Assembly: GCA_965112155.1 (NCBI GenBank)
Contig: OZ218101.1
Source: Podarcis liolepis
Taxonomy: Eukaryota
DNA length: 64,000 nucleotides
Direction: 5' to 3' (one strand)
In this document: in pieces, positions 1-64,000 of the stretch
Position numbering within the stretch: the first letter of the stretch is position 1
Layout: every line of letters begins with the position of its first letter
Made by a program: the position numbers and the translations under genes
Notes under the pieces: generated by a model
Told to the model about the DNA's origin: nothing
Seen by the model: the letters and a program-made list of their open reading frames with translations, nothing else
Database searches by the model: none

Positions 1-689
1 GCATGGTATTCTTTGCATGGTATGTGCTCCTTTTGCACCAAAGCAAACCTCCGGTAAGCCACACCATTTTGAGAAGGTGGAACCAGTCGTTATTCCAACC
101 CAAAGCAAAGCATTCATTAAAATCTACTTGCATGCAGGTGGAATATCAAGGTCTCTTTATTGAAAAGGTATCTGCAGGAATATCATACAAAGACAAGGAA
201 CCAAAGGGCTGCACACAATGTCAGGTGTGCAGTGGGATCCACCCCATCCCATTGCAGCACTTTATGCTGACTGAAAAGCCACCCCTGGATCTTCCAGAGA
301 GGGGTTCAACATTGTGCCACAGGATTCAGCCAGAACTTCCAAATTATCACACCTACCGACCACTGAAAATTCAGCAGTGCTTTCGGCTCATGCAAGATGC
401 TTGTGTGCAGATCCTTGCCAAAGCCAAACTGCACTGCTGTACAGCGTGCAGAAGAACCTAGAACTGTACAACAGTCACCTGTATAACTTGCACCTGAGCA
501 AGAAAAAATCCAATTGATTAGGTCCATTATTTGTACAGGCTAGGAATAATGGATTTGCACGTACAAAAAGCAAAGGCTTTCAATCACAGTATGCAACAAT
601 CTCATCTAGTAAAGTACTACCATCAGCTCGGTGGTGGTGCCCTGTTTACGTAGTTCACACTCCAGACCCTTGTCTGACACCTCCTTTGC

Positions 690-2171
690 TATCCTTCTGG
701 TGCCAACAATATTTTATTTTCCCAGGATTTTGATGGTTGAACAGCAATATTTGTATTGCTGTCGTTTTTTAACCCGCTGTTTAGGCTTTTTAAATTTTGG
801 TACTATCTTCTTATGTTTGTTTTCTTTTTTATTACGCAATCTACCCTGAGAATATTTACATCGAAGGACGGCAAGGATCATGGCTAGCCAATGCGGAGTT
901 CTCCAGATGTTGCTGTACTATAGTTCCCATCACACCCAGCCAGCATGGCCAATGGCCAGGGAAGATGGGAAATGTAGTCTAACGAAAGCAAGCATTGGTA
1001 CTTACTGTGATAAGTCCCTTCTTTGTAGGGAGGAAGAGGCTCCTGCATGGGTTATCCCCGCCTACCTCTCCACTGGCAGGAGGTCAAACATTCGAGAGCG
1101 TAAACCCTGCTCTCTCTCTTTTGGTGCGTCTGGAGCTGCCAGCAAGAGCAACCTGCAAAGGAGCTGGCAGGAAGCTGAACTGGCGAAGAACTGCCCTGTA
1201 CCCTCTCAGAAATTTGACTTCCTGCCAGTGGACATGGGCAGTGACAACCCACACAGGATCCCCTTCCTCCACTACAGGAGAATCACTGGGTTACCCTGGC
1301 AAATTTGTTTTAAAAATAAAATGCAGCCAGGTTAGGAAAGAATGAACAGGAAAGTTGTTGAACTGCGTATATTCCCCAACGGCAAGGTATGTCTAAATGG
1401 CCTTTATGTTTTCACCTTGTGCTCTTATGCAACATGTACTGTAATTGTAAGGGCAAATTCAGAGTCGAAGATAAGGAAAGGATACTAAGATCTTTTTAAT
1501 AAGGGCAACCAAAAGAAAAGAAAAAGTTGTTTCACCAGGATAGATTCACATTACAGTACATCAACATCGACAGCATTCTCTTTCGTCTATTTTTGGTACA
1601 TAAGATGGAACCTCTCTACATAACCTCGTAAGGCTTCAGTAACTAAGAGTAAAAAACCTATTAGTTTACAATTTCTTTAAAAAATTCTGAAAGACACAGC
1701 AAGTTCTAAACTTTAGTAGTGCTACCCATACACAACTACCTGATTTCAGAACCCAGTAAGAGCCCAAACGTCTTTTTCAAGGAAGCTCTGCAGCAGTGAA
1801 GTTGTGCAATATGGATGTTGCTTACTATGACTAAAAAAGAATAAAAGAGAGAAAGAAATACACATGGCACATTCTCATTCATGTTTTGCAATGTAAAAAG
1901 TTACAAACATACCTAACCAAATAAATAATAATTAAAAAAAAAGATGAATGTGTTTGTTAAGTTTCCTAAAACCACTATGGAGAATAATGGCCACATTCGC
2001 TCACAGATTATTTACATGGTAATACCCAGCTGAGGGTACACTGCTACAAAACGTGTTAAACAAAGAGTAAACTTGAAATGTTTTACTTTTTTTCCATAAT
2101 AAAAGTCTAGCAGCTTGACTAGCTAATGCTGTTGTGTTTTCCTTTTCCCCCACAGAGAGTTTGGAAAGTGT
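690..2171 (-). other. ZMYM2: ZMYM2 3' UTR (left boundary uncertain)
   Basis: AU-rich sequence after the stop; minus-strand ATTAAA at 1495-1500 and AATAAA at 828-833, 713-718 and 156-161. Confidence 0.6.
713..718 (-). terminator. Candidate polyadenylation signal AATAAA
   Basis: TTTATT on the plus strand; one of several candidates, and usage cannot be determined from sequence. Confidence 0.35.
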
Positions 2172-2364
2172 TTAATCTATGTCTTCATCCAGTTCGTAAT
2201 TGTCTTTATCATAAATATCTTTTACTAAAAGAACCCGTACGAGCATGTTTTCCAAAGTATTGCGATCCACTGAGGTGGAGGTGTACCAGACCGTGCTGTC
2301 TGAGGGAACCGGGTAGGCTGGCTGCAAATAGAACACATCCATTCTCTGACTGAGATTGGGCGGG
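2172..2364 (-). CDS. ZMYM2: ZMYM2 coding exon 22, terminal ([16 protein letters not shown]...NYELDEDID*)
   Basis: CTTTCAG acceptor; TAA at 2174-2172. Confidence 0.97.
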
Positions 2365-2391
2365 CTGAAAGGTGAGAAGAGGACAAGCTTA

Positions 2392-2422
<31 letters not shown>

Positions 2423-5400
2423 GCAGCCTATCCACATAGACATCCATTCATATGCTGTCAGGGTACAACTACGGTTTTCCACACACTTCTGTTACAGCAG
2501 AAGAGCACCTAGTTAAATAGTGACTTCATGTAACATGCAAAAGCTAGTACCTTAACACAAGTCACACCATGGAAAAGTCCATAAAATCAGTATTTATCAT
2601 CCCCAAACCCGCTGAGAAACAAGCAACTGAGGTTTACTACTGCAAACAGCCCAAGGATGATCATATTCAGACTTTTCTACTGTTGTATTGTCCCTTCTTC
2701 CTTTAATGATCTGAATCTTATCATGAATGTTTAGATACATGCCTAGTGCTCCCCCTATTGGCTTTTCAGCAGAAGCAAGGCAGACATGGGTACATATAAA
2801 ACTATTTTGGTGTAGCCCTCCAACTCAAAATAAGCAGAGGGAAAAGACCTGAAAAAAGAGGGGGTCTTGTGAGACAACCCAAATGGAAACAGTCCAAACA
2901 TTCATGCAGACGGAGAGGCCACTGCCGTTACAGATCATATTCTTTTTAAAGAAATAAGGAAGAATTATGTTTGCATTATGTTGTATCTTTCTTATGAGAA
3001 AGCATAATTATCTCTGTTAAAAGAGAGAACAGAAGCAATAAGAAACAGATTTACATATACACAGGCTTTACCGCTACTGTTATTTCAATACCTCTTAGAT
3101 AAGTAGCATTCAAACATTTTCACAGGGCATCTAGAGGGATCCGCTGTGTTTTCAGTTTGTTCAAATACCGGCTCATCATCTTCATGCTTCCTTTTTCCAG
3201 TAGTAATTTTTTCTTCTAGAACAGAAGAAAGAAAAAGAAAGAGACAAAACAACAACAGAATGGAATGAATGGAGTGCAAGCCCAAAGGCTACAGTCCTGG
3301 AAAGTGGAACCTTTCCATCTAAACCTAACAGCCCTGCCCCACAAATGGCTGTGTGATTTGGAAGGTGGAGGTATGTGGAGAGTGAGAAGGTTAGGGTTAA
3401 GCATTCCCTCCCCTGCTGCCACCCCACACATTATCCCCCCCCCCCATAAATCGGTAACTCTAACTTTGTCTTGAAGGGGTGAAGCTGCAGACAGAAGGCC
3501 AGAGGATGGATCCCAAAGCAGTGTGGGCTGGTGGTACCCCACCCCTGCCACAAGGAATCATAGGTACATCTCCTCAGCTGGTAAGTAGTGACTGCACAGC
3601 CCTCAGTTTACAGCAGCTCTTTCTCAATTCTATCCAAAGAATGGGGAAGAGCGAGGTGTTCTATGTGATACATGATGGGGTAGAACATAAAAGAGAAAAC
3701 ACAATGCAATGAACCTGCCTTGAATAAAATCCATAACATCTGTCCTTTAAGTGTGGCTGTAGTTTCTTTGCCACAGCTTTGTGGGAGTGCCACATGGTTT
3801 GGCTTCAAGCACATGGTTTGGCTTCAAGGAGGCACAACTGAGAAAGACACCTGGTCAGAAACTCTGGAGGCGCAGTGCTAACCAGTGGAGACAATACAGA
3901 GCTGAGTGTGCAATCTGCCCTCTTTCCAGAGGCAGACCTCTCCCCTTTAGCTAGAGGTCAGCCACTGCCTCAGGTCTGTCTGAGAGAGATGGCGCTGTTG
4001 CTGTTGATTTCTTACCCACCCTCCACCACAGGGTCCCAGGGCAGGTTGCGGAAATTTAGAAGCCTGTAGAAATTTACAGAGCCAAGTAATTAGCCCAGTG
4101 GCCCTTTCGATTGGGCCAAATATGGATCCTGCCACCATATTCACTTCAGAATGTTATGGTACCTTCGTTATCCGTTCCACATAAGGAGGAAACCTGGTAT
4201 CTCAGACAAGCTTTGCTATCCATGGTTAGAGGATTTTTCTTCCAGTGCCTATAAACGGTGCCAAAGGAAAGTCTTAAGTGCTGCTCCACTGTTTTCAGGC
4301 CAAAATACTTGGTGTTGAAGTAGAACAGTGTATTTAGAAGAGCAACTGGAGAGTGGGATCCTAACTGCTTTATCCTCCACAGATAGTCTTCTTCAACCCG
4401 AGAAAAAATTGAACCTGGTAAGAGAAAGGCGGGGGGAGGAGATGAGTATTCTGTAAATGAACCTATGGAATTTAACAAAAGAAAAATGTGCTAAACTGAA
4501 TTATCAGTTATATCTCTCAGAAATATCTGCTACAAATTAAAAATTCACAGTCCCACCTCTTCAGTCTAACCAATCAATTGAAGTTTACATATATCTACGA
4601 TTGACAATCAGCTTCATGGAACTTAAAACACGGAGTTTTAATTGCACTGAACTTGCTTAAGGAGCATGAATTCAGAAAGAAAAGAGGATAATGACCAAGA
4701 CAAGAACAGTTACCGTCTGGAAGTATGCTTGGTTGCCAGCATCTGAGTATTTTATTTATTTCATGCTCAAATGTTTGATAGTCTGGATCCAAGAAGATAT
4801 TATCCTTTCTATTGCTTCCGTTCAAATACTACAGGAAAAGAGGAAAAGCAAAATATTTAGTAGACCAAGACAAAAAACCAGAAGCAAAAACTATTCCTTT
4901 TATATACATATGAAAGCAGGCCATTTATTCATTTTAAGTTTTACAAACCACTCTCCCCCCAAAAATGAATTCCAGGGTAGTACACAAAGTAATTTAAAAT
5001 TACAGAAAATGATATGGTTAAAAGTGTTTGAAGGTTTGAATATTTTTATATATTTTAAGCTGCTGTATTTTATGCTTCTTGCTTATGATAGCATCTCAGT
5101 TTAACACATTTGTCTCAGTTTAGTAATTAACAGGCTTGTCAAATATTGGGTTGGAATAAAAGCTTCCATTTCCTTCCATTCACAGAGGTTCTTCCAGGAA
5201 TGCAAAGGCCTTTGAACTAAGAGAGGAGATATTAACCTCTGGACTTCTGTTACTGGGTGCTAGGAGCATGCTTTCTGTGACTAGAATTGCACTCATGGAA
5301 CCTTTGGATACAACAACCAATTTATTCTACAGACCAAGACACCTAGTAGCATTAGTTACAAAAAACATATTTAATTGTGGGGGGCGTGGAGAGAGACCCA

Positions 5401-8400
5401 GAAGGGGAAGGGAACGGTTTTGGGTTGAAAGAAAGCAAAAAAGTATTTGTTTTCCACTTCAGCCAGTTCCACTTTGGCCACGTTTACTTTTAGAAAGTAT
5501 TTCAACAGGTAATTCCTTATTTTGCCACTGCCAGTCTTTCATTCAAGTTTATCATGATATCTCTCCCATACAGATTACACTGTTGTTAAAATGACTCACT
5601 TCCTGAATCCCAAGACACAAATAATAGATGCTGTCAGGTGCATAGTTTTCCCCATTTGGTCTTCGGATCTCATTAACAAAGTGTGCCAACCCAAAGTTCA
5701 GCTCAGAAGACGTATGTGACACGATATCTTCTTTCAATTTCACTGTTTTAGCTGTAGCGCAAAATATTGAGAATCATGTAATGCAAACTCCATGTCATAA
5801 AACAAAGCATCTAGCAGAATACAGGAAACAGATAAAATGCATACAAAAGCAAATGCAAACACTATCGAAGAAGCCCATCTCAGACGAGAGAATTTTTTCA
5901 CTAAAACTGGAAATTTCCATTAACACTTTTATAACGCTTAACTATTTGGTACTCGTAATTATTATTTGTAATATCTTGCTATGACCCTGTTTCACAGATC
6001 AGGCACTCAAGCTGAGAGCAACTTGCCCAAAGCCACCCCAACAAAACATGGTAAATCAGAATTCGAACCCCGATCTAATCTCAACCCACTGTCTAAGCTC
6101 AACCCACTGCCTGCCTGCCTGCCTGCCAGACCTGAGACTTATAGCTAAGTAGGAAATACTTACTTGAATTCAGCTCATCTAATACTGGCAGATCTTCATC
6201 TAGATTCCTAGTTTTTACCCAGTGTTTCCACGCATTTACACCATACGCATACTTGAAGGGGAAACTGCACTCTGAATTCTCAGAGCTATCATCCTGAGAG
6301 TGGTACTCTGACACTGCTTTTCTCTTCGCTCCCTGCCATTAAAACAGATCTGTAAACATTACTGCTTATAAACATTGAATTTACACCACTTCTGCACTCT
6401 ACTACGGGCAAATGAAAGCCAAGAAAGTCATAAATACCAGTCATCAAAGTCTTTTTTTAAAAAAACAAAACAAAAACACCCAAGTAATACTTGCACTTTA
6501 CTGAGCTCAAATCAGCATAATGGCTCCCTATAATATAATCCCTTTCAATAACTGTTCTGCACTAAGATCCAAAGTTGGTTTTAATTATGCAATAAATAAT
6601 AATAATGATGATGATGCAATTATTGTTTAATTAGAGCCACCAGTGTAAAGGCACTTTACAGCATTGTTTTCAGAGGCAACAAGCTTGAGAAAGGTACAGT
6701 GGTGCCTCGCAAGACGAAAAGAATCCGTTCCGTGATTCTCTTCGTCTAGCGGTTTTTTTGTCTTGCGAAGCAAGCCCATTGACGGATTAGAGGATTAGCG
6801 CTATTAGCGGCTTTTAGCGGCTTATCAGCTTATCGGATCAGCTGATAAGCGGCTTAGCGGCTTAGAAAAAGGGGGGGGGGGAAAGGAAAAAAACCCCGCA
6901 GGAACTCGCAAGACATTTTTGTCTTGCGAAGCAAGCCCATAGGAGATTCGTTTTGCGAAGCACCTCCAAAACGGAAAACTCTTTCGTCTAGCGAGTTTTC
7001 CGTCTTGCGAGGCATTCGTCTTGCGGGGCACCACTGTAAACTACATTCTGGCGTTGGGAATAATTTTATTCAACATTATGTCTAAAAGGCAGTCTTAAAA
7101 TTTTAGATTGTTAAATAATTGTTACCAGCCCTTTAGAAAGGTAGGTAAGACATGTGTGACTCTGAGAAATCCAAACATTTGTGTTACCTTAAGAATTACT
7201 CTCAGGGGTGTTGTTGCTTCAGGAGGAAAATCTAAATGGAGATCTTCCCTGATTTAATTTGACGCATGGTCCATTTAGAAAGGCATTATCTTAAGGAAGC
7301 TCCATTGTATCAAATGAAGTGGCATAAAAAGACTATCGTGCTGTTTACACAGCTCCCTTTCATTTCAGTAGGTTTAGTTCAAGAGACCTTCTCAGTGCCC
7401 CCCCCCCAAAAAAAACTTTAATAGCACACGACTGTCACCTAATGAAATGCTTCACCTTCATTCATGGTAGGGCTATTTCAGGCTCCTTTTATACAAAAGG
7501 TCACAGCCATATCTTCCATTTCCCATGCAAAACATATTAGTTTGGAATACATTTCAGTCACAAAAACTATATGCGTACCTTCTTCTTAGTTCGAGGTCTT
7601 GGCTGTTCCTCGTATTCCTCTCCAAAGACAGGTGGCAGCAAAAATTCACTTTCTGTGTCTAGTTCCTCTGTTGCTGTACATATATTGGAAGGGTATTAAT
7701 GCAGTTAAATGTCATGTAACCTAAAACTGTTGTATCGGGTGCATATAACTGACAGAAGCCTTAATTATTGTACAATGTGTTTTACACATTATTCATCAGT
7801 GTTGGTCCCTATTCTAGAAAAGCCTGCAGAAGACCGTATTCTGAGAAGCACTGGTAGCGTAACATTTATTGCATCCTAAAAAGTGGTTGCTTCAGTAGTG
7901 CTTGAGTAAGACAACAATTTATCACTTCATTTCTACTCCCTTTGTTTTTTGGTATGAGAGAGAGAGAGCGAGAGAGAGCGCCGTGCAGTTGGGGTGCAGG
8001 AAATGGGATCTAGCATTGGTTTGTTAGTATGAGACCTTCCTAGCTGATTAGTCTTGTCTATGTCTACTTCCCCTCTACTACTTGTTGTATGAGCCCTTAA
8101 GTCCAACCCGAGCTAAGACTGCAGATCCTTCCCTGATGTCACGTTTGCACTCAAGCAGAGGCTCCATTCAGGCTCCTTTAACAGGCATTCAGCAGAGTTG
8201 ACAGGGATATCTAGTCCATCCTCGTGTAGATATAAAATTCTGGAACCAAGTTTGATGGCCAATAGGTTCAAGACAAACAAAATGTATCTTCCTGCAGTGC
8301 AGTGCAGTGCAGAACTCATGTGGTGACTGTTACCACAGAATATGGCTTTTATATCAATTAGAGCAGGGGTGGCCAACTCCCAAGAGACTGCGATCTACTT

Positions 8401-11400
8401 ACAGAATTACCAAAACCTCCCGGGATCTACCAGTAGATCGTGATCAACCTGTTGGACATCCCTGAATTAGAGGATAGCAATGGCTTATAGCCAGAACAGT
8501 AAGAAAAGAGTAACAGTTGCACCCATTTTCAAGGGAAGGGTGTCTCTGAATTCCAGATTAAGGGACAAAAACAGGTGGCGCCTTTCATCATGTCTTGCTT
8601 GAGAACTTCCAAAGGACACTAGATGACCAGAATGTCCAAGAATGCTGAACCAGATAGACAACGGCCTGATCTAGGCATTCACGTGGACTCATGCTCTCTT
8701 TTAAAAGGATAAAATTACCAACATCTTTGTAGATTGCTCTAAGCCATTGTAAAGGCTTTGAGTCAGAAACTGTTCACACATTAATAAAACCAAGACATCC
8801 ATGCGGGGAGGAAGGGATGAAAACAAGTGTTAAAGAAGTTGGCCCCATGTTGGCATCAATACTATCCATTTTAAAACTGAGTGTACAAACCTCTAGGAAA
8901 ATCAACCTCAATGTCAAGGTCTGGCTCATATGGAATATCAGGCAAGCTTTTCTGGGTTTCTGTTTTACAGTCGGGCAATTCTGTCTCAGTAATTACACCT
9001 GTCTCAGTTATTACACCTGCAATTAAAGAAAGGCAATGTAACTAATGTGTGAACATGAACAATGGGTCTACTTTGAGCAAAATGTAGTTGAATACCACCC
9101 AGTATATTGGTTTTATTTTATTTAACAGGATTTATTATCCAAAAACAATATAAATGATTCATTGAAAATACCAATCAAACTAAACTTTAAACCCTGTCCT
9201 AGGGCCTAAGACTAGAAACTGAGCTCCAGAATATAGCATCCATCAGGAAAAAGCATTGTGTCTGGGAAAAGGAACACACAACAATCACTCTTTGCTCACA
9301 CAGTCCGCTGAGGAAAGAGAGGGAGGGTGTCATCTCAAGAAAGAAGAAGAAGAGTTTGGATTTGATATCCCGCCTTTCACTCCCTTTAAGGAGTCTCAAA
9401 GCGGCTATCATTCTCCTTTCCCTTCCTCCCCCATAACAAACACTCTGTGAGGTGAGTGGAGCTGAGAGACTTCAAAGAAGTGTGACTGGCCCAAGGTCAC
9501 CCAGCAGCTGCATGTGGAGGAGCGGAGACGCGAACCTGGTTCCCCAGATTACGAGACTACCACTCTTAACCACTACACCACACTGTATATATATCAAGAG
9601 GGTGAAGAAGAAAGCAGCAGGGCCAGTGCAAGTCAGCTGTCACTCAAATCCTAGTGCATGCGCACTCTCCTGCAGTCAGTAGTAGTCAGGAGGGCAGAGC
9701 AGGACAGGGCCACTTTTCTGACATCCTGTCACCACTGCTGCTGTAGCTTACTAAGGGGGACAAGCAGTGAGGTTGACACAGCACAGCGGGAGCACTGGAT
9801 TAGTTCTGCTGGGGCACTGACACTGCACTGAGCTCGCTACCACCTCCACGCTTCCTCTCTCGGTAAGCCACAGCAATGGTGGTGAGGGGATGTCAGATAA
9901 GCACTCCAAATCCTGCCTCTAGTGCAATGCATCCTCTTTTCCAGAAGGGGACCCATCCCTCTTGAAATAGTTCCATGTCACCAAGGGAGGGAGTCCACCC
10001 AAAGTCTAGGTATAGTTGCGCTATGGATGTCCACCTTCCATGGCCCTTTGCATAATACCATTTTATTCCCATCCAGATCCCCACAATTGATATAGCCAGC
10101 CATATCGGCCACAAACCCCAAATGGAGAGGACAGGGAACAGAACTGTCTACACCATCCTGGCTTGCTTCTTTTTTTTTAACCCCTCTGAACTTGCAGTGG
10201 GAGTGGGTTCACCACATAAGCACTGAGGACAGATTCAAATTTGCCAAACCAATAATAAAAAACCCCTGTTACCAAGACATACTTTTGAGCTCTTGAGGTT
10301 CCACTTTCTCCTCTTTTTCAGGCATCTCTTCTGCTACAGCCAGTGACTCCTCCTCAGCCTTCACAGGACTGGACTTTGTTTTGTTATTTAGTTCTTCTAT
10401 TGCTTCAAGTATCTTCTCGCTGCTCTCCAGTGTGGTGGGCAGAAAAACCGGAACTGGTACCTAGTATAGGAAAGATTAAATCATTAATGTCGCTAGTGAC
10501 GAAAGTACCGCTAACGCCAAGAAAGCAGAACTGGAGTAAGTCCTCACAGCCATTTTTCCGAAGGAGAAACAACCAGTGGCATATAAATGTAGGGACAAAC
10601 AGAAAAGGAGAAATTAACTCACTTAGTGCATATGTACCCAGGGGACTATAAGTAGAAGGCCACGAAAACAGGCTGAATAAAATATGTAAAGGCACAGCAT
10701 TAAAAATAAAAAAGCCCCAAGGCGTAATTCTGTCTCCCACTTCACTTACAGTGGGTGGGCTCTTTAATCCCACATACTTCCATGAGCACAAGGGGGTGGG
10801 GGAGGATGCGATTTTGTAAATTCCCCCTTTCTTCTGCAGCCTCCCATGCTATTCCAGCCAAAAGCTCTGCAGAAGATGCGGGGGGGGGGGGGGCACAGTG
10901 CAAATGCACCGGTGGTAACACTGGATTAGCTAACATTGCTGGTGCAATGTTACCTCCCCACTCACAGAGGTCTCCACTGGACACAACTGGATACAGCCCT
11001 ACGTTCTCCGGAATCTCAACCACTCCTATAAAAATAGGTTATTTCTGGTATCCCCATTTAGAGGGATAACACAAGAATACATTTCAGTATATCAATGTTA
11101 GGGTGGTGGAAAAGATATGAATGCTCTGCATTCATTGGTTAATTCCATAAACAGGTTAGGTAAAGGTAAAGGGACCCCTGACCATTAGGTCCAGTTGTGG
11201 CCGACTCTGGGGTTGCGGTGCTCATCTCGCTTTATTGGCCGAGGGAGCCGGCGTACAGCTTCCGAATCATGGGGCCAACATGACTAAGCCACTTCTGGCG
11301 AACCAGAGAAGCACACGGAAACACCATTTACCTTCCCGCCGGAGTGGTACCTATTTATCTACTTGCACGTTGATGTGCTTAGGGCTTCCTTATTACTTTC

Positions 11401-14400
11401 CTACCCTTGTATGCCTCACTTATCTCCATGTCTGACCAGGCTGCTGGTTTATGGGCATGCAATAAGAGGGGCACAGCTTTCTGTAGAAAGGCGTGGTACA
11501 ATTTATTGAAATGATAAATGCATTTTGGCAAGAGAACAGATGCCTGGGGAGATAAGCATATTTAAGAGAGTGATCTGTTGAAGCCTAGCATCTCTTAAGA
11601 GGCACAATCAACTCTTTTTAAGAGATGATTTCCAGTAAGAAAATTTAGGATTACTAAACTATATTCAAGGCATGCAAAATACTACAAATTTTAGAACAAG
11701 GCTGAAATCTGGCTTACTGGAACAGGAACCGTTGTAGGAACTGGAACATTTTGACTACACATGTGCATAGGAACAGGTACATACACAGGAACTGGAACAG
11801 GTACAGGGATGTATTCTTTTTCCCAGCCATCATCTGAAACAAAAGACAATACGCTGTTATAGACTACCACAAGAAGGGTAGCATACAATCATGAGATTAT
11901 AATTGTATTCCTCACAAACAATGTTGCAAAAGAAGGCGATTGGACAGCCGGTGCTTTGACTCAACAGTTTACCTGTCTGACAAGATTTCGTTTGCATGTG
12001 AGGTTTACAGTATGTTGCTTTAGTCATTGTCAGAGGTTTGCAAAGAACTGCTTTGTTCTTCATTTCTTTATTTGGTGTTGGGGAAGGAGGTGGTGCCGAT
12101 CCCTGTGAATAAGGACATCAGTCAATATTAGCACCCCCAAAACAAAAGAAAGACCCCTAACAAGGGCAGGGCAATAGCCCACTCAGCTGACACTGAAGTT
12201 TCTTTAATACAGGATAAAGCTATAAATGGCTGCTTCTGAGAGCTCAAAATGGATTTTCTATAGTGATGTAAGAGACATAACAAGTTTAGTGGGAGGTACC
12301 ACAAAGTCCACGCCCTGAAGGTTCTTTCTTTTTAGAATAAAGCCTGCATTCTAGTGGACGTGGAGGAGATTATTCAAGGGTTCTAGACAACTGGCAACAA
12401 GTAGGGAGGACACCCTAAACTCTTTTACATCAGTAACTCTCTAAAATCAATCTGTGGTATCCAGCACAAGGGCCTGAGGAGTTCCACTCATGCAGTGAGA
12501 CTACTCTTTCCTCCCTTCTTCCCAAGCACCCCCCAAAACTGCTCAAAGGTCCTCTCCTCCAATCTTCTGGAGCAGATTTTGAGGGTGCCTGAGGGGCTTC
12601 AGGGGAGAGGAAAGGGAAGTTCCGTTCTGCAAGCAGAACAACATTGTTGGATACAACCAAGAACACATTAAATTGCTGCTGAGTTTGCAGGATCATCACA
12701 AGTTTCCTATATAATCATTAACCCCCAGCAGCTTGGCCCACCCACTTCTCAGAAGTGTCATGCCATAGAAGTTGTGCTACAGAAAACAGACTTCAATTCT
12801 CTGAACTGGCAGATAGCCAATATAAGCCTATCAGGAGTTTTATTGTGAGCCAAAATACCAAAACAAATCCCCACCTATATTTTGTGGAATACAAGTACAA
12901 TGAACCCAGCTATACAAGCTGCAATTTACTTACTGTGGTTTTTGTTCGGGGGGTTTGACAGCCCTGATCTAGGAATGAGAAAATAGAAAATTAATATAGT
13001 GCCATTTTTCTAATGCAGTTGTTATAAAAGGTAATACCAATGTTTTCAACCTCGTTGCACTACTACAGTAATAATGTATACCAGCCATGATGAACATTGT
13101 TCTGCCTTTATGGTTGGAGGCAATGTGTGTCTGAATGCCAGCTGCTGGACTCACACGCAGGAAAGAGCTGTTGCACTGAGGCTTCCCATGGTAAGCCACA
13201 ATAAGAACAGGATGCTGGACAAGATGGCCCACTGGACTGATCCAGCAGGCTTTTCTTATGCCCTGAACATTGTTCAGCTAATTAACCGATTATCAAGCAG
13301 CAGGGGATCCTCCTAAGAATGGGGAAACTGTGAGTCTGCTTTCATTTTTTTGAAAGACTGTCCATTTTTGTCCACTGATCATGCAGGCTGACATGCTGAG
13401 CTCTAGGGTGATCCCTGCTCATCTGTGTGCACGAAGTTATTGTATAGACGGCTCCAGTGCTTTATCTTAAAAGAGCTCTTTTGGAAGCTCATATTGCTAG
13501 ACTTTCCTGAAAGTACATCATCTCTTTTTTATTCTGTGTTGTTAGTTACGGGAAGTCTCATACCATACTGTAAGTTTTCTGGTCCTTTCTGTGTTGCCAT
13601 ATCAGGTTCATTTTGTTGACAGTAGAAACGTAGAAGACAGTGCTGATCGCAGAAATGTTTCATCTCTCCTCTCCACTGGACTTTCTCCCTAAGAGTTCCT
13701 TGAGTTTTGCAACAGTCACACCTTGCGGCCTTAAAAACAATTTCAATGTTGTTAACTAGAGAAAGAATTACTACCATACATGTGATATAAATACTATTCT
13801 AAAAGGTGTTTAGACTGGGCAGCTGAAAAGGGAAAATAAGTAACAGTAATACCTTTGAAATATTTTTAAGCAGCACAGTTCTACTGTGAAATTCCTTCCC
13901 AGGGAGGCTTACCTGGAGCCTTCATTACATATCTTTAGGAACCAGGCAAAAACATTCCTCTTCTCCCAGGCTATAGGCTAATTAAACAATTGATGGCTTT
14001 TTAAACTGTGTGTGTGTATGGAGGGGGGAGGGAAGCTATTGTTATTAAGGTGTGTATTTTTGTGTTTTTATATTGTAAATGACCCTGTGATCTTTGGATG
14101 AAGGGTGATATAGAAATTATTATTATTATTATTATTATTATTCTACAATAAAAAGGACAAGGCAAAAGCAAAGTGGCTGGGAACATTTCTCCAGGAGCCT
14201 GCGTGTTGGCATATCTTTAGGAAGCCGTAGTTTGGCTTTCTGTATCATGCAAATCAAGTTATAGCATGTTATATGGCTGCACTTCTTTATTTATATGCAG
14301 CATTTGGATCAACAATATTTTGGATAGTTTATCTCTCAATCTTCATTTCTTTTCAAGTTTTTGAATACTTATGGAATACTGCATTACCTTATAGTACCAG

Positions 14401-17400
14401 TCTTGAAATTTTCTACAACACTCTTCACTGCAGAAATCTCTTACTACTCCATCAAGTTCCTTAGTTGCTCCTTTTTTACAGAGCTGAGAGCAATAATTGC
14501 AAGTGACGCATCGTAATCCTAACCGCCTTGCAAAATCTTGTTTGTACAGCAGCTTGCAACCTGGAAAAAGAAAAATGACACAGACGGTTGATGAAACCTA
14601 TATGATATGGGCCTCTGCCGTGGGTGTCCATGTGCACTGTATTTAAACCTATCTTTAGTTGTTGCTTGGATTATTTTTAAATCTATTTTTCATTATTCTC
14701 TTTTTTTGTATGATTCTGTAGAGTTTGAGATGTGAAAGGGGATTGAAAAATGAATAATAATACAAGATAAAATATACTGATCAAATACTAATAAACACTG
14801 AAAAGCTTTTGCTCAATAAGACTTTTTTTACATTAAACGTATCTAAACATATCTATATAAGATTCTCTTCCAGCAGAATACTTCCTTATGAAACAAAATT
14901 TAGCCATGCCCCTGGCTGAAGTGGATTTGTATAAACAGGGGTTTTATCACAGGAAAAAAATTGCCTGGCTCATTATTTCATATTCTAGATGTCCATCTAC
15001 TTTCAACTGAGGTTGAAGTATATAACTTTTTATTTTATTTTTCTGCGGTTCACTGCTCCATCTAGTGGAGATGTTGTGAACAAATCCACACATTAGAATT
15101 GCGTCCCTGGTTTTATTTTGCATAGGTTATAGGTTTAAATAAAGGTGCTTCCCAGCAATATATGACAATCCAATAGCATAGAGATTCAAGGGCTTTAGAC
15201 TGTTTTATATACCATCTCAGCAAAATTCCCAAATAGTGGTTGGTCTGAATGGTCCAAAAAGGAGAACAGACTATGAAACCTCAAAATCCACTTACTTTTT
15301 AAAGGCCACCTTGATCTTGCTGTCGCCCCCCCCCCCAAAAAAAACACAACAACAGAGAAAGGCCAGCTTTTTTGCACTGTGTGGCAAAAGATGCACAAAC
15401 CCCCAGGGCCATCCCAAGATATTTGCTGCCTGAGGCTAAAGTTAGAATGGTGCTCCTACCATACCATGTACAGAAGCTGACTGGACTAGCAATTAATCCT
15501 ATTGAGGTGAAGGACAGTTCATGTAGCATAAACAGTTCTGTCCTCCAACAGCAGGCTACAACCAAGAGACCAGAAGGAATATCCTGCCACTGTCCTCTAA
15601 ACATTTGCCACCTGAGTTGGCCATCTCACTCTGCCTAATGGCAAGCCCTGTCTTGTCCTCTGTTCTTTTCCTAATTTCCCAGATAATGCTAGCAGGTGGG
15701 GAACGAATGTGGAAAAACATAGGCTCAGGTTTCCTGTATCAGAAGCTATTTCTACAGTAGAGAGAGAGAGTGTGTGTGTGGACATGCAGTGGACAAGAGT
15801 TAAGGCATTTTTGTAGCATGTGATGCAATTTGCTGGTCTATATTAGATTTTGCAATGTACCAAACGTGCAAAATCTAAACAAAAAAAAATATTCAATTGA
15901 TTCAAGCAGTAGTACACTGGGAGTGGACTCTAACACTGCACAAATGGACTCATGCTCACACAAGGAGCCCCCCCTTCTCTTGTCCTCCTTGCAACGCCCC
16001 CAAATCTGTCCCTAAGCACCCTCCACAGCGTTATTTTGAGGGCAAACAAAAGGCTGTAGGGGGAAGGACAAGAAGGCGAAACCTTGGAAGTCCATTTGGC
16101 TTCCATGCGGACAGCATTGGATATTGGATGTTGATATTACTCAGCCATTAGTCTGTCTATCAGATGACAAAAACTACCTCAGATCAAATAAATGGCAGGC
16201 TACGGTCTACTGGCTCCTTCAGTTAGGCCCCAGACACCTCCAAAACTGGTTCACGTGTTTTTGTAATGTTGAAATACTTAAATACTACGTTTACAAATGA
16301 CAATATTGGTAGCAATATGCACCAGAGAGACACAACACACCTTCACTACAGAATGGTCTCTTGATACCAGAAAATTTCACCGTTTCATGCAGAGTCTTCT
16401 CCTCTTGACAGTATTCACAGTATGTTACTATACAATGTAGTTTCTTATAATCATCAGAACAAATTTTACTGCAGAACTGATACACTTTGTTCTAATGGAA
16501 AAAATACCACAGAAGATAAATGGGTAAGTTAGAAGACTTCAAACAAAAAAAGCAAAAAGTTACATTAGCTTAAGACATTTTATCCAAAAAATAAATAAAT
16601 CCTTATTCACAAGAAACTCTACCCTTCAGGAAAAAGGCTATGTGTTTGTTTTTTAAAGCAAAGGAGAATCCGCTTGACTATTAGTTCTTTAAAATGTCAA
16701 ATCATCCAACAATATCAACAATATGACATATTAAGGCTTTTATATTTTGACTAATAAAAGTAAGAACTGTGGTTTTTTTAACCAAGGATTGGGCAATGTT
16801 GCTTGGTGGGGCACAGTTGCCAGATCAGCAAAAGCCATTCTATAGGAATACAGAAGGCAGAGCTGTTTCTATGTATTTTCAAATTAATGTTCTGCAGCTA
16901 ACTTGCAAAGCAGACTTTGCACACCCACAAGTTCCAGCTGCAGTAAGCGCTCCGGCTGGTTGGAAGAACTAGGGTGTCTTTGTCCATTCCACCCCATTTC
17001 CTAGGAGCAGGATAAATAGTTCTCCACACTCCTCTCAGAATACCACAAAGTATTTTATGTACAGCCATGCATGCACAAACAACATTTTTCATGGGAGGAA
17101 AACCAAAGGCTGCAATGTGAGCAGGGCATTGTTTCCTACATTGGGTTTTTCTCCCATACATCTAATAATTTAGAATACATGGGTGATTTACAACTTGTAA
17201 GAAACAGACACAGTCATACCTCAGGATAAATACACTTCAAGGTAAGTATTTTAGGGTTGCGCTCCACGGCGACCCGGAAGTAATGGAGCACGTTACTTCT
17301 GGGTTTCGCCGCTCACGCATGCACAGATGGTGAAAATGATGTCACGCACATGCGTGGAAGCGGCGAAACGTGACCCGCACAGACGCATCTTACGTTCTAT

Positions 17401-18779
17401 TCAGGATGCGAATGGGGCTCCGGAACGGATCCCGTTCGCATCACGAGGTACCACTGTACTAGAAAACAAGACACCGTGTTTAATCATACTGGTGCCTGAG
17501 AGAAAGAACTGGCAGTAACTGGAACTGAACCATAGATATCTGGAATGTGTTGGTGATCAAGAATGTATTTCCTTTTCTTCTGTCCTAACAGTTTCCCCAT
17601 GAACAACTCTCACATAATTTGAACAATAAAATAAAATTGGGGTGGAAGGTCTGGAGCTGAAATGTCTGCAATGCTAGGTCTGCCTTCTTAGGGAGGGTTT
17701 TTCATAGCTGAGGCACCGCTATAGAAAATGCCCTTTCCTTGGTAGGTATCATTGTGTATCTCTACTAATGAGTGAATTTTGAATAAGGTCTAGAAGACCT
17801 TAAAGCATGAATAGGCTGGTAACATTCAACTAGCATTAAAGAAATATTAAACAGCGGCTTGGTTGGGCTATAAAGATTTTAAATACATCAATAAAATATC
17901 AACAACATTTAATGTTCAATACAAGAGCTACATATCCCATTTTGATATAATTTACTTACTTCCCATTCCAGTACTTCAGGCTTTGAGCAGAAAGTATTTT
18001 TGCAATAATTGCATTTCAACTGAATATCACTCGGAGCCACAAACTGGCCATTGGTTGAAGACTGTACACTAAGAGTCTGAAAAATATTTTTAAAATATAC
18101 AGATCAAATTCCTCCACTGTTAAGACACAGTAAAAAAAGTGAGAATCATAGCATTGTAGAGCTGGAAGTGCATTACTGCATTTGTTAAAAAGAATTAGCG
18201 AGAATATGTGCTATTATGAAGAGGGTTTTCCTTGAAACGGCTTCTGCTAAATTTCACATCCTCTATATAGGATCATTCACAAAGTTTCTGAGGCTCACTT
18301 TTACTGTTTATACAGTCATCAATGGACATGACAACTCAGAGCTACATAGAGAAGCAGGTGTCAAAAGAGCCTCCAAAACAACAACAGCAAAAAGGGGCAA
18401 GAGGGATGGAGGAAACAATGATAAATATGGACACTGGGTGCTCTTTGGCTTCAGTCCAGCTGGGGAAGGTTAAACCAAAGGCTTTGCAAAGAAGGGAGAG
18501 AAAGGCGTAAGGGGAAGCACAGGCGAATGAGTGAAGCTGTGCAAGAGAGAACTTTAGGCAGCAGGTGGTGATAGACGAACAACATTCTCTAGTAGAAATA
18601 TATCAGGAGATAACAGTAGACAGATGAGGAGGGGCAGGCCCATGGAAAAAGGTGGAGAAAGAGCATGTGACGTCTCATGATCTAACTCCCTCTCATTATG
18701 TCACTGTATTCTCAACCGTTCACTGTGCTCAGCCTACAGAACCCGTTTGGCTACACTGCCACACGAACACAGAGATACA

Positions 18780-18816
<37 letters not shown>

Positions 18817-21800
18817 CTTTATGACAAGATTCCAATGAAATACTAGTCAGGTCTATGCACTTAATTATTACAATTATTTACATCCTGTCTTTTAGGACAC
18901 AAATCCTTCCAAGCAAATTTACAAGAAACAAAGAAAGATTACTAAAAGCCACATTAACAATATTAAAATATAACACTTCCTGGAGACCCTTCACACGGGG
19001 CACTTGGTGGCAGAAGGCCCTCTGGGTTGGGGGCAACTGGAGTGGTCCTGATGAATCCTTTGCCTAGCTAACCTCTTTCACCTATAATGCTTTCCAAAGA
19101 GCACATGGCCTTGAAGTAGAGGAGAAAATTCAGCTGGTGCAGAAACAGATATGAAACCTGTGGTTGAGCTAACCACAGTTAGGCCTGCCAAAGGGCCTAT
19201 TTTGACCTATCAGCACAACGTCCAACAAAGAGGAGAGGAGGACCAGGAAGAGAACAGTTCACAAAAAGGGAAGGCAAGCTAATGAAAAACACAGAGTTGA
19301 TTTAGAACCCTAAAGGAGCCCAACTGTCTTCAACCACAGGCAGGGAGAGTTAGCTGGAGGACAAGATGACTCCTGCCCCTGGAGAGGTAGCAAAAGGCTT
19401 TTCCGGACCCTGCCTGGTCTGTAGTCAAGCTCCATCTCACATCCCTTCAAAAGCCGACAAAACAAAGGGATAGAGAGGTTGAGCAGAACCACCCACAAGT
19501 ACAGGTAGAAGCAACAGGGAGAAACCCTTTCCACAGTAAGCATCTAGAAAAGTCAAATCTTCCAGAAAAGGCTACCCCAAGGTCTTCAGACCATCCCAAT
19601 TGATAAGAGCAAATAAAGACTGTATTTGATGGGTGGTGGTGATAGTGAACAGTAGAATCAAGCAGACAGTACTCCATTAGCAAAGCACACAATGTATGCC
19701 ATTTGTCTCTGCAGCCTGTGTATTCCTTTGACTCAGTCTCCAGCTCCAACTCCCAATTAATTTGCATTTAGCACATCTTTTAAAAATCCAAACAGAGTAT
19801 CACTAAAGCTCAGTTCTCTCCAGAAGTAGTTCTGTTTGTGTTTTAACTTTCAGGTGCCACTCAAAACCTACTATTTTAATTTTATATCAACTTGGACTGT
19901 GGCGAGGGAATAGTGCGGGGTCGGGTGGGGTGGGTGATATCAATGGCAGAATAGGATGTGTATTTAACTGAAAAGCAACAGGAGGCTTGAATGTTTGAGC
20001 CAAACTGTAAGCCACATGGATAGGACCTTTGGGACCACAGAAGCTCTGAAGCCTTTCAGATATCACCTACACATATATACAGGTAGCTTTAGAATGCAGA
20101 GAGGTGTTAATAAAGCTGAAAAGTGGTGTGTAGCTACATAGGTTAACACAACATTTCCACTGGGAGAATGTGGGGTACACGAAGTCATTGGAAAGATAGG
20201 CTTCTTGGGATACACGTCTGATTTGTCTGCAAGCCTAGTTTTATTTGTACTCATGCGATTCTGACATATCTTCTAATCTTACAGATATGGTAAATTCAAC
20301 ATGGTGCACATACCTGCAACACCCAGTTATCCCAAACTGTGGAACAATGGAGTCAACAGGAAGCAAGCATGTCAGAACACCACAAAATGCAATCGGGTTC
20401 CATAGTTTGCATCAGTGGCGGCCAAACTTGGCCCTCCAGCTGTTTTGGGACTATAATTCCCATCAACCCTGACCACTGGTCTTGTTAGCTAGGGATGATG
20501 GGAGTTGTAGTCCAAAAACAGCTGGAGGGCCAAGTTTGGCCATCACTGGTTTACACTATATGGGAATCATTTATATGCACTCAATAGTTTTAATTCAGTG
20601 TACGGAGAATTAAAACCAATGCCAAAATGGCCCATTTTGTTTTTTGCATAACTAGCTATATTAAGTGAATGCTGTATGTGTAGTTCTCATACTTGTGTGT
20701 AGCAGATCTGGCTTAAGTTACTTGCTTTGGAGGTAAAACATGAGAAAACTAATTGTTAGCTACTACTTATGTGAAATAATGTTGGCTAACTTGGAAAATA
20801 TACAGTGGTACCTTGGTTTACAACCATAATCCATTCCGGAGGTCCGTTTGTAAACCAAAACAGGTTGTAACCCAAGGCGTGCTTTCGCCAATGGGGCCTC
20901 CAAAAAAAAATTGTTCATAATTCCCTCCCCCCCATGGGTTGCAATCCAAAAAAAGGTTGCAAACCAGGACATGCACTTCCGGGTTTGACGTGTTTGTAAT
21001 TCAAAACATATGCAAACCAAGACGTATGCAAACTAAGGTACCACTGTATCTGACCTGTAAATTTTCCATTCATCCAGTGAAAATGAGGGCAGTCCAGATC
21101 GCCAGATTGCCTTCCCTTTCCATTGGATAAGAAGCAGTATTACTAGCCAGCTACATCATATGAGAGCTGTCCAATTCTTCCTTCTTTGTATACGTAATAA
21201 GGTCCCCCCATGAAATGAACTGTGTTAGGACAACAACGCAAGCAGCAAAAGAGGTTGAGTAGACTAACCCACATACACAGTTAGGATCAAATGTGGGGAG
21301 GGGGAATTAATCCACCTAGAGCCCTTAGAGGTAGACTGAAATGTAGGCTAGAATTGTTAAAAAAAATAAAAAGTAGTAAGTAAAGCACAGCTAAAAGGTG
21401 AGTCTAGTAGGTACAGATAGCATGCAAGAAGGCCAAGACCACAAGCTGGTTTGTTTCTTTTTACTGTTTTGCTCAGTTTTCAGATAAAAGATGCATCTGG
21501 TTTACATGAAAAAGGAAGCAGCCAAGGCTACAGGTACAGATAGAGACATAGGTCAAACATATTCTAGCCATTTTGAAATGAACTATCAGTGTGTACGTAG
21601 ATACCGATACAGATTTGCAAATTGAGGCTTCAGCCTTGGTGACTCAGAAAAGCAAAAGTTTGCCAGATTCTAAGTATTGCAAGCAAAGGTACCGTATTTT
21701 TCGCTCTATAACACGCACCCAACCATAACACGCACGTAGTTTTTAGAGGAGGAAAATCCGTAGGCATGCCACCCGTAGGCATTCCCTCCATAACACGCAC

Positions 21801-24800
21801 AGACATTTCCCCTTACTTTTTAGGAGGAAAAAAGTGAGTGTTATGGTGCAAAAAATACAGTATATTCCACTTGATGGAACTTCTTTCTGGAATATTCTAA
21901 GAACTTTCCAGGGCACACGACCAGTTTATATGTTAATAGGCCAATGTCAAATCTGGAGATGAAATCAGGTGGCTCCTTACACATTTTATTATTAACTTGG
22001 ACAAAGTTTTAAAAAACCAGTGAAGTTATCAAGTTTGTAAGAAATGGATACAATCTAGACAAAGCTAAGCTGTATTAAGATGGAGTCACTCTCCTGCTAA
22101 AGATGCCTAAATCTTTCCCACCAAAATCAACAGGGCCTTTTCCTTTTCTGAACTTGTTTTATTAAATTTCAAGTATAAAAAACATACAAATAAACCCCTA
22201 CAGATAAATACAGCATATCATGTCTGAACAAACTCAATTCTCCAATAAAAATGCCCCTCAAATAAAGCACCTTTCCGCAGATCGTCACGAGAGGCTGGTA
22301 CTCTTTACCCATGTACTTTTGTCATACCGTATCTAATAAAACTGAATCAAACAGGAAAAAACTTGTCAGACTTCTTGTTATGTCTTATCACTGAAGTTTG
22401 TTGGTTAACTTTTCCATCTGAAGGCCTCATAATTATTGAAACCAATTTCCATTACGCTTGTGTTTAGCTATCTCCAAATTTTAGTTATAGTTAATCTTAC
22501 TGCTGCTATCAGGTGAGTAATCAGTTTAGCGTTATGAAACATTTTTATCCAAAAATTGCTAGAACTCTGGGCAGGATGCCAAAATATAGAACAGGGAACC
22601 TAATCACCGATAATTTGATAGTTGACTGCATTTGTTTTGGCAATCCTACTTAACAGAAGTGGGTGCATATACCAGCAGTGCAGAAGTTTTTAACACATTT
22701 TTAAGTGCTCAAGCAAATGACGAGAAACCGAGCTTTACCCCGCATGTGTTCCCAATGAGTACTGCCTATTATTGCACCCAGGACACAACCCCAAAGGGCC
22801 TTTAAGGAAGTTAGAGGTTTCTTTGAGGTCTGGACCAAAATATTCAACATTTTTGACAGAAGGCCTTTATCCAAATGATCTGTGGTATAAATCAACTTTT
22901 CAAATCGTGTCATAGGTCAGAAACATGTAGAACCTGATGGATGTTAATCCAATTATATGGAATCTCAGACAGTTTTAGTTGTGGGAAGAAAACAGCTGAG
23001 TTCTGCCCATTTATTTAATTGCTTGCTAAGCTTTTCACTTGCCATTGTATTTAAAGTAATGAATAAAAATTTCCACTCCCAGTGAACAAACCCTTTGGTG
23101 GCATCCAGGGCTAAAATGGCTATAGGCAATGGATGATTTTGTCCAAAATTAATTGCATTCAACATTAGGTAACTGAGCGTTGTCAGGTGAATTCTTTAAT
23201 AATGATGAATACAGTTCGATATGATCACAGCCCCATCTCTTTACCAGGATGTTTAGTACAGGCACTTATTTAAAGGGCGGGGTGATGTGGTTCAATGGAT
23301 TTAAAATCCTTCAAAAGTTTAGGAATCATAACAACTTTCAAAGTATCTCGTATTTGCCTGCTGCTTTATTTGTTTAAAAATGTTAACAATAAAGAAGCCA
23401 ATTGGTCTTGGAAGGTTTTAGAGGGGACAACAGTTTAGCCATCTGGTGGTTTAAATACATTTGGTTTTCTTAATGCCCACTTGAGGTTCTTCAATAGAGA
23501 GGAGTTGGCTTAACATTTTTCTATGATTAACTGTGGAAGAGATATTTTATCTATAATTTAAATTAATTAATGCTCCTCTGGCCATTGCCTTAAGAATTTA
23601 CTTTGGTGGCCTTTCAACAACTACTGACTTGTAGTAATCCTGAATCCATTTCCAGTGGATTATTTTCCCAGATCAAAGAAGTGAACAAAGGAATATGATC
23701 AAAGTGTGCATCTTCCCAATATTGGAGGAGTAGACCCAAAAGGACCACATCTCTGAGATCAAGAGGCAGGCTATAAGAAAGTGTCCAATTAACTGGAAAA
23801 ACAAGTGTAATCATGTTAACTGGAAAAACAAGTGTAATCATGTTTCTCTTGGTGGAAGTTGTGTGAATCATATAAAAGTGTATTTTCTTCAATAATTAAT
23901 ATAGCAGAGTTTCAGTAGAGGGTGATGTATTTTTCCCTTAAGTATTTTTTTACTTCTGTCAAAATATCCATTTAGTATGAAATGAAGATCGTCTCTGATG
24001 GCCATCCATTCCTGTTTAAAGGATTCTTGCTATGAAAAAGTGTCTTTTTCAAAGAGTATTTGCTGTTTATCGGGGCAATACACTGAACCTGTAGTTAACC
24101 ACTTCCCACAATTGTTGGCATGTACCCATTAGTCCCATACAAGTAACAACCCACCACCCACAACTTCCCCTTGCCCTGAAACGCAGTGAGCTCCAAATGC
24201 AGTGGGAATCAAAGGGGAAGGGGGAAATCCCCACTCCACAGATCTAACAGTAAAGAAGTTAGCGCTGAAGTTTTATGCTGAAGTTAAAATGAATCTTTAT
24301 GCAATGTCAACAGAACGGTCACATAAAGTCCCAAGCTGAGCAGGATCCATCTGGAATAAGTTCTGGCCATTTCTTCTTTGGGGAAACCTTTCTGTCTCTT
24401 TGCCACTAGGTCAAAGCTCTCTTGATCTGGATCCCTGCTTTCTTCATTGGCTTCTTGTGTTCACTGCTCCAATTCAGGCTGCAATCCCAAATGCTGTAAA
24501 AGCTTTCTAGATTCCATTCTGGATTACTATTAACTTACAATGGTAACCCTAAATCTCTGCATTAAGTCATTTTTTACCAAGTATTTGGAAAAACGCACTA
24601 CAACATCCCTAGGGTTCTTGCCTTTTTTGTTTGTTTGTTTGGAACAAAGTGAACTGTGTAGGTTTTCTATATCCCCAGGTTAAAGATTCACCTCAGAAGC
24701 AGCTGACAGATCTGTGCTATAAAAGCTTCTTGCAAACTTTGCTCTCCAGGTTCCTCGTGGATTCCCCCTGGCCCTAATATTCAGGCAGCAATCTTGATCC

Positions 24801-27800
24801 TCAATGTCTTCTAGCTGTAGCTTTAAGTCAATTTGTGGGGGTTTCATTACCTCAATGGCGGCTTTGTTCTTGAAGCTGAGTTCCGTTGCCGTGCTTGCTG
24901 TCGCTGAGATCTCTGCTAAGTTGCTTGCCTATTTAGCAAGTTGGAAGACTTCATCCAATTTCTGATGAGGTTAGGAGACAAGGGTTGCTATGGTGCTGGA
25001 CTTGCTCTGCTCAGGTTCTCCTCTATATCCACATTTTTCCTTCCTAAATCTCATTCTGGGGTAACTCTGGGAGGCAGAAATGATGGGGAAAGTAGGTCCA
25101 AATACCTTTTCTGTTCCCGTGCAGCCTATGTGGCATATCATATCTGGGAATCTTTTCTTTTTTCTTGCATTTATAGCTAACAATTGCATACTTAAGACTA
25201 ATAATCCCAGGGCACAAAGGGTCATCAGGGTTAAGACACCATCTTGCAATGATGATTTCGCCATCCTCCAAATTTACAATTTCTATTTCATTTACAGAAA
25301 ACAAAGTGGGCAAAAGGTCAGGAAAGAAACAGAGGCTGAGGCCCATTCAACATCAAGTCTCACCGGCTTGTATCAAATCTGGATGGTGTAGACACAAGCA
25401 CATTTGGTTATTTTAAGTAAAACCGGCATAACATTCAAGAATAAGCAGCAGGCCACTTGGAGGCCACTACCAAGTAGCATAAACAATTGCTCCCTCTTTT
25501 CTTATTTAAAAACACTTACTGCTTTTAAAATGGAATGGGGATTAAGGTATTCAGAACTCTGTCGCTTAAAACTATGCAACGTGAATACATGGCAGCCTTA
25601 TTACATGTACACTGAGGCTTCAAATGTCACTCATATGGGATGAACACCCAGCAAACAGTGCACTGGAAACCAATCCAATTGTTCTGTGCAGTGTAATTCT
25701 TAATCTCTCAAAGAAGCACGATTACATAGGTTGCCAGTCGATGCCAAATTAAACATTCGGTTTTTCTTGCAGCCCAAAGGAAAACTTAAGCCCAACCCTC
25801 ACTCACATTGACGTAAGATATTAAAACTTACTCTCACCAACTTCTAAACATGGGATGATATAAATGCTTCCTACCAGCTCCTATTACAGCATGCAGAAAT
25901 GACCCAGGAATTCCTGTGGTTATCTGAAACTAAGTTTAATACACAGGGTCAAAGTTGATCTTGTGTTCAAGTAACCATGGGTTGTCCCAATGCAGGTGGT
26001 GACCTGCTTACAATCTCACTTTTCTTAGTGCAGGGGAATGGACATTCAAACAATTCTCACCATAACTCTGGAAATTACTGAGAAGTGCCAAAATTTGACC
26101 AGGTACATTAGAAGCCCCACTTGTTTAAACGTATATTCATAAAGAGTAGTTTTTAACAATGAGTAGGTAGCAAATTATTTAATATGAACATACTAAGAGC
26201 ACCTAACAGGCATGCACAGAAAAATACATATCCAGGGAGGAAGAGATTTAACACAACAGCTAACCTGAAATTTAGCTACACAACTCGAACTGCAAAAGGT
26301 GTACAGTATTCCATCAGGCATTGTGGCTTGATATTGAGGTAAACAGTTTCGCTTACAAAAGTGGCAAACAATCCCCATACCTAAAAGAAAAATGTAGTTT
26401 ACAAATAAAATAAATGCAAATGTACAATGTTATGAATAACAAGTTGGCGTTTCTCAAAATTTGCATCAATGGCTGTGTTCATATCATCTTATCGTGGCTT
26501 AACAAACTGAGTATTTTAGCTGGGAACGCAGCCTCTTTACTACTCAAGCAATCAATCCAGGAAATCTCTATTTTCCCACTTTACTTGAACCAGGAGACTA
26601 CAGTTACCAACTTTGGAAGACACCAGGTGTTCTGAAGCTAGAAACTATAGTTTCTTGGTTCAGATGAAAACAGAATCTATGGTTAATTACAGGCTTCGTA
26701 GTTTATTCACAGTGTTGAAGGAGGAACAAATAAGCCATGTATCATCTTGTTCATATCATGACATTGTAAGATGATCAGATAACCATCTGAACCAGGCCAA
26801 TGTCAAAAGCTTAAATTGTTTTTAAATACAGACATAATTACAAACAATTTTTGTGTAAATCATGCCTCAGTGTATTATTTTGGTGGGGTTACAAAAAATG
26901 TACTTACACTTTTTCAAACAAATTCAACTGATTTTTAACTATCTCCATCTATTTTGCAAGGAAGAACACAGACTGCACTTTTGCTAGCAATGTGTGTTCT
27001 TTGATCATGACTCCAACAATATACCTCTGTCATAAAATAAAAGCTTCACGATGAATTTAAGACAAAAATAGATGCAATGGAAAAATTAAGAGTACATTTT
27101 TTCATTATAAAGAAGTTGTAGCTAAATATTAAAAGTCTAAAGGCATCAAATCTTTATAGCTTTTGTATGTGACCGATAAGTATTGCTAATGTTATTTTAC
27201 GTGCTAAATGTAATCTAGGCATCAACTAATTTAAAATAATTTTTCCCCCCAAAGGAAAATCAGATAGAAAGCATAAGTGAAACAAGAGTCTCCTACTTCG
27301 GATATATTATTTTATCATCATGGATGAAAACACGCCAACCTTTTCACTTACTTTCTGATTTTGCATGTTTTGATTTGTGTGTGTTCATGCATGCAGTTGA
27401 GCAGTATGGCTCCATATGTCCATTAGGTCCTATGCACTGTGTCATGTCAAAAAACCTGCACTGAACTCTGCAACCAGTACAAGCTGTTAATTTGCCATAT
27501 TTCTAAAAAGCAAATAATGAAAAAGTAAAAATAACATTAGTTATGACTCAATCAGATTGTCTTATTACAATAGGCATATAGGAATTTTCTAGTATCCTCT
27601 CAAAAGCTCAGCTACTGTTACAGCAAGGCCAAGTCACCACACACAGGATCCCTATCCACATGTATTTTACAGAATGTAGAACCCACATACAACAGAGATT
27701 AGCACCCACCCATCCCATCTATGCCAGTTCCACCTCATGAACATGCATTCAACATAATCTGCAAATTGTGTCTGCTTATGCAGAGCAATCTGCATATAGG

Positions 27801-30800
27801 CCTGCCCATGCTATTTTTATTCCAGAATGTTTATGGGCAAGGATGACAGGACTTGGGTTCATGTGTGCAGTCTCCCTGTGAATGCAAAGCAGATTTAGAT
27901 TTTTTTAATCACCTACCTAATCTATGTAACTTAATTTTCCCTTTTCATAATTGTCATACACCGAATTAACATTTACTATAACCACTGGCTAATTAGGTAG
28001 GAAATGATCAAAGGCAATTAATTTATTTAGGAGGAAATTCAGTTATAACCCAATATGAAATGACTGACTTGCATGTAAGGGAACAATGTCTACAGGGGAC
28101 AAGACATGCTTTATTTTCCTACCATGGGGTGGCCAGGATGCTGCCCCGCCAGATGTTGCTGGACTAAAGCTCCCATCCCTGATCACTAATCATGCTGGTT
28201 GGGACTGGTGGGAGTTACAGCCCAGCTACAACTTGAAGGCACCATGCTGGGTACCCTGCCCCATGCTATCTAGTACTATAGGAGCAACTCACAGTAATTT
28301 CTGCCTCTGCAACAGGAGCCTCTAAAACCTGTTTTTCACTCTGAAACCACCCAAGAAGTTTTTCCCACCAAGAGAAATGACAGGGAACAATCAAACCTAA
28401 ACCTTAACTTGATCAGTGGAAAATATGATCTTATTTGAGTCTTCTTTAAATACCAATCAACATGTTCTAGATACTTTCTTCTACAAAACACAGCGAAGTT
28501 TCAGACTCATTTAATCCCTGCATGAGTTTGCGCTTGCTTAGGCAACCCATGAAAAAGAAAGTCTTCCTTTAAGATTAGTCAGTCACTGTAGTACTGCTGG
28601 TGATTAATGGGGAATCTAGCTAGAACAGCCATGATTTCATATCTGTACTGAGGATGTTCTGACAGTCTCAAAAGGCCATCTGCTGGCAGCCTTGCTATCA
28701 GAAAGTTGATTTACAGAAGCTGCCTAAATAGTCTGGAGGAAAACGTCCGGTTTCTAGACAAATTGTTTCTTTGTATTAAGTAAGATAGGAATTTAACTGT
28801 GTTTTGTACAGAAACACAGCTTTGAAACGTGCAAAGGGTGTTTCCATAACCATTCCTTAAACAGTGCATCCTCTAGCTGAAAATAAAGTCTTTCACTAAA
28901 AAGAAGGGGCAAGATCTCTTGGGATCTGGAGAAGCAAAGGGAAGCAGAGAGGTTGGTGGACGAGGCCTTCAAGGACAGAGCAGCTTTTCATTCTCAAGGC
29001 GAAAGCTCCTCTGCAGTCCTAGAGGGCATGAGGACAGCACTCTAAGAGGAAATGTTCCATTAGAAGTGACTCATTACTGAGGGGCTAACATATATCCTGT
29101 CACAATGACAATATCCCTATGGGGACAGGCTCCTTGTTGTAGGTAATTCAATCATTAGAGACCAAGATACCTAGATTTCTGGTGGATACAGTGACTTGTC
29201 TGCCTGGTATGAACGTTGCAGGTATCACACAGTCTGGCAAAGTATACTGGGTGGGAACCAATGGTCCACGTTAGCACCACTGACACAGGGGAAGTAGTCA
29301 TATGGTCCTGGAAGTCAAACTTAAGTTGCAAGGCAGGACACTGAAAGTCAGGGCCTCCAGCAGTCTTCTCTGAGATACTACCTGTCCCACATGCGGGGCC
29401 AGCTAGGAAAGCCAAACTGTCTGAAATATGTAAATGAGAAAGTGGCATAAGGCATGGGTGACTGAACCGTAGCCCTCCAGATATTGCTAAACTATAACCC
29501 TCATCAACCAGTGGCCAATGGCTAGGAATGATGGGAGTTGCAACTCAGCAACTTCTGGTGGGCCATGGGATAGTAACTGCTTGTATAGGGAGTTTAGACT
29601 TGTTAGCCACTAGAGAACATTTTGCTACTACCAAAACTGTAGATTGAATCAGAATGTTAGTGCTGAACAGCAAGAATGTGGCAAAGCAGTTTTTATACTG
29701 ACCCCTTGGGGAAAACCAGCAGGAGCTGTGAAGCATCAGTTTCAGGATCCATCACTCCAAGGGAATGAGGGTGATGTTTTTGATGACCCAAATAGGGGTG
29801 GGGTGGAAGTAGGTCATGCAGAGGGGAAGGAGAAACTTATTGATCAACTACTGAAACTGTTGCGGTCAAGAAACTTATTGATCAGCTACTGCAACTGTTG
29901 CGGTCAAGTCTGTTTCTCTCTTTCTCTGTCCAATGGACTCCGCTGTAAAATACAGTGCCGGCACAACAGAATCTCTCCTCATGGAAAATAACCAATGTGC
30001 ATCCTCAGTTCAGTTGTTTCCCCTAAACCTTTTATCTTCATGAAATGGCTACAAGTCACCCAGGTCCACTTCTTTTTATCTGAAACGTGGCAGTGGCCTC
30101 TTCTAAAAAAAGTATCTTCAATTTGTAATGGGATAGGATGTGGGTGAATAAACTGAAGTTCCATCTAGCCACAACAGAAAGGATGGTTGGAAATTTGAAC
30201 AAGCAGCAATCTGGGAAACTGCCTGTTCTGGAAGGGGGAGTCATATCACTCATGTTTGCAGTTTGGAATGCATCTTAGTCCTCCTCAGTTCCAGGATACC
30301 TGGGATGTGCCAGTGGTCCAAAATGCTTTTTAACAGTCTGGGTTGGTAGGCGAACTGCAAAGACCATCCAGAAACTTCAATAGGCCCGTACATTGATGGA
30401 TTTGCGCCACTAGGATTATAACATTTATTTTGAAACAACTTCATTGGTTACCATGATGCTTCTGACACTAATTTAAGGTGGTGGTGACCTTTAGTATCCA
30501 GAATAGTATGACGCTCATGGGCAACCTTTCCCTTTTGAACCCATCATCACCCATAATTACGACTGGCTAAGGAAGCACAGACCCTTATACCAGTGGTTAC
30601 TGACATTAGGTTGACATCTATAAGAAACACTATTTAGTGTGGTGGCTTCAGAATCATGAAATTCCCTCCTCCCAAAAAATGATATGGCATGCCCGTTTCT
30701 GGTGTAAACCACCTTACATTTAAGCACACTTCTGAAAGGCTAGTTGAGGGTTTTTAGCTATCTGTGATATAGAGGGGAGTGAAACCTCATCCAAACCAGA

Positions 30801-33800
30801 TTGAGCACCACCTAGCTGGGCAGACAAACCACCCCCCAACAATATTCATGTCTTCCCTGTACCAAGTTTCAGTTTACTGGCCCTCAGCCACTACAAACCC
30901 ATGCACCGCTCACAATTCCCACTGCCTCAGCTGGATTAGATGAAAAGGAGATGTGAAACTAGGAATCATCAAAATACTGGTGACACCCAATCACCAATCA
31001 GCTCACACCCCCAGATGATCTCTCCCAGTGACTTAGATGTTAAATATAGGAACCATGTAGTAAAAAGTACCAGAGAACTTTGTGTGAAAGTAAGACACTT
31101 TCCCATGGCCTTTTCACAGTTAACTTATTTTGTTTTGTGGGACCCACCTTCTTTTGTTGAATCTATGTTCCCCTTTTTTTTGTTTGAACAATTTTACTTG
31201 TTTTTATAACTGTATTTTTGTAACCCGCACTGCAATCTTGCGGTAAAGGGCGGATAAGAAATCTTATAAATACAGCAAAAAAGCATATGAAAGTTAAGTT
31301 AGATACAGCAATGTGTTTTATACACAGAAGAGCTTTTGGAAGCAGAAAGAGTTAGCCGTGGTGAGAAGATTAAAGGAAGGGAGAAAGTTGCTTACTAAAG
31401 GAACAAAAGAAAAACAAAGGTACAAGCAGTTTTGTAAGTAAGTTTTGTAAGTTTTTTCCTTAAGGTAGGAAAAAAGCCTACAAGCAGAATACGAATTAAG
31501 AATTCAGGTGTTACTTTAAGGGTTCACAGATCTAAACAGCAAATAAAGTAAAGTTACCACTCTCCTGCAAGACTCATTCTGACATCTTTAGAAGCATCTG
31601 ACTACAGAAGATAAGTACTCTATGTATTTGAATTTCAAGTAAATTAAGGCATTAGGCTCTTTCATCTGTTACATTACTGTTTCGTGTGCCTTGAAGATTA
31701 ATATTATTTACTCGTTCAAGCAGACACATAACATGTTCATTAGAGCATTCCTTCTTTTACCACTTTTCACTGTTGCTGCATGTTCCTTTGCTCAAAATGA
31801 AAAGCCTACCTTTTGGCAACAAAGTTTACTTGTTTGATTCTATACAACTACCTTCTCTGAAAAGCGTGACAGATAAGCACTAACAGTTAAAGTAGCAAGC
31901 AGCAAAGAAAGTAAGGAGCAAAAACTAAAAGGACATGCCCTGAATTATCAACCACTGAAGAAAAAGAGATAGAAATCATTGAGGTTTAGCTACCATAAAG
32001 CAATGCAAACAAAACGAGTCAATTACAGACAGCAGCCTAAACTGTCATATTCTGTTTGTGGTCTAAGTGCAGTTTCATGAATTACTTTGCCAGATACAGT
32101 ATTAAAAATATTTGTATTAGAAAACCCATGTGCACTGCAGTGTGTGTCATTCCAAATACACAAAAAGATCATGCGACTGGATTCTGGAAACACATACCAG
32201 AATAAAATCTGTAAACTGCTTCACTCACTTATCTAGTGCAGACACCTTTACTGACGCATGTATTAACACACAGCCGTAATGTCCATCAAGAGTGACTGGT
32301 TAGCAGCTGAAGTGTAAAGAGTGAATGCTCAGCTGTATTGTGATAGGATCTATGGGCAAACTCAGCAAAACCCTCACAGCGACTGACATAAAATGGCAAC
32401 ATGTTCCTTGTGTTACGGAAATGCATTCAGCAAGGCATGTTAAATCATCTTTATAGCATCACTTCTGCAGCACATGCAGGTCTCGGACTTGAACTGCCTC
32501 TCCAACCCATCACCTAATAACCTGGAATTTTTAGATACTTTCTGTATTTCCTTTTTCTCCAAACCGCCCCCCCCCCCATGTTTTCTGCTCCTTTTAGATT
32601 CAATGGCTAAGGAAGCAGTCTGCATGTGTTGTGTGTTTGAGTTTTGGAGATAAAATTGATATTACTTTCCTCTAGGCCTGCTGGATTCTGAACAGACTCC
32701 TGGACCTTTAACAACTGCATGGCTTCTTCTCAGTGACAAATATGGGGAAAAGGAATCAAGACAAAATGTACCTGGCAAAGTTCTCCAGTAAGGTTGCACA
32801 GAAAAAAAAACCCTGCATAGTGCAAGACCAATGCAGCCCTAGGTTTCTGTTATGTTGCAGCAGTGCTTTCAGGCCTACAGTAGCTGGAAATCAATGATAC
32901 AAATGGATGGCCAGTTGAACTCATGTTATCATAATTGAGCTTCTTTCATTTATTGATTTATTTGCTTCATTTCATATCTTCTTAAGCACTGTGTTGTCTT
33001 CCACATTTAACCTTCATTTGTTTCTTCAGATTTTTATTTTTATAATAAAGGGTCTCAACCAAGACTTAACGTTCCGAGATCTTGGGCAGCGTGGTAGTGA
33101 AAGGCCTCTGACAGACCAAAGAGTTCTAGACCAGGGGTCAGCAAACTTTTTCAGGTCCACTGTCCCTCAGACCCTGTGGGGGGCTGGACTATATTTTGAA
33201 AAAATAATGAAAGAATTCCTCTACCCCACAAATAACCCAGAGATGCATTTTAAATAAAAGGACACATTCTACTCATGTAAAAACATGCTGATTCCTCCAC
33301 CGTCTATGGGTCGGATTTAAAAGGCGATTGGGCCAGATCCGGCCCCCGGCCTTAGTTTGCCTACCCATCTAGACAGTCAGAAAACACTGTAGTAAGAGCT
33401 AAAGTTCTGACTCCATGTAAGCCGGCATCACTCTGGGCTCGAGAGAGAGGAAGAGCAGTAAGTAAATAAGCCCTTGTCTGTGGACTAATGCATTTTCAGA
33501 TGGTCCCTGAGACCATACAGAATATAAAGCAAAGTATTGGAGGACTTTCCTAAAGCAAATATAGTGGCAGAAGCATGTTAAGATTCTGCTCGCTTCTGCA
33601 CTTTGATGTGGTTATACTGAAAGCACAAGGTGAAAGGAAAAGTTTTGCTAAGCAGCAAATTGGCATTCCTAGGCTTGCAGATGTTCCAGGACAGCTTGAA
33701 ATGATATGTAACCAATGCAAATCTACTGCCACATAGCAACCCGTCCCTTCTCCTCATGCATTCCAGCACAACCATGTGAACACTTGGAAGGAAGTATGCC

Positions 33801-36800
33801 TTCATATTCCAAGTACTTTTCTCACATGGCACCCATGATGTGGGAAAATATGTCAGTCCTCAAAGAACAACCAAACTAAAATGATGGTCTCTAAAGTCAA
33901 GTTGTAAGCACTTTCAAACTATTTATCCATGAATTCTGTGTTACTAAAGACTACCATAATAAAATTGCACAGGAAAATGTTGAGAGAGAGCAGAACGAGT
34001 GGGAACTGAAACAACTACTTCAAAAAAGTTATTTGTGGAAAAAATTATTTATTTAAACAAAATGTTAAGTAGGTACAAATATTATGTCTATCAGTTTTCC
34101 TACTACATAAAAACCAAATATTTGTTAATACAACTTTTTAGTAGCAAAAAGCAAAGGCAGTTTTGCATAGCCAATTGCGTTTAGGCTAAGCTTTAGGCCC
34201 AGACCAAAAATTTCAAAACAAATGTTTCCAAACGATTGTGTTTTAATATTAAGTGTGAAAATATTTAAACACATTTAACAATACTCACTTATAGTGCCCA
34301 TAGTTGTTTGCTAATATAAGGTATAGTTGTGTTGATTTTTAAGTCAAAAAATTAAAATACTTAAGATGCAATCAGTTTACATTCCTTTATAGTAAATTAA
34401 AATCAGAATAAAGCTAATTCACAAAATGCTAGACAGAGGGTCCACTACTATGGTTCCATCCTTCTATAGTGAAATCCCAAATAATATGTAGGTTATGCTT
34501 ACATAGACCCCAAAAGCCACCAATTTATCAACCATTCTAAACTATGAATTTAAAGCCAAAGCACCAATCTCTTGGTTATTTTTTAAAGTATAGAAGTAAC
34601 TTAGCTTTCTCCATAACAAACCATTTACAATCCAACAGAATGATCCATCCCTTTCCTACACATGGGAAGGGTCCCCAATACACCACTAATACACTCTCCC
34701 CCACCTGGGCCTTGCACTACTGCATATGGAGCCAGGGATACTACAAAATGCCAAGGCATTTTACCTGCAATGGGAAGACTATAAATATCTCCCATAGCCA
34801 GAGAATCATCTTCCCATGCAAGCTACTCACTCTTGGACAACAAACAGCTTATGAGTGGCCCCAAGGAGGACTGAAACCACTAGACTCATTCAAGGGCCTT
34901 TAATTGCAGATTAATGGCCAAGCACATAACAGGAGAGGGATTTATCAGGTTCCAAGTTTTATATGCAGCTAAATATTTGCCCCCACAGCCTTCTACATAA
35001 AGTTAAGTTGTTCATCCATCTCCAAATAAATTCTAAAATATAGGTCCCAAAAACTGCAATGATTCAAATAATATTTTGTAATTTCCTCTACATATATCAC
35101 ACCACCTCACCCTCTTGGGGGAAAAAACATATGGGATGATATGTCAAAAATAGCATGAAATATCTATACAGGTGAAAAAATGTACATGTCACAATAAACT
35201 GATAAGATACAGAGTTGTTATTTGATCACAATTCCATGTTCACTTGGAATTTCAGCAATGCATTATTGATTGTGTGGGAAACTCCCATGTTATTCTTGTA
35301 TCTTTTGGTTTCCTTCATGAAATCTTATTCAAGGCTTCTCCAAGTTTCTCCGTGGCTTCAGTGTGTGCCTATCATTTTTAGTATCTTGAATAACCTATTT
35401 TGACCCTTTTGTTTTGCTGCATAATAAAACAACAAGGCCCATGTTATGTTTCTAGAAGTGCTGTTTACATTTTATAAAATATATATAAGTAGCATCTTAA
35501 AATTAAGAACAGGACAGGCTAATACAAAATGAGATAGAAAATAGAATATTTTTTATTCAGTATAAAGCCTCTCCACTTTAAGAGACTAATTAAGTTACCT
35601 TGTTCCAAGAAAGGAATAGAAAATTCTTCCACACAGTTTAGAATCAACCTAAAAAGCACCTTGATGAAACAATACATTGGCCTGGATCCAGTGTAGAAGA
35701 ATAGTTGCACAAGGAGAACACCCCGCCCCTCTCAAGCCCCCCCCCCCGAAGGTCGAAGGGCATTCAAGAAAGACCTGAGCTTCGGGACTGGCGACTACAG
35801 TGGGAGAGGTTTGGGAGAAATAGTGTGGAGGCATTCGGAGTTATTGTGAGAAAGGAATGAAAAATCCCATATGCACTACCCCTGATGTTCTTTGGACAAA
35901 ATTGTCAGTTCTCATGTTGCTTCAAAGAGCCTGCTATCACAGTCACATATGCAGTAACTGGAGGGATAGGACAAAAAACAAACCCCACTCCTTCTGAAGA
36001 ACCAGCTAGCTACAGCTAGTTACAGCAAGTGCTTTAAGGATCCTTAATGAGAAACATATGGAAGAAGGGATATTTTGTTGGCTGATCTTTTCTTAATTTT
36101 TTAAAAACGAGTGGAAATCTAACATACAGGGCCAAAACCTGTATGTTAAGATCAACCCATGAAATACAGCTTTATTGTGGAAATATGTTTGCCATATCCT
36201 AGACATGCCTCCAAATGAATGAAAAAAGGCCAAGGTTGATTGTGGAGGTGCTACTTCAACCAACATGGGAGTTTCGTGTCCTCAGTTTCACTTTTAAAAT
36301 AAGGAATATGCTTCGAGATGAACAAATGTACACTACTTGTAATACCAAGTATGGTTTCAAAATACACTGGTTAAACAATTTTAAATAAGCTATCACTAAA
36401 TGACAATGGAAGATAAAGAGTTACCTGTTTATATTCACTAACGCAGTTTTGGCAACAGAATCTTTTCGGCTCTCCATCAACCATAAGGATATTGTTTGCT
36501 GCTCCTTTACTTGGCAGGTATTCCCCACAATGCTCACAACAATTCATTATTAAGCCATTTGCCATTCGGTATCGATTGAAGCAGTGGTCACTACACAGCT
36601 TATGTGTCATATTTTTAAAGCTAACCTCATGACGGATCTAAAAGGGGGGAAACAATTTTACTGTAATGAGTTACATGACAGATAACAGCTTTTAAACATA
36701 AATTTGGATTAAAATGTGGAAAATGCAATTTCAGAAATGCAAGCTGCATTTGGTACTTTTGAAACTTAAAAAACAAAAACAAAACAGGAACAGAGGATAC

Positions 36801-39800
36801 TACATTAAATACAATTTGACTGTAAAATATATGACTGGCAAAATATCGGTAAGTATTCTGTACATGACTGAGTATTAAAAAACCAGAATGAAATAAAATG
36901 TGTTTGGTAAACTTTCACATTTAAGGCAAAATATATTCTGTTTTACAATATATTCAATCACCACAGAAATTTAGTAACTCTCAAAAAGTTAATTTTCAAA
37001 GATTGGAAACTAATACCCTCTTCTAAGAAAAATACCATTTTCCATAGAACTAATATTCACAGAATAAGCTGCACTATGGGCAAATGTGAGGAAAAATGAG
37101 TTTTACATGTATATTAAAAGCACAAAGAGCAAAATGCACCAAATTTCCTCCTTGCCTCAGACACTGACAAAGTTGAACCACGCATTACAGTACATGCATT
37201 ATTTCTATCTTTGCAAAGTAGGAAAATAACAGACTAATGGTAACGACAAGGATAGAGACTACCACAAGTCGTAACTAAAAAGAATCAAATAATACTTAAT
37301 GTAAGAAATTTCAAGTCTGTGAAGGATGCAGAAATGCAAACTAACCAACCTGGAAAAGCTAGGTAAATAATTTTCATTTCCTAGCTATCATATGAGAACT
37401 TGTATGCTGCCAGAAGACTGAAGAGCATGACAAGTGGCTCAAGTGAAAATTCTGCCCACATAAGAAATATTGGTGAGAAATATTACCTAAGTAATTTCCT
37501 GAGAAACTTAAATATTATATTAGTGTATAAATGAGGGATGGGAGAAACAAACAAACCTCTGTTAGTTTTCCACAAATAGTGCATCTAGACTTATTTAAGA
37601 TTCCTTTTGAGGGATTCTGTTTGTCTTCATAGAAGGACAAGCATGACGTACTGCAAAACTCCTGGAAGGACTCACTTGAATCAACCTGAGCAACAATGGT
37701 ACCTTTCATTGTTGTTATGTCTCTGAAAGATAAGAAGGGAAAGTCCTCTAAATATTAGGAGCCACCATAAAGTACAATAGTCACAGATAGTACAAGATTT
37801 AAAAGTCTGAACAAAAAACTGGGAAGAAGAAGAAGAGTTTCGATTTGATATTCCGCTTTATCGCTACCCGAAGGAGTCTCAAACCAGCTAACGTTCTCCT
37901 TTCCCTTCCTCCCCCACAACAAACACTCTGTGAGGTGAGTGGGGCTGAGAGACTTCAGAGAAGTGTGACTAGCCCAAGGTCACCCAGCAGCATGTGGAGG
38001 AGCGGAGATGCGAACCTGGTTCACCAGATTACAAATCTACCGCTCTTAACTACACCACACTGGGAACAATTTGGTATTGTCAAGAGCCCCCTCCCTCCCA
38101 CCACCCAAAATGGGAGGGGGCATCCCACTGGCTGCATTTGAACATCATGCTAAAAATGGTTTAATGTGACACACACAAGAAGGAACAAGCTGCGCAACCA
38201 AAGACAATGCTTTCACTTCTTCAGTTAAACATAACTTTGGCGTCATCCAAATCCCTGCTTGTGGTTAGCATTAACTATGCTTAAATTTTAAAAAGCCAGC
38301 TTCAGAAAATGTGGTTTGAAGTTAGTTTTTAAAAAGTCAACCACAGTTTGTGTTAACCAGTTTTTTATGGCTGACCTGACAGATTGCAATTAAAAGTGGA
38401 ATCCTTTAAGTTGCTCTTCTAGGCTGAGAGGGAGAATAGGGAGGAGCATGCAAGCCCAAGGCTTACTTCAGCTAGTTCCTGCTTGTTAAACAAGTATTCC
38501 CCAACCTGGTGCCCTCCAGATGTTTTTGACAACAACTTCCGTCACCCTGATCATGGACCATGCTGGCTGGAGCAGACAGTCCCTGTACATAACTGCTGGA
38601 GGGTACCACATTGGCTATCCCTGCTGTAGACTAAGGAGCAGTGCAAATAATGGTTTGCATATCAAAAGCCAGTCTTTTCTCCTTGAGTACAGTGGTACCT
38701 CGCAAGACGAATGCCTCGCAAGACAAAAAACTCGCTAGACGAAAGGTTTTTTTGTTTTTTGAGCTGCTTCGCAAGACGATTTTCCCTATGGGCTTGCTTC
38801 GCAAGACGGAAACGTCTTGCAAGTTTGTTTCCCTTTTCTTAACACCGCTAATACAGTTGCGACTTGACTTCTAGGAGCAACTCATAGAACGCGGTGTGGT
38901 AGCCTTTTTTGAGGTTTTTAAAGACTTTGGTGATTTTTGAAGCTTTTCCAAAACTTTCCCGACACCGTGCTTCGCAAGACGAAAAAATCGCAAGACGACA
39001 AAACTCGCGGAACGAATTAATTTTGTCTTGCGAGGCACCACTGTATCAGGAGATAGGTACACCCCTTCTCATCTTGCAGTGAAAACATAAAAATTCCTTC
39101 CAGTAGCACCTTAAAGACCAACTAAGTTAGTTCTTGGTATGAGCTTTCGTGTGCATGCACACTTCTTCAGATACACTGCTGAAGAAGTGTGCTGAAGAAG
39201 TGCTGAAGAAGTGTGCATGCACACGAAAGCTCATACCAAGAACTAACTTAGTTGGTCTTTAAGGTGCAACTGGAAGGAATTTTTTTATTTTGACTATGGC
39301 AGACCAACACGGCTACCTATCTGTAAGTGAAAACATATTTTCATATATCATGGACACCTAATGCAAACTATGGAGAACAAATCCTGTTTCTTTGTAAATT
39401 AGAGTGTGAAAACGTAGTTCAATCTGTTTATGAAATTATTTTGCCATAGATGCAACTGTAACGTAAAGCCATGGCTTGTGGCAGGAAAGAGGGATCAATT
39501 GCTTTGGGGAGCTGGGAGTGGAGTCTCCCATTTCACAAACCACAATTTAAAAGGAATTAGTCTTATATCTACATCAGTGCTCAATAGTGGTGAAAATGCA
39601 ATGAAGAAAATGGAAAAGTTTATTTGTAAAAGTATTATTTGGAGACACGTGGAATACCATGAGAAGCAAAAATATCAATTATAAACAGAAACACCATAAA
39701 GCAAACGTTTGTTGTTGTTTAACAAAAGGGAATGGGAGCACATTTAATTCTTTTGGGCTGTAGCTGCTCATTGCTCACTAGATACTCACAAACCTGAGGT

Positions 39801-42800
39801 CTCTTGTACTGAAGTATGCATAAGCTAAGCCCTATTAACTTGAAGTGATTTTACTCTAATAAAACAGGAAGACAGCTACCTAGCTGCAGACAGCCAGTGG
39901 ATCAACAGAGTGTTACAATTCTTCTCTCTCAGTAAACCTGACAGCTTCAAAAGCAAAGTTATACATTTTTAAATTACAAGTTGATGTCAAAATCAATTTA
40001 TCTAACTGTCCAGCATGTCTCGATGTAGCAGTTAATATTGTTTAGATGGGTAACTTAAAAGGGTTTCAAGAATATTAACACACTGGATTTAATCGTGTTT
40101 CATTAACAAAGCAAAGCAGGACTTGGCACCACCCACAGACCTCACTGCTAGCACTCAACAAATGTGTACAAATTAGGCCAAAATGCTCCACCCATGCTTC
40201 CCACAAGTCTCAGCTTAATTTTATATTTTGCTTTTTCAGAACTGTTTATACACCCACATCATTAGTGCCAAACAGCATTCTTCATGGATTCCAGAAGAGG
40301 AAACAGTGAACAAAACTAAGATGCTAAGTAGTACGAAATTTAACTAGGTTTGTTCCTCTTTCCAAGTCTCAGTATTGGCATAGGATTATATTATACAGAG
40401 AAAAACTAAACATGCGTGTGATAAGGAGAAAACTTTTTATACAAACCACCTTCATTTTAGTTATTTTATATTTTTTCATGTTAATTGTTTAGAGGTTTTT
40501 GCTGATTAAGCGTTATATAAATTTTGTTAGCTAAATAATGATCGATCCATGGTTAGCTCAATGTGAATGGGCACTCAAGCCAACAATTTCCCATCTCCCA
40601 CTATGAGCAAATCATGGTTTGTGCTTAACTATAGTTTGCTTTATCAAGAAGACCCTTCAAAATGGGCTAATGATTTGGTCATTACATCTGAACCAACTCA
40701 ATGCCTATCAGTTTTTATGACAAGTATGAACAAGAATAAGTTGAAAGAGGGTAGCTCATTCATGTCCTGGATAAACTGCTTTGAGGACGGGTTTTTTTAT
40801 ATAAAAAACCAACTATCAAGCAGTGTATATATTTTATGAAATAAATAAATGAATGAATAAAAATAATATATTTTACTGAGTTCTTGGAACGTTGAACAGG
40901 AATACTGATCACATTGGCAAGGATCAAGCAGTAAGATCTATCCCTTACTTTTTGCACATAACACAGAGTTTCTTTGGAGCTGGTTTATGCGAGAATGATG
41001 AAAGGCAGGTAGTGGAACAAAAAAGGTGAACTGATCCTTTCCGCTGATATGCAGTCTGGCCCTTCTGCAAAGGTTTCTTGCAGTTAGCACATGTGACTTT
41101 GACCTGCTTAGAAGGCTGCTGTTGTGTAGGAGGCTGGAAGACTTGTTTTGGGAGGGATGCCACCGGTGACAGAGAATCCACACCTGGTTGTTTCTGATTT
41201 CTTGGAAATGAAGCTGACTGAGATATCCAGGAATCTTAAAGAGACAAAATAGATAAAGTTAAAATTTAAAAATTACCTCTCAATATGACAAGCAATTTGA
41301 CAGTGAAGGAGAATATTCTGTTCCCAGTGTAGGTAAAAGAGACGCACTCAGTTTTTCCAAAAGGCTAAATGATAAGTGTTAGTAACATAAAAAGATGTTG
41401 GGATACAACAATGCCCATACTGCATAATAAATATTTGCAGATCACCACCTGCTAGTCATGGGAATAGCAATAGAATGCCCTGTCTTCAAAATTCCAACAC
41501 AATGCTCAGGAGAATTCCGTGAACGTGAAGACATTATCCTACTCTGTGATAACTGACTTTGAAGATGGAACAGAGGGGGTGGGGAAGACGATATCAGAAT
41601 TGGGGAAACCTTTTTCAGCATTCACATCTGAGGACCAAATTCTAGCGGTAGGCAGGGCCACACTGAATGGATCAACAAATGTACAGTACACTGGTTTCTA
41701 CACACACTCACACACCTCTCTATCCTCCATCAGAAAACTATTATCAGAGTTCAAGAGCATATTCTAGCCAGGCACATGCACTTGGGTTACAAAGCAGGGT
41801 CAGTGCGGGTTATAGCTTGAGGAGTGTTTCCGGCGCCAGATGGAAAGGCCTGGAGAGCCACATTCAGCACCCAGGCCTCAGGTTGCCCACTCAAGATTTA
41901 AAACAAATTTGCTGTATGCCTCACTTTCAAGGAGGAAGTAAAAAGCCCTTCCACTGTTCGGATTCTGTTCTTAGACCAAGGTAAAGTTCTCAAACCGGGA
42001 CACTACTTCTGGTTTTGTGGTGTTCGTAAACCGAATCATTTGTAAACAGGACTGTTCTTAAACCGAGATACCTATGTTTTAATTACATATTTAGGTTGTC
42101 ACTCTAATGATTATGCATACATACACACGTACATAATTTTATTTGTATGCCACTCAAGGCGGCTTGCAACATGAAGGAAATATCTAATTACAACATAACA
42201 AAAATGGTCATAAACATCAAAGCATACACAACCAAATCGAACAATTTCCACACAAAACATATGATCTAATTTTTATGGTATTTTGTGTTTGAACTTTGTA
42301 TACAATCATAATATTTTATACAGTGCTATAGAAATTTCAATAATTTGCCATTTAGAAATGGAGATGATAAAATAACTAATTGGTAAATGTTAAGCTGTGC
42401 CATGATTTGAGTAACTGGACTTCACTATCTTAAGGAACTGAAACTTCTCATATACAAATAGATCAGTACAGTGGTACCTCGCAAGACGAATGCCTCACAA
42501 GACGAAAAACGTGCAAGACGAAAGAGTTTTCCGTTTTTTGAGTCATTCCGCAAGATGAATTTCCCTATGGGCTTGCTTTGCAAGACGAAACATCTTGCGA
42601 GTTCTTGCGAGTTTGTTTCCTTTTTCTTAAAGCCGCTAATAGCCGTGCTTCGCAAGAAGAAAAAACCGCAAGACGAAGAGACTCGCAGAACGGATTAATT
42701 TCGTCTTGCGAGGCACCACTGTATTTGTTTAATAACACACTTCAGCACTTAACTTTGGACATTATCATAAAACCCTAACTCATCTCCTCTACCATTAACC

Positions 42801-45012
42801 TGTGACGTGAAAACAATCTCTGTAGATTGTCTATGGAGACTGTCCTTCATGAAACAAAACCTATATTCTATAGTGTGGATGAAAACCTTTTTAGATCCAC
42901 ATCACATTAATCAGCGAATGGCTCTAGAAGCACCCTGAAACGAACAGCAAACAACAAAACCAAGAAGATAAAGGTAACAAACTACTCAAGAAATAGATAA
43001 GAGAGAAGAAAACAAGGACAATGTTTGCCCAAGAGCAAGGACATCATCTCTGATAATGATGCCTCTGCCAAAAGGTATTGAGCGGGAAGTTGGGGGCCAT
43101 GCTCCCATGCACACTGAGAGAAGGGGGGAAAGCTCACCCAAAAACCTAGCTCTAGAAAGTTCTCAGCAATGATCTGCATATGTACAGCACCCATTTGTGA
43201 AACCATTTCTGAAACCAAATGTTTTGCTTAGAAATCTTGGTTTGAAAAATCCACCTTGTTTTCAACCATTGTTTGGTAGTACAAATAATCCCAGCATCCT
43301 TTCTTAACCATGGTTTGTGATCACTCCTCTAAACGCTGACTAAAGTCACAAGATAAGAACAACTGAAAAGCCCAACCTTGGGAGAAACTTAACCATGGCC
43401 AAGCCTCTGTGTCCCAACATTGCATATTACTGACACCTAATGAAGTTGTTTACATTTTTATATGGGGGGGGCGCTATTTTGGCCATATAATGGTGGGAAG
43501 TTTTCCTGGAAGTTCAGAAATTAATAAAAAATAATAATATTTATACCCTGCCCATCTGGCTGGATTTCCCCAGACACTCTGGGCAGCTTACAGAATATAT
43601 AAAACATAATAAAGCATCAAACATCAAAAACTTAAAATCCCCTATCTGTAATTACGTTCAGATGCAGATTTACACTTTTATAAGCAGATTGTCCTAATAC
43701 GGCTTTTAAGGTGTAGTACATAACCGTAAAGTCTGTCAACCACCCAACATTGTTCAAGCAATGTCTATTGCCAAAATGGAATCTGGAAAGTTGCTCACTG
43801 AGTGGTATGAAGACATTGTAATAATTAATTAACTAATTAAAACCCCCAGAGTGAACTTAAATGGTTAAATTGGACAATGAGGAAGGGAGCTTGTCCTCCA
43901 AACAAAAACCTATGGGTTTTCCATTCTGGTTTCAAGTGCAAGCACTAATAACAGTTGCCAATTTGGGTATTACATAAACCATGATTAGAGTAGAGGAAAA
44001 CCATCCACAGAAAAAGGAGGTAAGGAACAAGAACTCCATGAATCTGCAGTATTTTCATTGTAGTTGTTGGCATCAGTCTGACTCGGGAGACATTGGAGGA
44101 GTGTGCTTCTGGGGGTAAAGTCGAACTGGAGAGTTACAGCTCCCGCTAGGGCTATAGAGATTAATATGAGAGGCATGTTTTATTGCAGGTGAGGCAGATG
44201 TAGGCATCCAGTTTTGTTGCTACAGGTGCACCATGGCACTTCTCTCTGTGCTGCTCCCAGCAGTCTTTCATCCTCTGGTCACTGCTGTGGATATACAACC
44301 TGCCTCACTGTATTTTCATAAGATTACTTTTTGTAGAGAAAAAATTACAAAAACTGCTACTTGAGAGAAGACTGGCGAGCTCTTCCAAACAATGAGACAC
44401 ATGTGGGAAATGGGTCCTTCATTAACCAAACTATAATTGGTTATCTTTCGGTATTAACCACAGTTCCCAATTATAAAATAAAATAAAATATCTCATTTTC
44501 ATTTATTTAATTTACTCCTATGTAGAAATGACTGTATATGGTACTTAATATGGAAAATCTCTTTGGTTTGGTCAAAATGACTTCAGTCTTTACTTTAGCA
44601 CAAAATGTTTAAAGGTTGGAGTGGCGGTCAGGGAGCATGTTAAAATGTTTAATATTGGCCCAAAGGCACTATGAATTTGTGAAAGAATGAACCTCAGTGT
44701 TTAAATCTAACAGCATCTAAAGTTAAAATAATTGGTCACTGTCTCTTCGAGCTCCTGCCGTCAGGACGGAGATACAGGACGATGAAGACAAGAACGAGCC
44801 GTCTTAAGAACAGCTTCTTCCCCAGAGCGATCTCGGCCCTGAATGGGAAGCCTGGACTTTGAAAGTCATCTAATCTTCCTTGCTGTTTTATATTGTATTG
44901 TTTTAATTAGTGTTTTTATAGTTGTTTTGATTTTGTGTGGAGTGCCCTACCTGGGTGGATGGAGCAGCCAAGTAATTTCGTTGTCCCCGAGAGGGGGCAA
45001 TGACAAGAAAGA

Positions 45013-45057
<45 letters not shown>

Positions 45058-48000
45058 CCATTTCAGTGAGTAAGATAAAATAGCATTTGACACCTGTAAA
45101 TCACATACTGTATATAAGCTCCTGTTCATCCATGGACTGAAGAATGTGCTATTAAGTACCTCAGTGCACATACATACTGCAAGAAATTTGTACATGGAAT
45201 TGTGAAATGCTAAAATCCACAAGTAGGTTTCTGGTCAATTGCTACAGAAAATTAATGTACAGAAACCTGGTAGTGATAATTGATGTAATTGCGTAACAAG
45301 GCAAACTCAGATTTAATTGTCTACAATATAGGAGTGATAGAGACCTACCTCACATGATTGTAAATCAGTTTATACATGAAGCTTTATGGCCAAGCTTCAT
45401 AAAGTTCTGAAACACCAGTCACTTACAGTGGTGTCCGTAACATATTCAGGCAACCTCTTTTGACCAGAGCTGCATTTGTCCTTTATGTATGAAACTGTTT
45501 ATCAGGTGCAAAAATTAAGCACCTTCAGAAAGAAACTCAAGTTTTCATTAGTTTCAGATCTTTCTTAGAGAGAAACAAAGCTTGATTGGTGAAATCTCAA
45601 GAACTAAAAAAGGGGCTGAGCAGATTTGGAGGTCAGAGTTTTTAGCAGGCAACCCTTTTCCCCTGCTCAAACGTTAGCAGAAGAATTATACCTCTATGCC
45701 GCTGTGCAAATTTTGTTCTACATGTGTAACTTAGGGATCTTGTGGGCACAGGTTTATATCTTTCTTTTGACACATAGTATATACAATTCTTTTGTAATCT
45801 TCCACTGTTTGGTTTTTAAATTTAATGTTTTGGTGACAATATTAATGTTTGTTTTATTTTCTGTAAACTGCTTAGAGATATATAATTTGTTAAATAAATA
45901 AATAGATGGATCCTCACTCTTTTCTTCTGGAAGCAAAATTTTGTTCTCCCCACCCCTTTTGACCCTTCTCATGTGCTCCAAGTTACTTGGATCTATGCTC
46001 AAAACTGCATCCAACACTTTCCTTACAATAATGAGCTGGTTTCTGCTTAAGGTTTATTATTTCCACTCCTCTTAACAAAACATGGTTTGGACCTATCCTA
46101 TCCCATTTAAATGAACACACATATAAGAAACAGTGACCAGAACCCAGACAACTCCCAAAACCAAGCCCCAGAAAAGTTTGGTTGTGATGCCAGAGCAAAG
46201 GGAATAAAGGTCTGCTGGTTGAACCATTAGCAGATCTTGTTAAAAGTAACCAGGCCTCCCTCTCTATTTATCATACATAAATGAACAAAATTATCAACTT
46301 TACAGGGCTGCAAAAACTGTCTTAATCCATGGATAACTAAAGTAGCTAAGCTTAACACTCTCAACCAGAGCAGGGTGTATAGAAGCTCTCTTGAAAATTC
46401 AAACATGTTCAACTCAACATATAAAGGAAATGGGGAGGGAAGGAGAGAATGTATTTTGAAGCCAAGCAAAAAAGATGCCATATTGTATTTATTGCTGTGG
46501 GGTTTCTACTGCACCCAATATTCATAAAGCCACCAGTGACACTATTCACTCATGAGACATTATCCTATATCCCTGGATATTTCTAGCTGGTATCTTCAAT
46601 GGCAGCTAAAGTTCCACTACTGCCCAATCTTACTAACTTGAAGACACCCCAGTGTGTGAGAACTTCACCCTTCTCCACTCAAAAATCTAAAAAGGCAGCT
46701 AATAATTTGCCGTCCGAGAACTGAACATCTTGGATGAAAGTGCCTTTAGGGGAGTTCTCTATGGATAACAATTTAAGAATCCTTTAAGAAATAAACAACT
46801 TCTGAACAGCACCTGATTACAGACAGATTAGAAGTGGTCAAAACCTGTTTACTTAAAAACTTCTTGATCCCCATCAGTCCAGAAACTCCTTTGATGCTAA
46901 GCAATGGTAACAGAAGATGCTCCTTTGAACATGTTACTGATAAGTGAATTAATGTGGATGTGCATTAAGTGCACCTCACAACACCCTGAGCCCCAAGGGG
47001 ACTAGGACCTCAGTATCAGGAGGTAAGCATGAGGGCTTGGGAAATGGCTGTATATGCCATGACGATAATAACTCCATATGGCAACCTATCAAGGTTGACT
47101 GACTCTAAGTCTCCTCCACCCTTAGATATTAAGTTCTTGTCATGAAACATTGTGAGCTGGAGAAATAAGGCAAATGACTGTGAGTTCCTAGGAGACCTGG
47201 TCTCAAACCCCAATAGTAATTGAAGGCTTTAAAGCCTATTCACTGCCAGCCTTCAAACTAAACCCAAAAGGTAGATTCCACCCAGTTTATCCATTCTTAC
47301 TGCTCTATGTTTAGATTGAAACCTGACATTCCTTCAAGCCTGTAGCTCTACAATCTAAGCCAGGCATAGGCAAACTCAGCCCTCCAGATGTTTTGGGACT
47401 ATAACTCCCATCATCCCTAGCTAACAGGACCAATGGTCAGGGATGATGGGAGTTGTAGTCCCAAAAACATATGGAGGGACAAGTTTGCCTATGCCTGATC
47501 TAAGCCTTCAAGTTGGATTAGAATCAAGGGACACTTGCCAAAATCTATGCAGATATATCTCCCTGCACAGAGATGCCCTCCCCATTTCTTCACTGAAGCA
47601 GTTTGCAACAACAAATTCCCTCTACTGAAATAATCTTAGCATGTGACTTTAACGAGAGGGTGGGCAATGATGACTCTGCACTTCTCAGAGTGCTTGGACT
47701 TGACCAAGGTAATTCTCTACCTGCCTTTAACTGTCTACTGTTCTAAGGACAACATCTTGAACAATGCAGGCATATGCCTCACCAATTTTTGCATTCAATT
47801 CAGTAAAGTCTTGCTCAATTACTCAGTGAGTTTTGATAATTCCGGAGAGTTCACCTATATATCAACAAGGGGTTAACTGTGTGCTTGACTATTTCCTAGT
47901 TTCCCCAGTATCGGGGGGATTGAGTCCTGGTGGGCAATTGCACTGTTAAATGACCACTTATTTTTGACCTTGGCCATAGAACTTAACTGTCCTGTGCTCA

Positions 48001-51000
48001 CACCTTTCCTGCCCAACTCCTGATGAAAACATAAGACATTCTGCCAAGAATTCCTTGGACTGCATAAATTCCATCCATTATTTAAAACCAAGACAACACT
48101 GGAGTGCAGTTTCTGTAATTAACCCAGAATACCCCCAAGAAGCTATCAAAATCTATGAACATCTAACTGATTTTTCAAAACAACAATTTAAGGTGTGGAA
48201 ACAATCCAGGGAGTCTTTTACTAACAAGTGGTTTGACAAGGAACATAGAGCTCTAAAATCTTATATCCAGAATATTTCTTGACAATACTGGAAGGAAGAG
48301 GGTGCTGCCTGCTTCCAGAATATTTTAGTTCTAAAAATCTACTGCGGTATCTTACTAAAAAAGAGAGAGAACTGAATATACTAACAAGCAATAACTTCAA
48401 ATAAGCTCTAGGAAATTCTGGTTCTTGGTCTCTGAGGAACTCAACACCAAAGACCTCCCCACTCCATCCATTTCGCTTAGTAGTTGGTATCATTACTTTG
48501 CAAGTGTCTTGCACAAGGAACGACTAGATGGAGTGGCATGTCACCATTCTATGCTCCCAATCTCACCAGATGAAATAAAAATGCTAATAGTCCAGCTAAA
48601 GAAAGGGAAGGGCATCTGGTCCAGATGTGATAGGCTCCAAAGTACTAAAATTAGACCTGACTGGTGAACCCCTTTGCTGGCTAACCTGTTCACATCGGTG
48701 AATAACACTGGATTCATGCCAGAGGCATGGACAAGAGCAATAACAGTTCCAATATATAAAGGGAGACCATATAATACCATCTAACTATAGATCAATAAGT
48801 CTTTTCCCTATCGTGGGTAAGTTATATGCTAAACATCTATTGGGTAAACTTACACTTTGGATGTCTCAACTTGCAATACTAGGCCCAGAGCAGGTGGTCT
48901 TTTGCCAGGGTAAACTATTCTGGACCACTGTGTCATCCTATCTCACCCAGATAGAATCTAGACATATAAAAACCGCTCTGAAAATGCTTTTTGTTAAAGT
49001 GCTTTTAAAAATACATTGAATTTTCCATAAAGCTCACAATCACCACCTAGTGTCACATTGTATAAAGCACACATAAAATGTTTTATTTGCAGCTGTATAG
49101 CTGAGTCCCGTTGATAAATATTCTAAGGCATCCAAGTCAAAGCTCTATACGATCTTCGTGGACCTAAAAGGAACCTTTGATTCAATCCCAATTTATACTC
49201 TGGAATAAATTAACCAGAATGAATATTAGCATAAAGTTACTTTTTCTTATTAGGAAATTATATGCCTCCATGAGCTGCCAGTGAAATGCTCCCAACTAGG
49301 CAGGCGAATCCTAAAAAAGTATTGCCAACAAAGGGGAGGAAACAGGGTTGCATCTCAGTCCCTTACTTATTCAATCATTGTTCTCTGTTTATGTGGGGTT
49401 GGTGCCCACTGCCCGAAGCTTAGCTCCATTCAATATTCCCATTCTATTATGCAGGTGTGATTGAGGGCCACTCAGTGTTGAGTGCCCCAGAGACAAAGAA
49501 CCAGAATCCCCACCAATGTAGAGCTTTTTTCCTTGCAAGATTTAACATCATGCCATCTGCGACTGTAAGGAAGATTCTAGAAAATTCCTTATTCAGAAAG
49601 ATATGGTCCCTGTGGTATAAACTAGTCAAAACCATTGCACATGTTTTATTTTACTGCCCATTTTACACAGAAAATCTGCAATAAATATATAAACCCCATG
49701 CTGAAAGGAAGGTTAAATTGCCCTGACTTCTCCAGGGTTTCCTTTCTACTAAACAGCTGTAGGCCTGCCATTATGGATAATGTAGCAAAATTTCTGAGAG
49801 ATACCATGAAACTACATCGCTATAGGATTTGAGAGGCACTTTTAAAGCTTATTATGTCTGTACCATATTAGTTTTATCTGAAAGTATCTCATATTATGAA
49901 CAGATGCCAATTTTATGCTTTGACTGCTCCTTCTTCAGTAATCACATTATTGTTTTACAGCTCTGAAAAGGAGTGAGGTTGTTGGTCTGTTTTTGTTCTT
50001 GTTTTTATTATGTACTTTGTGTTCTCCTTGTGTATTTTTATGTTTTGAACCACCCTGTGATCTTTGGAGGAAGGGTGGTATACAAATTTAAATAAATAAA
50101 TAAATAAAATTCTTAACAAATGAAATATATTTTTATCCAGTAACTGAAACAATATTTTCCTTTTTTTATAATAGGGAATACCGTATTTTTTGCACCATAA
50201 CACTCACTTTTTTCCTCCTAGAAAGTAAGGGGAAATGTCTGTGCGTGTTATGGAGGGAATGCTTACGGGTGGCAAGCCTACGGATTTTCCTCCTCTAAAA
50301 ACTATGTGCGTGTTATGGTCGGGTGCGTGTTATAGAGTGAAAAATACGGTAATTATTCTATCCAGCAACTAACAATCCCTTCTGGAAAGTACACTATGTT
50401 CACTCATAAGCAAGCTACACCAAACAATGGGCCTAACTCTTCAACAGCTACTCACCTTGGTCTCAAATTAAGATATAATTCTGTAGCACAGAAGGTTCTG
50501 TGGGCTACTTGGTCCAAGGAGAATATGCTTTAATTGTTATAGTAACCAGCTATTATGCACACTTGTTCAGCAAACATACTAATTACAGTGGAAAACTCCG
50601 TTTAAATAACCTTGATTAAATAAATGCAGCCTGATTTGTAAACCTGTACCGTGGTCTCAAAAATGGAAAAAATAATCCACAATGTAACTGCTATTATTAG
50701 TTGTGCCGCTTGTAGAAGAAATATATATTTGCATAAAAAGGTACAACCTACCAGGGTTATGATGAGTCGCAGATTCTCCATTCTGAAAGACATCTCCAGC
50801 TACGTTCATTCTACCAGGATTGAAAGGTCCTACACCAGTCTTGGTCTGTGAAGTTAAAGATGGGGTGTATGTTTGTATATTAACACCAAAATTACTTGAC
50901 TGCAGTCCGTTAGATACATCTCCCAAGTTGGTATTCTGTAGTGATGTTACATGTGTAATCATTAAGTTCATGTCACGCCCTTCAGTATTTTCTAAACGGC

Positions 51001-51526
51001 CAACACTCACAGAGCTCATACCTCTTTCTAATGTAGTAACATTAGCAATTTGAATTTCAGAGTCTGGTTCTGTGGTTATACCACTATTACCTATTCCTGC
51101 ATTTACCTTACTTCTTGAAAAACTGGGTGGTGAAAATTCCATCTCAGTGGCTCTGTTTTTAGGCTCTGGAAATCTTCTTTCACTGAAACTGGAATCATTT
51201 CTCTCTTGCCCCTGATTTGCTTCAGTATCTTCTTCATCATCAATAATAATAGTTTCAGTTATACTTCCCTTTTGAGAACTCAGGTCTTTTGTTGGAACCA
51301 CTGCTTTGGGGTCATTTCCGTGATGCTCTTCATTACTGGGTGAACTAAAAGCTGCATTTCTAGGATCCGTTATCAACCCTGCAGAAATCTGTGGAGGTTG
51401 CACAGGTTCAACAAATACAACATCATCGTCGTCTTCTACGGAAGGACTCTGGAACTTAGATCTAGAAACCAGAGAGTTAGATGGACAGCCGAAAGAGTTT
51501 CCTACATTGGCTAGGCCAGTTGCCAT
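2172..51526 (-). CDS. ZMYM2: Zinc finger MYM-type protein 2 (ZNF198/FIM/RAMP orthologue); spliced CDS of 22 exons, ~1332 aa
   Basis: Exon translations match ZMYM2: N-terminal SIMs ([18 protein letters not shown]), tandem MYM/FCS zinc fingers, VPVPVP proline-valine repeat, C-terminal DUF3504 ending [12 protein letters not shown]. Every junction is GT-AG and phases join to one open frame of 3999 nt. Confidence 0.98.
2393..2422. repeat. (AAC)10 microsatellite
   Basis: Seen directly. Confidence 0.95.
3092..3215 (-). CDS. ZMYM2: ZMYM2 coding exon 21 ([16 protein letters not shown]...ECYLSK)
   Basis: 124 or 121 nt (tandem TAG/AAG acceptor), GTATTG donor. Confidence 0.94.
3791..3828. repeat. 19-bp tandem duplication
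   Basis: CACATGGTTTGGCTTCAAG x2. Confidence 0.93.
4163..4414 (-). CDS. ZMYM2: ZMYM2 coding exon 20 ([23 protein letters not shown]...GTDNE), DUF3504
   Basis: 252 nt; TTACCAG acceptor, GTACCA donor. Confidence 0.97.
4714..4828 (-). CDS. ZMYM2: ZMYM2 coding exon 19 ([12 protein letters not shown]...WQPSILPD)
   Basis: 115 nt; CCTGTAG acceptor, GTAACT donor. Confidence 0.96.
5600..5751 (-). CDS. ZMYM2: ZMYM2 coding exon 18 ([13 protein letters not shown]...YYLCLGIQE)
   Basis: 152 nt; CTACAG acceptor, GTGAGT donor. Confidence 0.96.
6164..6332 (-). CDS. ZMYM2: ZMYM2 coding exon 17 ([17 protein letters not shown]...[10 protein letters not shown]...ELNS)
   Basis: 169 nt; TGGCAG acceptor, GTAAGT donor. 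Confidence 0.96.
6697..7036. mobile_element. Tc1/mariner (Tigger-like) MITE, family A
   Basis: TIR CAGTGGTGCCTCGCAAGACGAA; TA duplication on both sides. Confidence 0.9.
7579..7673 (-). CDS. ZMYM2: ZMYM2 coding exon 16 ([32 protein letters not shown])
   Basis: 95 nt; TGTACAG acceptor, GTACGC donor. Confidence 0.95.
8364..8464. mobile_element. hAT MITE (101 bp)
   Basis: CAGGG...CCCTG termini; perfect 8-bp TSD AATTAGAG. Confidence 0.88.
8891..9016 (-). CDS. ZMYM2: ZMYM2 coding exon 15 ([16 protein letters not shown]...[14 protein letters not shown])
   Basis: 126 nt; TTGCAG acceptor, GTTTGT donor; an alternative in-frame start at 8998 is possible. Confidence 0.92.
9340..9585 (-). mobile_element. 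tRNA-derived SINE (Squam3-like)
   Basis: Minus strand has box A TGGTGTAGTGG, box B GGTTCGCGTCT and a (TTC)n tail; second copy at 37823-38062. Confidence 0.85.
10283..10460 (-). CDS. ZMYM2: ZMYM2 coding exon 14 ([27 protein letters not shown]...PQELK)
   Basis: 178 nt; TACTAG acceptor, GTATGT donor; open frame, N-terminal half matches human. Confidence 0.93.
11158..11380 (-). mobile_element. Sauria SINE, 5'-truncated
   Basis: (ACCTTT)n tail on minus; GGGACCCCTGACCATTAGGTCCAG...TTTACCTTCCCGCCGGAG..GTACCTATTTATCTACTTGCAC body characteristic of Sauria SINEs. Confidence 0.85.
11718..11833 (-). CDS. ZMYM2: ZMYM2 coding exon 13 ([22 protein letters not shown]...VPVP)
   Basis: 116 nt; TTTCAG acceptor, GTAAGC donor; proline-valine repeat. 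Confidence 0.96.
11973..12102 (-). CDS. ZMYM2: ZMYM2 coding exon 12 ([23 protein letters not shown]...KSCQT)
   Basis: 130 nt; TTCACAG acceptor, GTAAAC donor. Confidence 0.96.
12934..12968 (-). CDS. ZMYM2: ZMYM2 coding exon 11, 35-nt mini-exon ([12 protein letters not shown])
   Basis: TTCCTAG acceptor, GTAAGT donor; needed to restore the phase between neighbours; matches human DQGCQTSRTKMT. Confidence 0.93.
13564..13729 (-). CDS. ZMYM2: ZMYM2 coding exon 10 ([11 protein letters not shown]...GPENLQY)
   Basis: 166 nt; TTTTTAAG acceptor, GTATGA donor. Confidence 0.96.
13870..14142 (+). mobile_element. L2-like 3' end with (TAT)n tail
   Basis: CCCTGTGATCTTTGGATGAAGGGTG.TATA.AAAT tail shared with 50047-50107 and 31220-31270. 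Confidence 0.6.
14388..14560 (-). CDS. ZMYM2: ZMYM2 coding exon 9 ([18 protein letters not shown]...QDWYYK)
   Basis: 173 nt; TTTCCAG acceptor, GTAATG donor. Confidence 0.96.
16341..16491 (-). CDS. ZMYM2: ZMYM2 coding exon 8 ([17 protein letters not shown]...PFCSE)
   Basis: 151 nt; CCATTAG acceptor, GTGTGT donor. Confidence 0.96.
17211..17456. mobile_element. Tc1/mariner (Tigger-like) MITE
   Basis: CAGTCATACCTC...GAGGTACCACTG-TA ends; CpG-rich internal palindromes. Confidence 0.8.
17960..18076 (-). CDS. ZMYM2: ZMYM2 coding exon 7 ([25 protein letters not shown]...LEWE)
   Basis: 117 nt, phase 0-0; TTTTTCAG acceptor, GTAAGT donor. Confidence 0.96.
18785..18812. repeat. (CA)14 microsatellite
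   Basis: Seen directly. Confidence 0.95.
20413..20548. mobile_element. Palindromic hAT MITE
   Basis: Long TIRs (CAGTG..GGCCAAACTTGGCCCTCCAGCTG); degenerate 8-bp TSD GTTTGCAT/GTTTACAC. Confidence 0.85.
20803..21046. mobile_element. Tc1/mariner (Tigger-like) MITE
   Basis: TA-CAGTGGTACCTT...AAGGTACCACTG-TA. Confidence 0.85.
21692..21860 (+). mobile_element. 169-bp Tc2/pogo-like MITE, family B
   Basis: TIR CCGTATTTTT-GC-C-ATAACAC-CAC, TA TSD; near-identical inverted copy at 50181-50349. Confidence 0.88.
22145..25150 (-). mobile_element. Degraded, internally deleted LINE-1-clade element
   Basis: Residual motifs in order: ORF1-like LEDQD..LNIRARGI (~24820-24760), endonuclease end DHIPL (~23700), RT LDATKGF..EW (~23110-23075), AATAAA near 22160. 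Many stops and indels. Confidence 0.7.
23789..23842. repeat. Perfect 27-bp tandem duplication
   Basis: TTAACTGGAAAAACAAGTGTAATCATG x2, inside the L1 relic. Confidence 0.95.
26265..26380 (-). CDS. ZMYM2: ZMYM2 coding exon 6 ([12 protein letters not shown]...CVAKFQ)
   Basis: 116 nt; TTTTAG acceptor, GTTAGC donor. Confidence 0.96.
27352..27502 (-). CDS. ZMYM2: ZMYM2 coding exon 5 ([23 protein letters not shown]...HAKSE)
   Basis: 151 nt; TTTTTAG acceptor, GTAAGT donor; absent from the ORF track, translated manually. Confidence 0.96.
28123..28260. mobile_element. Degraded palindromic hAT MITE
   Basis: CCAGATGTTGCTGGACTA..CTCCCATC / TGGGAGTT core; similar relics at about 29452-29580 and 38490-38625. 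Confidence 0.6.
29833..29908. repeat. 38-bp tandem duplication (2 mismatches)
   Basis: AAACTTATTGATCA.CTACTG.AACTGTTGCGGTCAAG x2. Confidence 0.93.
33132..33368. mobile_element. hAT non-autonomous element
   Basis: CAGGGGTCAGCAAACT...AGTTTGCCTACCCAT termini flanked by TCTAGAC repeats. Confidence 0.8.
36425..36637 (-). CDS. ZMYM2: ZMYM2 coding exon 4 ([19 protein letters not shown]...VSEYKQ)
   Basis: 213 nt, phase 0-0; TTTTAG acceptor, GTAACT donor. Confidence 0.97.
37557..37722 (-). CDS. ZMYM2: ZMYM2 coding exon 3 ([12 protein letters not shown]...CGKLTE)
   Basis: 166 nt; CTTTCAG acceptor, GTTTGT donor. Confidence 0.97.
37823..38062 (-). mobile_element. tRNA-derived SINE (Squam3-like)
   Basis: High similarity to 9340-9585. 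Confidence 0.85.
38690..39043. mobile_element. Tc1/mariner (Tigger-like) MITE, family A
   Basis: Same TIRs, TA TSD; opposite orientation to the copy at 6697. Confidence 0.9.
39090..39325. mobile_element. Penelope-like element remnant (inverted pLTR ends) with 12-bp TSD
   Basis: AGTGAAAACATA at 39078-39089 and 39326-39337; 82-bp inverted arms; hammerhead-type core CTGAAGA...GAAA typical of PLE termini. Confidence 0.8.
39137..39174 (-). ncRNA. Minimal type I hammerhead ribozyme motif (PLE type)
   Basis: Minus strand reads GUAU-CUGAAGA-A-GUGUG(CAUG)CACAC-GAAA-GC-UC^AUAC: stem I, core boxes, stem II, palindromic AGCU stem III and a UC cleavage site. Confidence 0.72.
40949..41234 (-). CDS. ZMYM2: ZMYM2 coding exon 2 ([18 protein letters not shown]...LCVMCKK)
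   Basis: 286 nt; TTTAAG acceptor, GTAAGG donor; first MYM finger. Confidence 0.97.
42469..42721. mobile_element. Tc1/mariner (Tigger-like) MITE, family A, short variant
   Basis: Same TIRs, TA TSD. Confidence 0.9.
44742..45054 (+). mobile_element. Rex1/Babar LINE 3' end with (ATT)n tail
   Basis: Translates [34 protein letters not shown], the typical Rex1/Babar C-terminus. Confidence 0.85.
47130..49930 (+). mobile_element. Degraded non-LTR retrotransposon (APE + RT; RTE-X-like, clade uncertain)
   Basis: S*NIVSW endonuclease start, [35 protein letters not shown] and C-terminal HVLFYCPFY motifs; frameshifted. Confidence 0.7.
47361..47497. mobile_element. Palindromic hAT MITE nested in a LINE
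   Basis: CAGGCATAGGCAAACT TIRs; perfect 8-bp TSD ATCTAAGC. Confidence 0.9.
50181..50349 (-). mobile_element. 169-bp Tc2/pogo-like MITE, family B
   Basis: Reverse complement of 21692-21860 with 7 mismatches by manual count; TA TSD. Confidence 0.88.
50752..51526 (-). CDS. ZMYM2: ZMYM2 coding exon 1 ([12 protein letters not shown]...ESATHHNP), phase-1 end
   Basis: ATG in good Kozak context (ACAATGG) at 51526-51524; donor G|GTAGGT at 50751; in-frame TGA upstream at 51577-51575. Confidence 0.93.
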
Positions 51527-51603
51527 TGTGGTAGGCCCCAATAACTCAGATGGATGTTCAGACAGCGCCAGTTTTCAGACAGCTTGTGGACCTTCCAGAA
51601 AAA
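51527..51603 (-). other. ZMYM2: 5' UTR part of the first coding exon (decayed ancestral N-terminal codons)
   Basis: Acceptor TTTTATAACAG ending at 51604; residual similarity to the human N-terminus (LALSEHPSELLG vs LELTDQTPVLLG) but no ATG and an in-frame TGA. Confidence 0.8.
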
Positions 51604-54599
51604 CTGTTATAAAAGAAAAAAAAAGCAGTTTTACTATAATACAATGGGTTTTGTGTACGTTCACCTTGAGTCATGACCTCATTTTTCAAATATCAAAATC
51701 AGATGCTTAGACCAAATTGAGTCTTAACTTATTAAGTGTCTTGATAAATTTAGAGGCCCACATACATGATATGAGCTTAAAGTTGAATTGCCAATTACAT
51801 GTTCAGCAGTGGAATCTTGCCCCATTTTCTTTTTTCTGACCTGCTTTAGAGGTTTAACATGAAAAAAGTCATAGCAAACCTTGGGTTGGTACCCTCCTCC
51901 ACAAAAATGCATGTTACCTGGATACTGAAAGCTTCCACTTTAGATTTTGAAGAACCAATTTTCTTTTCCGTTCAAATTTGGTAAATAGTGGTTTATTCTA
52001 AAAGTGTCTAGTACAAAACTAATTACAATTAGAATTGTTTCTCAAGTTTTGATGTAATGGGAAACTGCTTTATGCAAAATGAAAAGTACAAGCCTTTGGT
52101 TTCCTGCCGTTGTGTGAATAGAGGGGTTTAATAGAAGGGAAATTAAAAAGCAGGAATCATTTTGTCATTAGAAAACATCTGTTCAAACAGTTTGCTAGTA
52201 AGAAATCCATCAACAAAATGAACAAATGTGTGAAGTAAACTTCCAGTGCAGTGTGTATCTAACCAGGCTGTACTAGAAAATAAGTCTCGGAGATAAATAG
52301 ATCTTACTTCCATCTAACAACGTTCAGCAATTCACCTTCAGTCAATCCTGTTTCTACTGTAAAGCAACTTCAAGTCATACTATTAGAGAAGAGTCTTATT
52401 CACACTCCCAATCACAATGTTCATAATTTTATAAGCCTCATTTTACTCTTAATCAGTTTTTCTAAAGAAAAAACCAGATTTTGGCTACCCTTTACGATTC
52501 TGTCATTTGGAGTCTTTATATTTTTAATATTTTAAGGAGTCAGCAATAGAAATTTTCAACATATGCTAAACATGAATGTGTAATAGATTTTTAAATGGTA
52601 TTAAGATACTAGTCACTGTTATTTTTCTATGAAATATTCAACAGTGTGCCTTTTTTCTTACTACAGCACACAATTTGATTTTGATGAGCTTTCTTCCATG
52701 CACATTCCCTTATCAAAAAATATTTTTCTGAGTTTACAGCCAGCTTGGACCATATTGGTATATATTTTTGTCTCCCAACGAGCATTTACATTAAATTCAT
52801 CTGCCAATTTGTAGCCCATTCATCTACACTGGAGTGATCCTTTTGAAACACTTTTTAGTCTGCCTGAAATCACCATCCTGAATACCACTTCTATAGAGGA
52901 TTAGGTATTATCTTCTGAAACACTTACCCATTCAAGAATATGTAGCAGTAGGTTAAGCTTAAAAAGTTGCTCCAGTGCCTTGTTTGTGCTGGAAACCTGG
53001 CTCTCTCTTCCAGAGAGACTGGAGATCTCTGAAAATATGTATCCTGAAACAGATTAGATCCATGTTAAGAATGTTTATTATTCAGAAAACTTACAATATT
53101 TCAGTCCTAACCCCAAAACTAACCTAAACTTAAAAATATACCCAGTTCCATCAGGAATTGTGTCATGTTCACTAAAGCAAATGGGAGATGTATTACTTGA
53201 CAAAACTCAAGTAACATTCACATTGCCGATAAATTGCTTGGTTTGTACCATCAGTTGTGTAGAAAGAAAACTTGATAGCAACATTTACGAACAGCCACAG
53301 ATTTCAAACTATATTTCTAATAACAGATATCTTAAGGAGTCCTAGAAAAGCAGAGTACATACTAACATTAATGCATAACACTTCCAACATAACTAAGTTA
53401 TGGCCCTTAAAATTCCCAAGTAACAAATTTTCTAGATTTTGAACTGGGAAAATTCTCACTAACTAAAAAACTTCTTTTCAGAAAGTGTTTTGATTTTGAA
53501 GTTCCTTCCAAGTATCATTCTAGTTCCTTTTTACTATCGCTCTAGAAAATATAATTTTTAATGTCACTAATCTATTCTTGAATACAAATTTAGTTCCATA
53601 TTCACTCATTTCAAGAGTTAAAAAAGGAATAAGGTATTACAATGTTGGCGCAATTAGAAAGCTACCAGTCACCCAGCTATCTAGAATGCTGCAAGAACCA
53701 TTAGCATTGCTCAGAACTCATACTTGTTCCAACAATACACACATGCCCTCCAAAATATACACACCGAAAGCTGAATTCAATCTCTTCCCCGCCCCCACTG
53801 AAAGCACATTATAGAAGTGTGTGCCAACCATCTGTACCAGGGCATTCTTACTTAATATTTGCTACTAAAACACAGAAGGGGTAAGCAGCTATCAGGTTGT
53901 TTTTCAAAGGACTCAGTATCTACCTTTTCCCATCAGAAAAGGACACAAAAACAGGACATAAACATGGGACACTGCACAATTATGACCCAACTAGGAATTT
54001 ACATAGTCAAGAGAACCATCACAACAGTGACATCATATAGCTTGAGCTCCCAAATATTGGTAGTACCAGAAAATGTGGTAATACCTAGGTGCCTTAACCT
54101 TCCAAAACATTAAAACAAGTGTCAATTATTGCTATACTCTTCTAGATAGAATCCGAAACCATTTAATGCTTTTTAGGTCAAAATTTGGGCCTAGAAACCA
54201 TTTGGTAGCCTCACATATAATGCATTGCAGTAAACTAAGCTAGATGTTGCCAGAGCATAGACGACAGAAGTTAGGCTATCCCTGCCCAAATAGGGGCACA
54301 CTGGGCTATCAGCCAAAGCTGATGAACAGCATTCCTTTGGGTTTATACTTCAAATTATCTACCTGTACATTAGCAGAAAGCAGCCGGCAATTTTATATTC
54401 ATGAATTCCACTCCTATGCATGTTCAGAAGTCAGTATTACTATGTTTAACAGGGCTTACACTGGGTATATATGATGGGACTGAAGCCTTTTTACTGGTAT
54501 TTATTCATTAGCATGATCACTTTGAAGAGGACATGGCAAGGTAGGAGAATCAATCTCAAAGATGCTGAAGAGTGCTGCTTTTTATTAATGAGAAAATTA

Positions 54600-55610
54600 T
54601 AAATATTTTATATTTCTATGCCACATATCATAAAATATAGCAAGGTGTACACTTTAAAACATCATTTAAAACTAAAAATAAATGAATAAAAGTAAAATCA
54701 TTCAAGTGAACTGGCTAATCAAAGTCCTCTTCAGAAGTCAAAAGTGAAGGTGTCTGCTGAACCTCTGCTGGAAATGTTCCACAGCATGGGACCCACAACA
54801 CTAAATGCCCAACTTCTAGTTGAGGCTGACTGGAACTCTGTAAAACGGGAGACAACAAACAGCACTCCTCCATGTGATCTCAGGGATCAAGATGGGATAT
54901 AAGAAGTCAGATGGTCCTTAGGGTACCTTGGGCTCAAGTTGTTTTGTACATCAACACAAAAACCTTGAACATAGCCAAGTAGTATATGGGCAATCAGTGC
55001 AAACATTTTTAGGTGTCGCCTGTTGCTGGCCACCTGCCCCCATCAACTGTCTAGCTGGCCCAGCATTTCCCAAACTTGGGTCTCCACCTGTTTTTGGACT
55101 ACAGTTCCCATGGCAACAGGTGCTAGCTAGGAATGATAGGAGCTGTAGTCCAAAAAACAGCTGGGGACCTGTTTGGGAGACACTGGTTTGGCCACTTAAT
55201 TCTGAACCAGCTGGAGCTTCCAGACAAGGCCCTAACACAAAGCACATTGAGTAATCGTCTTGGGGATACTATAGCAAAGCTATCCGAATCATTACAGCCA
55301 TGGCTGGCACACCAAACTAAGGGTCACTTGGGCCCTGAATGAGAAATATGTATTTACGCGTACCCCCAAGCCATGCACCTGTTCCTTTAGAGGGAGCGCA
55401 ACCCAACCCAGAACAGGTAACTCTCCTATCGTCTGGACAATGGAACCACCCAAAGCCTCCGTCTTCCCATAACTGTTTGTTGGCTGTCATCCAGTCCACC
55501 ACTGCATTAAGGCACTAGCCCAGAGCTTGCAGCCTCTCGATTTAAATGTTATGAAGAAATAGAGCTATGTGCCATCAGCGTGCTGCTAGCACTGTGCTCC
55601 CAAATATCTA
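54600..55610 (-). mobile_element. L2 LINE fragment
   Basis: Degenerate C.QHAD.T.LYF (YADD region) at about 55593-55555, followed by L2-like 3' sequence. Confidence 0.65.
55061..55185. mobile_element. Palindromic hAT MITE nested in an L2 fragment
   Basis: Same GGACTACA..TCCCA / TG(G)GAG.TGTAGTCC core as the other hAT MITEs; degenerate TSD. Confidence 0.75.
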
Positions 55611-57146
55611 ATGTTTGGCTTCACATTTTTAAAATATTTTAAGCATGGTTTATTAATTGTTGTCCTATCTTTTAATAGAAGAGCCTCCATGGAAAGTCTT
55701 TTTGAGTGGGAAACATGTTAGGCACTAATAAAAAGTATCACTCTTCAGCATGTTTGAGATTGAGACCCCTTTTTGGTCATTTCTATTGGATGCTTTGTTT
55801 TTCATGTCTATTTTTGAAGAGAAGTCACTGGGTTTAATTCCTTTTTTAATCCTTGTGTTATAGCTGTAAAATGGAACTAGTAATGCTGCCATGTGAAAGA
55901 TTTGACCTGCAGTTTACAGCTTAGCTCATTTTCTTGAATTATCTGTTTTGTGTGTCAATCAGTGCCCTGGATTGACCAACTGTCCTTGTTTAAGCTTTAC
56001 TGCCACCATCTATTATATATTTTGGGAAATAGCTTGTATCTGTCCTCAGTCATCACCAAATTTGGCGTGAGGGTTCCCAAGGCGGAGCCAGCAGTCTTTG
56101 TCAATGTTTAGTCAGCAGCCACCATTTTGAATCAAGATGGCAGACCAAAATGTCACTTTGGCATGTCTTCACCAGCCCACGCATGGATTCAGGGTCAAGC
56201 CAGGTGTTCCCTGAGTTGGGTGGGTGGATGCACACCCCCCTAAATCATGCCGTTACACCATCCATTTAAAAATCATGATTTTATTTTTTTGTTTCTTTGA
56301 ATTCTTAGGCAGCGCCAGGCACTCCCTGCTAATCTCAAAGTACCGGTAAGTGTTTTCTATCATGTCACTATTCCACATGCTGTACATGCAACTTGTCATG
56401 TCCACAGGTAGGCTCACTTTTAGTTTCCACTTTGTGCTTGTGACAGTTTCATTCTACGAAGCATTACGTTGTACTGATGCAGCCTGTTAGGTGTGAACAG
56501 TTCTTCTTGGTTACAAGATACTTAAATACATCCAATACCATGTTTAGCAACCTCCCTCATCCACTCTACCAGGTTCAACCTTCCCTAAATTGCCATTTTG
56601 TGACTACAGCTCTGGTTTTTTTAAAAAAGTAAAATTAGTTGCCCAACTAAAATTAGACTGCCAACTATCTTAACTGTACATACATGATTGTGATTAAATG
56701 TTGAAATAAATAAATCACAAAAGGTTTAATCTTTGTGCAAACTACCCAATACATTCAGTTTACATATGATCTTGAAGTACAGTGCAGGGATAAAGCTGTA
56801 ATAAAGTGTGAGAATTTAAATGTTGAGCAACTTCCCACAAGTTAAGCATTCATGTTCATGAAGCCTGAGAGAGCAATTTGTTGATTAAAAAATAATAATC
56901 TACTTTTTGCAATGTAATCAGTGGAACAATTGTACTGTTTTATAATTAGAATGTAGTTTCAGCCTTATGTTATAATTGATGACCAAGCAGATTTGTGTTT
57001 TTAGGAATGAGCATATAGCAAAGTTAAAATTTTGAAGAAATATGCTTCATGTGGCCAGAGGTGTAATTTCTGCTACTTATTAACACACAACTTTTCATAC
57101 CTACAGCAACTACGATGCAATATGGTGACAGTAAGTTTCAGACAGT

Positions 57147-57300
57147 CAGTGTGGCATAGTGGAAAGAAAATTGGCTTTAGCCCTGCTTTCAATCCCCAGC
57201 AGTCTTCAAATACCTGCTAAAGCATGATGCTAACTGAGAGACCTTGGGCTAGTCAGTGTCCCTCAGCCTAACCTACCTCACAGTGTTAGAGGATAAAACA
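57147..57300 (+). mobile_element. Old tRNA-derived CORE/Squam3-like SINE
   Basis: CAGTGTGGCATAGTGG head; GACCTTGGGCTAGTCA...CTCAGCCTAACCTACCTCACAG core. Confidence 0.6.
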
Positions 57301-60300
57301 GAATATAAGTATCTATCTTAAACATCAGATTATTCTGTCCATTTTGACTTGCTGCCATTTCTCCAGGGTCTCAGGGCAGACATCACCTGCTACCTGACTC
57401 TTTTTAATCAAAGATGCCAGAGACAGAACTTGGGTACAAAGCATGAGCCATACCACTGACCTATGCATGAAGTCCTTGGAGTAAGAGTAAGATAAGAATT
57501 AAATAAATAATGGTTTTCACTGGCAAAACCTAGTTACTTCATTGACAGAAAAAGCACACAAAACATTTGTACTACTCCATTACATTTGTACTCTCAATAC
57601 AACAAGAAAACTTGTATGATCTCTGGTATCACTGTAGTCCTAGCCAATCATTTTAGAAATATTGGCAATTATTCACTCCCAAGTTTAAATTTGATTACCT
57701 AATGATACACAAGGCAAAATCAGCCGAAGGTGGCCCTTTTAAAAAGTGTTACCTCCAGGCAAATAGATGTAGTTATCTTGTGACATGGAAGTTATCAACC
57801 AAGATGTCTCACTTCCAACATAACCCTGAACACCTCCATAAATCAGTTTTTCTCTCTCTCCCTTGTTTATATGCCACTTTCCAACAAGTAGTTCTCAAAG
57901 TGGTTTACATATTAAAAGATGTGTGGCAAACATGTTTCAGTAAAGCTATTTAGTCTTCACAGGGATGACTGTCATCCATGCAACTTTCAGAAACTGTAAC
58001 TTAATAGATTCCAATAGACATCTAGACGCATGCAGCAAATGTCAGTTCCACATAAAATGTCTACAAAGAAATGCCACTGCATTTACTTTTAATTCCCTAT
58101 CTCTAAACTCCAAATGTTATACTAGAAATGGGCCTAAAATTGAGTGGTGAAAAAAGCAGATTTTTCCCAAGAGCTACTTTTATATACACAAAGTTATTCA
58201 TCTTAAGCATTTCTATTCACTTCATTCAGTGCCTTATCCAACTATTAATTTTATGTAGCCAGCTCTTTATACTACTACTCCTGTTGGGAATTTCCCACTA
58301 CACAGTAATGAAGTATCTTAAAACTACCAAAAACGTGTTTTGTGGGGCCATCTATTACATTTCAAATGAAGAGTCTAGTAAAATAAAATGTACCAAAATA
58401 ATTAAGTCGCAAGACACTTACAGTGTAAGAACTTCTGTACTACACAAGTAACTGTCAATGCAGAAGACTTGAATTCAACTGGCCTTTCTGTCACAGAATA
58501 AGTATAGTGTTGCAACCTTAATGTCCCAGTACCAATCACTTACTTGTTTGCCCCAGTGACACTTAGGACCAGCTTTCATGAGACAGTCTATACTTGATTT
58601 GCTCAGTTAAATTGGTGGCGTATGCATAACTGCACCAATTCATGCAACACCATTTATACTTTAAAATTTACCAATAACGATGTCTGTATCATCAACACCT
58701 ATGTGAAGATACACCAATGGCTCTTCTATGCAAACCTATCACAAGATGATCACATGGGAGCCACCTCAGATATGAATGGGTCCCATATGCCAAATGGCAT
58801 TGACTCAAGTCTTGCCTGTTAGAATTTTTAGTCCTTTAGTATATGTTCTCCTATTTTATTGTTCTGAAGTAAGCAGTGTGTCGACTACACCTCTCATCTA
58901 AACATGTCTTACTTGGAAATACATCCAAGTTATTCTTTTTCAATATAGCCTATTTTTAAGCACGCATGCTTAGATCCCCAGTTTAAAGAAGTCTATGTAC
59001 TATGGTTTAATTCTGCAGCTGAAACCCTTCAGAGCTGACCAAACCTTCTCTCTGAAGACTTGTACAAAACAAATTTCCATTCACCTTCAATTCTGGTATT
59101 TCTTTTATGCTGCTTGGGAAGTATTTATTAACCATTTATAATTTGTTCAAGTCATCCTTTAGTATTTATGATCCTGCTGGAAGTTGTCAGAAATCACAAA
59201 TCAGGAAAATAGTTGGGGGTCTGCAACCCTGTTTTCCATTACAATTTAATACACATTCATTTTCACATTTATGTGATTTTTTCACAGGTTATTTGAGCAA
59301 TTCTACTAAAGTCTGCACAAAGCTATTTACCATACAATCTTCCTCATGCTCTTGAAAAACTTGAGAAATTAGAATTGTGAGTCAATCTGCTGGGAGGTTT
59401 TTGCCTGCACCCTTAAAGTTTAAGGCTTAAACCAGTCGCTCTAAAGACAGCTTAAAAATCAGCACCCCCCTCATCCTCTGAGTAAACTAACACCTTGCAT
59501 AAAGTATACTCCTCCTGATCTTTCTCCCTAATTTCTATGTGAATAATGGACAAGGAATGCTGATCTTGGATCATGCAATACCCATGTTTGCCTCCTGCAA
59601 ACTAAAAAGTGAAATGCTACCAATGGATTCCTGCAGCGGCCTCTAGTAAGAGACCCTTAACAAGCAACTATTGATCACTTTCAGTCTCCAGATGATGGGT
59701 CACGGCATAAACTGCTCTATTAGGTTTGCCCTCACAGAGCTACTTCGCCACTTAGTGTAAAGAGCTGAAATTACTAAGGGGAAGAGAAGGGGGCTAACTG
59801 CAGCCATCTCAGAATGTAAGAAAAGGATGGTTCTTCGCTGACTTTGCAATAGCCTTGAAAAAATTCACTCAAACGAGACACAACCGATGGGATTCTCAGA
59901 TAGCATCAGGATTTAAAGGGAAATGGGGCAAATAATACGTTTGTCCTTAGCAGAGAAACACATGAAAATGTCCATTGTGTCCAACTGTATCTTCTTCCCC
60001 ACCTCCATGCCTAAGCAAATCCGCCTGAACGAGAAATAAAACGTGTGATCCAGAACACACTTCGCTCAGGACTGGATTATTTTAAGTCGTCTCCCTCTCG
60101 CCGGCCAGAGAAGTCAGGTAAGGTTGCAGGGATTCGGAATTGCGAGGGAATTAATTCGAAATCTGGTTAAATGTGCGCTTTAATATACGCTCCAAAACTC
60201 TAGAGGGCACTCGAAAGATACCCTCTCCATTCCCCTCCCCCGCGCGGCCGAGCCGGGTAAGGCGAGCGGCAGGAGCCCGTCGTCTGCTTGCGGGTGTTGG

Positions 60301-60540
60301 TATTGCAGGAGCGATGTCTGCAGCAGAGCCCACCCCGGGGGGAGGAGTCGCCTCACGGCCATTACCGGGGCTTTGCTCCAGGGCAGCAGCTGCTGCACCC
60401 AACAACCCCCCCTTTTACCCTGGAAGCACCTCCTCTTAACCCCCCCACCCATCCGCTCCTCGTGCCAAAAAAAAGGGGGGAGAAGGATGATCTACCTCCT
60501 GCTCCTCCCCAAGGCAGAAAAACATATAAATAGCACTCAC

Positions 60541-60599
60541 AATGGAGCTCCTTCTCCTTGCGAGGCTCTTGCCAAGGCTGCACCAAACTGGCCTGGAGC
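60541..60599 (-). other. ZMYM2: Probable non-coding 5' UTR exon of ZMYM2 (59 nt)
   Basis: Strong acceptor CCTCTTCTCCCTAG|G and consensus donor |GTGAGT inside the CpG island. Confidence 0.55.
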
Positions 60600-61807
60600 C
60601 TAGGGAGAAGAGGTGCTGGTGGAGCGTGAGGGTGGGGTGGGGGGTTGAACCGGGTTTTAATCGAGGTAGTGGGCGCGCCTCCTCATCTTCCCCTCCAGGA
60701 GACGCCCTTCCTCCTGGGCAAAGAAACGGGTTGGCAGCAGGGCCCTCCACTTTGAATCCTTCAGCCCCTCCAGCACAGCCCCCTTCTCCCAGTGGGATAC
60801 AAACCTATTGCCCCAGAGACAGGCTCCACCCGCCCCAGGGCCTCCCCCACAGCCCCACCTCGGGTGGGGGGTCGGCCCCGTCCCCCAGCGCTGTTCCCCA
60901 AGGGCGCCCAGCCTTGGGAGCCTTTGCTGGAGGGCAGCGGGGGGGGGGTTAGTTTGGACAGGCGCGGAGGTGGGAGAGGAGGAGGCAATAGCGAAGACTT
61001 TCTCCCCACCCACCCAACACATACACAAAGCCGCCTCTTCTTTCCCCCTTCAGAGCTCTCTCTGGGGACCGAGTGTTAAGTCGATCGAACACCCTCCAAC
61101 AAACACACACACGAACACACGCGCATATACACATACACACAAAAACAACAACCCGCGCGCGCGCCTCCAGCGCCGAGATCTGCCCTGGCGCCCGTCCCTG
61201 CCAATTGCCCCGGGTGTCGGGTTTGGCCCCCTGCAGTCGGCCGGCAGCACTGCCGCCTCCATTCGGCCGCCATTAAGGAGACCCAGCCAAACAATACGGG
61301 AGGGGAGCGCGAGAGAAAGCGGGAGCTGGGGGGGGGGGGGAGAGGAGGATACGCGGAGCGCAGCGCTGGGCGCAAAGAAGGGCGCCGCGAAAGGGGGGAG
61401 GGGAGCCGGCGGGGCGGAGGGCATTGAAAACAAAACCGCGGGCGAGGCGGTTGGAAACGAAGCCGTGATAAAATGGATCCTTCCCTTCTTCCCCCCCCCC
61501 GCCCCGCTCCCCACGCCGCCACCCCAGATACCCCCCAAGGCAGCCCCCTCCGCATTTCTGCCCTCAGCGCCCCTCAGTGAGGGGGGCTTCCTCCTGTCCG
61601 TCGCCCCAACCGCCTCCCTCACCCTCCCCCCGCCCCCAATCCCTGCTGGCGTGAGGCGAGAGCGACACGCAGCGGGGCATTTAGCCCGGGTTGCTGCGAG
61701 GCACGGCTGGGCTGCTCCAATCCCCACCCTGAAGGGGCAAGCTGGGCTCCAGCCAGCCACCCACCCGGCTCTCCTCTACCTCAGCCGCTTCCTCTCACGG
61801 CCCTCAC

Positions 61808-61950
61808 CAGTCTCGGGGGGGAGAAGGAGGTCGCCCCGGCAGCGGCGGCGGGTCACACGCACCCTCCGCGGCTCCGCCAACGCTTCCTCAACTCTAACTC
61901 GGTCCAGTCCCGGGCTAAGCGCTGCTGCTTGGCGGAGGGGAGGAGCAGGG
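61808..61950 (-). other. ZMYM2: Probable non-coding first exon of ZMYM2 (TSS approximate)
   Basis: GC-rich segment ending at donor CTG|GTGAGG (61807), immediately downstream of two CCAAT boxes. Confidence 0.5.
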
Positions 61951-62110
61951 ACCAACCCCACCAGCCGAGCTCGGGGAAAGGCCGCCTCGTGCGCCCGCTT
62001 ATTGGCCTTCCCAGGAAGAGGGCTTCGTTGCCTGCAGAACCCATTGGAGCGGCTTCCCGCCTATCAGCGTCCCCGCCGCAGGTGGTTGGGCCGAGGCCCT
62101 GTCAATCCGA
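61930..62110 (-). promoter_or_regulatory. Proximal promoter with tandem CCAAT (NF-Y) boxes and a GC box
   Basis: ATTGG at 62001-62005 and 62043-62047 (CCAAT on minus); GGCGGAGGGG at 61931-61940; no TATA box seen. Confidence 0.55.
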
Positions 62111-64000
62111 TTCTCACTCACGCCTACGGTCCCTCCCTCTTTGGTTCCATCAGGTTAAACCCGAATCGCATTGCCCACCACCAACAGCTGCAGCACCTCT
62201 GCCTTTCTCCTGGTGGATGGGCGGGTTTGGGGCCCCAGAGGTTGCTGCTGCTGCCGGATACTTTCCTGCAGAAGTTTGTGCTCTTTTTCCCCCTCCATGA
62301 AAGCGGGATGGCATCCCTTTTACTCCGCATGACATTTGCCAGGGAGGGAGGTGGTGTGTTTAACCCATTAATTTGCCTTCCACGGTCCCTCTGGGCAATA
62401 ATTGCAGCGGAGACGTGTGGCTTCGGGTGTGAACACCCTGTTCCGTGGGGAGGTGATGGTTGCCACGCTTCGTCCACATTTTTAGGCGCGCGCGCGCCCC
62501 CACAGCAGGGCTGGGAAACCTGGATCCATTTCCATAAGGGGGCAGAGTAATGGAAACAGTCTCCCAGTCTCCAAGCTCTTTCCCAAGGGCAAAGATCCCT
62601 GTCTCCATTGAGGAACAACCCCCCTTTTTCCCCCTCCCCCTGCCTACTCCGGAGAAAGAAAGCTGTGTCCCTTGCAACTGCCAGCACGGCTCCTGGTGGT
62701 GGTAGTGGTGGTTGGTAATGGTGGTGACGTCCTCCATTTTGTCGGAAGCTGCTGCAGGCAGGGAACTTGGGACCACTTCAGACCAACATGGGGCTCTATG
62801 AGGTGCCTGGTTTCAGAGCCTCTCGCCTCAGGGGCACAGCAAATCGCGGGGGGGGGGAGAACCTCTGGCAATGCCCTAAAAGGAACAAATCGAACCCAGA
62901 GCCGCCAAGGCGGCAAAGCACCGAGAACCACGCTCCCCACCCTCCCTCAGCCAAAATGGAGGATGCGCACTTCCCTTGCGCGGTTGGTTCCCCGTTCCCC
63001 AGCCATGGGATTGACGCCCGCTTCTTCGAGGACGGGGGCGTGCTCAGTCTTCTGCCTGGTTGGTTAACCCACCGACTACCCCGTGGGCTGTCCCTCTCTC
63101 CTCGACAAAAACGGGGAGAAAGAGGCGGGAAACAACGCCACACAGTCTTCTCCACCTTGCAGCGATTCCACAAACGTACACGCAGCAGCACGGTATTTTA
63201 TTCCCTGGAGAAAGGCTTATTATGTACGGGGGGAAAGGGAGCGGGCAAGAGCTGTTGGCCCCATTTCTGTCTCAGATATGCAAGAGCTTCTCGCGATGCC
63301 AAGTCCCTGGGTAACTTGCGCGGGAGCTCAGTTCGAAGAGTTTTAAGTTCGCTCGGTTGCCCTCGGTGGCTAATTTCCCTGCGCCGCAGACGCGAGCATT
63401 CTGAACGCGGCGCTGTCGCTGTACCATATCTAGTTCCCTCCTGCCACCGGCCCTAAACAGAGACGCAGGCAACGGCCAACAGGTCTAGCCAAATGCGTAT
63501 GTGAAACTATTAATAGGATGCTGCCGATTTAATGGGAAATGCGAAAGCTTGCATTTCTAGGTGGGCAAACAACGTCGCAGAAAGTCTATAAACTCTAATG
63601 GATAGTGAAGGGGAGAACTTAATTTTTCACTTGATGGCCTATATTGAAAGGCTAGACAAAGATTATCTGCTTTGATAACTGCATTTCCTGTTACATTATT
63701 TGCAGTTGGAGTTTGATAGTGGAGACAGAAAAGGAAGAAGTTTTGTTGGTTTAGTCATTAACCGCAGCATCTTTCAGGACTTATGTTGTATTGTGTGGGG
63801 GTTTTTTTAAGACTGAACATTTCCATTGCTTTCTCCATATTAATAGGAATCTAAATACTGTACTCTGAAATCTGAAAACCTTGAGTTTTATTTAAGGGTC
63901 ATTACTTGGGATTCAGAGGCACTTCTGAAGAAACATGAGTAGGATTCCACAATTTAAAGAAATGGTTCCCAAACATTTTTGGGCCACCGCTCCCTTGGTT

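Follow-up and report, generated by a model that had tools for sequence, protein, structure and literature searches.

In a window of 64,000 nucleotides from Podarcis liolepis (assembly GCA_965112155.1, contig OZ218101.1), a hammerhead ribozyme motif in an intron of ZMYM2 was traced with high confidence to a Penelope-like element (PLE) of the Neptune type. The insertion that carries it is a head-to-head one of 236 bp, flanked by a 12-bp duplication; the motif sits in the short, inverted arm, and in the ZMYM2 pre-mRNA it is very probably locked in a predicted 93-bp hairpin and left uncut. The insertion is an ordinary, recent transposon scar, and its motif a member of the known kind of minimal hammerheads (min-HHR).

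The letters of the minus strand from 39174 to 39137, read back directly, gave the layout that a first-pass annotation of this DNA had proposed: a 4-bp stem I, CUGAAGA with an extra A, a 5-bp stem II with a 4-nt loop, GAAA and a palindromic AGCU. C17 falls on 39141, as required for the cut predicted there. The motif thus has the CUGANGA and GAAA boxes, a UH cleavage site and helices I and II of a min-HHR, and in addition the base after position 9, the G10.1-C11.1 pair and the palindromic 15.2-16.2 described in the main text of PMC4209133. A minimal-hammerhead descriptor matched the 64-kb window once on both strands, at this motif, and any match at all was obtained in only one of 100 dinucleotide-preserving shuffles. 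Rfam hammerhead families were absent from the 19 matches found between 37000 and 41000 (E ≤ 10). The top matches there were hairpins of the microRNA-precursor type, which we rejected as real family members since they lie below the gathering scores (63 bits against a cut-off of 90) and reflect hairpin shape only. Judged by its letters, the motif is a genuine minimal type-I hammerhead, cleavage itself being a prediction.

Stem II and its loop (39149-39162) form a perfect 14-nt palindrome, of which a loop variant is present in some genomic copies. Two free 38-mers are predicted to dimerise via this palindrome (-30.6 kcal/mol) and not via AGCU, which could confound in vitro dimer tests.

The placement of the motif on the sense strand of a ZMYM2 intron, between coding exons 2 and 3, was borne out by mapping the Podarcis muralis ZMYM2 protein by tblastn. 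The protein matched the minus strand at 21 exon-like places, and ZMYM2 of this species was the best match of the large exon at 51526-50753. The numbering counts the coding exons mapped; upstream non-coding or short exons lie outside the mapping. Upstream of the ZMYM2 coding exons, the region 60001-64000 is GC-rich (0.64 and 0.53 versus about 0.39 elsewhere) and likely a CpG-island promoter. At the low-coordinate end, a plus-strand open frame (4146-4490) has a ZMYM-like C-terminal sequence, yet the tblastn rows at 4433-4122 and beyond are in minus frames, a discrepancy in strand and gene identity of the exons in this area that leaves the intron studied here unaffected.

The insertion and its element family

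The hammerhead forms half of a 93-nt inverted repeat, overlooked in the first-pass annotation, whose arms are 96% complementary. Along the plus strand, the insertion consists of a 12-bp duplication, the inverted arm, short tandem fragments of the core start, the direct arm and the identical, perfectly preserved 12 bp (Table 1).

Table 1. Features of the hammerhead insertion and of the flanking ZMYM2 exons.
Feature	Position	Strand	Evidence or remark
ZMYM2 coding exon downstream of the intron (third mapped)	37554..37724	-	tblastn, residues 354-410, 96.5%
Left target-site duplication, 12 bp	39078..39089	.	
Inverted short arm, tail-less, made of pLTR that begins 4 bases ahead of stem I and stops within the T-rich tract preceding the start codon	39090..39178	-	
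Minimal type-I hammerhead motif, predicted cleavage between 39141 and 39140	39137..39174	-	sequence, descriptor, folding, genome copies
Junction, made of short tandem repeats from the start of the hammerhead core	39177..39202	+	first two bases assignable to junction or inverted arm
Direct long arm, pLTR from hammerhead C3 through the element ATG (39296-39298), plus 30-nt tail	39203..39325	+	
Right target-site duplication, 12 bp	39326..39337	.	same as left
ZMYM2 coding exon upstream of the intron (second mapped)	40948..41235	-	tblastn, residues 259-354, 100%

The inverted arm, which begins at offset -4 from stem I, is identical to a natural full-length copy of the element at 87 of 87 positions (39178-39092); the direct arm is 98.3% identical to such a copy over 120 columns, and the two arms agree with each other at 80 of 81. 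This identity indicates that the insertion is very young. In the long arm the element reads in sense on the plus strand, and the hammerhead on the sense strand of ZMYM2 therefore belongs to the by-product arm. The plus-strand copy had been described as having lost stem I pairing; the 5' strand of stem I is indeed lost there, by truncation at C3 rather than by point mutation. The insertion has the inverted truncated arm, the tail on one arm and the target-site duplication of a PLE insertion unit, and inverted 5'-truncated copies with a one-sided tail of 30-40 bp are PLE hallmarks (PMC8557442). The target duplication at 39078-39089 resembles the element's own continuation past the inverted arm in 9 of 12 bases, as expected if the second DNA end was primed by microhomology on the U-rich tract.

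Another element, of 358 bp (38688-39045), with 24-bp terminal inverted repeats and internal repeats, lies 33 bp from the Penelope insertion. In the genome, 40 of 40 scored matches, among 2,960 candidates, were 97-100% identical; it looks like a young MITE, with a resemblance that may point to a Tc1/mariner-type origin. Sequencing runs (DNA-type or unlabelled) of five organisms contained 0.61-0.71 of the words of 38950-39500, a measure of word content only that is uninformative on the presence of the insertion, expression or RNA ends.

A count over the 1.57-Gb genome, which the first-pass annotation had called for, gave 9,879 occurrences of the exact 38-mer, against none in a reversed control. 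The core pattern has 14,638 copies and a 21-mer downstream of the cleavage site 17,426; the 100 core matches listed first are all nearly identical to one another and represent one family. With so many exact copies, the intact core reflects youth, not conservation. A protein search with a fragment of the element ORF gave 114 scored matches, stop-free and 98-100% identical, several of them in open frames of 926 codons. All five stretches fetched (two of them overlapping) carried the exact 38-mer beside such frames; they contain partial tandems in which an ORF of 910 amino acids has the exact motif on either side. According to Pfam, this single ORF encodes a reverse transcriptase (RT) followed by a C-terminal GIY-YIG domain, and the linker between RT and endonuclease (EN) reads C-x4-C-xx-C in the translations, which fits the CX2-5CxxC pattern in PMC8557442 that is shared with Nematis. 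The Penelope origin proposed for the motif was thus confirmed by the same 38-mer in the pLTR of full-length elements, and the family is a Neptune-type PLE as assigned by motif, not by tree. In the Penelope literature, Podarcis was not named among the matches listed.

Head-to-head insertions are common in this family, with 34 rows among 90 loci. Duplications of at least 10 nt (up to one mismatch) flank 31 of these 34, compared to 19 of 500 random controls, in a set of which 19 rows come from loci chosen for likeness to the window copy, four share near-identical flanks and one is spurious. These four insertions (contig C4, 72.90-72.99 Mb) point to a local segmental or tandem duplication. Counted from the ATG, the ends lie at about -10 to +2 in the short arms and at about +26 to +40 in the long arms, positions blurred by alignment overrun. 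They match both the one-sided 30-40-bp PLE tail (PMC8557442) and the two internal RT start sites of an Anolis element (PMC11167929).

The anatomy, the family, its copy number and the transcription order, with the complementary arm first, are observed, and we infer a two-primer origin from the end positions. The element endonuclease would make a staggered cut of about 12 bp, and reverse transcription of element RNA would lengthen both DNA ends, starting at two internal points some 30-40 nt apart, as demonstrated in vitro for the Anolis element (PMC11167929). Both cDNAs would reach the likely 5' end of the RNA at the edge of stem I and then be joined head to head. When ZMYM2 is transcribed, the hammerhead leaving the polymerase would zip onto the arm made earlier, so that the core would never form, and the intron would be spliced out carrying an inert double-stranded hairpin.

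Folding of the motif in the ZMYM2 transcript

ZMYM2 is read from high to low coordinates, and the complement of the direct arm is therefore transcribed before the hammerhead. This arm is predicted to pair with 34 of the 38 motif bases, covering the whole catalytic core and the cleavage site. A region of 286 nt folds into one hairpin (-169.2 kcal/mol, z -22.6), and none of 200 shuffles was as stable. The predicted cost of forcing the hammerhead fold rises from 1.3 kcal/mol in the isolated 38-mer to 5.9 in the 66-mer 39120-39185, 14.7 when only the junction repeats are added and 57.9 when both arms are present, the last value being the same in a context of 701 nt; in intact elements it is 5.2-5.8 kcal/mol (four sites, three loci, three flank sizes). 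In context, the pair probabilities of stems I and II are about zero and the mean unpaired probability of the core is 0.02; when folding of the growing transcript was followed, the zipper was present once about 20 nt of the motif had emerged. By these equilibrium predictions, which are made without proteins, editing or helicases, the hammerhead fold is inaccessible in the ZMYM2 transcript. The proposal of a potentially self-cleaving RNA made by ZMYM2 transcription is not supported, given this order of synthesis and this penalty. The suggested partner in trans could offer only the 4-bp AGCU duplex, predicted at -2.5 kcal/mol. Cutting of the ZMYM2 RNA thus appears unlikely on the folding model, even with a partner. 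The construct suggested for in vitro cleavage (39120-39185) lacks the locking arm and, by prediction, would misfold on its own. That minimal hammerheads need a dimer, as the first-pass annotation also noted, agrees with the main text of PMC4209133, where single ones showed no cleavage and dimers low cleavage in vitro.

Of the 30 exact copies that come first on contig C1, which represent 28 insertions, 12 were locked in the same way (31-69 kcal/mol) and 18 unlocked (1.5-7.6), scored within 500 nt upstream and 120 nt downstream of each copy.

Long near-perfect duplexes are substrates of ADAR and Dicer. The insertion might therefore matter as double-stranded RNA, with the 93-bp hairpin being edited by ADAR, cut by Drosha or Dicer to small RNAs against the element family, or slightly changing ZMYM2 splicing. 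We regard this as rather unlikely for the window copy. The Rfam microRNA-precursor models do match the shape of the hairpin, under their gathering scores, and the 12 locked copies among the 30 sampled lie in similar hairpins, but the Rfam matches testify to shape only, and both flanking exons are more than 1.3 kb away from the insertion.

Far less probable is that the ZMYM2 pre-mRNA is cut at 39141/39140 by AGCU pairing in trans with a second hammerhead RNA, perhaps aided by a PLE protein. The core on the transcribed strand is intact, potential partner copies number in the thousands, and the Anolis PLE hammerhead, which is dispensable for insertion in vitro, cuts once, and only when, the PLE protein is added (PMC11167929). 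Against this stand the penalty of 57.9 kcal/mol compared to the 2.5 kcal/mol of the trans duplex, the synthesis of the locking arm ahead of the hammerhead, the genomic arms, none of which begins at the cleavage site (0 of 98 resolved), and the Anolis RNA-seq data, with no reads ending at the cleavage site there (PMC11167929). A PLE protein could alter folding, though the unwinding of about 80 bp far exceeds what that study shows. If trans cutting were nevertheless true, it would be of importance, making conditional cleavage targets of thousands of lizard introns; the window copy is among the worst candidates for it, and the 18 unlocked exact copies of the 30 would be better tests.

A domesticated, conserved intronic ribozyme, as in amniote RECK, CTCL or DTNB introns (PMC6155905), is hardly credible despite the intronic site in a conserved gene, since 100% identity to full-length copies and a perfect target duplication mark a very recent insertion and the motif, with no stable helix III, no loop-loop features and no Rfam hammerhead match, was rejected as a canonical or RECK-type hammerhead.

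As a finding on ZMYM2, this copy carries little weight, being a routine transposon scar. Its lesson is that ribozyme motifs need to be folded in their transcript context.

5' ends of the arms and the proposed start of the element transcript

The 5' ends were mapped by gapped alignment of the first 100 arms on contig C1 that hold the 21-mer downstream of the cleavage site; this set does not require the ribozyme to be present and samples one end of one contig. Two arms were unresolved and ten extend past 300 nt. Of the 98 resolved arms, 45 start between -7 and +5, counted from the first base of stem I, and -2 is the commonest start. With 88 breakpoints in range, this corresponds to p 3e-40 under a uniform distribution, for an interval chosen after an earlier end mapping had been seen. 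Starts at the cleavage site (+34) were absent from the 98 resolved arms, two of which begin within 31-37. A TATA-like box begins at -33, 30 bases ahead of a pyrimidine-A step at -3, which is the canonical TATA-initiator spacing, and the start of the window's inverted arm at -4 fits the same hot spot. These positions suggest that the element RNA begins near stem I, so that the ribozyme opens the element's own transcript, and that the insertions derive from uncut RNA, of which the short arms would be complete copies.

We tentatively go one step further, to a reading that we consider possible rather than probable. The hammerhead would be the first 40 bases of a capped element mRNA, with the TATA-like box at -30 and an initiator-like start 2-3 bases before stem I, and the thousands of short insertions would be complete copies running from the internal priming site to the cap, which would explain why the ribozyme is the point at which the arms pivot. 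Self-cleavage, located 63 nt ahead of the AUG, would then decap the mRNA and act as an off switch, not as a step of transposition. The pLTR of Drosophila Penelope contains an internal promoter that lacks a TATA box (PMC2377424). A search of the open-access literature found no paper joining Penelope-like, TATA, transcription start, hammerhead and truncation.

Two other accounts of the 5' ends were set aside. A copied cap had been considered from a recurring G before C3 in look-alike copies, which is a query bias, as no arm starts at C3 in the unbiased set. The hot spot looks like a splice acceptor, and in Drosophila Penelope helix I marks the end of the intron (PMC4209133). A spliced leader is disfavoured, as the 14 arms starting at -2 share upstream only a single T (12 of 14). 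This T stands where the intact element has A, and is possibly an untemplated base added at the RNA 5' end.

The family is useful in that it is young and homogeneous, includes full-length members that are intact, and preserves a record of its RNA ends in some 17,000 arms. The role of the PLE hammerhead thereby becomes testable from genome data combined with 5'-end sequencing. If the proposed transcript start is true, the news lies in the element family and not in the ZMYM2 copy.

Comparison with known systems

Compared to the metazoan PLE min-HHRs (Cervera and de la Pena, 2014; PMC4209133), the lizard motif has the same type-I layout, with a short helix I, an extra base between 9 and 10.1, the G10.1-C11.1 pair, a palindromic 15.2-16.2 and no loop 3. 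Those min-HHRs, like the lizard family, occur widely as single truncated copies and as opposite-strand pairs; they are reported in fish Neptune elements, with similar motifs in turtle and snakes, and the dimer model is summarised in a review (PMC6765202). The differences are a stem II of 5 bp versus 7-8 in the Schistosoma families and the marked homogeneity of the lizard family. A lacertid family or locking in a hairpin is not mentioned in the main text of PMC4209133; the supplements of the papers cited may list lacertid families.

With EN+ PLEs and Neptune (Craig et al., 2021; PMC8557442), the family shares the RT with C-terminal GIY-YIG and the cysteine linker, and with their insertion units the partial tandems, the inverted truncated arm and the tail on one arm. 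The window insertion is such a unit cut down to about 90 plus 120 bases, its ORF being reduced to the 30-nt tail.

Poseidon PAc of Anolis carolinensis (Frangieh et al., 2024; PMC11167929) is likewise a lizard PLE with a pLTR hammerhead. In that study, both DNA strands are cut and extended, two internal RT starts define the tail and the main template is uncleaved RNA, all of which resembles our reading. PAc belongs to another clade; its ORF starts inside the ribozyme and its RT start lies 111-118 nt into the ORF, whereas in the present family the ATG follows C17 by 63 nt and the long arms reach about 26-40 nt into the ORF.

Tandem retrozymes are reported to be under-represented in frog introns (preprint 10.64898/2026.07.22.740005), a result that concerns tandem, dimer-competent arrays and not locked single copies. 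Like the RECK, CTCL and DTNB hammerheads of amniotes (PMC6155905), the window motif is of type I and lies in an intron of a vertebrate gene; those ribozymes are conserved across species and canonical-like, whereas the window motif is a recent, minimal form with thousands of copies and is predicted to be sequestered.
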